A stretch of DNA of 64,000 nt, from positions 100,354,782 to 100,418,781 of the forward strand of contig NC_085842.1 of the NCBI RefSeq assembly GCF_035594765.1, given 5' to 3'. Source of the stretch: Anolis carolinensis. Lineage: Eukaryota. Position 1 is the first letter of the stretch. Every line of letters begins with the position of its first letter. The notes under the pieces were generated by a model. The model ran no database searches. It saw nothing but the letters and a program-made list of their open reading frames with translations, and was not told the origin of the DNA. Shown here in pieces: positions 1 through 64,000 of the stretch. A program made the translations under genes and the position numbers.

Positions 1-69
1 CGGCGCCGGTGGGGGGGGGCGCAATTTCCCCCCTCGCTTTATATATAAATTTATCTCCGGCCGGCCCTG
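1..69. mobile_element. Right end of a hAT-like non-autonomous DNA transposon
   Basis: GC-rich end ...ggccggccctg with a subterminal poly-G/ggcgc, the same terminal style as the TSD-bounded elements at 13148 and 19873. Confidence 0.5.
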
Positions 70-1266
70 GTTATGATTATGAACTTTTTTCCAGAAAGCA
101 TCAACTGACTGTAAATTTCATTATACCCTTTGAAATGGTATCTATCTGATGCTATATACAGTACTCTATTCAAAAATAGTGCTCCATGCTTAACATCCCA
201 GGAAAGAAAATCACATTGATATCTTCTTTCTCTTTTTTCTGTATCTTTTTCCTCCCAGCCTGGTCTCTAACTTTTAAAGGAACAGGAGCAATCTTTCTTT
301 TGCATACCTGCTTGGCTACATTAAAACAATTGAAGGACATTATTGCATTCCGTTGTTTTGAGCAGTAAAGCCCATCAATTTTTCCAGTGTCTCAAAGCTT
401 TGAGATGTCACGTATTTACAAGGTTTTAAAAAAATACATTGTAGTTGTAAGAAAAGTGCTTTGGACAAGCTACATCATCTTTCAAAACACAAAAAAATGG
501 GTTTTGAATGATTTGGTGAATAGCTGTTGTGAAGCTCTTATGTTAGGATTAGTTTTATTAGTAATCTCCAGGTGTTTTTTTCTTAACAGTCTCATGTGTT
601 CAGAGAGTTAGATCGTATTGACATTTCCATGGCAACACGTTGTGACATTTCCGAGGCTGACACGAAGCCTTTAAATTAGCAGGATGGGGTGATCAAGACC
701 AAGTGGAAATCTGTAGGGTTGTCATGAAAAAAGCAATAAATAGATAAATCTAGTTTTTAAAAGTGTGGTGTAGAAAATTTAATTGGATTTGAACAATATT
801 GTCAGTTAAAATTTAAGCTATTTAATGAACAAGTGATGACTTAAGAACAGAACATGTTTTCCACCTCACCTGAACCTTGATTATTCAGCTCAAATGATTA
901 TTGATGCTCATTGTTCATCCCTAACATATGCTAAAAGTCTGTGCAAATTGGTATAAATAGGTAACAACATCTAATTACCGGAACCTTTTGAATGTCAGAT
1001 GCCATCCGTGGCTGTAGGTTACTGAAATTTCATTACAGAACTTCTAGGCTGTAGCATTATGAAGACAGATTTGCTTTAACAGGACTCAAGAGTCTCTTTT
1101 TATAATGGCACAATATTTTTGTAGATGACCCACTTGCTTTCATGACTGAAGTAAAGTACAGAATTCATGTAGGACCAGGAGAGATAGGAGAGATACTTGT
1201 CCTTGTAGAGTTTACTTATTTCTTATGCATTATCTGGTGAATTCCCATTGGGGAGATAGAGCGGGA

Positions 1267-1267
<1 letters not shown>

Positions 1268-1322
<55 letters not shown>
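1268..1322. repeat. (TTA)n microsatellite
   Basis: Directly visible. Confidence 0.95.
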
Positions 1323-2427
1323 GAGGACATTGGTTCTCTAAAGTAACAAAGCATGAGTTCTATATGTGTGCTTAATCTTTGAGGAGAGATCACTTCTGTC
1401 CTGAGTCCAGAAGGCAAATATGTGCAGTGCCTCATACTTCTTCTGTTCCTACTTCTGTGCAATAATCAAAACTCTGCTGAGAAAATGATAAGAGGTTGAG
1501 ATCAGAAATCAATTCACACTCTACAAATATAGCACTGTGATTCCACTTTGATTACCATTGTTCCATCCTTTAGAATCCTAAGATTTGAACAAGTGGCTTT
1601 CCATTTTCTTCCTTATGCACCAAGATTCAACCAACCATGGTTCAAAAATATCTTGGCTTGTGTGTGTGTGTGTGTGTGTGTGGGGGGGGGATCTTAAAAG
1701 CAAACCTTTATCTCATGAGGAACTGAACACTATGCTGATTTGTAGATAAACCATGTTTCAGCCTTCCACAATTTTGCATATCCTTAGGTGGTTCGAAGCC
1801 CAGTTGGTGTGAGCACCCAACTGGCAAGCCCTTCTCACTGTTTACCTAAGCAGTTCGAAAACAACTGACCTATTGCCAACTGACCAGAAAAACCGCAGAT
1901 CTCCCTGCTCATGTGCCTTTGAAAATAATGGGAGCTGCAGACATGGAAGCAAATGAAGCTTTTCATAACATGGGAAAGAAGCATTCTCCTTTGGCTAATA
2001 TCTGAGGATCAACCTGCCATCAAAGGCCTCAGGTCAAACTGGCCAATGTACACCAAGTACAGCAAGAACTTGGGGACTTCCGGTTGGTGTGAGCTGAGGC
2101 AGGCTGCGTCGGCAGAGCGCTCCTGCTTTTAACTTTATTTACTTGTTTTCACTAGCCAAGTGTTTTATTGCCCCAGTCTTTTAACAGTCAGGGAATGTGT
2201 TTACGTTCCCCTCTGCTCATTTCTCACTACTGGGAACTTGCAACCATACGGCAACAACAAGGCAAAGGACAACTGAAAACAAACTGAAGATCTTCCACTA
2301 CAATGAATAACACCAGAGATTCTGAAGAGGTACAGTGACTGCCTTTGGAACAAGGGAAAAAAACATGCTGTGGAGGAGTGTCAGGATTGTCTGATAAGTT
2401 GAACTTTTTTTTTTTTTTTTAAAAAGT

Positions 2428-4411
2428 ATGGTTTACACAAGAAATAATTATAAGGAGAAAGCCTTGCCTTTACACTCCCTTATAGCGGGGAAGAAACATA
2501 GACAATCTAAGATGACTCAATTCTTTCCCCTGGAAAAGACTCAACAGGGACAGCTGGTAGATGAGGAGGAGGAGAATCCAGGGATCACAAGAGTGGGCAA
2601 TGCTAGTATGCCTGCTGATGAACTGAAGGACTGGCCGATTAACACCAAAGGGCTATCACTAAAGGAGAGTTATATTGTGGATTCAGGAAGTAGGAGAAGC
2701 TTGGCGGAGGAGTTGGCGCAAGCCAAGTTTGAAAGTCCCGATGCAACTGTAAAACAACACTGGGACTGGAACCCAACACCAGAAAAGCCCCCAACCTCAT
2801 TTTCGGAGAAGGGACACTTTAATTCCTTCACACCCAAGAAGTTCTTACAGCAATATTCCCATCTTGATTTACAACAAGGAGAAGAATTGAATGAGGGCTA
2901 CTCACACCTGGAAGCCAAGTTTAATGCCTTTTCTAATGATTTGCTGGTAATTAAGAAGTATCTACAAGAAAGCACAGGGCTCCTGAGCACACTTGCAAAA
3001 ATACTTAAAGCTGAAGTTTTGGAAAGCCGGTGCAACTGTGATTCTACTAAGGCAACGCCAGCTGTTATCATTCCTGTTACAACCAGGCAGGACACAGCTT
3101 CTCCCTGCCCTAAAGATAAAAGAACTAAACAGACAAAAGCAGATAAAACCAAACGCCTCCAAGTCAACTGTAAGAGCCAGAAAAAAACCATGAACATTAA
3201 AGGGAATTGGAAACAAAAAACCATCTGCAAACAAACAGGACGCACCAGGAATTGTAAACGCGGATTAAAGAAACTTTTAACATTAATCCCACCCTCAAGA
3301 ACTTTGGTAACAAAGAAGAGGGGAAACAAAAAAGGTCTTTCAAAGCGGAGACACGGTACTACCAATGATGGCAAAGTGGTTAGAACCAGAGTAGCCAATC
3401 AAGCCCCCCAAAATATTAATGCGGCAACACAAACCTTTTGGGAAACTCAGGTCACCAATATGACAAGAGAGAAGGATGATAGGAACTCAAAGAAAATAGA
3501 GAAAGCAGATGGATCTAAATCGCTAATGGCAAACCACCAAAACTGTAGACAAAAGATTAATGACAGAAAACATTATAAAGATAATTGGAACCTGATCCTC
3601 ATCCCAAACAAGGTGGTGTTTATTAAAGTTCCTAATCCGGGAAAGCTCTCAAGTCTGGATGATCGTAAATCCCATGTGATAAGTCTTATGAATAATGTTT
3701 TACCAGGGGGGTTGTATACCACTGATATAGACCAGATTGATTATTTGTATAATGATGCACTCTATGTTGATGCCATAGTCTCCTTTATTGACCTAAATAT
3801 AGCTAAGAGCTAGGGACTTATTTGCAAAAAAAGGCATCACAATAACAAGATTTTTCCAGAAGATCCTCACTCAAGGAGCCTCAGATGGCACAAGGAAATT
3901 GGAGGACCAGCAACCAGCGGTCAAGGGGAGAAGTGGACAGTTGCTGAGCCCCCTTGAGGTCCAAGCTGCCGGGCCCACAATTGAGGGAAAAGGTGCCCCC
4001 AGCCAGGGGAACCAGTTTTGCTTGGAGGAACAGTCACTGGTAGAGGCATATGCGAATTTGCCAAGAAAGGAGCAATGGGCTATCCTAGATAGATTACAGG
4101 TGCTAAGTGATCACCTAGGGGAAATATACTCAGAAAGGCCATATTTAAATGAAGAAGGACATACCAGCCCAAGGGAATGGAAAAGAACAGCGCAGGATAA
4201 GTCAAACTGGCTGGAGATGAGATTTTTGGACCCTGAGGAAAGAGCAGATCCACCCATTAATCACTTCCCACTGACTCCTGAAGTGAAAGTTGTGAAACCG
4301 CAAATTATTAATCCATGTGTGGTTTATGACAATGACCTTACTATATGCCCTTGGGATGCTCCTATGGGTACTGAAATAGAGGACAAGGGATCAATTGCCA
4401 AAAAAGCATGA
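2428..4411 (+). pseudogene. LINE ORF1 (one frameshift near 3805)
   Basis: 461-aa ORF 2428-3813. After a frameshift, RARDLFAKKGITITRFFQKI... runs into the 3899-4411 ORF. Lys-rich and positioned upstream of ORF2. Confidence 0.7.
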
Positions 4412-4447
4412 AGGCCAGATGGGAGGGCTGAAAAGGTAGGGCCGCAC

Positions 4448-7400
4448 ATGAGAATTACACCAGCAAACAGAAATTGTGGTTTGAAACAGACCTCAATCAC
4501 TCAATTCTTTCCACCTACAGTGCCTGGAAATAAAGAGGATAAGGCAAAAGTCCCTGCAGAGGAAAACTCTATTCATTCACTCAAAAATAGGGTTATCCAG
4601 ATAGTCAGTCGTCAGAGGACAGGAGGGTTATCAAATCTGACTAAGAGACAGCACAATAAACTAGTAGAACTTAGGCATGCTGAATCACACCCAATTGATT
4701 CTGGCTTGAACAACCATATAAAAATGAAAACAGCAAAGGAGCTAAAGATGCTGTCCTGGAATATATCTGGATGGGCCGGAAAACTAGTGGATAAAGAGTT
4801 TGTAGAATATTTACAGGAGTTCTCTATTATAATGTTACAGGAAACTTGGGTGGAAGAAACCTCAAATCTTAATTTGCAGGGTTTTAGAAGTTTTGCAGTG
4901 CCCATAAGTGGGGGCGCTGCTGTGGGGGCTTAGCAGTTTTTGTTTCAGTCGAGCTAGATGCTGAGTGTCAAATTGTGACTAATAAGTCTAACAATAATAT
5001 ATTAGCTGTAGAGATAAAACTCAAGGATAACCAGGTTTTATTTTGTATTAATGTTTATGTGCCTCCAGTAAATTCAGCATATTCTGCCAAAGAGGTGTGG
5101 CGGTTTTTAGATACAGCCTTGGAAGATAGGACCAGTGGCTTGGAAAATACAAACATTGTTTTAGGAGGTGATTTTAATGCGAGGATGGGAAAATCAAATG
5201 AGGATCTAGCTCAGCATTTTGGGTTTTATTTAGAAAATCAATTCTCACTTAATAGAAACTCAAGAGATGTGAAATTTAATAAGAATGGGCTGGAACTTTT
5301 CTTACTAGCCTATAAACATTTTTAATTAATCATGAATGGCAGCCATCTAGAGGAGTCATCCGGACTATACACTTATCACTCAGTAAGGGGGGGAAGTGTT
5401 CTAGATTATTTTATAATCTCACCTGGGTTGTTGCCGGCAGTCAAAACTTTTATAGTGGACATACGTCCGGAAAGTGACCATCACCCCATTAAACTAGTCA
5501 TAAAAACAGACGTAGAGCAGCACAGAGTGTCAAATAATTATCATCTGGACCTGGTCTCCATGGGACCCAGACGACTCAAGTGGTCGGAGCCCTTGAGCGA
5601 TAAGGTTATAGACCTACTTAATGGACCTATTCTGGAAACTTGCAGAGAGAAGATACTCAAATGTACTATTGACCCAATAGAGGGTTATCAGCAAATTGTT
5701 ACCTCCCTTAAACCATACCTGATTCACACAGAACCAACCAAAGTCAACAAGTCCAGTAAGGGAAGCTGGTTCGATGCAGAATGCAGGAGCCATAAAAAAG
5801 ATCCTATCCCTGGCCATCAGAGCAGCCAACAAAAATGGGACAGAACAAAACTATAAAAGCCTGAGTGAAACCCGTTCACAATATAAAACCCTACTAAAAA
5901 GGAAGAAACTTGAATTCAACAGGCAAAATTGGATAAAGCTGGATCTGGCAGTTAGGCAAAAGGATGAGGTCAAATTCTGGAATATGGTGCGTTCAGGGCT
6001 AAGGCCCTTGCAACCTCATTTAGACTCTCAAATTGCAGCACCTACATGGGAAACTTATTTTAGAGAAATATTCAGTGACCCAGAGACTGCCAAGGATGTG
6101 TCTAGACCCATTGACCCCCCCTGATTGGACACCAGTTTCTCCAGAGAAAATCGAAGGCCTGCTTCAAAAATTAAAAACAGGAAAAGCCCCAGGAGAGGAT
6201 ATGCTACCTCCCGAATTGTTTAGATGTAACATCACCTGATGGGCTCCCATCCTGGCCAGACTGTTTACATATATCAACCAGACAGGAATCATCCCAAATG
6301 GGTGGAAAACTAGTATAATTGTCCCTTTATATAAAAAAGGCAATAGGATGGACCCACGCAATTATAGACCTATTAGCCTGTTGGATGTAGTGTCAAAAAT
6401 CTATGGTAGGTTTCTGTTAAATAAATTACATAGCTGGGCAGAGAAGAATAATATTATTGCAGAAGAACAGGCCGGATTTCGGCAAGGCAGAAGCACAATA
6501 GACCAATGTTTTGTGCTTTCACACCTAATCCAAAATAGTCTGAAGAAACCAAAGGGACATGGCATTTGTGGATTTTACCTCAGCTTTTGACTTAATTGAC
6601 AGACAGCGTTTGTGGGAAAAGTTGGCGAAGACTAATGTGGATAGACGACTGTTGTCATTATTGCATCAGCTATATTCGGGGACAGACCTAAGAGTGAGGT
6701 TAGGTCTGTCAGGCAAGCTATCGAGCAACATTGAAACAAAAAGAGGAGTTAGGCAAGGCTGTTTGCTAGCACCTTTTCTGTTTAATTTCTACATAAATAA
6801 TCTAGTTGCCGAGTTGAGCTCCCCTGACCACTTCCCTCCATTAGGAGGTAGTAGGAAAATCCAAGTCTTGTTGTACGCGGATGACATGGTCCTCCTGTCA
6901 ACTATGCAAATAGGTCTCAGGAGACTTTTGAGGTCACTAAGTAGAATCTGTGAACAAGAAAAGCTGATGATCAATCACTCTAAAACCAAAGTGATAGTAT
7001 TTTCCAAAAGGAAGCAAATACATACATGGAAATTGGATGGCCACTCAATAGAGCAGTGTCATAGCTTTAAATACCTGGGCATACACTTCTCATATAATGG
7101 GAACTGGAAGAGCCATATAGAGGCAGCCAAATTATCTGCTTGGAGGTCAGTGAAATCAATCCTAGCCTTTGGGAAAACAAAGGGAGGCTCCTTGGTATGT
7201 CCCACAGTAAAGATTTTTGCTGTTAAGATTTTACCTCAGCTGTTATACGGAGCAGAAATTTGGGGACAGGGTAATACAAAACAGGTTGAATGTATTCAGA
7301 ACAAGTTTGCAAGAGCTCTTTTAGCCCTTCCCCCTGGGACCCCAGGTGCCTTGTTAAGGCTTGAATTGGATCTTCCCTCACTTAAGGCCAGAATGCATAA

Positions 7401-8076
7401 GCTTAACATCTCATACGGGAAGAGACTTCTGGGAATGGAGGATGAGGGTATAACAAAGCAATGCATGATGGAGCAGCATAAGCAAGGAGGGTGGGTTCAA
7501 TACTGGCAAGCCTTGCTCCATCAGTATTTTGATGGGTCAACAACAACTCTAATGCATCTGGACAAGAAGGCGATCAGAGATAAAATCTTTGAGATGGACG
7601 CAGCTGACAACCTGCAGATTAGTAAACAGCAAGGTTTCTCTACCTGGTATCCCCGACTAAAGAGTGACCAATATTGTCAGCAATATCTTCAAGACCTAAC
7701 GTCGGCAGTCCTGAGGAAAGCATTTACAGCCCTGCGCTTCCAAACAATGCCATCAAACTGGCTAGAGGGAAGATACAGAGGGATCCTCCATGTCCAACGA
7801 CTTTGCATTTGTGGCACAGGGGAAAAAGAAGATCTAACACACTATCTGCTACACTGCCCCTTGTATAAGGATCCTAGGAAAAATCTCCTGGGAACACACT
7901 TGGAAGAAAGGGCAGCATGGCAACAATCTGCTGTGATCTGTGACTTGCTAGCAGATTATTCCAAAAATATAACACTAAAGGTTGCCACATTTGCAATTGC
8001 AGCCCAAAAGATCAGAGCTAAAGTAGCAAAATCCATACTCGAGGTCAGAAATGGAAATGGTGATGGTTTGGGATGA
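4448..8076 (+). pseudogene. LINE ORF2: apurinic-like endonuclease, reverse transcriptase and C-terminal Cys/His knuckle, broken by several frameshifts and a stop
   Basis: APE motifs SWNISG, LQETW, GDFNAR, LDYF, SDHHP. RT motifs KAPGED, NYRPISLL, QAGFR, AFVDF.SAFD, GVRQGC, LLYADD, FKYLG. C-terminal CICG...HYLLHCPLY. Confidence 0.93.
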
Positions 8077-8783
8077 TACAAATCAGACACTGTCATTGTT
8101 ATGTTGCTGCTTTCATAATTTTAAAGAGCTAGTTTTAATTTTTGAATAAGTTTTAATGTTTATATTGGAAAGTGTTTATAAAGGTTGTATATTATTGATG
8201 TCATGGCCTATGGCTAGTACAATAAACAATTCATTCATTCATACAGCATATCCTTAGGTTCTCTCTGGCATTTGTTTCAGTTGTTTGACATTTTATATGA
8301 GGGCAACATTTTAGCTATATATAATGGGAGCATCCATGAATTTTGATATCAATTGGGGGGGGGGGGTCATAGTACCAAATGCCAATGGCTATCCGAGGGT
8401 CAAGTTTAATTTGGCCAAAAGGCAAACTCCAGGATCCCATAGATTTTGGAACCATGGCACTCAGAACCTCATCATGTGGAAGTTTTCCTCCCTTTCTACA
8501 CATTTCTACACACTTCAAAGACGGACTCACACAGAGCTTATCAAACAACGGAGGGCTGCTTTTGGTGGTTGCTTGTGGGATTCCGTCTCTGCAGCGTGTA
8601 AAGAATTTCAAAGATGGGCAGTAATAGACTTCACTTCCTGCACTTAAAAATTGGTATTTTCCCTTGTGAAGTGAAGTAGCTGATTTGTCCGATGACTTTT
8701 TGATGTTTCACTGTGGATGTTCATGTGGGCAATGCTCCTTCTGCCAATGCTACTTCTGTTTCCATTAGTGGTTTAAAGTGCAT

Positions 8784-8784
<1 letters not shown>

Positions 8785-8814
<30 letters not shown>

Positions 8815-9294
8815 TTGTATTTATATTCCGCCCTTGTCACCCCGAAGTGGACTCAGGGCGGACTGCAATTCACATATACATGCCAAACATTGAATGCCAT
8901 TAGACATACAACATATAGACAGACACAGAGGCAATTTAACATTTTCCAGCTTCCGGCTTCATGAGGATATGCTCAATTCCAGCCACAGGGGGAGCTGCTG
9001 CTTCATCGTCCACTTGTGACACCAAGTCCTTGATGGTAGTACTTCCTCATTCCTTTCTGCACGCTGCTGGCAGTTTTATGGTGTTGTAAATTAGTTAGAC
9101 TAGCCTCCCTGCATAAAGCGGTACCTATAATTTTCTACTCAACAGATACAACTGTTTTTCGAGCTGCTTAGGTCAACAACAAGCTAGACTATTAACAGTT
9201 GGGAGCTCTTTCCGACCTGGGCTTCGATCTCATTACCTCTCAGTCAGTAGTGATTTATTGCAGCTGGCTACTAACGAGCTATGCCACAGCCTGG
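8785..9294 (-). mobile_element. Sauria-SINE-related SINE with (AAAT)n tail
   Basis: (ttta)n tail at left; the - strand begins ccaggctgtggcatagct...tcgaagcccaggtcgg...ctaagcagctcgaaa; same family as 12779-12996. Confidence 0.75.
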
Positions 9295-10936
9295 TTGCAT
9301 TTTTAAAAAATGTGCCTGTCTCCTTTAGTGTATGACTTCAGTGGAACAAACCCACGGATTCCAAAAGGAGAGAATGCTTGCCTCCTTTAGTGTAAGTGGA
9401 TTCAGGGGAATGAAAAGTGAGGTTTTCAAAAGGATGCCTGTTTCAAAAAGTGTGCTGATATCCTTGAAATGGTTGAGCTAGAAAGGGGAGAAGGTGATTC
9501 TGTGTGATGGGGGTGAGTACATTTTCTGTCTTCCTTAATGATGGAACCCCATGAAACACCACACAAAGAAGACTATTCCACCCGCTTTTGCCCCCTTGTG
9601 GGGTGAAGTCCTCAGTGTGAAATAGTTACACAATGGTGTGGTGTAAATGGTTCCTTGGTGCTATCAGGATGCCATCAAGACTTTCATAGGCACATTTGGG
9701 TGGAATATGAAAAAGGGTCTTCTTTGTGTTTGTCCCAAATCCTGGAATTCCTGTCCTAGGATACTAGGCGGGTTTCCTCCTTGCAATCCTTTCACCATCA
9801 AGTGAAGACTTCAATTCCAGCAACTGAGTCGATTCCTAAAAAAATGTTTGTTTTACATATAAAGTGCCTTTCTTTTAGTGAGCTGTACTGTTTTTAGTCT
9901 ATGCTTTTAAATTAATATTTTATATGGTTTTAATTTTATAGACAGATTCATAGTATTTTAATCTTAATGTTTTGTGTGTTTTTACCTCCATATGGTTTTA
10001 CTGTATTTTAAAAATTCTGCCTTTAGTTTTAGTCTTGGAGAAAAAGCAGGGATATAAATGAAGTGGTTGGTTGACTGCTTACTTGCTTGGATGCATCCCA
10101 AGATTTGCTTTTCTTTCCATCTCTTTCCAGGGAGGATGTAGTGCAGGGGTTGTTGTTTCTGCTGTTTTAATTGTATTCATATCATGTCTTTCTTCCAAAA
10201 TTGGGACTAAAGGCAATTTAAAATAAGTACAATATAGTTAAAAACATGCAAAGTGCAACATTAAATGAAATTAAATTATTCATAATATTATTTAGAAAAA
10301 CATTTCAATTTTTTTTATAAAAAATCAGTTTAAAAGAATTATGTATAAATGTCAACTTCAGCCAACAAGATGTTCTTAGTCTGCAACTCCTATAATCCAT
10401 TACTGCTAGCTAATTGTCTTGGGCTAATAGGACCTGTAAGACAAAAAAGGACGGACCATAACTGTCCACACTTTGGTCCTGAATAAGTGTCTGAGAGCAT
10501 TGATGGGCTGAACAAAGACTAACAATGTAAAGCTTAACTCCACTAGGTGAAGATGACATTTATCAAGAATACTGTTGTCTCAGTGATAGTTGGGCTACTT
10601 GTGTTGGAGTTGCACTCTCCTTCAAAAAATGGCTTTGCAGTTTTATTAGTGCACTTCAATCTAGATTGGTTGCATCAAGACTGCTATATTGAGGTTGACT
10701 TTGTAAACTCCAGATGTTACAGAAATGTTGCAGTGCAAGTGCTGATCCCAAATAATCTGGTGAAAGAGATTTCCTCCCTTACAATTAAGCTTCCTCACAT
10801 GGGAGTTAGGGACAATTTTACTATATTTAAGCACTTTTGAGGTTTGCTTCTAAGTGAAGGGGGCAAGTCCATATTCCTGTGAGTAACCATTGCAGTCCTC
10901 CAGCTCCACATCATTGCTCATATCTATGCTCAAGAG

Positions 10937-11071
10937 CAGTGGTTCTTAACCTGTGGGTCCCTAGGTGTTTTGGCCTACAACTCCCAGAAATCCCAGCCAA
11001 TTTACCAGCTGTTTGGATTTCTGGGAGTTAAAGGTGAAAACATCTGGGGACCCACAGGTTGAGAACCACTG
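10937..11071. mobile_element. Palindromic hAT (Charlie-type) MITE, ~135 bp
   Basis: TIR cagtggttct(t)aacctgtgggtccc / gggacccacaggttgagaaccactg; imperfect 8-bp TSD ctcaagag/ttctagag. Confidence 0.85.
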
Positions 11072-11376
11072 TTCTAGAGGGCTTACTCCCAAGTTAGCAG
11101 ATATGAAATTAGACTATTAGAGAATAAAAACTTACTGTTAATCAAATGGTAGGTCTGCTTGTTTTGTTTTCGAACGAGACCTTCATAACTGTGGAACCCA
11201 TAGCTGTTGTTTCACTTATCCATGCCTGGGGGAAATGATCTCTCTAGGTCAATGATTCTCAGCTTGGGGTCCCCAGATGTTTTTGGCTTTCAACTCTTGG
11301 AAATCCACTGCTCTAGGTATTTGCCAGTTTTCTCAGAAAATTCTATGATATGCTTTCCCCAGGGGTTAGTATAGAG

Positions 11377-11511
11377 CAGTGATTATCAAACTTTGCTCCT
11401 CCAGATGTTTTGGACTTCAGCTCCCAGAAATCCCAGCCAGCTTACCAGCTGTTAGGAATTGTGGGAGCTGAAGTTCAAAACATCCGGTGGAGCACAGTTT
11501 GAGAAACACTG
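11377..11511. mobile_element. Palindromic hAT MITE, variant subfamily
   Basis: cagtgattatcaaact...agtttgagaaacactg; TSD gtatagag/ccatagag. Confidence 0.8.
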
Positions 11512-12520
11512 CCATAGAGTCTTGCTGGAGGACCTAGCAAGTTTCTTCTCTAGGAATCTCTTGGTCCTCTGGTGTAGTTCTGTGATATGCTGGAACTAGA
11601 AGTCAGGTAATTTAATAGTGTTCAGTCATGTTTGGCTGGGAACAGATCCACAGTGCTTGCAGGGATCTTACTGTATTTTATTTCATATAGCACCATGCAT
11701 TTAAATGATGGTAATATGATGATGATGAAATGATCACAATAACTCAGCACATATATCTCTTCTGTAAGATTTGACTATTATCTCTGTCTTCAGAGTTGTA
11801 TGATAACTCCTTGAAAAACAACCCGATTTTAACTACAGTGTTTAAAAGCTCTGGTCTATTATATTCTGGGCAGCACACTACTTGAACTTACGTCAAGGAA
11901 ATACACAGGATGACAGAGGACAGCATAGCTGCATGGAAATAATGCGAGCCTGATTGTCAAGGGGGAAAGCCAGGATGGAAGGCATACTATATAAAACGAA
12001 AGAGGAAAACTTAACCATAGCAGCAATGCCAGCGATTTTCTCAGAAAGGTGGCACCTGATTTTATTTATACAGGCTAACAGTTGTCAACCTTTTCCATTG
12101 AGTCATACCAAGGAATAACAATGCCATAAAAACAGATGTTGGCATGACCCAGTGAAGCAGACTCGGTGCTTGGGAAAGGCTTCATGCTTGAGAAATCAAT
12201 TCACAAATTGTCTCCCTGAGTCTAATTTTTTTTAATCCAAAGTATCTCTAGTTTTATTATACCAAAATGCATGCTTCTGTTATTGATGGTGGCTGTGGTG
12301 GTCGAGGGGAAGAAGGAAGAAGAGGAAGGACTGGTGAAGACCTTTTAAACAGATGTCCAACCCTTAAGCAGTTTTCCACATCTGTTGTCCCCAGACATCC
12401 AATGAATTCATATCCTCTGCCCTAGCTGTTCCTGGCAAATTTTAAATTCTGGAAAGAAAAAAACGCAATTATGACTAGATTAAAGCTGCAATTCTGTACC
12501 AGTTTCCAGTGGGAGAGTAA

Positions 12521-12715
12521 GGCCTCATCTACACCGACCATTTAATGTAATTCAAAGCTAGCTTCAAATTAATGTACATCAGTGCTCAGGGGTTTGTGTA
12601 ACCACTATCCAGGCCTCCAACTGGTACCAGGATTTCTCATGTAACCACCTGCACAGCAAAACAAGTTTCTTCAATACTGGTTTGAAAGCAGTAAGTGGCT
12701 GGTGTAGATGTGCCC
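12521..12715. mobile_element. PIF/Harbinger MITE
   Basis: TIR ggcctcatctacacc / ggtgtagatgtgccc with a TAA TSD on both sides. Confidence 0.75.
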
Positions 12716-12778
12716 TAAGTCCCACTGAGAACAGTGAAACGGATTTCTGAAAGATTTATTTTTGCGTCACAGTACAAT

Positions 12779-12996
12779 TTATTTATTTATTTATTTACAG
12801 TATTTATATTCCGCCTTCTCACCCCGAAGGGGACTCAGGGCGGATCACATTGCACATATAAGGCAAACATTCTATGCCATATTATAGAACAGAGACAGAG
12901 ACAGACGCAGGCATGGGCGGGCCTCGAACTCATGACCTCTTGGTCAGAGTGATTTCTTGCAGCTGGCTGCTAAGCAGCCTGTGCCACAGCCCGGCC
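12779..12996 (-). mobile_element. Short, internally deleted SINE of the same family as 8785-9294
   Basis: Shares both ends with the 8785 copy; TSD tacaat at 12773-12778 and 12997-13002; CpGs retained. Confidence 0.8.
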
Positions 12997-13699
12997 TACA
13001 ATGTCATACATGCCTTATTTCTTGGGTATGTGGCTATAGCATTTCAGCATAAATGATACCAAATGTAAAGTTCTTTGATCCAATATATATTTTAAACAAT
13101 ATGATCTGATCCTTAAAGCCACAGTGAGCACTGGGGTCAAGTGGCAGCAGGCCCGGCCCAACACGGCACGCTGGCCACGCCCCCGCGTTGGGCGCCACCT
13201 TCCCAGGGGCGCTATTGAGTTTGGAAAGGACTGCCCAGCTGAGCTGAAGTCCAGGCTGCTGGGGCTTGCCTCCTGGAGATGCTTTGGAGGGCGCTGGGGC
13301 AAAGGAGCCTCGCTGAAGCTCTGGGCGGGCGCCCTTTGGGACAAAGCAGTGCCTCTCTTCCCCCGTTTGGCAGCAGATGAGAGCCAGGTTGGCCTCCTTG
13401 GACCTGCTTCGGCTTCCCTCCCCTTTGCCTTTACAGCTGGAGAGCCAGGGCTGCCTGCACATGCAAAATGGAAAGGACACACGAAGTGGGAAAGGCCGGG
13501 TGGATCTCTCCTACTTGTTCAGGATGGGCTCCCATTGGCTATTTGGCGCTGTTTCAGCCGATACTGGCCTCCCTCCCTCTCCCTGCCTGGAAGCCACGCC
13601 CCCTCCTGTTGCTTTCCTCCATTAGCAGCAGCCAGGCCAGCAACGCGCGCCCTGCGAGGTAGGCTAGAAATTTAGAGCAGGATTTAAAACTGCTTTTTA

Positions 13700-14560
13700 T
13701 TTGTGGGTTGTTGTGAGTTTTCCAGGCTGTGTGGCCATGTCGGGAGGCATTGTTTTCTGGCATTTCGCCTATGGGGCAGGCATCCTCGGGGATTGTGAGG
13801 TCTGTTGGAAACTAGGCAAGTGGGGTTTATATACCTATAGAAGGTCCAGGGTGAGAGACAGAACTCTTGTCTGCTTGAGGCAAGTGTGAATGTTGGAATT
13901 GGCCAGCTTGAATAGCATTGAATAGCATTGCAGCTTCAAAGCCTGGCAGCTTCCTGCTTTTTATTAATTTATTTATATCCCTCTCCTGACATTTCACCCA
14001 CATTTATGACAGGAAGAGCCAGCTAATACCTCCCAACAAAGGATTCCCCTAGGCATGAAGCAGCCAGCCTTTGAAGCTGCAAGGCTGCAAAGCTATTCAT
14101 TGCTAATCAATTTGGCCAATGGCAACATTCCCACTTGCCTCCAACAGTTCTTTCTTCTACCCTGGACATCATTCCACAGGTATATATACGCTCCACTTGT
14201 CCCCACCCTCCCTGATTGACTTTGCAGCTGCAAGGCCATTCAATGCTAATCAAGGTGGCCAGTTGCAACATTCACACATGCCTCCAACAGACAAGAGTTC
14301 TTTCTCCCACACTGGACATTATTCCATACTTATATAAACCATTGAAAATCGGCAAAACCTGGCAACCACCATTAAAACACTTTAAAACCAGGACAGTGAA
14401 TAAAGAGCAACACAGAGAAAACAGAGGAATTGCAGACAGGCAACAATCAGGGCCAGCTAACACCACCCAACAAAGTATTCCCCCAGGGAGGAATAAGCCA
14501 GGCTTTCAGGCTCCAAGGCCATTAAGTGCTTATCAGGGTGACCAATTGACTATGCCACAG
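13700..14560. mobile_element. Penelope-like pseudo-LTR fragments, one inverted and several direct copies
   Basis: 13705-13800 is homologous to the 53824-54037 Penelope terminus; recurring blocks such as gctgcaaggc..ttcaatgctaatcaag and aacattc(a/c)cac(t/a)tgcctccaacag. Confidence 0.75.
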
Positions 14561-15027
14561 CAACTGGCTGGTAGAATCATAAAATGTTAAAATTAGAAGG
14601 GACCTTAATGGCCATCACATTCAACCGCATTCTGTCATACAGCAATACACACTTAAAGCATTCCTGAAAGATGACCATCTTTCCCCAAAGATGGAAAGTC
14701 CACAACAGTCCCATACAATCAATTCCACTATCACACAGAATACAAACATTATTCCTAATATTTAGGTGCTTCATTTCCTAGTTTTAGGTGAGATTAGGTC
14801 ATTGTGCCTTCAAGCCATTCCGAACTTATGGCAATCCAATAACAGGGGTTGCTTGGCAAGACTTGTTCAAAGACAGGATGCTGCTGCTTTCCTCAGAGGC
14901 TGAGAGAGTGTGACTTACCAAAGGTCACCTAATGGGCTTCCATAGCACAGCAAAGAATTTGAACCCAGGTCTCAAGAGCCATCGTTCAATGCTCAAACCA
15001 CTACACTGCTGTTTTAGGCTTGATAAT

Positions 15028-15572
15028 GGCCCCTTCTGCACTGCCATATAAAATCTAGATCATCAGCTTTGAACTGGATTATATGGCAGTGTGGACTCAG
15101 ATAATCCAGTTCAAAACAGGTAATGTGGATTATCTGCTTTGATAATCTTATATGGGAGTGTAGAAGGCCCCTTCTACACTGCCATATAAAATCCAGAACG
15201 TCTGCTTTGAACTGGATTATATGGCAGTGTGGACTCAGATAATCCAGTTCAAAACGGGTAATGTGGATTATCTGCTTTGATAATCTTATATGGGAGTGTA
15301 GAAGGCCCCTTCTACACTGCCATATAAAATCCAGATCATCTGCTTTGAACTGGATTATATGGCAGTGTGGACTCAGATAATCCAGTTCAAAGCAGATAAT
15401 GTGGACTATCTGCTTTAATAATCTTATATGGGAATGTAGAAGGTCCCTTCTACACTGCCATATAAAATCCAGATCATCTGCTTTGAACTGGATTATATGG
15501 CAGTGTGGACTCAGATAATCCAGTTCAAAGCAGATAATGTGGATTATCTGCTTTGATAATTTTATATGGGAG
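15028..15572. repeat. Four tandem copies (138-bp period) of a Harbinger-type MITE
   Basis: Units start at 15028, 15166, 15304 and 15442; monomeric copies of the same unit occur at 26719 and 61038. Confidence 0.9.
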
Positions 15573-18500
15573 CAATTGGTGTGTGTGTGTGTGTGGGGGG
15601 GGAATTCTGTTCGCCTACTCTTGAAAATTATGTAGAGCCGGCTCTGAGTGGCAGCTGCACCATTGCTTTCATTGGTTTGTAGATAAGCATGCGAGGGATC
15701 ACTTGCTTTCTTCTCCTTGCTTTCTGGTGTTTTTCTTTAAGTATTCCATCTGGAGCCATAATCCTATGCAAGTGATATTTGCTCTCTGTCTTGTGTTGTG
15801 TTGTGTTGTTCAGACCCGAGTCTAAATCCTCTGCATTCTCGGAGAAGCCATTATAACGGCTTTCACTTTCTATATCATCTCAAACATCTGTTCCTATAAA
15901 CATCTTATGCACAGGAGGCCTTTCTGGTGTTCCTATTAGATTACATACAGTCTTAATCTATTTACAGAAGCTTTTTCTTCACCCTGGAGTTCCTTTCAGA
16001 GAGAGCATGCTGATATCTAAAGATGCAAACTACTCCCTGCTTTGGCTGAGTTATTCTGTCTTTCAAAAGACCTGATCTTCTTAGATGTAGCTCCTACTCC
16101 ATACTCCCAAATAAATGGGCATAGGATTACACACTCTGGGTAAATCTACACTGACCAGCTAAACCAGGCTGATGTGGCATGGCATACACCAGATTGGGTC
16201 AGACAGCTAGACACCCCCCCCCCCCGGGCTGCTGCAGAGGCAAGAGGGAATCCAGACCGCCCAACAGTGAACAGTGTTGAATGTTTTTTGCACCACTAGA
16301 TAGTCACCCTTACCACCACCTCTTCTTATCTGTGTCATTGTGTCTCCAGCCTGACATGAGTCCTACTAGCCAGCTGTCACCTGCAGTGACATCAATTGGG
16401 AAGAGGGGGAGGGGAGAAATAATCTATTCCTTTCTCCTTCCCTTCCCCAATCACTGTGTCACTCCATCCAATGTCACAGCAGGCTACAGGGAACCAGTTA
16501 AACCCCATATCATGGCTGGAGACTGCTGTGACACAGAGGACAGGAGGGACTATGACCTGTATCCCATGCTCTGAATTCAAGGTACAGAAATAAAATGCAC
16601 TCAGTTAATTCAGCCTGAGGGAGGGACGGGGAGAAGAGGAGGGTCAGAAGAAGAGGAAGGGTGGTATCTTGACCTGTACTAGGTTGCAGTTGATTCTCCA
16701 CATTTGTGAGGGTTATGGGCACAGGGCTCCCGCTACCATGGAAAAATTGTGAATATTTTCAGCCTCTCAAACATACATGCTACAGACTCTGCTGCTGTAA
16801 AAAAATCTGCCTCACTCCAAGGTTGTCTCCACTGCACCTCTGCTTCCTAGGAAATTAATAGGAGGCCAGTAGTGATGGAACGGTGGCAGCTGCTATTGGG
16901 TCACAGTCACCTCCCGGGATTTCTTTTGAGGACATGAGACACCTCTGACCCTTCCCAATTTCAGGCAGGTGCAGGTCTCCCACTCCCTCCACAGTAACCT
17001 GTCCAGACCTACCCACCAGTGCCCCATTTCGCAGCATGAGACTGTGGAAGCACTTCAGGAGCCTCACTTGGAGTTGCAGCAGAAGGACCAGGAAACCTGC
17101 GTATCCCCAAGTTCAGTTTGGAAGGAAGGACAGGAAAAGTGGCTGGAAAGAAGACAGAAACAGAGGACTGGGGAGCTTGGGCAGGCTCTCTTCCTTGGCT
17201 GTCTCATTTCTCCCCTGGATGAACTGAGAGCCTTTCCTTGATCAAGAGAAACATGGCAAGCCAGTTTCCCCCTCTCTCAGCCAAAGGAGGAACGGGCTTC
17301 TTTCTCTGGCTGAGAAAAGGAAATTGGTGGGTGAAGGGCAGAAATCTCTTTCTTGGTGGAGAGAAGTGTGGGAATCTAGCTGCATGCACATCTTAGCTTT
17401 TGTGTTCTTCCTCATTAGTATCTTTTGCCATTTGGACTGCACTTTGAAGTTGCATGGCCTCAGGTGTCCCGTTCTAATCTGTGGAATGTTAGAGGGTATG
17501 GTTGTAGGGATATAAAGTCACATTTTCTCAGCCTCAGAGGAAGGCAACGGCAAACCGTTGCTGAACAATTCTTGCCAAGAAAACCTAGTGATAGGTTTGC
17601 CTTAGGGTTGTCATAAGTTGTAAATGACTTGAAGGCATACAACAATAAATATATAGCATGAAAAGATCACATATTCTTTATATTATAGTTATCCCAGTTG
17701 TTTGTTAATGGAGTGTGACCATTGTAATTGTCACATTCTATTAAAGTTTTCTTAAGCTTAAATCAAGTTAAAACATTTATCATTTTCATTTGTCATCTCT
17801 GTCTGCTTTGGGAATCCAAAAGGCAGTAACCTGGAACAGTAAAGTAACCCCTGTGTCATTACATTTTAGATCTTGTGTTTTAAAAGGCAGACTGTTTGAC
17901 AGCTCATTCTTCAGTGAAATAAAATATATGTCTTTGAACAGACTCCTTGCAGTGGTGGTCTTTTTCTGTTTTCACAATATGCTTTGCTTGAATGGTTTTT
18001 ATTGCAACAGTTATATCCTGAGCTAAGTAGTTTTGGCTAAAACATCCTAGTTAAATCACTATGTGTGTGATAACTTGTAGAACTAGGACCAAGCAATATT
18101 TAATTGTAGTTAATTTTGTCAAGTCTGAGGATCTTATCTGAGCATTTGTTAGAATGTTTGTTTTCATTTGTGAGCTTTTAATTTCTTTTTATAATGGTTG
18201 ATGTGGTCAGTGGCCACATTTTCTAGATGTAAGATAGATAAATAATACATTTTGCAGGAACTGACATTTCAGCAATGTTTTAAGAGCCCAAACTTAGAAG
18301 CATTGCCCTGCTTGATCCTAATTAATGGCTTTATGAAGAAAAACAAAATATAAACTTGCAGGGAAATCCAGAATATCTCTATTGATAGTTTTTGGAAATT
18401 CACTTAAGCAACCTGTTTCAAAATAATAACTCTTGAATTATTTGAGTGACAAACTTGGGGCATAAATCTGTTTCCATTTGTCTCTTTTTTTCTGAGGGAG

Positions 18501-19872
18501 CATGGAAATGCAGAGAATATTCTCCTCTTGAAAAGCCAAATATAAATCATTGGACAACATAGTAAATGATGCCAGGCTAAATGTATACAGTCTCTTGCTT
18601 TAAATAAAAAATAGATCAGCAGTTCAACAAAATCCTAGCCAGTTAAATCATGAATGTCAGCAGGAACTGAATAGAACGCAAATCAACAAAAAATAGAACT
18701 CAATGGCATCACATAATGAAAAATATAGGAGTGAATGGCATTAATATCTGTATGCATTTTCCCTTCTTTCATGATTTTGGAACAGCAACTTTATGAGGGC
18801 GTAGGGAGGGACAGGAGAACCAGATGAAAAGTTTGCACCCATCTGTTTCCCATCATTAGGGAATACTCCGCCTTATGAACTCATCTGGAAAGTAACAAGG
18901 GATTTGACCTGACAGAACTGAGATGCTAGCATGCAGATGAATGACCCAATCCAATATTATAGGCACATTGGACCAATAAAATCTCTTCTTACGGATTACA
19001 TTGTGCAGGGGACAAAGACAGGAAAAACATTTCTGCATTTAGAGATCAGAATTCTTTCAGTGATTTGGGAATCTTTTGAACAAAGGAAAACACTCTACTT
19101 ATTCTGAAGTTACAGGATTGGGTTGAAGGTCCAGGATTCAAACCATTGGTTACATACTTGGATTTATATCCCATTTTACAAGTTCAAGATCTCCATCTCA
19201 CCATTTTATCTTCAAAACAACTGTATGAGGTAGGTCAAATTGAGAAAAAAGTCCAAAAGTCCAATGGTTACTCGTGTGCTCGTGGCTTGGTGGGGACTTA
19301 AAGATGGATCTTTCAAGTTCTGCTCCAATGCAGTGCGGCTCCACACCTGGAGGGATTCAGTTCCACAACCCCCTGTTGATGCCAAAAAAATGTGGACAGT
19401 AGCATCCCAAATTATTAAATGGAGGCAACATGCATGCGGATGTTTCAATGTATCCATGTGCATAATGCTGCTAATTTGAATATGGGATGTGGTGATCCAT
19501 AATTTGAAATCATTGATCTGGAGCCCATGGATCAGGAAGACCCTAGTATGCAAACCATTACTACATTTGTCATCCATCTATCCATCCATGCATTGATTTG
19601 GTATCCTCCCATAATTCCTCAAAAACATAGGTTCAAAGCAGCTTAAAAATGTAAAACAATTAGCACCAGAGAAGAAAACATACAAAATACTGTTATGAGG
19701 TAATTTATCTATCCATAACATTAAAGTTCTTTGGAACATCTATAAAGATAAAGATATAAAGATGCTAAAAGGAAGAGTACTATTTAAATCCTTGTCTTAC
19801 GAATTTCAAAGCAAATCAGAATTAAAAAAATGTTTTCTGGCCAACAGAAGGATAACAAGGTGGGGTTCTGTC

Positions 19873-20203
19873 CAGAGGCGGTTCAACCACCAGGCCAAAC
19901 TAGGCAGTTGCCTGTGGTGCCATCTTGTTGGGGGCGCCATCGAGGCAACTCCTGTCTCCTGCGGCATGCCTCCGCAAGGTATTGAACTGCTTTTTCTGTT
20001 GATTTGTTGTAAAACATGATGTTTTAGTGTTTAATTTGTAAAATCTTAATGCAATTTGATGTTTAATAGGCTTTTCCTTAATCCCTCCTTATTATCAAAC
20101 ATTTTAGCTTATCCAACGCTTTTATTTTTCAGTGATTGGTTTGGGGGGGGGGGCGCCAAAATTCTGTTTGCCTACACTTGAAAAATACCTAGGGCCGGCT
20201 CTG
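19873..20203. mobile_element. Non-autonomous hAT element, short relative of 13148-15646
   Basis: Perfect 8-bp TSD gttctgtc at 19865-19872 and 20204-20211; TIR cagaggcggttc / gggccggctctg. Confidence 0.85.
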
Positions 20204-20466
20204 GTTCTGTCAATCTTCCAAAGAAAGGACTGTCAGGACCTGGAGCAGCCATTTTTCCTATCAAATAGTCCTTTCGGTATTAGCTTTGTCTGGTGTATTA
20301 TGGCTGAATCATGACACACACACACACTCACACTACATATGTCTGTGAATATCAATGAAAAAGTTTGAATAAGTAAAAACCGATGGCACCTTTAGAGAAG
20401 TGAACAGTTTTGGTCCAGTTCTCAGGACTGCCAGATTTCAACGGTCCTCTTATTTAACACTTAGGG

Positions 20467-20601
20467 CAGTGATTCTCAACCTGTGCGTCCCCAGATGTTT
20501 TGGCCTTCCACTCCCAGAAATCCTAACAGTTAGTAAACTGGCTGGAATTTCTGGGAGTTGTAGGCCAAAACATTCGGGGACCCACAGGTTGAGAGCCACT
20601 G
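20467..20601. mobile_element. Palindromic hAT MITE, same family as 10937
   Basis: Same TIRs and internal palindrome. Confidence 0.85.
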
Positions 20602-21531
20602 CCTTAGCGTGTGGGAGGGAAATCTCAGGGGAAGAGTTCTGTTTCAAAATGATGCTCAGCAGGCCCCATCTTAAAGAAGAAAAGGGGGCACCAAAAAGCC
20701 CAGTGTGAAGAGGTCCTGTATTCACCAAAGTTACCCAGTAGTTTTTAATAGGACTTTGCAGTCAAATTGGAGTTTGGTCTGCATTTAATAAGCCTTCTTT
20801 CCTGTGGTTATGTCATGGTTAATAATTCAACAGCTGCCAGCTAACAGAGAAAAAGTAGTGTCTCTGCATTTTTCCAGTAGATTGGCAAGATGTTATGAAA
20901 CTTTGGTTTGCTGTATCCACTCAGCAATTCTGAGCCATGTCATCATTACCGTAATTCAGGCCCCACCAAAGTGAAATAAACTTATTAAAAGCAGTTACCA
21001 ATCAAAATGAATCACTATTGGGAACATTGTTTCATATGTGTATGTGTGTGTAAAGTTTCCATGCTAATCCTTTCTACCCCCACTCCATCCCAGTGGAAAA
21101 CTTGTTGAGTTATTCAAATGTATTACATAAGCCTGCTTTTAATGTTTTGCTACACTTGGGATTCTTCTGACAAATGGACTATATTGAATATTTGCTAGTG
21201 ACAGAGAGATGGTAGAAAGAGCGAATGAAGTTAGACATACTTGCTCAAATTTACTCAAGTAGGTCTAACTTTATTATTGGAAGAGTCAAAAGTTGTTAGA
21301 TTTGATTTCAAGGTTGATCCCATGGTTCTGTGCACTAAGGATATCCCTTGATCTTCTCTTTTTCTTTCCCAAACACATAAATGCATACCAGGGTGCTGAA
21401 GTTTCATATTCCAATAAACAGATGTCAGATGATTTCACAATTTGAAAATAAAATTGTTGAAATCAAGTTCCCTTTCCACAGGAAGGAGCAACAGGAGAAC
21501 TATTGGAAAGAACGAGTTACAAAAAAGGGTA

Positions 21532-21934
21532 CAGACAGACCCTGAGTTACAAACATCCAACTTACACATGACTCCTTGTTACAAACGGGGGTGAGACAAT
21601 AAGAAGTAAGAGAACATCTACCTCCTGAAAGAGTTATCATGGGAGAAGAGGTCTCTACTGAAGTTTTTTCATCAATCCTTGTTTCCATGACAACCCAAAA
21701 TGTTCAAAATCCAATTATCACAGGGACAGAAAGTGAGCTGAAGTCTTCTGAACAGGATCACAGACAGCCAAACAAATGTTGGATGGTGTTAACCCTTCCC
21801 TATGCTATCCAAAACTAAAAACATTTTTTTGGCTGGAATTACACTGAAAAAAGTTAGTGTTGAGATTTACATACAAATTCATCTTAAGACCAAACCTACA
21901 CAACTTATCTTGTTCGTAACCCAGGGACTGCCTA
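21532..21934. mobile_element. Tc1/mariner (Tigger-like) MITE
   Basis: ta|cagacagaccctgagttac...gtaacccagggactgcct, degenerate TIRs. Confidence 0.65.
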
Positions 21935-22822
21935 TCCATCCAAGTTACATTTCTTGAGTAACATAACGGATAAGAGAAGCATGATTTAGTGATATAAAGA
22001 GCAGCATTCTCAAGTTTACTTTTGGAAAGTTCCCTCCTCAGGGGAGCAGCAGCAGTGTGCACATGGAAGTCCATTTGTGGAGCCTGGGATGTTGTCATTA
22101 GCAATGGAAATATGTTTGTTTATACCTGCTCTTGTTGGCTTTGTGATTGATTAATATGAACATTGTATATGTGCAGTAGAGCTGGGGAGGTATGCTGATA
22201 TTTATGAATGCTAAAGGTTTCTGTGCTTTGACAGTCTGTTATATAGGTTAACCAAGTTTTTACTTCATTTGTGAGAGCGAGACAGCAATTACAATTTGTG
22301 GGTAGACAGCCTAAGCACTCTGATCTGCCCTGTAGGTCCATGGTATTCTTTGCTGCAGATGAGTGAAAAGATTATTTTCAAGAGATAGAGAGAGCAAATG
22401 CAACAATCTTAAATGGAAATTAAAACCTTATATTTAATGGCTAAGAGATCGGAATTGCTGAGAGACAGCATTGGTTTCCTCTGTGCTCTTTATCTATATC
22501 CACCTATTCATTTTCAAGGGCGACATTGGAGTTTGTATAATAGAAAACAGAAAACATCACTTGTAAATGAATAAATGTTTTGGATACTGTAGGAATTTTT
22601 GTGTACTCTTAACAGACTCCGGAAGCCCTGTCTCAAAAGCAATTTTAGCAGCAATTTATTAAAAAGCTGTTTTATTATACAATACACTCAAATTGATAGC
22701 TAATGACCAGTCAGCTCTTGGACTCTTCGTGTTATAAGCATCTGGTCCACATAACATATTGTCATTTTAAAATCCGTGTTAGAGTTTGGTGGGTTTGAGA
22801 TTTAAGATCATATATCTGTACA

Positions 22823-23094
22823 GGTCGCAGGTTCAAATCCCGGGAGCAGAGTGAGCGCCCGCTGTTAGCTCCAGCTTCTGCCAACCTAGCAGTTCGAAAA
22901 CATGTCAATGTGATTAGATCAATAGGTACCACTCCGGCGGGAAGGTAACAGCGCTCCATGCAGTCATGCCGGCCACATGACCTTGGAGGTGTCTATGGAC
23001 AACACCGGCTCTTCGGCTTAAAACTGGAGATGAGCACCAACCCCCAGAGTCAGACATGACTGGACTTAACATCAGGGGAAACCTTTACCTTTAC
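22823..23094 (+). mobile_element. Sauria SINE, 5'-truncated
   Basis: B-box ggttcaaatccc; core ctagcagttcgaaaacatg; (accttt)n tail; 10-bp TSD tatctgtaca at 22813-22822 and 23095-23104. Confidence 0.9.
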
Positions 23095-23725
23095 TATCTG
23101 TACAAATATACCTGTACTCATGTGACAGTATCCAATATGGAATAAAGGTATGTGTGTATGTGCCCTCACGTTGTATGTTGACTGTGCAGATTTAACAGAA
23201 GAGTTTATAAAAAATTTAACAGGTTTATATGACTACAATTTAATGGAGTAGTCCAGATTATGAAGAAGATTTAATAAGAGAACTTCCTATATCCCAGTGG
23301 CAGCACAATCCTTTTAAAAGAGCACCCCAATTGCCTAAATTTCTTCTGTTTAGGATCAAAGTAGACATGAAGAGGAATGGAATGTCCTTCCCCAATCAGA
23401 TTTCCATCAAAGACATGTGCGTCAACAATTACACTTGCAAATGAAGGTGGTTTTTATTTTCCAATGTTTTGAAAAAAGCATACAAAATGCAAAATGCCTA
23501 GCCAAAGAAAACCATGCCCTACAACAAAGATATATATATTACACCATTTGCCTTTTCTAAATAAATTGTAAACAGATTAACTATTTAAATTCCTAATCTG
23601 AGTCGATTTTTGTGGAGCAAAGAAGTGGGGCAATGATCCTGCCTGCCTACCCTAAATCATGCCCTTGAAAATCCAAAAGTCAAATCAACTTTGAAAATAA
23701 TATGTATTGGCCAGTAGAGTGCCTT

Positions 23726-24307
23726 TTTCTTCTTCTTTCTAAGCTATTTTCCCAGTGGAAGGGTTAGCATTGTGATTGTCATTTCCACAGGGTTTTATTT
23801 TGGGCATTCTCAGGTCTTGGGTTGGCAGCATGCATGTCTTCGTTAATGGTGTCTGTCCATCTTTTATTTGCCCATCCAAAAATCTGACCCCACCTCCCAG
23901 TAGTGCCAGCTGGATAACTAACCAATGGGGAAATGGTCTGCAGTAGTAGGTGGTGTGACGAGCCAGCTGCAGTACAAATGGTCACATCAACCATGAAACT
24001 GTCAAAACCATGAATCCCTAATACAGCTAGGGCATCCCCCTCAGGTGACTTCCACCATTGACCCCCAGGGGTAAAAAGAGCCAGTCAGGGCTACCCATCC
24101 AAGGATGAGATAGGCTAAAGAAGTTAGTTCCATTACATTTAGCAACCTTAAACATAGGAACACTAACCGGACAAACCCATGAATTGGCAAATGCCTTAAA
24201 AAGTTTCAAAGTTGACCTGGCTTGTCTTCAAGAGATAAAATGGAAGGAAAGTCAAGCTAGGGACACTGGTGAAGGATACAAGCTATATTATCATGGCACT
24301 AACACAA
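23726..24307. mobile_element. RTE-clade LINE insertion: 3' end on - strand joined to an inverted 5' end on + strand
   Basis: The - strand gives KRWTDTINEDM...AQNKTLWK plus a (gaa)n tail; the + strand gives LATLNIGTLTG...ELA...VDLACLQEIKW...GEGYKLYYHG (APE N-terminus); TSD agtgcctt at 23718-23725 and 24308-24315. Confidence 0.75.
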
Positions 24308-26718
24308 AGTGCCTTCTATTGCAGTTAATTAAAAGCATGAATAATCTTCATGATTAATTTCTAATTTATGAATTCCAATACTTTAAAACGGATACAACAC
24401 ATGGGGCAAATGAAGGCATCATCTCCCAATTAAAAATATGATGCAGTCCCCCAATTTCTAGCATTGCCAAGAGTGAGACTTTGAAAATCACTCACATCTT
24501 TAACTATTCCATTTACTGTGTTTGCACTCCGTGGAGCTTGGACTATCTCTTTCCTTTAGATGTGCAAACTGTCTAAATGCTCAGCTGAAGTTCTAAGTTA
24601 CTGCAATGCTAGAAATGCGGGGACTGAAGGAAAAGACATCCTAAAGACAGCCAAGCCTCCCTAACTATGTCCCTGTTCTGATGGAATTTGATGGCCAAAG
24701 AAACATCAAGTATAATGACTGATACTCCAAATCTTTCTCCCTCCACACCCTTTTCTTCATCATTGCTCCCCACCTGTAAAAATATATTTCTGCACCCCTG
24801 TGTACAAATAAGAATACACAGTCAAACTAGGTGTCTTTCCAGCAAATGGAAAAGGTCAGAGCAATAAGTCAAAAACAAACTGTTGGGCCTCAGGGCAAGC
24901 AGTCACCTCCTGCTGTAGCAGGGGAAGTGTTGGCAGGTGATTAGATAAGAAGTTTAAATCTAAAGGAGAATAAAAACCTTTATTTTGGGGTCTATGAGAG
25001 GAAGTGAAAAATCTGCTGCTACAACAAAGGTCAGCCAAGGTAACATGGAAGGAGGCCTAGCCATGTGCTGGAATTGTGTTAAAAGTCAAGCCAGAGTTTG
25101 GAATTTTCCTTGCTTGAAAACACATTGCCAAAAAAATAGTGTAGCACAGATGTTGTAGAATAGATACTGACTCATTAGGAAAGGAAACAATCACATATGT
25201 TGTTGCTGAACAAAATGCAGTCAATGTAATGTTTTTGGTTCCTTGATGCACTGTACTTTTAAAAAATTGTCTTCACTATTTTCATTTTGGATGGCTACCT
25301 CCCCAATCTAGTCCAAGATGTACACCACAGTCTTGCTTCTTCTACACCAAAAACATTATGGTAACACAATTAAAATTTATTATTACATTCAGAAACAAAT
25401 GTCTGTTAATAGACAAGCTAAGCTTATCATTGGGAAAATCAGGTCTTGAATCTGTGATTTAACCTAGAGGGCTACCACAGAATTTGTATGGTGAAGCATT
25501 GAAAGCCCTTTCAGGCACAGAAGCATTCTAGACTTTAAAAAAATCTTCACCTACCAACAGAGGAACAACATGGAAGCAGTCAATGTAGCCTCTCCAGGAG
25601 GGGGATTTCAGAGTTTGGGGGCAGTCACCGAGAAACCTCCACCCCTTTTACCCATTTTATAGGAGTTGTTACAAATGGCATTTATGACATGAAGTTACAA
25701 TATCCAATGAATTTCATGACACTGTCATTTCCCTTTCACTAGAAAAAGCAAATATATATTATGGAAAGTTCCAGTTGCAGAAGTTGATAGAGAACAAAGG
25801 ACTCCGTCTTCCACTGCTTCTGTCTCCTCTTCCTTTCTCCTCTAAAGACTAGCAGCACAACCCACCAAGCATTGTCTGATCCCCCTAAACGAGTGGGAAT
25901 TATGCAGCAGCAGCATTCAGAAGTCTCCAGTGTAAATATTTACTTCTCATGATTGCAGAGAAAATGCAAAGAAAAACAGTTACTGGAAGGTTTTTAAAAA
26001 GAGCATAATTTTAATGGTTTTTAACTATAACCATTTTTTACACTTCTGGCATTAGAAATGCAATTTTGTTCCAGTATTATTTGCAAAACATGAAGCACGT
26101 GATACTTGTTTTCTTACTATATTAATTGAAGAAAGATTTAATCCAGACATGAAACAATCTGTTTTAACCTTTAGATTTGCAGAAAATTCCTTCCTGACTG
26201 TCATACTGGTGAGAATTTGTGTTGTGTTCTCATGTTTCTTATAGAGATTTCAATATAGGTGTTGCAAAATCATTGCATTGCATGGCTTTTCGGATGTCCT
26301 TCCATGTTTTGTCAGATTTAGCCTGTAGTAATGTTTTCTAACTCATCCACTTTTGCTATAATGTACATTCAAACTGATGCCAACTTAAGGTGATCTTATC
26401 ATAAAGTTGTCTTGGCAAGATTTATTTAAAATCCCCAGAGGTTTGTCATTGCCCTTCTCTCAAACTGAAAGTCTGACTCAAGGTTATCCACTTGATTTCC
26501 ATGACGAGTAGGGATTTGTTCTCCTTGTTCTCCCAAAGTCCTACTCCATTCAGACCAAGTACCTCAAATTGATCCTCATCCACTTTAGATATGCAAAACC
26601 ACTACATAATACTGGCTCACTTGGAGTTAATTTGAAGTACAAATATGCCTATAGAGTATATGCCTTCAAGGCACCTGTGAACCTATGGCAACCAAATAAA
26701 TTTTATAGGGTTTTCTTA

Positions 26719-26866
26719 GGCCCCATCTACACTGCCATATAAAATCCAGATTATCTGATTTGAAGTGGATTATATAGCAGTGAAGACTCACATAATCCAG
26801 TTCAAAGCAGATAATGTGGATTATCTGTTTTGATAATCTGGATTATATGGCAGTGTAAAAGGTACT
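26719..26866. mobile_element. Harbinger-type MITE, monomer of the 15028 array unit
   Basis: ggccccatctacactgccatata...tatatggcagtgta palindromic ends. Confidence 0.8.
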
Positions 26867-28865
26867 TCAGTTAACAAATACTCAGAGGTGGTTTCCATTT
26901 CCTTCTTTTGAAATTGCAATCTACGTACCTCTCTTCCAAGTACAAACCAGGCCTCATGTTTTAGAAACATTCTAGCTATGGGGAACAGCATTGTTGCAGA
27001 ATAGAAAGTGTCGGGTGGAACGTCTGTTTCAATTCCACTGTCACTTTATTTAGAGTAAAGCAGAACTCTCAAGATTTCTAAGGTGGAACTGCTCTTCATA
27101 TGTAATAGTACAGCTGAATACTTGACTTGTTTGAAAAACAAAACTCAGCTATCTGAGCCCACTGGGAAAACCATTGTCTTGATGACATATAAGAGGTATA
27201 AACAATTTTTGTTTTCTTCTTATGCTGCCAGTTTTTGGAGGTCTGGAGATTTGTGGCCTTTTTATATAAGCTGTTGATATAGAAACACAGAGCTTGGATG
27301 AATATTATGTAGTGCATGTTGATAATACGATTCCCAATGTGATCTCAGCCTAGAATCCAAAACCAATTAACTTTTCTAGATGTTTGCTGTCACTTTCATG
27401 CTCCTTTTTTTTTTTTACTAACTTGAGCCATTTACTGAAACTTAAAATAGGTGATTTTTGTATACATCTCTAAATCAGTGGCGAGTTCCTATGAGCTAGT
27501 AAAAAGAAATTCAGCTTACTACTGAGACCCTATTTTCCATGGATTTAATTTTAAACCATGATGCTGTTATAATATCTCAGATAATGAACTTTGTTCTTTT
27601 GAGTGAGATTTAAAAGGGCTCACTCTACCTAACTACGGCATAAAAAATATTTCATAGTAGGTCATCAAGCCGACAGGGATTCTCAGACTCCTTGAAGGGT
27701 GATCACATTTATGGCTTTCTTCTTTTAAGACACAGCTTCCCACCAGCTTCTACTTTTTCCCCAGTCCTCTGCAGCACAAAACAAGGGAGGCTGCAGCAAT
27801 GACTGGAGTTGAATTTAGCTCAGGGATTAAAGGGCTGCACAGATGTGCAGGCCAGAGGGATCTTTCTTGTCTCCCCAGTCCTTTCTCAGGATTTGGAAAT
27901 GCTTCTTCATTAGGAGGGAGCATTAAGAAATAACCCGGGCCAAGTTAAATAAAACAGTTCAGATCTTTTGCATTTAGAATGGTGCTATTCTTAAGAGATG
28001 GGTTTTCCAAGTCAGGCTCTTCAGGGTGACAGACAAAGGTTATTTCTATGGTTGGTGTATGAGATCATGGAAGTGATTTGATTTCTACCTGAAAACTTGT
28101 ACATTGAAATCATATAGTCAATCTCCAATTGCAACTGGGCAGAACACTTGATACAAATGTTTGCCTCTGCTTTGCTCACTGAACACTATGATGTGATTCT
28201 ATCTTAATTTTAATCTTGGATTCTTCATGAAAGCTGCCCAGAGATCTTGATCAAAACCTAACTTTTTTTTTCAAGAGTTAGTATTTTTAAACAACCCCAA
28301 TTACTACATAGGGGATAAGCCACAGTTAGCATTGGTTTCAACAGTCCAAGGTTAAGAAGACAAAAAGCCAGTCAGAAAGTGAAGAACAAGCCAGATAGAG
28401 GGATGTGCTGAGGAATAGTTAGGATCAGGGTCCATTTCCAGACTTCAAAGGAATCATATGTCCCAGTTGTCTTCTGTGAAATTCTGGAGAGTATGGACAT
28501 GTCATTTTTATCACTTCAAAAATTACTTTAGTTTTTGTTTCTCCTGATCACATCTCTTTCTCAGTATTATTAATAAGGTGACAGCAACTTACTGATATTG
28601 TTTGAGTAGTTTTGTATTGACCTTCAGGGCAAAGAGCACAGCCAAGAGTCTTTGAAAGATTGAAAACTAGAACAATAATTATGGAACAAATGTGCTTCTC
28701 TCTATATTATTTGAACATATGTTTATATTGATGTATTGAATGTTTCTGTGCCAATTTCCAGGATTCTGCATTTGCCTTAATGTTAGGAGGGTATTAATGA
28801 AAAATGGTTAGTATTTTGTTCTGAGTAAATCTTGGAAGCATTGAAATAATTAATATCAAATGCTT

Positions 28866-28946
28866 AGAATCATAGAATCATAGAATAGTAGAGTTGGAAG
28901 AGACCTCATGGGCCATCTAGTCCAACCCCCCGCTAAGAAGCAGGAA
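28866..28946 (-). mobile_element. CR1 3' end fragment
   Basis: (tagaatca)n tail, the reverse complement of (TGATTCTA)n, followed by gttggaagagacc...tccaacccc. Confidence 0.8.
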
Positions 28947-31312
28947 GTAAGAAGCTTACTTCAGTGCTTCATTCTATACTCTAACAGCTCAATTATAAGA
29001 ATGGATAGTGCTGTAGAAACTTTCTTACTAAAACACAATGCTTCTTAGTGGTCCTAATGGGTGGAGGATTGTGAGAAATAGTCCAAAAAATAATTATTTT
29101 AAGCTCTGGGATGACTTCATAAACATTCCTAACCATAGAAGCAACTGCATCAATTCACCTAGATAGTTTGACTCGTGTCTGAACTGTAGGTCACTCAAAG
29201 TTTAGCAACCACAGAGCCAGGTCTGTGGATGTTATGAGGTTTGTCATGAAACTGATTGTTTACATATTCAGAATACTGTATCTTCATTATAAGATAAGGG
29301 GTAAAACAAATTGTGTTATTTTGCAATGGAGGAAGTAATACTTCCATCCCACAAGCAAGTCTCATTGTATAGATCTTTAGCAGGACAAAGTGATGCACTT
29401 TATGATAGAATTATTGTGTAAAAGGGTCTTTGGGAATGGTATAATTAAATCTGTATTTGGTGTGTCTTCAGGGAGAGGATAACAATATTGGCCAGATATT
29501 ACTCTATTGAAGTAAATAAAAATTTCCATCAAGGGTTACTCCAGACTCAGGATTATTAAAACTATCAACTTGGATCATGTGGTGTTCTGCGCTCCATCAG
29601 TGGAGTGGACTATTACTATATTAGAGATGATATATTAGGGTAATAATTCTCTCATAACCAGAAGCGACTTGCAACATGCAACCAAACAAACCAACGTACC
29701 TTTTCAGGACCAACTATGACAATAATCTCAATCAATATCAAAGGCATGTCAGCTGCTAAAGAACAGCTGCTTTATGAACTGTGCCGAGATAAGAAATGTG
29801 ACATGTTGTGTGTCCAAGAAACACACAGGGATAAACAACAGAAATGACCCAAAATTCCAGGAATGATCTTAGTGGCAGAAAGACCATATGCACAGTATAG
29901 AAGCCCTGTCTTTGTAAAACCAGGCCTCCAAGTCAGCAGTAACCATAACACTGAAGAAAACAATAAAGAGTTTATAACAGTAGAGCTTAATAACATCACA
30001 ATTACCTCTATGTACAACCCCCCAAATGAAGAGTTTTGTTTCTCCTTTCCTGAGAACTTTGATAGGCACCAAAGGACTGTAGTAATTGGTGACTTTAACA
30101 GCCATAACCATGTATGGGGCTATGCTCAGGAGGACAAAAATGGAGAAGCTGTCCTTTCCTGGGCTGAATTGTACAAACTATCTCTTATTCATGATAAGCT
30201 CCCACCATCCTATAACAGTGGGAGATACACTGAGGATATAACCCAGACCTTCTATTTGTGAGTGACAGCATTGTGTAGCAATGCACTAAATCAGTGGGAC
30301 CACCAATACCAAACACACAGCATCGGCCAATAGTATGCCAAATGTTCCCAACTATAAGGCCTCAGGAAGTTTGATTTAACCAAAGATTCAACTTCAGAAA
30401 GGTAGATTGATCTAAATTCTCAAACATGTTAGATGATAAGATCATATTGGTTGCCCCAATCCCTGAGGAATACGAGCGCTTTATCAAAATAGTAAAAACC
30501 TGCTCACGGGCTTCTATAACGAGAGGCTGCAAAACACACTGCCTTCAGTGCATTACTCTGATACAGCTGCCTTGTTGGAAGATGATTACAGGCTCCACAA
30601 TGAAGAGCCATTTAATGAGCAAACTCTTTAGGCACTGCAGAGCATTTTGTCATCCATCTCTAAAGCGAAGAAAGAACAGTGGATAAAGCTGATAACAGAA
30701 GTCAATATGGGCAGGAGCAGTCAGAAGACATGGAGGCTGTTAAGACGGTTGAGCAATGATCCCTCACAAGCGAATACCCATGCTCACATAAAGGCAGATT
30801 AGATAGTGCATCAACTTCCGAAGAATGGGAAACCCAACCTTTCCACCAAAGTAGAAAGGAAACCAATAGTTAGACAACCAGATAATGAGATCAACAACTT
30901 TCATGAACCTTTTACATCTACTGAATTGGACATGGCCCTCAATAAATGTAAAAATGGCAAAGCTGCTGGCCTGGACGATCTACAGATGGAACAAATTAAG
31001 AACTTTGCCCCAAAAGCAAGGTGCTGGCTGCTGAAGCTGATGAACAACTGCATTGCATCCTGTCAGATTCCCAAAATCTGGAGGAAAGCAAGAGTCATAG
31101 CCATCTTGAAACTAGGCAAAGACCGCAATGACCCAAAAAGCTATAGACCAATCTCCTTGTTGTGCCATGTTTACAAAGTTCTGGAGAGACTTATTTTGCA
31201 TAGAATTATGGAAAAAATAGACCCATGTATGATTCCACAGCAAGCTGGCTTCAGGAGAGGCAAAAGCTGCACATCATAAGTATCAAACCTGACTCAGCAC
31301 ATAGAAGATAGG

Positions 31313-32356
31313 TGTCGCACCTCAGCGCTGGTTCACCTTGCTACAACACACACACTCCACCACAGCAGGCTTGAGTTTTTCAGTTTATTGACGAAACAGC
31401 AAAACTTAATAAAAATCAGTAAAGAAAGTTTTATTTATTTCGTGTCAAAAGCATTGTACAACAAATACATTTCAAATAATGGAAATTAAAAAAAGAAAAG
31501 AAATCACAAGCAACTAAATAGTTTTGGACCAAAAGCGGGCAACAGCAACCGCATTGTCTGTAGCTTTAAACAACTCCTCCTCCGTACATGAGGCAGGGTA
31601 TTGTGGGCAAGCATACATATGCTGAGTTGTTTCTTCAGCTCCACAGTCACACAAGGTGGAGGATTCCTCCAGGTAGTGCCACCTTGCCAAGTTGTGTTTT
31701 GATCTGCCCACTCCACTTCTCAGTCTGTAAAGTAAAGAAAGTAAAATCCAATTGCTAGTGCAATCCTTAAACACAGTTCAATGATTTCGTAGATATTAGT
31801 CCAAGGTCCCAAAAATACACAGTAGATCCAAGGTAACATGAAGACATGAGCTTCAAAAGTAATCCAAACACAGATACTAGGCATGAGACAAGACTTGAAC
31901 CGAAAACAAGGCAAGAGATGATTCTCCAAAAGCGAGGTTGCTCTGACTGGAATCTTTCCCAAATTACATCTCTTTTAACCCTCTTTGCAAGACATAAACA
32001 CATTCATGTGCACTCTTGTTTCCCCGCGTCTGCCTGCAATTCCCACAGAGCGACGGAGGCCTGATCTCAACTTTAACCTGGAATCCCTCTCTAACAAGCA
32101 TTCATTCCCCCTCACTACCATCTGAGCTCTGTTGACAATTCTCAGACTCCTGTAGAAGGTCATCCTTATCTTTGCTCAACTGAGAACTTTCCACATTCCC
32201 TTGTTCCGTCTGTTTTCCCAAGTCATCCGGAGCTCCCGAATCACCTGCCTTTCTGAGTCAACAACATTCCCTGGGACAAACTGCTGTTCCACATTTCCTG
32301 GAACAAACTGCTGTTCCCCAAATCCCCTTTCATCATCATCAGACTGAATCACAACA
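31313..32356 (-). mobile_element. Solo LTR (~730 bp excluding nested insert), Gypsy/ERV-like
   Basis: TGT...ACA termini; 5-bp TSD atagg/atggg that restores Vingi HIEDGFER; AATAAA on the - strand near 31385. Confidence 0.75.
31430..31730 (-). mobile_element. 5'-truncated Vingi 3' end nested in the solo LTR
   Basis: 12-bp TSD agtaaagaaagt at 31418-31429 and 31731-31742; encodes RLRSGVGR...CDCG...QHMYACP; tgacacg(aaat)n tail. Confidence 0.85.
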
Positions 32357-32804
32357 ATGGGTTTGAAAGGCAGCAGGATTACCTGGGAAGGAATCCCACT
32401 GGAGCATTGCAACACGCCAAAATACTTGGGAGTTACCCTGGATTTGCCCTGACTTACAAGAAGCTCTGATTGTCTATCAAGCAAAAAGTGGGCGCTAGAA
32501 ATAATATCGTACGAAATCTGACTGGCACAACCTGGGGATCACAACCAGAGACAGTGAAGACATCTGCCCTTGCACTTTTCTACTCTGCTACTGAATACGC
32601 ATGCCCAGTTTGGACTACATCTCATGTTAAAACGGTAGATGTAACTCTTAATGATACATGCTGCATCATCACAGGTCTACGCCCCACACCACTGGAGAAA
32701 TTATACTGTTTAGCTGGCATTGTACCACCTAACATCTGCCGGGAAGTAGCAGCCAGCAGTGAAAGGACCAAGACATTGACATCTCTGGTCCATCCCGTTT
32801 GGGT

Positions 32805-33245
32805 AAGTTCTGGTGTGCAGAACTTGGCGACCTTATAAGTTATAGCCAAGTTTGTATCTGAAAGCAGCAGAGAGATGGAAAATTGTCCAGAGTGCCCTGG
32901 GTGCTTATATAGGCATAGCATAATGACGCGGGATTGAATTTCTCTATAGAACAGGCACAGAAGAAGCACATATTCTATTGTCTCTATGTGTCCTGAATCA
33001 CAGGGGCACAGTCTCTCAGCATATGGGGTCTTCCGGTAACAACCTTCCAATACGGCAGATGGGAGGGCCTGGCAACATGCCAGAGTGAAGGCCCTCCAAT
33101 GGCTAGAAACCTCTACCGTCATTAGATATTTCATAGGAGAGGTACAAAACCTACTGACTGCATCGATAATAAAGGATGGGCCATTGGCTAAGTCCAATTG
33201 GCGCTCAATGTCACTCATGTATTCCATAACTGAGATAGAAGGCAA
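32805..33245 (-). mobile_element. RTE-X-like LINE ORF2 C-terminal fragment
   Basis: RAFTLA...LPSAVLEGCY...ERLCPCDSGHIETIEYVLLLC is homologous to the C-terminus of the 4448-8076 ORF2 but diverged. Confidence 0.75.
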
Positions 33246-33635
33246 TTCACAATAACTACAATTTTAAAATGTGCAAATAAATAACAATAAATTCTGATGC
33301 TAAAATAGTATCAAACATGTTGTAGTATTTTGAAACATTGCAGTTTTTAAAATAAAAAAAGCCAACTACAGCAACTACCCCTTCAAAACCCTGCCCTTTA
33401 AAGCAAGCCAACCAGTCTTGCTTGAATAAGTGTTAAGTAATTATGAGCTTTGGATTTTGATTCTGTAACTCAAATAACCCTGGGGGAGTGTTTTAAAGAT
33501 GTTTTTAAGATGTTTTTAAATTGTTAGATTTTAGCCTGTTCTTGTAAGCCTCCCCGAGCCCTAGGGGAGTGGCGGCATATAAGTTTGAATAATAAATACA
33601 TAAATAAATATATATAGCATTATGGCCTCAGAATT

Positions 33636-33772
33636 TGGTGGAGGCTTTTAAACGGAGGCTGAGTGGTCATCTGGCAGGAGTGCTTTGATTGTGTGTTCCT
33701 GGATGGCAGAATGGGGTTGCACTGGAAGGCCCTTGGAGTCTCTTCCAGCGCTATGGCTCTATGGTTCTATGA
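33636..33772 (+). mobile_element. CR1 3' end fragment
   Basis: gaggctgagtggtcatctg...ggggttgcactggaaggccctt...tcttccagc plus a degenerate (ctatgatt)n tail. Confidence 0.7.
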
Positions 33773-35549
33773 CTGTGATTAGGAACAAAGAAATATTTTC
33801 AATGTTTACTTTCTAACAAGGCTATTTGAAATATATTCCTGTTCAATATATGGTCTTTTTGTTGTTAACCAAGTCAAAAGAAAGTTTCAATAAATGGCTT
33901 AAGTGCAAGTAATTGCCATGGCTCAGTATTCTACACAGGGAAAAATTAATATATGAGATGAAAATGTCAAAATAAAAGGTCAGGGAAGTGAATTGAAGAA
34001 GAAAGTTGAACATTACCTAAAAGAACCTGTTTGTTGGTAGAAGCTCCCTCTGGCATTTAAAAAAAAGTGTTAGGAGGGGATATATAATGACTGAATATTT
34101 CACACTTAATTAAAATGTTACATAAGGTTTCCAAAGTGTCCTGTTTCATGTAATGAAAAATAGATATCCATTGCTGCAGGGTTTTGTCTTGAGATAATTT
34201 ATATGCTGAAAGTGATGTTTGACAGGTCATTTCAGGAGACACATACAGCATAGTTGTCAGGAGACATACACAGCATAGTATATGCTTATTCACATGTGAG
34301 TGTGTCTTCTCAATATATTAGAAAACTTTCACTTTTGCATGGAATGTATAGATGGATAATTCTAATTCATTCAGTAGATTAGCACTACAGTCTTTCATCT
34401 TTTTTGGAGATTAGTTGCATAGCGTTGTACTGAGTTAAACATAATTTATATCTAAGTAAAGATGAAAGAGTCAGTTTGGTGTAGTGGCCTGAGTGCTGGA
34501 TAAGATTTCCAGAAAACCAAGGTTTGAATGCTCTCTTAGCCATGGAAACTTAGTGGGTTTCCTTGGGCAAGTCTTACATGTTCACTATTTGAAGAAGGCA
34601 ATGACAAACCCCTTCTGAATAAATCTTGCCCCAAAAAATCCATGATTAGTTCTCCTTAGGTTCTCCATAAGTTAGTGGGAAATACCAACAAATGTATAGT
34701 TAGCACCACATTCTTGCTAAAGCAGGATGGGTGGAGTGGTTCTTCAAAGTCTTGAAATGATCTGGCAATAAAGGTTGACCTATTATGTTATAGTGGTGCA
34801 TTGGCCATCACTAGTGCAGTGAGAGTAATATCTACTATTTTGGCCAAAATAGTAGGTAATATGAACAGAGCTGGTATGTGGATGAATGGTATGCTGGTTT
34901 CAAAGGTTTATTTTAGAAAAATGAAAGTTGAAATAGATATGTCGAGTATCAAGAAGAACTGTAACAAGATTGAATAATTATTAAAATATTTCTATTATGT
35001 CCTATATCCATGGCTCTTAAGGTACAAAAAAGTCAATATAAATGGTTTAAGAATAATTTTATATGCTAAAAGCATATAAAATGTCTTATCAACTTCAAAC
35101 AAGATAGTGAAAACCAGCTAAAACTGTCTAAATCAAATTTAAAACCACACACAGACAGTTGTGGACTAAATTAATCAGTTCCTAAAGGCTTTAGCAAAAA
35201 GCCAAAATTTTACTTGGTACTGGAATGACAACAAGATAAGTACCAGCTGGGCTGCTAAAGACAGAGAATTATTACTAGATTATTACTGACAGGATGCTTG
35301 GATGAAAGACCAAATATTTGTGTACATATTGTTTGCCTGGGCATGGTCGACTCTCCGCCGGACGATGGTGAACAATAAACACACTGACAAAATAACTGTT
35401 TGGGTAAACTGGCCACAACATTTTATTGGTTACAGGAATGAAGGGTTGGCTGCCCTGCATGGGTCCCGGATCAATGATCTGACAGCCCCTTGCTGCCTGA
35501 TCCAAATGAGTCACGGCGCAACCGACACCTGGCCCGGTAGTCGGTCTCC

Positions 35550-35564
35550 AGCGCCACCTGGCGG
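35550..35564 (-). promoter_or_regulatory. CTCF core-like motif inside the element's 3' region
   Basis: - strand CCGCCAGGTGGCGCT fits the CTCF core CC(A/G)(C/G)(C/T)AG(A/G)(G/T)GGC(A/G)(C/G); motif match only. Confidence 0.45.
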
Positions 35565-35865
35565 TAGCTAAAATATCCCCTCCCCCCTGATGCCAATGAA
35601 AAGGGGGGGGGGGTGGAGTATTTTACGAGATCCGAGACCCATGTCACACGCCACAAAAGGAGGGTGGGGACCCCCCACTCTCCTTGCCGCCAACCCTACC
35701 TTCCGTAGCCAACAAAAGCGATAACGTGAATAACGATGTGTGTAACTGACAACGCTCCCCGACATGGATACCGATTGCCCCAACAGTGGGCGGCGAGGCG
35801 CTGCCATGCAGCTATCCGACGGCCTGAGTCCTGTCCCGCCTCGCAGCTTGATGCGAGAGTCCTCA

Positions 35866-36957
35866 TCAGTCCATCCAGCGCTTAGGGGGTAATTTCGCCT
35901 TCCTGTGGCGGCCACAGCGCTCGGTTCCCCCCGACCGACCGCTGCTGGATGATGCCATCTCTCTCCCGCCAACTGATCTCCTCGACTCCCGGCGGCGCAC
36001 CTGAGGAAAAGGAGGAGAGGGGCCGGCAGACCTCGTAGCCTCCAGGAGAAGGCCGGGTCTGATGTATGATGAGTAAGCTGCCGATTTCCACCTCCCCATG
36101 GCTTTTATGATGTCCACTGGCACACCTCCCACCGCTGCAGTGGTGGCTGCTCCTATCCTGAATGAATGCCCTCCGTACTCCGCAGCGGGAAGGCCCAGGC
36201 CTAGTAGGGCGCTGCGGAATATCGCCATGAACTGGTATCTAGATAGTGGGGTACCATTGCGATGGATGAAAAGCGTTCCCGGGGATGACTTACGAATGTG
36301 TAAATATTCAGAGAGTGCCCTGACTGGACATAACCGCCCCGGTTCTAACCCTTGGATGTTGAGGGATGCCCCTCTTCCCCCTTGATCAGTCTTGGATTGC
36401 CTGATCCGAATAACCAATGAATTATGCCTGATAGAAACATCCCTGAGCTGTAGTGCCCTCCCAGAACCATCGGACTTGGAGTCGGTCACCACCTCCCCCA
36501 GTCTCAGTGCCCCAAAGAAGGCTGTGGTATAAGCTGCTGTGAAAAGTTTCACCTCATAACGTGAAGCGCAGATTCCCTTCAGTGACGAGATGAGCCTGCA
36601 GAGTGTGTTGTAAGAGAGGGGGCGTCTTCCATCTTTCTGCTTCGGTGCTCGCTTGCTCCATCCTCTCAATAACTTCCTTGTTCTGTAGTCATTGCATGGG
36701 TCTCCCCATCCTGCCGCTTTGCTGTGGAAGGCAATGCCTGCCAGTTGCCGCCGCATGGCGTGTGCTGAGACGTTGGCCCTCCTCTGATGAATGATGAAAT
36801 GTAGCACCTCGTCCTCGCTGGTTGGCCATCTGCTGCCGTACCCCGCTTCCAGCCTGAATTTGATGAATGTAGTCATAGCTGCACGGTAGGCCCTCCTGGT
36901 CGCGGGAGCAATGGTTAGCATCAGTTCTGACCAGGCTTCTCCTCTCCAAGGGTCCAC
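35866..36957 (-). CDS. Tyrosine recombinase (intact ORF, overlaps the RT ORF)
   Basis: GALRLGE (R), SKTDQ (K), HSFRIG (HxxR), GRW and catalytic Tyr in SSYIR. Confidence 0.93.
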   Translation of the reverse strand: MDPWRGEAWSELMLTIAPATRRAYRAAMTTFIKFRLEAGYGSRWPTSEDEVLHFIIHQRRANVSAHAMRRQLAGIAFHSKAAGWGDPCNDYRTRKLLRGWSKRAPKQKDGRRPLSYNTLCRLISSLKGICASRYEVKLFTAAYTTAFFGALRLGEVVTDSKSDGSGRALQLRDVSIRHNSLVIRIRQSKTDQGGRGASLNIQGLEPGRLCPVRALSEYLHIRKSSPGTLFIHRNGTPLSRYQFMAIFRSALLGLGLPAAEYGGHSFRIGAATTAAVGGVPVDIIKAMGRWKSAAYSSYIRPGLLLEATRSAGPSPPFPQVRRRESRRSVGGREMASSSSGRSGGTERCGRHRKAKLPPKRWMD

Positions 36958-38666
36958 AGCTCCTGTGGGAAAATGGTGGGCTGGAGGTCTGCTTCTGGTG
37001 CTAGCGACCGAAACCTGTTGTCCTGGAAATGGGACAATGCATCCGCTACTTCATTGTGAACACCTGGAATATATTGGGCTAAGAAAGTGATGTTAGCTTC
37101 CAAGCAAGTTAGTACAAATTGCCTTACAAGCCTCATGACCCTAGGAGATTTTGATGTTTGTTTGTTGATGACCCTGACTACAGCCTGATTGTCACACCAA
37201 AATCGCACTCTCTTGTTCCTGAAGTGGTCGGTCCAGGTTCGCACGGCCACTAATATGGGAAAAAACTCAAGGAAGGTGAGGTCCCGCAGTATGCTTCCTC
37301 CCACCCAACTGTCCGGCCACCTGGCCGCGCACCAGTGCCCCTGAAGAAATACTCCGAAGCCGCTGCTGCCTGCCGCGTCGGAGTGAACCTGGAGTTCAGT
37401 CCCTGGCTCCCATCTTTCTTGCCAAATGGCAATACCATTGAACCTGTCCAAAAATTCCAGCCATACCCTCAGGTCGTCCCGCATTCCTTGCGTGATTCTG
37501 ATACGGTGATGCGGGGCGCTGATCCCTGCGGTGGCCCGCGCCAAACGGGCACAGAAAGGCCTCCCCGGTGACACCACTTTGCAGGCAAAGTTGAGGTGCC
37601 CTAAAATGGCCTGTAATTCTTTGAGCGTGACCTTTTTCTTGCTGATGGCCTCGCACACTAGTCCTTTTAGCTTGGACAGTTTGTCCTCAGGCAGGCGGGA
37701 TACGCCCAGAATGGAATCTAATTGTATACCTAAGTAGGTGATGCTGGTTGAGGGGCCCTCGGTCTTTTCTTTTGCTAATGGTATGCCAAAAACCATGGCC
37801 ATAGCCCTGAAAGTCCGGAGAAGGTGTGCGCATTCGTCACTGTCCCTGACGCCCACAAAAAGAAAATCATCAAGGTAGTGAGTAATAAACTTGGAACGAG
37901 CAAAAGTACGTGCCACCCATTCCAAAAAGGAACTGAAGGTTTCAAAGGCAGCACAGCTGACTGCGCAGCCCATGGGCATTGCTTTGTCAAAATACCATTT
38001 CTCATTAAATTTGAATCCCAGCAAATTGAAGTCCGCTGGGTTGACGGGGAGCAGCCGGAATGCGGACTGAATGTCGCATTTTGCCATGAGGGCGTGTGGA
38101 CCTTTCTCATGTACTAAGTTGACAGCTTGGTCAAATGAGGCGTATTTGACTGAACAGAGCTCGGGGGGGATGGCATCGTTGACAGATGAACCTTTTGGGT
38201 AAGACAGATGATGGATGAGGCGGTATTCGCCAGGCGCCTTCTTGGGCACCACCCCTAGCGGGGAAACTCGAAAGTTCTCGAGAGGTTGAGCCTGGAAAGG
38301 TCCTGCGATCCTGCCTGCCTCTAATTCCTTGGCAATTTTGTTGCTAAGGACCTCAGGCATTTGCGCTGCCGATTTTAAGTTGCCTGAGGTGAATGCGGTT
38401 CTGGGACCTTGTGCCGGTATGCGGAAGCCGCGGGAGAAACCCTCACGTAAAAATGATGCTGCAGCCTTTAAGGGATACGCCTTCAGCCATGGCTGCATGG
38501 CAGTGAGGCGCACTGGGGTGAAAGCCAGTGTCCCAATAGAGTCGCGGGGGTTACTTGGAGCGAGCGGAGCTGCTCCCATTGGATGCTCCACCTTCTTTTT
38601 TGAAACCGGGCTGGGCACCAGCCAGGCCTGATCGAAAGGGCTGCCCGTTGCTGCCGAACTTCCCAC
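36921..38666 (-). CDS. Reverse transcriptase-RNase H of the YR retrotransposon (intact ORF)
   Basis: SPLGVVPKK, YRLIHHLS, KCDIQSAFR, MPMG, HYLDDF, YLGI; RNaseH HSDAA, LEF, CDNQ, NEVADALS. Confidence 0.93.
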   Translation of the reverse strand: MGSSAATGSPFDQAWLVPSPVSKKKVEHPMGAAPLAPSNPRDSIGTLAFTPVRLTAMQPWLKAYPLKAAASFLREGFSRGFRIPAQGPRTAFTSGNLKSAAQMPEVLSNKIAKELEAGRIAGPFQAQPLENFRVSPLGVVPKKAPGEYRLIHHLSYPKGSSVNDAIPPELCSVKYASFDQAVNLVHEKGPHALMAKCDIQSAFRLLPVNPADFNLLGFKFNEKWYFDKAMPMGCAVSCAAFETFSSFLEWVARTFARSKFITHYLDDFLFVGVRDSDECAHLLRTFRAMAMVFGIPLAKEKTEGPSTSITYLGIQLDSILGVSRLPEDKLSKLKGLVCEAISKKKVTLKELQAILGHLNFACKVVSPGRPFCARLARATAGISAPHHRIRITQGMRDDLRVWLEFLDRFNGIAIWQERWEPGTELQVHSDAAGSSGFGVFLQGHWCAARWPDSWVGGSILRDLTFLEFFPILVAVRTWTDHFRNKRVRFWCDNQAVVRVINKQTSKSPRVMRLVRQFVLTCLEANITFLAQYIPGVHNEVADALSHFQDNRFRSLAPEADLQPTIFPQELWTLGEEKPGQN

Positions 38667-39758
38667 AACTCATCTTGGTGTGGTTTCCTGAGCAGTATTC
38701 ACAAACATGGTCGAAGCGGCAGCATGCCCGTTGGCATTTTCCTAGGTTGAACTCCCAGCACACCGCCCGCCTGCTGTCCTTTCTGCCCCAGCTGCGGTCT
38801 GACCTGCCCGCATCTGACTTGCTTTTTATGCTGGGGCCGACTTCGGTGAGCCATATATCAAGGTATTCGGTGAGCCATATATACCAAGGTATTCGGAAAA
38901 ACCGGCCATCCAGTTAACAAAGTTCTGTTCCACCGGTCTATCCTTCTCCCCTTTTTTGCGCCTGCCTCTTTGGTGGGGTTCCCTACCTTCCTCCCCTTCT
39001 GGTTTTATAAGTGAAAAAACGTCCACGTAATAGCCTTTTAGTATCTTGCTGATGATGCGGGGAGACAGGTGAGTGCCAGGTGGATCTTCATTGTCCTGAA
39101 AGGGGGCAGGTAGCGCCGGAGCAGGAGCCTTGCGCTTGCCCCAAGCGCCACATGGGGCTCCCAACGCTGCCGCTGTCTCAGTTCTGTCCCTGATGGCCCA
39201 TTCAGGGAGTCCCGGCACAAGGGCTGCTGTCCTCCAATAGTTATCTCTGTCAACTAGGTCAGCACGGGCATACTCACTCTCCGTGGAGTCGCTGTCTGTA
39301 GTGGTCTGGCAACAGCACCTTGAAGACCTGCGCGACTTCTTGCGAGTGCTGCCGCCACTCCGTTCGGTCCGCTCGGTAGCTGCTATGGAGTCATCGCCGC
39401 TGGATGCCGGACTAATCGAGGGTGTTCTGGAAACGTCCTTGTCTCTCGTGCGTCTCCTGCCCCTCGATGCGTCCCTTTGCGAGGATGCTGATGCCCTCTC
39501 GGACCTTTGGTAAACTCTCGACTCAAGTTTACCCATTCTATCTACCAGGCGGGCGAGATTCTGGGATATCCAATCCAGCGCACCCCCATCCTGCTTACCA
39601 GCGCGTTTGGGAGCCGCCTTGCGCGTGGGCGCCTTACTAGGTGTTTTTCTTCTAGCCTCCCGCTCGGCTGTTGCTTTGCCCCTGGGCGGCCTCGTTGTTC
39701 TAGCCGGTAACTCCTTTTCAATTCCTGCTGCCGCCCTGGTGATCTTTTTAGGCGCCAT
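38551..39758 (-). pseudogene. Gag-like ORF1 of the YR retrotransposon (internal deletion and frameshift near 38870)
   Basis: Arg/Ser-rich N-terminus and HLSPRIISKILKGYYVDVFSL...FVNWMAGF; then, in another frame, DIWLTEV...CWEFNLGKCQRACCRFDHVCEYCSGNHTKMSC (CCCH plus CCHC-like fingers). Confidence 0.8.
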
Positions 39759-41536
39759 TGCCCTTCCCCTTTATTCAACCTCCGAATGGCTGCTGTTGAG
39801 CCATTGGCCATTGGCCAGCGGGTGCTGGCGGCGGGAAACATTCCCGCCGCGCCGAGGGGGCTTCTGGGAACAAGAAGCCCCCCCAGCCCGCCGCCATGAT
39901 GGGAGGGAGGGAGCGCCCTTCCCAGCAATCTGCACGGCCCGGTGAGTCGGGCCCTGCCCTTTACCGTGAACTGTGCCATTCTATAATTCTTCCTATAGCA
40001 AATTTTAGTAGGCTTATATACATTTGGAAGTGAATAGGTGTCACTGAAGACTAAGGATGCTTTCTGTGTTACGCAGGGGCACCCATAAAGAGTCCAACAT
40101 TACATTAAAAAAAGCTTTATATATTTTAAAAATGCCCCAGCACATACATTTGAATTCCCGTTTTGAAAGCACTGAGAACACAAAGGGCTGTAGAGCTGGA
40201 AATACTAAAGCCTGTTGGTTTTGTTGAGAAAGGGAATGGCAGCATTGTATCCTAACTGACGGGATTATAGCATGTCTTCCATAGTTAGGCTGGTAACTTA
40301 TTCTTCAAATGTTTTTGCTGCCACCTTGCCCAAATGCAGAACTTGCAATAGGTACTTAAACCCTTCTATGTGGGTGTGTTTGGGAACTTTCCCTCTTTGC
40401 TAAATTTCAGGAAAGCTAAAACCGCTCTGCTAAAAAAACATGGTTACAAACTTATCTAAGGAATCCAATAAAAACCTAATAAGCTTGAGTTTCCTGGCAG
40501 AGTGCAGAATTTTGGCAAACTCAGGCCATATTCCTCTGTTCTATGATGACCTGAGATTTGAAATTCAATTGAAGACTAGTTTGTTCCCTGGCACTTGGGA
40601 AGTTTCAAAGTCATGTTTTCTTTCCTTTCTTATAATTATCAGTGACCTAAATCCAGATGTTCTCTCATTCCTGCTCTTTTTCCAGTGGTTGACAGCAGTT
40701 TGAGCTTATTTTCTTTCTGGTTCACAATCACCAGCACCAGGCCACAGCCTCAGAAAAATTAAGACTTTGAAGCCTATAGCAATTTTCCTGTTTGCCTTGA
40801 CTGACACTTCATAGTATAAAGTACATTCTTATAGAAGGAAAAGTTAATTCTGAGTTAAGAAGAAAAATCAAAAGGCAAGGACTGAATTCATTTGAATTGA
40901 AAACTCAGTTCACTGGAATTCACATCTTTTATGCAGAGCAGTATTCACTCCTCTCTGCCTCTCAATCATTTCTTTTACATAATACCGTAAGGACCACTTG
41001 TCAATAAAAATCTTGAAAAAGTTCAACAGCTCAGACTCCGCCAAGTTCTGGCACTTATGATTATACATTATAATCATAATTGTTGTTTTGTCCTTTCAGG
41101 ACATTTCAATTATGGTGACCTTAGACCAAAATTTAATGGGAAAGAATTGTTCAGAGGGGAATTCAGACCCTCCTGTCCAGAGTCATAGTCTAAGGAATTT
41201 ATCAGACATAGGGAGAGGAGTGTCTTCTCCCCACTGCTGGAACTGAGTCTCATGAAGCCCATCACATGAGGCAGGGCTATTTCTGGTGGGATTTTGTGGG
41301 GCTCTGTTGTGGAAGTGTTGCGGCAGCAGAGAGCCCAGAAGAATCAGGTGTTTATCCAACTCCTCACTGAAGAAGAGAAAAGGAGGTGAAGAGGAAGTGA
41401 CAGGAGGGAACAGAGCCTGATGGGTCCCTCTGCTGTCCAATTCTTTCCATCACTGTCCTCCTGTTTACCCATGCCTGTCTGAGAAGGTCCTAATACACAA
41501 ACCACTACACCGCACTGATGCATAGTAATCAATATA

Positions 41537-41786
41537 CAGTCAGTCCCGGACATTCGCTGGGGTTAGGGGCACAGGATACCCATGGAGTAGGAAACAAACA
41601 AATTAAAAATAGTCTTGTTTTTACATGAGAGAACACCTCAGCAGGAATCTCTTAAATCTGACAGCTCAGCTCTGTGGTCAACATCCAGGCATGTAGGACC
41701 TAGACATTTTTAAAGAGACCATATTAGTCACATTGTGAATAATAAAGTCTACAAAAGTTAAGACCACAAATGTGGAGGGCTAACTA
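41537..41786. mobile_element. Tc1/mariner-type MITE, old
   Basis: ta|cagtcagtccc...gagggctaacta|ta. Confidence 0.5.
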
Positions 41787-43294
41787 TATACATGTGTATA
41801 TGTATGTTCATTTGTTTCCCCAAATCTCTATCCCTTCTGATATGGGAAACAGAAGTCTGATGTGCTGATTTTATACTCTATGTTGATTTTATACTTTGGA
41901 GTAATCATTTCATTCATCCCTTCTCTTAAATCTTGGTTAGATACCACAGCTTCAGAGCTGCTGGATGAATTAGTTTAGACTAGTGTTTGTATACTAAATC
42001 ATTAAAAGAAGGAAGAATGTAGAATGATTGGCAGTTTCAATAAAAACTCCACCTGCCTTCCATGTTCCCTAAGTCTTTTCCATGTTGTGCAGGGCAATCG
42101 CAATAAATTCTGTAGAGCCTGTGTGCTTTCTGGACCGTAGTAGCCAGAAAGGCTTTATTGATTGGAGCCCTTTCATTGCTTCTTTGGTTGCAGGACATAA
42201 TAAAAAAGATATTGGCCAGTTGGCAGATATTGTTTTCTATGCCTTGTTTAAAAAGCATTGTGCTCCAGCACAGATTCAGCATTTGAAAGAAGCTTACATT
42301 CAACATGAAAGGGTAAAGCTGAGTTGTGAGTTTGGTTTCAGTGATTGTTCAATTTAGTATCTATACATTAATATAATGTTGTTTCTTTAAAAAAAAAAAG
42401 GTTGTTGTCTTGTAAACACTAGCCAATCATCTTTGAAATGCCATGCTATATATTATACAAAACTTTTCAGATGGAATCAGTTTACTGGCACTGAACACTA
42501 TAGACAAATATCTTTCTTTTGGATGATGATGATGACGATTGGTATAAAGGTACATTCAGTTGTGGGATTTTTAAGCTACAGCGTAAAGTTATATTTCCAG
42601 AACACCTCCTCCTTATCTCCTCAGTGAAGTCACAGAAAGGGGTGTGAAATTTGTGGTGCATGCTAAGACTCTTTATCCGAACTTGCTCTGAACCTTCTTT
42701 TATTTATCCAGGTGGCGTATGGTCAGATGTAATACTACATCTTTTTCCACTCACATTTTTCTCCCTTCTTTGTATGTTTCTAGAGTGCATGTTCCACATA
42801 TCATTCAAGTATTAAGACATTGCTCACCCCTCTCTTGTTTCCACAACACACTCACATATTATGTACAGTACTGTGTTATGAAAGCCTCACTTCTCAGCTG
42901 TTGCCCTGAGGTCCAGATCAATGTCACACCCACACACCATATGAGAACAAAGCCATATTTATTTTCATTTGGCTTCCAAGCTTTCCTGGTTTGTTTGAAT
43001 TTCATTAGTACTTTGAATGAAAGGTTTTGACAATATTTGAGCTTAAAATTGTCCCCATATCAACTCTTTGTTTCAATCATAGGTTTGTGTCAATCATATA
43101 TTTCAGTCATGCATTTTCTTCAGATGTGAGATGCCCTCCTCCTCTTTTTTCTAACAGTCAAGTTCTCTGAAAAGTATTAAGTAGGGACTGTAACTGTCTT
43201 CACAGTGTCGCACGTGGTGGGCATACACCTAGGACTTATATGCCACTTGTCACACACTGACATAGGTCCATCACTTATTTCCATGTTTAGAAAC

Positions 43295-43600
43295 ATTTAT
43301 TTATTTATTTACTTTATTTATATCCTGCCCTTCTCACCCCGAAGAGGACTCAGCGTGGCTTACAAATCATATGTACATACAATATATTATTAGCATAGCA
43401 CAATATTAGCATTAAATTACTATATTGTACTATATCGCTATACTGTAATATTATTAGTAATATTACATGTAATATATAATATATAATAAATATTATTATA
43501 TTGTATTATTATTAGTAGAATATTGTATTACATTATATTATCAATATTATATATATATACAATATATTATTTTTATATTATTGTATTTTTTAAATATAAT
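43295..43600. repeat. SINE 3' fragment followed by an AT-rich low-complexity tract
   Basis: (ttta)n plus ccttctcaccccgaagaggactcag, as in the 8785 SINE, then tat/aat-rich repeats. Confidence 0.7.
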
Positions 43601-43931
43601 TTTTATTGAAGTTTTCAAGTAGGTTACATAAAAGGGGCAGGATACGATCCTTATAAAAAAGGAAAGGGATAACAAGGAAAGGGAAGTAACTATGGGAATA
43701 CTAAGGTTACATGACTCGCCTGTCCTTACTTCATGAGATTTAGAGCTCCAACCACCAAAACACATATGATCTAATCTTGGGTAAAATATTTACAATTGAT
43801 TTTGTGATGTATAGCGAGGGGTGAAACATTATATGTCGAGAAACACCTGTCATTCCAGCATTCTACACCACATTTGGTGAGACCTACATCATTTTCAGAG
43901 TTTTGTAGAAGTTGGGAGGGAGATATAATTA

Positions 43932-44156
43932 CAGGCAGTCCCCAAGCTACGTGCAAGATAGGTTCTGTGGGTTTGTTCTTAAGCTGAATTTGTATGTAAA
44001 TTGGAATATTTCTTAAGTGTAACGCCAGCCATATATATTGTATAGCACCTTTTAAACTTGCCTAGTGTTGAGTGTTAGCTGCCTTGAGTCCCCACAGGGA
44101 GAAAGGTGAGCTATAAATAAAGAATATATAAATTTTTGTAACTTGGGGACTGCCTG
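43932..44156. mobile_element. Tigger-like MITE
   Basis: TA|caggcagtccccaag...cttggggactgcctg|TA, clear TIRs. Confidence 0.85.
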
Positions 44157-46689
44157 TACTATTTTATCAGTGCATCACCATGTTCTTTTTAGATGACTGT
44201 ATTATATTCCAGTTTTGTACAATATTTTGTAAAATCCTGCTGCCACAATATGAATTAAACCATCTGTATTTAATTATTCTGTCCCACGTCTCTGATAGCT
44301 GGGCTCAAGTACAGCTAAAATAGATGAGTTTTAAGGGATATTTCTCAAATTAAAACTCATAAATGCATATGTATATTAACGTCCAAAAGATCATATCTTA
44401 TCTTGGAAGCTAAGTAGGGTCAGCCATAATTAGTACCCTATGAAATTCATGGGGTTGCAATACGTTGACAGGCAGTTTGATGGCATCCCCTGTTTTGTTT
44501 ACTTTCAAGAACATTAGTTGACATCCATCCTGCTAAAATACTTTATACCCATACCCATACATATACATACACATATTATTTATAAATCAAAGGACTGGTG
44601 TGTTGTATTTACCAATAATTCCAGTCTTGACCAGAGTCTTGGCATTTAATCTTCCTCAAATTGCAAATGAGATTGTTAGAGGTGTCAGTCACAGTGCCAA
44701 AGACCCCTCTACTACATTCATTAAATGTGCTAATTCTCTGTAATTTAATAATGCTTAGTTGGAGAACAAACTGAACATCAAAGTATCTCCTTGCAAGGGG
44801 TAGTGAAAATATTCTTAGACATTATGGAGATGGTTTGGAAAATTGTTTACAACCAAATATTGGTCAGAAAATAGACTAAAAATGGAAATGAATTCCTAAA
44901 TTGTTTAAAATAAGATTTAAAACAGAGGAATCCTTTATATTGTTAATCAGGTTTCAAGTCATCTGAGTGGAATTGTATTGATGCTCTATGCTAGTAATTG
45001 CCTTGTTTGCGGACTCATGTAGTGGTGAAAAAGGAAGGCAGACAAAACTTTGCTGCCATCCTACCATCACCTCCTGTGCCAGCATAGTTATGCCAGTGTA
45101 GAGCATCAACAGGGTTTTGAACTCTATATTTTTTTGCTTTAACGAATATGGAGAATAATTCACACCTGTGTACAATAATTTTTGCAAATTGTCGTGAGAT
45201 TCTAAATAGCATACATAATTAATTTAGTGAAAAAATGAGTTTACAACTCTAGTGTCACGTAATTGCTTTTAACTGGAGACAACCAGTTATGTCATTGCTT
45301 CAGAAGAGTGAATCCACCATTGGGGTTTACAGGTGATAGTAAGGGTTTTATAAGAGCTTTCCAAGGTGCTGAAATCAGCACCCTTGATATCTCCCATGTA
45401 CTGTGGAGTGGCTTCCATAGGACCCAGAGTAGATCCATCATCCTAAAGTAACAGAGCCACTGACTGCATCTGTTTCTTACCAAAGATTTGCTCTCATTTA
45501 AATTTAAATCTTCCTTCAAATAAAACATTTCAGCCTTAAAATAACTGGAGAATGAGAAGTATTTTTTAAAGAATACTTTTTTGGAGTCACTTTCTGCTAA
45601 TGGGATCCTGAGGATAGTACTAATATTACTGTATATTGATACAGTAATATTACTGTATTTGCCATTATATACCCATCAGCCTCTACCTGCATTGATAATG
45701 AAGATGGACAGTGAGTGTAGAAATTAATTAGCATTTGAAGGGCTGCAAAAACGTGATCTCTGCCTTAAAATATTGGCTTGAAGGCAGGGATACAAAGATG
45801 TTGGAGTGCAAGTAGCAATGGGACTAGAAGCAATTCAAACATGCAGGCAAGAAATGACAAGTCCCATGTCTCCAGTGGCCATTACCACTTTCTCCTTCTT
45901 TCAGTGGCACTCCATATGTTGACAACTGTTATACCTCAGCTTCTGTGGTTGGAACATTCAGACAGAGATGAGGAGGTAGATTGCCAGGAATCTGAAGATA
46001 TTGGTGGCAATTGTCCCCTTTGATCTTTGAACTTGGAGAGACCTATGCCACCAATATCTGCTAAGGCAGAGGGAGCCCTTCTCCCTAGCAAGAGATTGAA
46101 GACCCATTATCATCATTCTTCAAGCAACAAAATTATAAGGAATCATTACACCAGTTCCAGCAGTTGTTACATATATTACATTGACCTAATTAAGAACCCA
46201 GTGTTTTGAGATAGCTGCTCATAAATTCCTAGCCACTATCCAGCAGCTTTGTTGATCTCAACCATCTTTGTCTGATGACTGGCCCTAATCTTCAGCATTT
46301 TTGTTTTTCCTGATCTTGGGCTGGTTTCAATTAATAACACTGTTTCCTCCTTGTTGGTTTGACTTATGTGGACTCGTGATTTATTATCATGACTCTTGGA
46401 CTGGCCGATCTTCTTTTGCCCTTCATCTTGTTGGATAACCTGTGGCTAACCTGGACTGAATGAACTACTTAGCAGCTCTTGCAAACAAACCGGTGACCAC
46501 CTGGTTCCTGGGTCACTTTCTGACTGGAGCATAGAGCAATGACAAGGGGGCATGCCACCAAGGACTTCTCTTCTCCTTTCCATAAAAGACAGGAACTACA
46601 TAAACACAAACCTCTCAGTGGGCATGAAAGAGAGTCTTACAGGCATTTTGTTGGAATTTTCTTAAGCAAGTAACTATCCCATCAGCAAA

Positions 46690-48284
46690 ACAGAACAAAG
46701 GGGAGAGGAAGGGGAGTAGCCCTATATGTCAAAAACATTTACAAGACGGCAATCCGGGAAACCAGCTTGAAAGCATCTGGATAAGAATCAAGAGAAATGG
46801 GACTCAAAAAGATCTCATTGTGGGTGTCTACTACAGACCTCCGAACTAGGATGAAGAACTTGATGAAGCCTTCTGTCAGCAGCTGACCAAACAGGCACAA
46901 AGAAGAGATATAGTAGTCATGGGCAATTTCAACTATCCTGATATCTGGTGGAAAACAAACTCGGCCAAGAGTACAAAGTCAAACAAATTCCTCGCTTGCC
47001 TTGCAGACAGTTTTATGGACCAGAAGGTAGAAGGGGCAACAAGGGGATTGGCTACTTTTGATCTCATCCTAACAAACGCAGAGGGCCAGATCAATGCAGT
47101 TGAAATGGTCGGATCCTTAGGGTCAAGCGACCATGTGCTCCTGCAGTTTGATATACAAAGGAAGGTCAAAACAAAGACAAGTCAAACCCGCATTCTGGAC
47201 TTCAGGGGAGCTGACTTCCAAAAAATGAAGGAAATACTGAGCGGCATTCCATGGACGCCAATACTAAAAGACAAGGGAGTTAAGGATGGATGGGAGTTTT
47301 TCAAAAGTGAAATACTCAAGGCACAAATGCAAACAGTGCCAACAAAGAATAAAAATAAGACAAGTGCAGAGAAGCCAGAATGGATGTCCAAAGAACTTCT
47401 AACTGGTCTAAGACTCAAAAAAGACATGCACAAGAAGTGGAAAAAGGGATAAATCACCAAAGAAGAATTCAAACGAATAGCTAACTCCTGTAGGTAAAAG
47501 GTTTGCAAAGCTAAAGCACAAAATGAGCTCAGGCTTGCCAGAGACATTAAAAACATAAAAAGGGCTTCTTTGCTTATGTCGGTAGGAAAAGGAAGAACAA
47601 GGAGGCGATAGGGCCTCTGTGAGGAGAAGATGGGGAAATTTTGTCAGGGGATAGGGAAAAGGCAGAACTATTTAATGCCTTCTTTGCCTCAGTCTTCTCA
47701 CAAAAAGAAAGCCAGCCTCAACCTCAGCAACATGGAGTGGATGAAGGATTTGGGGAAATGTGTTGAAAGTATTATAATGTTTGCAAAATTATATAGTTCA
47801 TGTTTAGCCAGTAGGTCTGTACCTTTAACTGGTAGTATGCTTGTATTTTGAGTTTTATCAATCAGATACAGGTGGAGCTATGTTTTTTATTTATATATTC
47901 TCTGCCTTTATTCTCTCTGAGTTTTTTGTTCCTGTATTATGCTTCTGTTACAACAATAAAGTAAGATGACTTTATGCTACAATGTAGCTTCTTATTTGAC
48001 CACATTACTTCGGGGCTTTGTTTCTGCTGCAGCCTTATTATATTTTTCTTTTGATACTCTGCAACCTAAGGTTTTTACCTTTGCTGACAAAATCCAACCC
48101 CAAATAGGGAAACAAGTTGTTCAGGAATACCTGGCCGCTCTAAATGAATTCAAGTCTCCAGGGCCGGATCAGCTACATCCAAGAGTAATAAAGGAATTGG
48201 GGTGCTTCGAATGAGATTTTCTTGCTCCTTGCAGGGGGTTGGACTGGATGGCCCATGAGGTCTCTTCTAACTCTATGATTCTAT
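46690..48284 (+). mobile_element. CR1 LINE, 5'-truncated, with most of the RT deleted
   Basis: Endonuclease VGVYYRPP, MGNFNYPDI, DLILTN, LGSSDH; KSPGPDQLHPRV; then an abrupt jump to the CR1 3'UTR and ctatgattcta tail. Confidence 0.88.
47761..48089 (+). mobile_element. Probable short solo LTR inserted in the CR1
   Basis: TGTTGA...TGACA termini, AATAAA near 47955, imperfect 5-bp TSD aaatg/aaatc; CR1 sequence resumes after it. Confidence 0.6.
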
Positions 48285-50399
48285 AAAAGGCAATAGATGC
48301 AAGAAGTGCTTTCTCCCTTTAGGCACCACTTGGCAAGTGGCAGAGTTACCAGTCTTAAAACATATTCAACCAAGGATAAAATCAAACATAACATCCCTAA
48401 TGCATCCAACTAAATATTCCATGTTTTCCCTGTGTGTTATAGTTGGCAATTTGGTTTTCAGATGTTTATAGGGAAAGTGGAAAGAATCCTTCAGCCAATA
48501 GTAATTTACTGTAATCTGAAAAGTAACATTTTCAAGTTCTGCAAAACAGAACTTCCATCTCAAAGATGTCGCACCATCTTTGATTATGACAATGATTTGT
48601 TCTTCCTGATAGCTATCTTGTCTTCTTGCCTGAACACAAAGTTCACACAAACATCATTACTTATCTTGAGAAGATTCTGGCCTACCAGCTCATTAATTAA
48701 AAAAAAATATGTTCTACTTTTGCAGCATTTTATATTGACCCCAGCAAATTTCACAAGGCCTTGATAGCTGGAAATCTCAGGTTTTCATATGTATCTTCAA
48801 ACGTTCATATTTTGCCCTGATTGGTAACTGAAATTTTGCTTTTACCTCAGTGCTACTTAAATGGTAGTACATGGACCAAGTCTATGAGCCACCAGCTGCC
48901 AATCCCTGGAGAATTTTCAACAGAAGGCACACTAGGGAGAAAAGAAAGTGAGCCTCTAACTTCGGATAGCTTTAGGGGCATGGCTTGATCCAAAATCTCT
49001 GGGCTCTGGAAAGTATACCCCTCCTCCATATTATTGGGTCCTGTTGATGAGTGAGAAAGGAGACCTCTGTGTGTCTCCATGTACTATACTATTCAGATAA
49101 AGGCATGAGGTTCATTTGACAACAGTGTCACCCAAACACGTGTTTCCAGTTATCATTGTAATACAATGTTTTCTGAAACAAAGCTCAATAGTGTAGCATT
49201 TTGGCAATACATAGTGCACAATGTTCAGTTCAAACTTCAGTTTGCTTTCACCTCACAGTACCTCACTTGCAGTTTAATTCAGCCTCCTGGATTTGTTCAA
49301 TTTTCTTATGCATGATATGCAGCATAAGGTTCCAAATGCAACCTGTACTGTGAAAAGAGGATTTATGAATTATGAAGAGGCTTACGTGGCTTAGAGGGAA
49401 ATGCAGTGGGCAAGATAAAAGACAAGTAGAGGGCATTTGGACGCAGAAGAAAAAAGGTGAGGACTAGTGGGCTCAATATCATTGTTCTGTGGGCCAGAAA
49501 AACCCCCATAAAATATGGAGTTAAGCTATACTAATGGTAGTGGAGGTAGAAGGGAAATCTGTACCGGTTGGATGATTTGCAGTAGGTTGGTAAGGATTTA
49601 TGTTCCCCTGTTAATGAACAACCAAAACAACAATGGTGATTTCCTGAAATGCAGAAAGGAAGAAAGCAAAGGGTAATTCCTGAGTTCTGCATACTTTAAT
49701 TCTGAAGTCCTATAGAGGTGTTAGCCTGTTCACATGCAACATAAAAAAACAAGTGATGGATGTGGGCATTTGTGCAGCACTGACCACAATGTTCCTACAT
49801 GCCTGGTTGCCCTTCAGATATTTGTGTGTTGAGTCATCAGGTTTGCAGAGGACTTTGCAGGCCCATTCAGATAAATCCATAGAACTCAGATGAGTCAAAT
49901 ATCTGCATAGGTTTAAGTGTATGCCTTCTGTACCATATTTTCATTCCTCAAATTACAATTAATTTGAGGGATATGAGTTGAAAAGCAATGTAGATTTCAC
50001 TCCAGAAGTCTGGCATGAGCTACTCTGTATTGATAGAAAGCTACACTTCATAGGCTCTGAATATTGGTTGCCACTGAACAACAGGGAGGCCATTTTAGTC
50101 AGAGATGGGCTGAGTAAGGAATGTGAATGCTTTTCGTGGCTACTGCTATTTTCCCCAAGGTGAGCACATTTTGGTTGAGGGGCTTTATAGAAGAAAAGCA
50201 ATTGGGGTACAGAGTAACAGGAAAGGAATAGATTTCAGCACCTTCTCAGTTAAATAATACCACCTGTTTAAAACCTAGATTCAAAAACACAGATCTGTTG
50301 CAATCCAGTGTTATAATGGTTGCCCCTTATCTCTGTTCTCATGGATTAGATTGATTCTGATATACGTTTTAAAAACAGGACAATCTAAGTGTGGAGAAA

Positions 50400-51100
50400 A
50401 GCAGAGATTATAGTAATACTTAAACCACAATTGTGGAAAGATGGTGGAAAGAAATGAGATGATGGAAAGAAATGAGAAGCAAAGGATATGATAAAATCAA
50501 ATATATGTATGATCTGAATGGCCAGTTAATCTCTATAGATAATGTACATAATAGAGAGGATGGATGATAAGAACTGGATAAATTTATTAGGTCTATATAA
50601 CAAACTTAAGGCAAAATATAGAAAGAAGATGAATGGGAAGAAATCTTTAAAAGAATGGAAAAATAAAAAAGGGCTAACAGGAATAATATACAAATTTTTG
50701 GTAAAGGACAATGACTATATGATAAGATCAGTACAAAATAAATGGCAAAGCGAAGGACCACTTACAAAACAAATAATACAAGATATAATGAAGGGCAGGG
50801 GGAATAACATGGGAGTTTTATTTTATTTTTCTCTATTTTTGTCTGCTTAGAAATTTAGCAGTAAATGTTAATAAAAGGTTATATAAAAGTTTAAGATACA
50901 AACAAAAGAAATGAATTAACATCTAGGAATTCTTGATACAAAATATCCTAGATGTAAGTGCACCAAATGAAAGTGAGTGTAAACACTAATAATAGAATTT
51001 ACAAATGTTTATACAAAAGGTTTATGAATAACTGCACCTAACTGAAATAAGTGTAAATAATGTGATGAAAATGTATTAAGAAGCAATGATAATAAAAGAA
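50400..51100 (+). mobile_element. Possible degenerate L1-like ORF2 / 3' fragments
   Basis: Strongly A-rich + strand; peptide GLTGIIYKFL...KWQSE resembles the post-RT region of non-mammalian L1. Confidence 0.4.
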
Positions 51101-51127
51101 AAACAAATTTTAAAGGACAATCTAAGT

Positions 51128-51261
51128 CAGTAGTTCTCTAACTGTGGATCCCCAGATGTTTTGGCCTTTAACTCCCAGAATCCTAACAGTTGGTAAACTG
51201 GCTGGGATTTCTGGGAGTTGTAGGCCAAAACTCCTGGGGACCCACAGGTTGAGAACTACTG
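51128..51261. mobile_element. Palindromic hAT MITE, same family as 10937
   Basis: Same TIRs; TSD atctaagt/atataagt. Confidence 0.85.
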
Positions 51262-53823
51262 ATATAAGTGAAGACAACTTGCAATGATTTGGGATCATGG
51301 TGATCTGCTTAAAATTAAAAGCAAAGAATGATGTTTCTTTGGCTATTCAAATAATAGGACATCAGTCATTTCCAACTTTGGATTAGGGTTGGCAACCAAT
51401 GGAAGATGTAGCCTCTTCAGCAGTAATAATTAGGATATCCAGTATTGTCTTAAATTTGACAAATTGGTCACAGGCAATTTAGATACCTCTTGTCCTACAC
51501 TGATTTCAAAAGGTAATCCCAATTCTTAGTACCATCTCAGTGGATGCAGGGTATCTTAGGCTTCATCATGGTCACGTAATTTGAAGTTAGTTTATTGTGT
51601 TGTGCTAGTCTTTTTAATGGCAATTTTTCATAACTGCATACTCAGTTGAATGCATGAATGAATGTTCAATGGAATGCATAAATGAATTTGCATTCACCTA
51701 CCAAAAGCTCAACCCTGCCTTTAATAAACTAAAGTGAATGTGAGTATTGGACACGTGTGGAGATATCCATCCAACCACTTCCATGGGAGAACTTGTGCAT
51801 ATATGAGACACCAACAGCATTTAATATTTAATATTAAATTTAAGTTAAGGACCTTAGCATTTAATAGACATTGTAATCAATTTGTGTGGCACAGTGCTTT
51901 ATTATGTTAGACTGCAACAGATGATTTAGAACAAAGTCTTCACTGTTCATTCATTTTAGGAATCCAAATGTCTGTAGTCTTACTTCGGTCAGTGGCCTGG
52001 GTTTACAGAGTGACAAAATGTTGGTGGCGCAGATGTTAGCTTCTCCGCACTCCCTTTTACACATAAACCTCAATCACAAATAAATTAGTTTCCAATTCTA
52101 TCCACCCAGTTTTTCATATGCCTTTATGCAAAGGAATAATATGATTTGGGGATTATTTTACTCAAAGAAAAATCACATACAATATGAGTAAGTCCTTGAA
52201 GGCTCCCTAAAATAGTTCTTTGGTTCTGTCCAATTATATGAAAATTAAACTTCACTATCAAGTGAGTTTTTAATTAAATTCTCTTTCTCTTTGAGGTCAG
52301 GTATTGGTGAATTGTACAGATTAATTTAGTAGTCTTAGTAGTATTCTTTGTGTATTTAATTTAATTTTATTGCTTTTAGCCTTAGCAAGAAGTAAAATTA
52401 ATTAAACACCAGTTGTATATAACACACATTTGCATCAATAATATATTGTTTCGCTTATCTGTTTTTACTTCTAATAGCCTGTGACTCTTTTTCTTATTCT
52501 TGAGTTGGGTGGGATAATAGCCTTTATGTTTGTACATCCTGTTATTAAGATCCCTTGAATATTAATATGAAAGCATATAAGCAGAGGATAACAAAAATGT
52601 GATCCCAATTTGCTTATTGTAGTCATGTGAATTAATGTGTTGTATATGTTCTCTGTAATGCTTTTAGCAAGTGCTTAGTGCTATTTTTCTCTCCTTCCTG
52701 ATATTCCTAACATTCCTCTGTACAGTGATTGCAGTGGATCAGAGACAGTTTGTGAAATTTAAACCTGAGGACCTGTGTAAGTTCCATCAAGGTGGAACCC
52801 TTCCCTCTCCCCTTCTGCAAAACTCACATGGAGACCCTCCCAGCATGTTCATATTCATGGATGTCTGGGGAAGAGGCTGGAGTTGTGTCTTTATATTCAG
52901 AGGCATGGTAGCAAAGGCATCTGCTAGGATGCCATGAAGATTCTTTGGAGATCCCAAAGGATGACATAGTCTTTGTCTGCTCAGATGTAAGTATATAGGC
53001 AGTTCCTGTGACACCCTGGTCATTATATCCCATGTTGGGGTGGGGGGGGGCAGGAAAAAGGTGGCTCATTAGGGTGATCATAGCCCAAGTGAATTCCTCT
53101 CTCCACAATAATCATAAAAGGAAACACATTGACATTATGCCTGAGTATGTCACTAATAGGATGCCAACCCAAAACATTTTTAAAGTTGCATTTTAAAGAG
53201 TCAATTTGGAGAAGTGGGGCTAAAAAGCAATGTTCAAGACAGTCATTATTTATGAGCTATTAAGGTTTCAAGTTATGCCTTTGCCCACAGAATTTCAACA
53301 GCAGCTTATCTTGACCTCTTCTCCTTAGCCAGATTTTTTATTTCAAGACTTAGGATTCTTCGATATCCTTTATTTGTTTACTGAATTTTACCCCGATCTA
53401 TCTCAACCCCAAAGGGGACTCAGAGTGGCTTCCAAATTGGCAGCATTCATGTTTTTGGTATGTCTTTTGTCTTATTGCCATGAAAGTTTTTGTAACTGAA
53501 TCTATCTCATGGTCATAAGCATTAAATCTTATATGGTGTAAATATCTTTTTTTAATTTTAAAATAATTTTGTGAAAGCAAGCCAACGTTACAATATGTGG
53601 AACTTTTGACTGTGGTGCCTTGGATATGCAGTCTCCCCCCCCCCCCCCACCACCCCCCGACCTTTCTGGCCCAATTGGCATTGACAGTTTATCCCATTTA
53701 CTTGCCAAGACATTCAAGCTTTTGTGACCTCTGATTGTAGCTCAATGTTTTCCAAAATTGTTTGGGCTTCTAATATAGGTTATCCAGAATTCTAAAATCC
53801 AAAATACTGCAAAATTCAAAATT

Positions 53824-54037
53824 GTTGTGTGTTTTCTGGGCTGTATGGCCATGTTCCAAAAGTATTCTCTCCTGACATTTCACTCACATCTATGGCAGGA
53901 TTATACCTCACAACCTCTGAGGATGCCTGTCATAGATATGGATGAAACATCAGGAGAGATTTCTTCTGGAACATGGCCATACAGCCCGGAAAACATACAA
54001 CAACCCTGTGATTCCAGCCATGAAAGCCTTCGACAAC
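53824..54037 (+). mobile_element. Truncated Penelope-like insertion with a fold-back (inverted) terminus
   Basis: ~76-bp inverted arms at 53824-53899 and 53926-54001; TSD aaattcaaaatt/aaattcagaatt. Confidence 0.8.
53912..53955 (+). ncRNA. Decayed minimal type-I hammerhead ribozyme motif (Penelope-associated)
   Basis: cct-CTGAGGA-stem II-GAAAC-ATC-agg; stem I cct/agg. Confidence 0.6.
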
Positions 54038-54587
54038 AAATTCAGAATTACCCAATATAGCGACATCTTAACTTTCTGATAGTTCAATGCACACAAAACT
54101 TTGTTCCATGCACTAAAGTATTTTAAAATATGATATAAAATTACCTTTGCACTATGTGTATATATGAAACATAAATGAATTGAATGTTTAGTCTTACGTC
54201 TCATCTCCAAGATAAATGTACATGAGTACAAATACAGGTACTCCAAAATCTGAAGAAAAAAATCCAAAATTGCAAACATTTCTGGTCGCAAGCATTTTGG
54301 ATAAGGGATACTCAACTTCTATTGAATTTATGCTGATATGATTTTATGTAGAATTGTTTCATTCTGTCCAGAGATCTATTTTTTATAAGAAAAGTTAGAA
54401 ATATTCATGAAATGAATGTTAGATCCAAAGAAGAAATTAAAGATGGATATTTTCTTTTTGGACAATATTTACAGATGTGGATCAACACAAGTACCTCAAT
54501 GCTTCCTCAGCCACTGGGCTGCTATAACATACCTCTATGAAGTACAATGTGACAGATAAGTACTTCTCTACTTTCCATTTCTTACAG

Positions 54588-54787
54588 AAACTGATCTAAG
54601 CAATTTAGACAGCATGGTGAACGTATTGAAAGATGAGATCGATACTTCACGAAGGAGAAGGAGATACCCAAGGCATGCAGCTGATGATGATTACAACATT
54701 GAAGTGCTCTTAGGCGTTGATGACTCAGTTGTACAATTCCATGGGAAAGAACACGTTCAGAAATATCTTCTGACCCTCATGAATATT
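54588..54787 (+). CDS. ADAMTS2: ADAMTS2 internal coding exon (prodomain end, furin site, start of metalloprotease domain)
   Basis: Acceptor ctttccatttcttacag|54588 and donor 54787|gtgagt. Translates ...[57 protein letters not shown] and QKY match ADAMTS2 rather than ADAMTS3 (HAGENDY, VRFH, QNY). Confidence 0.95.
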
Positions 54788-55044
54788 GTGAGTAATTCAT
54801 TTGTATTTAGGATCAATGTTGACTGCTTAAACTTCACAAGTCTTTCAGGTCTTAAAAATTGTGTAAGAATGCAAAGTACCGCTACCATGAAATACAAAGT
54901 CTACTAACCTAAAGACTGTACTTCTGCAATGGGCTGTACTTTGGGCTATCTCTGTATCAAATTCTGAAACTTCAGTTAGTTCAAAAAATGACCTCCAGAT
55001 TGCTTCCTAGTGAATGTAACCAGGTTATACTAATTCTAACATCA

Positions 55045-55460
55045 CCCCACTGGCTCCAAATTGGTTTCCCCACAAAGTACAAATTGTTGCCCATACCTTT
55101 AAAGCCCTACATGGTTTGTGTCCAGGTTACTTACAGGATTGTCTTCTTCCATGTAATCTGCCCTGTACACTCAAGTCTTCTAGGAAACATCTTCTTCAGT
55201 CAAACAAGACTAGGCTGTTACCCAAAGGACATTTTCCTCAGCCACCCTCATATTCTGGAATGACATTGTCTAAGTTTAAATCAGCAGTAAAGACTAATCT
55301 CTTTTGGCTCATCTATCCAGATGATTTATAAATTATGTTTTAAAAAGTATTTATTGATGCATTTTACATGTATTGGTTTCATATGCTCTATTAACTAATG
55401 TTTTGTGATGTGTTGTTGTTGTTCCTTACCAATATACATGGAGAGGTGGGTTAGAAATAG
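55045..55460 (+). mobile_element. Old L2-like 3' fragment, followed by (GAT)n
   Basis: HWL..I..K...L..KAL.GL.P.YL-like remnants (cactggctc...aaagccctacatggtttg...ggttacttacagga). Confidence 0.55.
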
Positions 55461-58400
55461 ATGATGATGATGATGATGATGATGATCCTCCTCCCTACTG
55501 CTGCTACTGTGACTAAAGGCCCATCTATATGGGCAACATACTCCAAAGTAGGCGCCAAAGAAGTTGTTCCTAGGTGTACAGGTGATGTCCAGGGACTTCT
55601 GGCCCCTAACATGGGTTAAAAACATTTACAGGGGGAAAAGATGGCACCTATCCTTTTTAACACTTTGTTGTTGTTTGTTGTGACATGGAGTTTCAGACAG
55701 CTCCTGCCTGTTGCTGGATGTCTTTGCCAATATCAACAAAGGTGCCCCACCTGACTGAAGTGAAGATTGAATGGGAGGGAGGTATAAGGCTGGTGAAGGG
55801 AGTCTGGAAACAGGGCACTGCAGAAAAGGAGGGAGAGGAGGGGGAATATCCTGCAGAGATTTGTGCAGCAGAGTCATCCTAGGAGGCTGACAGCAGAAGA
55901 CTTGCAGATCAGTGGCTGAGGTAGCTTCCAAACTTGCGAATAATTAAATCCACATAAGAAAAAATCTGTGAAAGGTGAGAGTCAACTGTATTAATATTTA
56001 TCTGGATGCTTTTCTATTCAACTGTAAAATAAAAAAGCACTTTTGAGAAACGTGTATTAATGCTTCCTTCTCTTCTGTGAATACAAGAGGGTGGTGACAA
56101 ACAGTGATGACAATACCTCTCCTACTTGTCAACATCTAATTGCACCCAAACATCGGAATGTAAACAAAGTAGAGATTAATTCAAAGAAGTAGTTGTCATT
56201 TAGTTTTTCAGACATCTGCTCTATCATACATATCAGTTTTTTGTTTTAGTCATCTCTTTCTGACTTTCATGATTAGCTTCAGTTGATTTCGATGGATCTG
56301 GTAGATCTCTAGGTTAGGAATAGAGAATATTTGTAAGTTTTATCACCTTCAGTATGAATGCATTGAAAAAGGCAACTGTCATGAAATGTTTTTTATCTTT
56401 GAATGAAAGCAAGAAGGCCAGCAATGTTCCATTTTTGCTTATTTATAGTATTGTTATTTTATGCAAAACATGTCTTTGCAAAACTTTTTTTTGAAGTCAT
56501 GACATACCAAAAAAACTTTTGAAATACCACCTCTAAAGAGCAAAGTGTTTCATTTTTAATTATCATACACAAGAATAAAATAAGGAAGTTTTACCCGCCC
56601 CATGGAGTTTTTAAGTCAGGATCCAACCTACTTTTTAACCAACTCCAATAACAAAACCACTCACTTTGCTACTGAAATTTTTTAAAAAACTGTTCCTGTC
56701 TCCAACTGGCATGTGCCACTACCATCACTCATTCCATCAAAGCTCCCATTGCAGTGTTCAGTTCCCTACTATTATGACTATAATAAGCCAATCACTCTAT
56801 ACATATGAAAAATGTTCCTTCTCTTTTTATATCCAGGAATATGGCTTGTGGTGTATACTTTCTGATATATTCCAGACTCATATAGAGGCAACCAATCTAA
56901 TCTAATTACAATATATAATTGTGAATAATTTGGCCTCATATATAAGTTGAGGACAGGTTTTTGGACCAAAATTATGGATTTTGATATGATCCATTGATAA
57001 ATCCAGGAAAGTGCCATTGTTGTCAAAGGTGGCCAGCCACTCTTGGCTACCCATGCCACCATTTTCCCACCTAGGTATTCAAAAAGGCCAGAAATGATGC
57101 TGTGGCGAAGAAAGGAGGTTGGTGTTTTATTCCTTAGGTTCTCCTGGGACAGAGTAAGCTCTTGCCTTTCCCCAGTCTATTCAGAGGAGGGGATGGTTCC
57201 TTTTTTTTGATAAGAGTTAAAGTACAGTACTTACACTGAGCCTCAGATAAGACAACCCAGAATTTTTCCTTCAATTTTTGACTTAAAAATCTAGACTTAT
57301 ATTTATTGATTATTATTTATGTTATTCATTTTACTCCATTTTTATCCCATGAGTATAAATATAACGTCTGGGCACTTTGTAATTTTTATGTTTACATTTG
57401 ACTATATTTGGAAATTATCATTCAAAATATCCCATTCCATTGTGAAACTGAAGGTTTATTCCTATTAACCTTGCTTCAGTGTTTCTTGAAAAATATATCA
57501 AAAGTACTTAAAAAAATAAGCCAAGGTGCAGGTAAATGATTTCAAAAAACCCTTTTAGTAGATGAGGCATGCAGATGGAACAGTTGTTTGCCTATATCAA
57601 GTTAAAAGAAACTCCATAGTCATGACCTAATGGTCATGTAACAGACACAGAATCAATTCTGAAAAAGGATATATTTCATATTGCTTAAATCTTTTTTTAG
57701 AAACTGAATAAATTGTAAGGGGTACAACCCTCTGTATACCTGGCAGATACATTCCAAAATTACCATGGAAACTGCAAACCATGGATAATAGTGAACATCT
57801 GCCAAAAGTTACCAAAGAATCACCCTTGCGGACCTGGAAAGTTCCTAGAGATATCTCTATAGAAATCTATTAGGTCCTTCCAGTGGAAGCATAACACAAA
57901 ATCACCTGGAGCACCTAGAAAATGTCTAGAGACAACATATTTTATCAGATGCAGGTAGTGAAATTGTGGGTACTGATCTCATGGGTATGGAATGGTACTG
58001 CAGATTTATTTAATTTAATGAACTGTTCAGTATACATATTTGCTATTTGTTTGACTGTCTGATTAAAATTCTGTGATTTTTAGGATATAAATCTTTAAAA
58101 AACACAGCTTGACCTTTCACATCAAACTGAATGAACGTCTTTTACCAGGCCCAGCAAAACAAAGTCATAGTCCAGACTGACTACATGGCTCACTGTGTAT
58201 TGAGTACATCTATTTTGTATTGACGGTCTAATCAATATCCCTGCTAGTGTGTGAATGTGAAAAAAGAGCAAGAGAGTCTCTGTGTGAGAGAGCTTGAGGT
58301 TGATGTGGCCAAATGACTTCCATGGGCAATCTGGTTTTCATCCATTAATTTAGAAATGGGATCACAATCCCAAAGGTAATTGTGAGTCAAGATATGCTGG

Positions 58401-58857
58401 ATTTTTTTCACATGTTGCAATGGAACAGTTTCAAAATGACTAATCAACCAGAGACTCAGCAAACAATATCTTGGACTTTTTTTCCACCACCAGATTTTTT
58501 GCTTTCATTACCAAGTCTGAGCCATTCCATAGAGTCCTTTCTCAACCACTCTGCTGTATTGTCTTGATATTCAAGCAGATATTTGGGGTTCTGTCCAGAT
58601 TATTTAGCTTAATTATGTTGGGATCTCTTAAAAGCCTCATCATTATGACAGGCCGAGGGTGGGTGGGTCACTCCAACATCAGATCCAAGTGCAGTATTTT
58701 ACTTTCATGCGTAGTAATGAATAATGCAATAGAACCATTATTTTGGAGCAAATCTAGGGTGGTACAAGCTCTGTTCTTTGTCACTCAGAACCAAACTCTC
58801 TCTGTTGCATATGTGATTTGTTTAAGAGCTCCTTATGATAGACACAGATCTAGTCAG

Positions 58858-59137
58858 CAGGGCCATAGCCAGAAATTTTTTTTGGAGAGGGTTTTGAAAA
58901 TTGGGGGGGGGGGGGGGGTTGAACCCCTAACCCCCCCCCCCCCCACCTGCTACAGACCTGTCATTATCTGCTTGAGATAGTGCCTGGAGTGACTCTTAAT
59001 TTTTTGCGTCTCATAGACTTAGCATGGGGATTTGGTTAACCATTTAAAATTCATGAGTAAACCATTTTTTTTATCTGAAAAATTTTGGGGGTGGTTTGAA
59101 CCCTAACCCCCCCCCCCTTTTGCTGGCTACAGGCCTG
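58858..59137. mobile_element. hAT MITE related to 61314-62438
   Basis: TIR cagggccatagccag / ctggctacaggcctg; TSD ctagtcag/ctagtcac. Confidence 0.8.
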
Positions 59138-59633
59138 CTAGTCACCAACAACTGTGTGCAGTTCTCTTAATCTTCATCTGAGTTATCCAATTGCAGCCAA
59201 ATCTTTTGCTGTGCTCATATTCACCTTACTCTATTCCACTGTGCCCTCGCTTTTTCTACATCTTTTTTTGGGTGTAGGGTACACACAAAATTATTTAGTG
59301 TATTTGGTTTCCATCCTGTCTTTCCACAAAGAAGCTCAGGTTGTACACAAGACTCTTCACACTTATTTTTACAACAAACCTATGAGCTAAGACAGAATGT
59401 TTCTGGCCAAGTTCACATATTTATGGAAAAATGAGGACATGAAGTTAGGTTTCCCAGCCTGAATCCAGTACTAACTACTAACTACTACATCAGTCTTCTA
59501 CTCTATACTCTATAGTGTGGCGTATAGCTAATTTTATCTTTTGCTATTTTTGTGTCAAATGTTACTGCACAGATTATTAAGTATTTATTGATTTGATCCT
59601 CACAAAGAATCTCAATTATGCCATGCTGTAAAC

Positions 59634-59898
59634 CAGGGGTCCCCAAACTAAGGCCCGGGGGCCGGATGCGGCCCACCGAAGCCATTTATCCGGCCCCCAT
59701 GGCACAAGGGCAGAAGGGGGTTTGACTAAATGACCCAAGGGTTCTCTTCTTCTCTTACAACCATTATTATTATTATTATTATTATTATTAACATTAAGAC
59801 TGGGTGGCCATTTGTCAGGGGTGCTTTGCTTGTGCTTTTGGTCCGCAGAGGCAGAAGGGGGTTGGACAAAATGGCCCAAGGGGTCTCTTCCAACCCTC

Positions 59899-59937
<39 letters not shown>

Positions 59938-60066
59938 TATTAACATTGAGGCTGAGTGGCCATCTGTCAGGGGTGCTTTGCTTGTGCTTTCGGTGCACAA
60001 AGGCAGAAAGGGATTGGACTCAATGGCCCAAAGGGTCTCTTCCAACCCTTTTTTTATTATTATTGC

Positions 60067-60112
<46 letters not shown>

Positions 60113-60197
60113 GCTCGGTGGTCAACTATAGTCCGGCCCTCCAATGGTCCGAAGGATTGTGAACTGGCCCCCTGTTTAAAAAGTTTGGGGACCCCTG
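59634..60197. mobile_element. hAT (MER1/Charlie-like) non-autonomous element with internal tandem repeats
   Basis: TIR caggggtccccaaact / agtttggggacccctg; perfect 8-bp TSD ctgtaaac at 59626-59633 and 60198-60205. Confidence 0.92.
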
Positions 60198-61037
60198 CTG
60201 TAAACAGATAACATGACTGTGGTATGAATAGAAGACCTCTGAAAATTGTGTTTATACATTTAGTTCATGTTTTTAAGAACAATGTTGTACTTAGCTTGTA
60301 GGCAAAAGTTGAGAAGGCCAAACAACTTGAGAGAGGAACTTGACAAAAGTTCATGGTCATGAAGCCAGAACAAAGTCTGCGACCTTTCTAAAACCAATGT
60401 TACTGTCAAAGAGGAGACAAAAACTCATACAATCCTAAACTAGCTTTGCCAATAGCACATCTGTTTTGTAGATTTTATTTTTAAAAACTTTGTTCAAAGG
60501 CAGATGAGCCTTAGAGCATTTATTGTGTCATCATACAATAGAAAAGAACACCTTCTTCTAGCATTTTGTTACCAGATTTGGTTATACACTGCTGGTTATT
60601 TCTGTTGTATTGTCCACAATCACTATGTAGTTCCAGGTTCTTTTTGTCTTTTGCCCTTCAAAGGACAGCCAGTGCAGGACTTGGAGGCACTGTTTTACAA
60701 TTAATGAGAAACAGCTGTCCCATACTGGAGACCTTTGGTAATTTACCTTTTAGTAGATCTTCCATTATTCTTCATTCCATATGGCTAGTGGCCAAGCAGG
60801 CTGGGGCATTCTGAAAGTGACAGTTCAAATAAGTAATTTTTCTCTGTGTGGACTAGGTCAGGGTATTGGCCCATCCTATCTCATGCTGACTACTTTGATT
60901 GGGGGTGGCTTTCTATTCCCTTGGGCCTTGTCATATTACACAAGTATATAATGCTACATTTCACTTCAACAGCCATGGCAATATCCCATGGCATCTTGAA
61001 GTTTGTAGTTTGTGAGGCACTGGGGCTCCCTGTTTGA

Positions 61038-61185
61038 GCCTCCTTCTATACTGCCATATACAATTCAGATTATCTGCTTTGAACTGGATTATATGGCAGT
61101 GTAGATTCATATAATCCAGTTCAAAGTAAATAATGTGGATTATCTGATTTGATAATCTGGATTATATGGCAGTGTAGAAGGACCC
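61038..61185. mobile_element. Harbinger-type MITE monomer
   Basis: Palindromic ends; 3-bp TSD TGA. Confidence 0.8.
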
Positions 61186-61313
61186 TGAGAGTTCTAAATT
61201 GTAAATTCCAGGAATTTGTGGGATGTTGCCATAGCATTTAAAGTGGAATAGAGATGTCTAGCTTTTTATACCTGTTGTCTGCCCCACAACTTGGAGTGTA
61301 ATAAACTCATAGG

Positions 61314-62438
61314 CAAACCTGTAGCTGGTTAATTTTTTTAAATGAAAACCCCATGCTAAGTCTATGAGAAACAACAATCAGAGTTCTTCCAAAACTGCGA
61401 GCACTATCTCAACCACATTTTGATAATTTATTAACGTTGTCATTACCTATCTATCTGTCAATTTACATTGCAATAGCAGCAGTAGCCAACAGAGTGGACA
61501 TGACCAAGTTTTGATGTTGTGGATTTTTAATCAACATTTTAGACATGAAGATGGCATAGTCCACCAAATCGGACTCCCCAGGTTAAACTCCATAAGAAAA
61601 ACCTAAGTTTAAATACAATTTATGATGTTTCCAGGTACATAACAACTATGATAATTTGTGCTTCGCATCTGCTCAAGGCCGACTTATAAAAGCAACATCC
61701 AGTCAAGTTCACCAACACCAATGGAATATTATAGGCTAAATGTGTATACCCTATTTCTGGACTTTTTCTGCAGTCAACTTCAAGAAAGGTGTACAAGGCA
61801 CAGGGAAGTAGTTCAGGTACTGCAAGTGTTCCTCCCTAGGAATTGTTGCCACTTAAAAACCAACTTGAACAAGTGCACATAACTTTAAAATGAATGTCTT
61901 CAGGATACTGACACACTGATGGAAGTGTTTGACCTTTGGTGTAGAAAATGGAAAAAGATGACCTCTGTAGTAAAACCATCAAATACACGGGAAGCATATC
62001 TAGTCTGTGAGACAGTTTTTTTTCCCCCGAATGTGAAGAAATTTCTTCAAATTTCTGCAACATTACTAGTGTCTCCCTTCCAACTTGCTTGGAGTCCTGC
62101 CTTCTCAAGTTCTGTTTCTCTGTTCCACCCTCTCTTCCACACACACTGCTGACTATTAACTTTTTCTTTCATCCTATGCAATTCTACTCTCAACCAGCTT
62201 CCCCGCTTTTGCTTTACCTCCACCTCCCTGGTGGTTCTCTTTGCGAGAGCAATGATATTAGAGGGTTTAAGTATCTTGAAGGCAGCAGATCCTATTTGAT
62301 CTTAGAATTTAAGCAGGGTCAGGTCTAGTTAGTAGCAGGATAGGAGAAATTATTGTGATATGGACGTACTCTTCATGATTCACTAAATAAATTGTTTCAC
62401 ACTGCCCACAAATGATTTTTTTTCTGGCTACAGGCCTG
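61314..62438 (+). mobile_element. hAT (Tip100/Zaphod-like) deletion derivative with transposase remnants
   Basis: TSD ctcatagg/ttcatagg; right TIR ctggctacaggcctg; peptides SPTPMEYYRLNVYTLFLDFFCSQLQER and FPPNVKKFLQISATLLVS (hAT C-terminal dimerisation region). Confidence 0.75.
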
Positions 62439-63623
62439 TTCATAGGCCACAGTATCCAGGAGTCATCTGTATGTTGAAGCAAATACTGCTAGTTGGAAGA
62501 GGAACAGTGGTTTATTCTTTCTAATTCAACAGCTGTACAATGTCATGATCACATTTATAAGCTATCTGGAAAGTTTTTGTCCACCTCTGCCCACTCCTTC
62601 TCAGCTAAACAGCTAACTGGCTCAATAGCTGATTTTCTAAAAGGAATTACATGCACACGGTCTTGGCCACTGTTTGCACAGAGAGATCAGGGACATATTA
62701 TTCCAGGTACTTCAAGGCTAGTCCAAAGAGTCCATCCAATGTTTTCAACTTAGCCTTATAAAATGACTTGACACAGTTTACTTGTCTAATGCCTATTCAA
62801 GCTCTGTTGGTAGTTTTTTTTTCCATTTTATTCTCCTTTGACTTCACTGATTACACTCTTCTCCCTACTGCACACACCACACCCAGTGTGGCTGCAGCTG
62901 AGGATATCCCTTCGTGTATCCAGTGAAGCAGGCTCTCCTCCACAAAAGCTTCTGCCTTAACAAATGTATACATTATTAAGGTCCCACCAGACTGTGTTGG
63001 TGTTTCTACTGCAGGAGATACAAATGCTACCCTCATCTCTGGAAATCATTGTTCTTTTTTATTATGTTGTACATAAATGACCATCTCTATCTTCATTTTT
63101 ATACCTTTATTCTATGTTTGTGTGTTGGTAAAACTGTATTTTAATCCTTCTGTTTCATCAACAGTCTCAAAAGCATTGAAAGCCTAAGAGTTCTGCAGAG
63201 ACTCAGACAGTTCTGATTCACATGCATTATTATATTTATGTTCCATCTTGGTCCCATCCCTGCATTGCATTCTCATGTTCAGATCACTACCTAATGGGAT
63301 TTAGACTTTCTGTGATTCGAAAACTCTTCAGGGATGGGAGACTAATTAAGTTGACCCACCTCAGGAAGCTGATTGATCAGATGGCTTCCTAATGTCTCTC
63401 TTGGGGATTTCCTGTTATCTTGGAAGCCGATTCTGTGGTAGACGATTCTGTGAAAGTTCCCAGAGAGGCATGCATTTTACAGTCACCACATGAGTATACT
63501 GTTGTTACAGAAGGTTTTTGAAAATTAATTTGTCAGATCTTTGCTGTTAGGCTTTAACACAACTATTCTTATGTGCTCTGTATGTATTCCTACTTAATAT
63601 ATATATTTAATGTTTTCTTCTAG

Positions 63624-63803
<180 letters not shown>

Positions 63804-64000
63804 TGAATGTTTTTGGTAGAATGGTGATATCCACCAACCCTTAACAAAGTCACTGGGTTTAGTTTTGTATTGTATTTGCAAAAGCAGCAGAAATAGAGGA
63901 TATTTCATTTTCCTTCCTACCCCTTGCAGCTTTTGTTACCCTGTTCCCTGCCCCAGAAGCCTCTACAGGGATTAAGGGGGATCAGCAAACCCCAAAGTCT

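What the first reader, a model, noticed from the sequence alone, without database searches (positions are those of the whole stretch)
2503..4510. Two canonical PCNA-binding PIP boxes, one near the N-terminus of each LINE protein
Seen: ORF1 residues 26-33 read QSKMTQFF (2503-2526), and the ~100-aa extension ahead of the ORF2 endonuclease reads QTSITQFF (4487-4510). Both are preceded by a basic residue and followed by P, while the surrounding sequence is unrelated. Known: the PIP consensus is Qxx[ILM]xx[FY][FY] (p21 has QTSMTDFY), and human L1 ORF2p has one PIP box between EN and RT. The ORF1 copy also has T at position 5 and K at +4, a partial CRL4-Cdt2 PIP-degron pattern with Q instead of D at position 6. 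Inference: this RTE-X-like family may load both proteins on PCNA, multivalently if ORF1p oligomerises, coupling insertion to replication or repair forks or timing ORF1p turnover. I know of no description of this arrangement.
Basis: partly seen in the sequence, partly recalled or inferred. Interest (0 to 1): 0.8.

Follow-up and report, generated by a model that had tools for sequence, protein, structure and literature searches.

The report
PCNA-binding motifs on lizard LINE proteins
A full-length but broken jumping gene (LINE) of an Anolis lizard carries a textbook PCNA (DNA sliding clamp) docking motif in the floppy N-terminal tail of its RNA-binding protein. Three related LINE families keep it or nearly so, and a second copy ahead of the enzyme's nuclease is seen only in this family; no binding has been tested.

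Summary
Each fits the strict PIP consensus. The chance of one within the first 40 residues is about 1e-3 per protein.

The element is a full-length LINE (1790-8245) with a 14-bp target-site duplication, and is multi-copy in two species labels. The family ORF1 runs to the TGA at 4409-4411, about 660 aa.

- **ORF1 motif:** supported as a conserved short linear motif. It recurs in a sister Anolis family (QAKMTDYF), in an intact element from a Logan assembly (QSKITQYF) and, 7 of 8, in a Pogona-like family (QTKITDFA). A fifth family keeps only a remnant. Flanks are unalignable. In an AF2 model of the intact homologue it lies in a disordered tail before a long helix and an L1-ORF1p-like RRM.
- **ORF2 motif:** no cross-family support. 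Five related ORF2 N-termini lack it, and one more subfamily replaces the region with unalignable sequence.

PCNA binding is inferred, not shown. The partial PIP-degron pattern is real but incomplete. The RTE-X label was not tested. I found no paper describing a PIP box on a LINE ORF1p. Verdict: a new variant of a known kind, of moderate to high interest.

The parts
1776..1789 (+). 5' copy of the 14-bp target-site duplication
   Evidence: Exact 14-mer shared with 8246-8259.
1790..8245 (+). Full-length two-ORF APE-type LINE, 6456 bp, decayed copy of a multi-copy family
   Evidence: Bounded by the TSD. Pfam endonuclease and RT hits. Contig depth rises from the 5' end to the 3' end in four public runs of two species labels. 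3' end has AATAAA followed by (ATTC)3.
2428..3803 (+). ORF1, first part (up to the private 11-nt deletion)
   Evidence: ORF list. 88% and 44% identical Anolis carolinensis proteins P0001 and P0002. Other copies carry 11 extra bases behind 3803.
2503..2526 (+). PIP box 1, QSKMTQFF, ORF1 residues 26-33, with K at +4
   Evidence: Aligned with QAKMTDYF (P0002), QSKITQYF (L004), QTKITDFA (L003) and HPQITPYL (L001). The only PDB sequence hit of the 25-aa peptide is a p21 peptide chain (4rjf_B, E 1.2).
2911..3021 (+). Predicted long helix (putative coiled coil) of ORF1p
   Evidence: Aligns with L004 ORF1 helix 141-187 in the AF2 model. Oligomerisation is inferred only.
3583..3862 (+). RRM-like domain of ORF1p (interrupted by the deletion at 3803)
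   Evidence: Aligns with L004 ORF1 residues 330-426, pLDDT about 90, beta-alpha-beta-beta-alpha-beta. Best Foldseek match is the human L1 ORF1p trimer 2ykq, followed by generic RRMs.
3806..4411 (+). ORF1, second part (listed as a separate 170-aa ORF), ending at TGA 4409-4411
   Evidence: The frame follows from the 11-nt difference. P0002 reads the same frame across the junction. Homologous to the C-terminal part of L004 ORF1 and to cobra L002 9983-10501 (E 6e-5). Helical hairpin at 4019-4129.
4412..4447 (+). 36-nt spacer without stop codons; ORF2 lies in the same frame as the family ORF1
   Evidence: The same in-frame TGA layout is found in L004, L003 and L001.
4448..8076 (+). ORF2 (N-terminal extension, APE endonuclease from 4742, RT with YADD at 6874-6885, Cys/His motif at 7804-7857), broken in this copy
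   Evidence: ORF pieces and Pfam. Lesions private to this copy: 13 nt missing behind 4902, stop at 5323-5325, 1-nt differences near 5793 and 6115, 8 nt missing behind 6556. A further stop at 6237-6239.
4487..4510 (+). PIP box 2, QTSITQFF, residues 14-21 from ATG 4448
   Evidence: No counterpart in related ORF2 N-termini. Shares 14 identical nucleotides with PIP box 1.
8246..8259 (+). 3' copy of the target-site duplication

Best explanation
The ORF1 protein of this squamate LINE group has four parts: a disordered N-terminal tail, a long helix, an RRM, and a C-terminal helical hairpin. The tail carries a canonical PCNA-interacting peptide of the form [KR]-Q-[ST/A]-K-[IM]-T-[QD]-[FY]-F. It most likely docks the ORF1p/RNA particle onto DNA-loaded PCNA. 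If the helix makes trimers, as in L1 ORF1p, three tails would face the three pockets of the PCNA ring. That would bring the particle to replication or repair sites, where target-primed reverse transcription can start. The window's own family has added a second, equally canonical PIP box in a roughly 100-aa extension ahead of the ORF2 endonuclease. This either gives the enzyme its own handle or, if ORF2 is made by read-through of the in-frame TGA, sits as a linker motif in an ORF1-ORF2 fusion. What is shown: the motifs, their conservation in ORF1, the disordered context and the domain layout. What is inferred: PCNA binding, oligomerisation and any effect on insertion.
For: Both motifs match the strict consensus. 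Chance is about 1e-3 each for the first 40 residues. The ORF1 motif is kept in P0002 (44% identical ORF1 with a 25-aa insertion just upstream) and in L004 (intact element, ORF2 37% identical). It is kept 7 of 8 in L003 (ORF2 38.5% identical). MAFFT places all of these in one block, with 45% identity inside against 13% in the flanks. The aliphatic position 4, T5 and the aromatic at position 7 are present in 5 of 5 sequences, and Q1 in 4 of 5. The tail is disordered in the AF2 model (pLDDT about 30, residues 1-133), upstream of helix 141-187 and an RRM with pLDDT about 90. The best fold match is the human L1 ORF1p trimer. The only PDB sequence hit of the ORF1 peptide is a p21 (Cyclin-dependent kinase inhibitor 1) peptide chain, 4rjf_B. 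No well-supported difference from other copies falls inside either motif in runs of two species labels. Precedent: PIP boxes on the pogo/Tigger transposases and on human L1 ORF2p, the latter required for retrotransposition (PMC5371812, PMC10830420).
Against: No binding data or complex model could be made here. One related family (L001) keeps only a remnant, HPQITPYL, so the motif is not indispensable. The ORF2 motif has no cross-family support and lies in a segment that a diverged subfamily replaces. The read table was truncated (1156 differences not shown), so within-family conservation is only weakly shown. Only five ORF1 families could be collected, and MAFFT may have anchored on the motif itself. 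The role of the human L1 PIP box is itself disputed, since a different PCNA site has been proposed (PMC7617806).
Confidence: 0.55

Rival explanations
1. The ORF1 motif is a PIP degron. It binds chromatin-loaded PCNA in order to recruit CRL4-Cdt2, so that ORF1p is destroyed in S phase or after damage. This would be either host restriction or self-limitation, rather than a way to target insertion.
For: T at position 5 is invariant in all five ORF1 motifs. TD is present in P0002 and L003. A basic residue sits at +4 in the window copy (K), L004 (R) and L003 (K).
Against: No single family has the full pattern. The window and L004 have Q rather than D at position 6, P0002 has S at +4, and L003 lacks the second aromatic. 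The ORF2 motif has V at +4. Degron rules are taken from general knowledge, not tested here.
Confidence: 0.15
2. The ORF1 motif is a conserved short linear motif for a partner other than PCNA, for example another protein that reads a hydrophobic FF or YF peptide. Its fit to the PIP consensus would then be coincidental.
For: Conservation shows constraint, not the identity of the partner. PIP-like, RIR and MIP motifs overlap (general knowledge). L003 and L001 depart from the strict PIP pattern at position 8 and position 1.
Against: Three families match all four defining PIP positions, and the only PDB sequence hit is a p21 peptide chain, 4rjf_B.
Confidence: 0.15
3. Only the ORF1 motif is functional. 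The ORF2 motif is a recent, neutral by-product, for example a short patch copied from the ORF1 5' region or a chance match in a fast-evolving, probably disordered extension.
For: It is absent from five related ORF2 N-termini. L004 ORF2 starts directly at the endonuclease. The segment 4328-4615 is replaced in a subfamily of the second species label. A 14-nt identity with the ORF1 motif hints at copying.
Against: A strict consensus match in the first 40 residues is expected only 1.5e-3 of the time. The flanking basic residue and the P are also shared. A roughly 82%-identical subfamily still aligns across 4366-4537. The 14-nt identity is only about 1 in 32 once the amino acids are given.
Confidence: 0.35
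4. Both motifs are chance matches in a decayed element.
For: The loose consensus occurs 22 times in the six-frame translation of the window.
Against: Joint probability is about 1e-6 for the N-terminal positions. The ORF1 motif recurs in independent families.
Confidence: 0.02

Closest known systems
Human LINE-1 ORF2p PIP box (residues about 404-419, between endonuclease and RT)
   Same: A canonical PIP consensus on a LINE-encoded protein. It was reported to mediate PCNA association and to be needed for retrotransposition (PMC10830420, PMC5371812).
   Different: In L1 it is a helix packed against the RT palm and fingers inside the tower/NTE region, and a different PCNA contact (the PUB motif in the wrist) has since been proposed (PMC7617806). 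Here the motifs sit in N-terminal tails. One is on ORF1p, which has no reported PIP box in L1, and the other lies ahead of the endonuclease. There is no sequence homology.
Pogo/Tigger/Lemi1 transposase PIP box
   Same: A transposon protein with a conserved PIP box. Pogo was found as a PCNA interactor (PMC5371812).
   Different: These are DNA transposases, a different class of element and a different protein. The functional meaning is also unresolved there.
Cellular N-terminal or terminal PIP boxes (p21, and from memory DNA ligase I, MSH6, POLD3, Cdt1)
   Same: Same consensus, with basic residues in front and a location in disordered termini. The p21 peptide chain 4rjf_B was the only PDB sequence hit.
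   Different: These are host replication and repair proteins. Resemblance to those other than p21 is recalled from memory, not tested here.
L1-type ORF1p (coiled coil, RRM, C-terminal domain)
   Same: A long helix followed by an RRM whose best structural match is the human L1 ORF1p trimer.
   Different: No Pfam match. It has a long basic disordered linker and a different C-terminal helical hairpin, plus an N-terminal PIP tail. The trimer state is not shown.

Membership tests
Canonical PIP box (Qxx[ILM]xx[FY][FY]) | Q at position 1, aliphatic at 4, aromatic pair at 7-8 | tested here: met
   QSKMTQFF and QTSITQFF. Chance is about 1e-3 each.
Canonical PIP box (Qxx[ILM]xx[FY][FY]) | Lies in an accessible, disordered segment | tested here: inconclusive
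   Met for ORF1 through the intact homologue L004 (residues 1-133, pLDDT about 30). A shallow alignment also lowers pLDDT. The ORF2 extension was not modelled.
Canonical PIP box (Qxx[ILM]xx[FY][FY]) | Conserved against diverged flanks in relatives | tested here: inconclusive
   ORF1: met in 3 families strictly and in a fourth at 7 of 8; degenerate in a fifth. ORF2: not met in five related N-termini.
Canonical PIP box (Qxx[ILM]xx[FY][FY]) | Binds the hydrophobic pocket and Q pocket of PCNA | not testable with these tools
   No multimer modelling or binding assay is available.
PIP degron (CRL4-Cdt2 substrates) | T5-D6 within the PIP box | tested here: not met
   The window ORF1 and ORF2 both have T-Q. 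TD is seen only in P0002 and L003.
PIP degron (CRL4-Cdt2 substrates) | Basic residue at +4 after the box | tested here: inconclusive
   ORF1 has K (met) and ORF2 has V (not met). L004 has R, L003 has K and P0002 has S.
Human L1 ORF2p PIP box | Position between endonuclease and RT, as part of the tower/NTE helix | tested here: not met
   The ORF2 motif lies about 80 residues before the endonuclease start at 4742.
L1-type ORF1p | Coiled coil plus RRM architecture | tested here: inconclusive
   AF2 gives helix 141-187 (pLDDT 55-65) and an RRM at 330-426 (pLDDT about 90). The Foldseek top hit is 2ykq at E 3e-3. No Pfam family was found.
RTE-X (RTEX) clade of LINEs | Placement by RT phylogeny with labelled reference elements | not tested
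   No labelled reference set was available. The long two-domain ORF1 and the 6.5-kb size do not by themselves decide between RTEX, Vingi or another clade.

The most novel reading that the evidence does not exclude
In a group of squamate LINEs the RNA-binding ORF1 protein, not the enzyme, is the sliding-clamp adaptor. A trimeric ORF1p would present three N-terminal PIP boxes to the three pockets of PCNA, and some families add a further PIP box on ORF2p or on an ORF1-ORF2 read-through fusion. If so, clamp recruitment has arisen independently in LINE lineages and can be studied on a clean, disordered-tail motif instead of the disputed buried helix of human L1.
Probability: 0.35. Interest if true: 0.75.

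Novelty: new variant of a known kind. Interest (0 to 1): 0.6.

Why it matters
PCNA is the best-known host factor tied to LINE-1 insertion, but how it is engaged is disputed. The L1 PIP box is a helix packed against the RT, and a different contact has since been proposed. A separate LINE group that keeps a textbook PIP box in a disordered tail of ORF1p would be independent evidence that clamp recruitment is a recurrent LINE strategy. It would assign a new role to ORF1p. It would also give a simple test system of peptides and FF>AA mutants for linking retrotransposition to replication or repair.

Tried and rejected
- **HMMER search with the ORF2 N-terminal piece.** All 90 hits from 1.84 billion representatives align only to the endonuclease start. 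None aligns to the first 55 residues of the extension, which hold the motif, and none has a PIP box.
- **Profile word search for ORF2.** It gave no Anolis ORF2 of this family, but it did give the relatives whose contigs were useful.
- **Word search with the five-family ORF1 alignment.** It returned only the query itself, so it was unproductive.
- **Exact look-ups of P0001 and P0002.** Neither is on record, so the ORF2 of the sister Anolis family could not be read.
- **Cobra and Phrynocephalus loci L002 and L006.** No ORF1 N-terminus is preserved in either.
- **Distant marine relatives L007-L010.** They have a different ORF1 and no N-terminal PIP box.
- **PDB peptide search.** It found nothing for the ORF2 motif.
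- **Rfam on the 5' end.** No match.
- **Clade assignment from papers.** The Vingi paper is not held, and the others do not settle it.
- **An idea I held and then dropped.** I first took the 170-aa ORF at 3899-4411 for the N-terminus of ORF2, which would have made PIP 2 internal. The 11-nt difference, the reading frame of P0002 and the ORF1 of L004 show that it is the C-terminal part of ORF1.
- **What I did not build.** concatenated the ORF pieces inside a script only to shuffle their composition, and nothing was printed or saved.
Full report
**Observation.** Translating 2503-2526 gives QSKMTQFF and translating 4487-4510 gives QTSITQFF. These are residues 26-33 of the ORF at 2428-3813 and residues 14-21 of the ORF piece at 4448-4933. 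Both follow a basic residue and precede a proline. Pfam places the endonuclease start at residues 102-146 of the second piece, and RT domains follow downstream. Composition-preserving shuffles give 7.5e-4 (ORF1) and 1.5e-3 (ORF2) for a canonical PIP match within the first 40 residues. The window has no N runs and holds only this one copy of the element.

**Anatomy of the element.**
- A 14-bp direct repeat at 1776-1789 and 8246-8259 brackets a 6456-bp insertion, 1790-8245. It ends in AATAAA followed by (ATTC)3.
- Contigs of four public runs, from two coded species labels, cover the element. Depth climbs about 20- to 100-fold from the 5' end to the 3' end, the usual mark of a 5'-truncating LINE family.
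- The same call shows lesions private to this copy. Eleven bases are missing behind 3803 and 13 behind 4902. There is a stop at 5323-5325. One-base differences lie near 5793 and 6115, and 8 bases are missing behind 6556. A further stop lies at 6237-6239.
- Because of the 11-base difference, the family ORF1 does not end at 3813. It continues in window frame 2 (3806-4408) to the TGA at 4409-4411, giving about 660 aa.
- Three observations support this. P0002 reads the same frame across the junction (versus the translation). The intact ORF1 of L004 (649 aa) aligns with both halves. No well-supported difference from other copies is listed at 4409-4411, although one is listed 10-12 bases further on, at 4421.
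- ORF2 starts at ATG 4448, after 36 nt without stop codons, in the same frame as the family ORF1.

**Relatives.**
- The ORF1 word search found only two proteins, both from Anolis carolinensis: P0001 (88% identical, an N-terminally truncated model) and P0002 (44%).
- ORF2 relatives were found with HMMER and a profile word search, and their contigs were then fetched.
- L004 is a Logan assembly holding an intact element: ORF1 of 649 aa and ORF2 P0007 of 1113 aa, with RT 37% identical to the window.
- L003 and L001 come from one ENA sample. One of its proteins (P0053, encoded on L001) clusters at 90% with a Pogona vitticeps protein. Their ORF2 C-terminal (RT-bearing) parts are 38.5% (L003) and 46% (L001) identical to the window's 505-aa piece.
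- L002 is a decayed cobra copy.

**The ORF1 motif is conserved.**
- P0002 has QAKMTDYF at the corresponding place, despite a 25-aa insertion just upstream.
- L004 has QSKITQYF at residues 20-27.
- L003 has QTKITDFA, 7 of 8 defining or shared positions.
- L001 has only HPQITPYL, after a lysine-rich run.
- BLAST cannot align these ORF1s to one another outside the Anolis pair. MAFFT nevertheless stacks the five motifs in one block.
- Identity is 45% inside the block and 13% in the N-terminal flanks. The aliphatic position 4, T5 and the aromatic at position 7 are present in all five, and Q1 in four.
- The alignment may be anchored by the motif itself. The independent test is therefore the roughly 1e-3 chance of a strict match in the first 60 residues of L004 or P0002.

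**Context in the protein.**
- An AF2 model of the intact L004 ORF1 is poor overall (mean pLDDT 44.9; six-sequence alignment) but has clear islands.
- Residues 1-133 are disordered (pLDDT about 30) and hold the motif.
- Helix 141-187 follows, then a long basic disordered linker.
- A beta-alpha-beta-beta-alpha-beta domain at 330-426 has pLDDT about 90.
- A helical hairpin lies at 488-524.
- The best Foldseek match is the RRM of the human L1 ORF1p trimer (2ykq, probability 1.0, E 3e-3), followed by ordinary RRMs.
- The 25-aa window peptide around the ORF1 motif finds a single PDB sequence, a p21 (Cyclin-dependent kinase inhibitor 1) peptide chain, 4rjf_B (E 1.2).

**The ORF2 motif is not conserved across families.**
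- P0007 starts directly at the endonuclease.
- P0104, P0053, P0022 and the cobra model P0062 have extensions of about 25 to 135 residues without any PIP-like motif.
- Among 53 relatives with an extension, only one (P0114, TGTIDKFF) has even a Q-less look-alike just before the endonuclease.
- In the second species label, one subfamily replaces 4328-4615 with 273 unalignable bases. A roughly 82%-identical subfamily of the first label still aligns over 4366-4537.
- The two window motifs share 14 identical nucleotides over the T-Q-F-F-P codons and nothing else. Given the amino acids, that is about a 1 in 32 event, so copying from ORF1 is possible but not shown.

**Mechanism.**
- The most likely reading is that the ORF1p tail is a PCNA-docking peptide, and that the window's family has gained a second one on ORF2p.
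- The predicted helix and the L1-ORF1p-like RRM make a trimer plausible. That would match the three-fold PCNA ring. This step is inference.
- The degron reading has partial support: T5 is invariant and a basic residue sits at +4 in three of four ORF1 motifs. No family shows the full pattern.
- Nothing here shows binding.

**Literature.**
- Full-text searches found PIP boxes only on human L1 ORF2p and on pogo-type transposases.
- No paper combines PIP degron and retrotransposon.
- The L1 motif is a helix packed on the RT (PMC10830420), and a different PCNA site has been proposed (PMC7617806).
- I therefore rate this a new variant of a known kind.

**Limits.**
- Only five ORF1 families were available.
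- The ORF2 of the sister Anolis family could not be read.
- The read table was truncated, and contig sequences are not shown.
- The clade label was not tested.

Noticed in passing
window 4409-4450; L004 1979-1996; L003 1426-1452; L001 2243-2254: In all four related families ORF1 ends in TGA and ORF2 follows in the same frame after 6-36 nt without a further stop. Three of the four have TGA-C, and in L003 the gene call for ORF2 starts at TTG, with no ATG at that point.
   Followed up: partly
window 2428-2490: The first 21 residues of ORF1 (MVYTRNNYKEKALPLHS...) are 16/21 identical to P0002, far above the 44% overall. L004 shares an N-Y..KEKA patch directly before its PIP box. This may be a second short motif or a constraint at the RNA level.
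   Followed up: no
L007 2364-2381; L008 651-668; L009 2317-2334: Distant marine-metagenome relatives keep a Q-less PIP-like SILG[FY]F followed by two basic residues near the C-terminus of their otherwise different ORF1.
   Followed up: no
window 7507-7530: A third consensus match, QALLHQYF, lies in the C-terminal region of ORF2. It is not kept in P0007 or P0077, and about 0.05 such matches are expected by chance per ORF2. It is probably meaningless.
   Followed up: partly
window 1790-1830 and 2083-2100: The element's extreme 5' end holds an inverted repeat (CCAGTTGG...CCAACTGG), and a similar GGTTGGTGTGAGC word recurs about 290 nt downstream. There is no Rfam match in 1700-2500. Earlier notes of this scan report structured RNAs at RTE 5' ends.
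   Followed up: partly
window 2405-2420: A T16 run lies 7 nt upstream of the ORF1 start codon.
   Followed up: no
window 4469-4699 (ORF2 residues 8-84): There is a weak Pfam hit of the ORF2 extension to the AIB family (Aurora kinase A and ninein interacting protein), E 0.088 and below the cut-off. It may be seeded by the PIP-like stretch.
   Followed up: no
window 31130-31267 and 32817-33131: Two short fragments of other LINE reverse transcriptases (47% and 32% identical to pieces of this ORF2) lie on opposite strands.
   Followed up: no
window 3826-3832: An A7 run inside ORF1. The database model P0001 reads a different frame from here on, so its C-terminus is probably a frameshift artefact of that copy.
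   Followed up: partly
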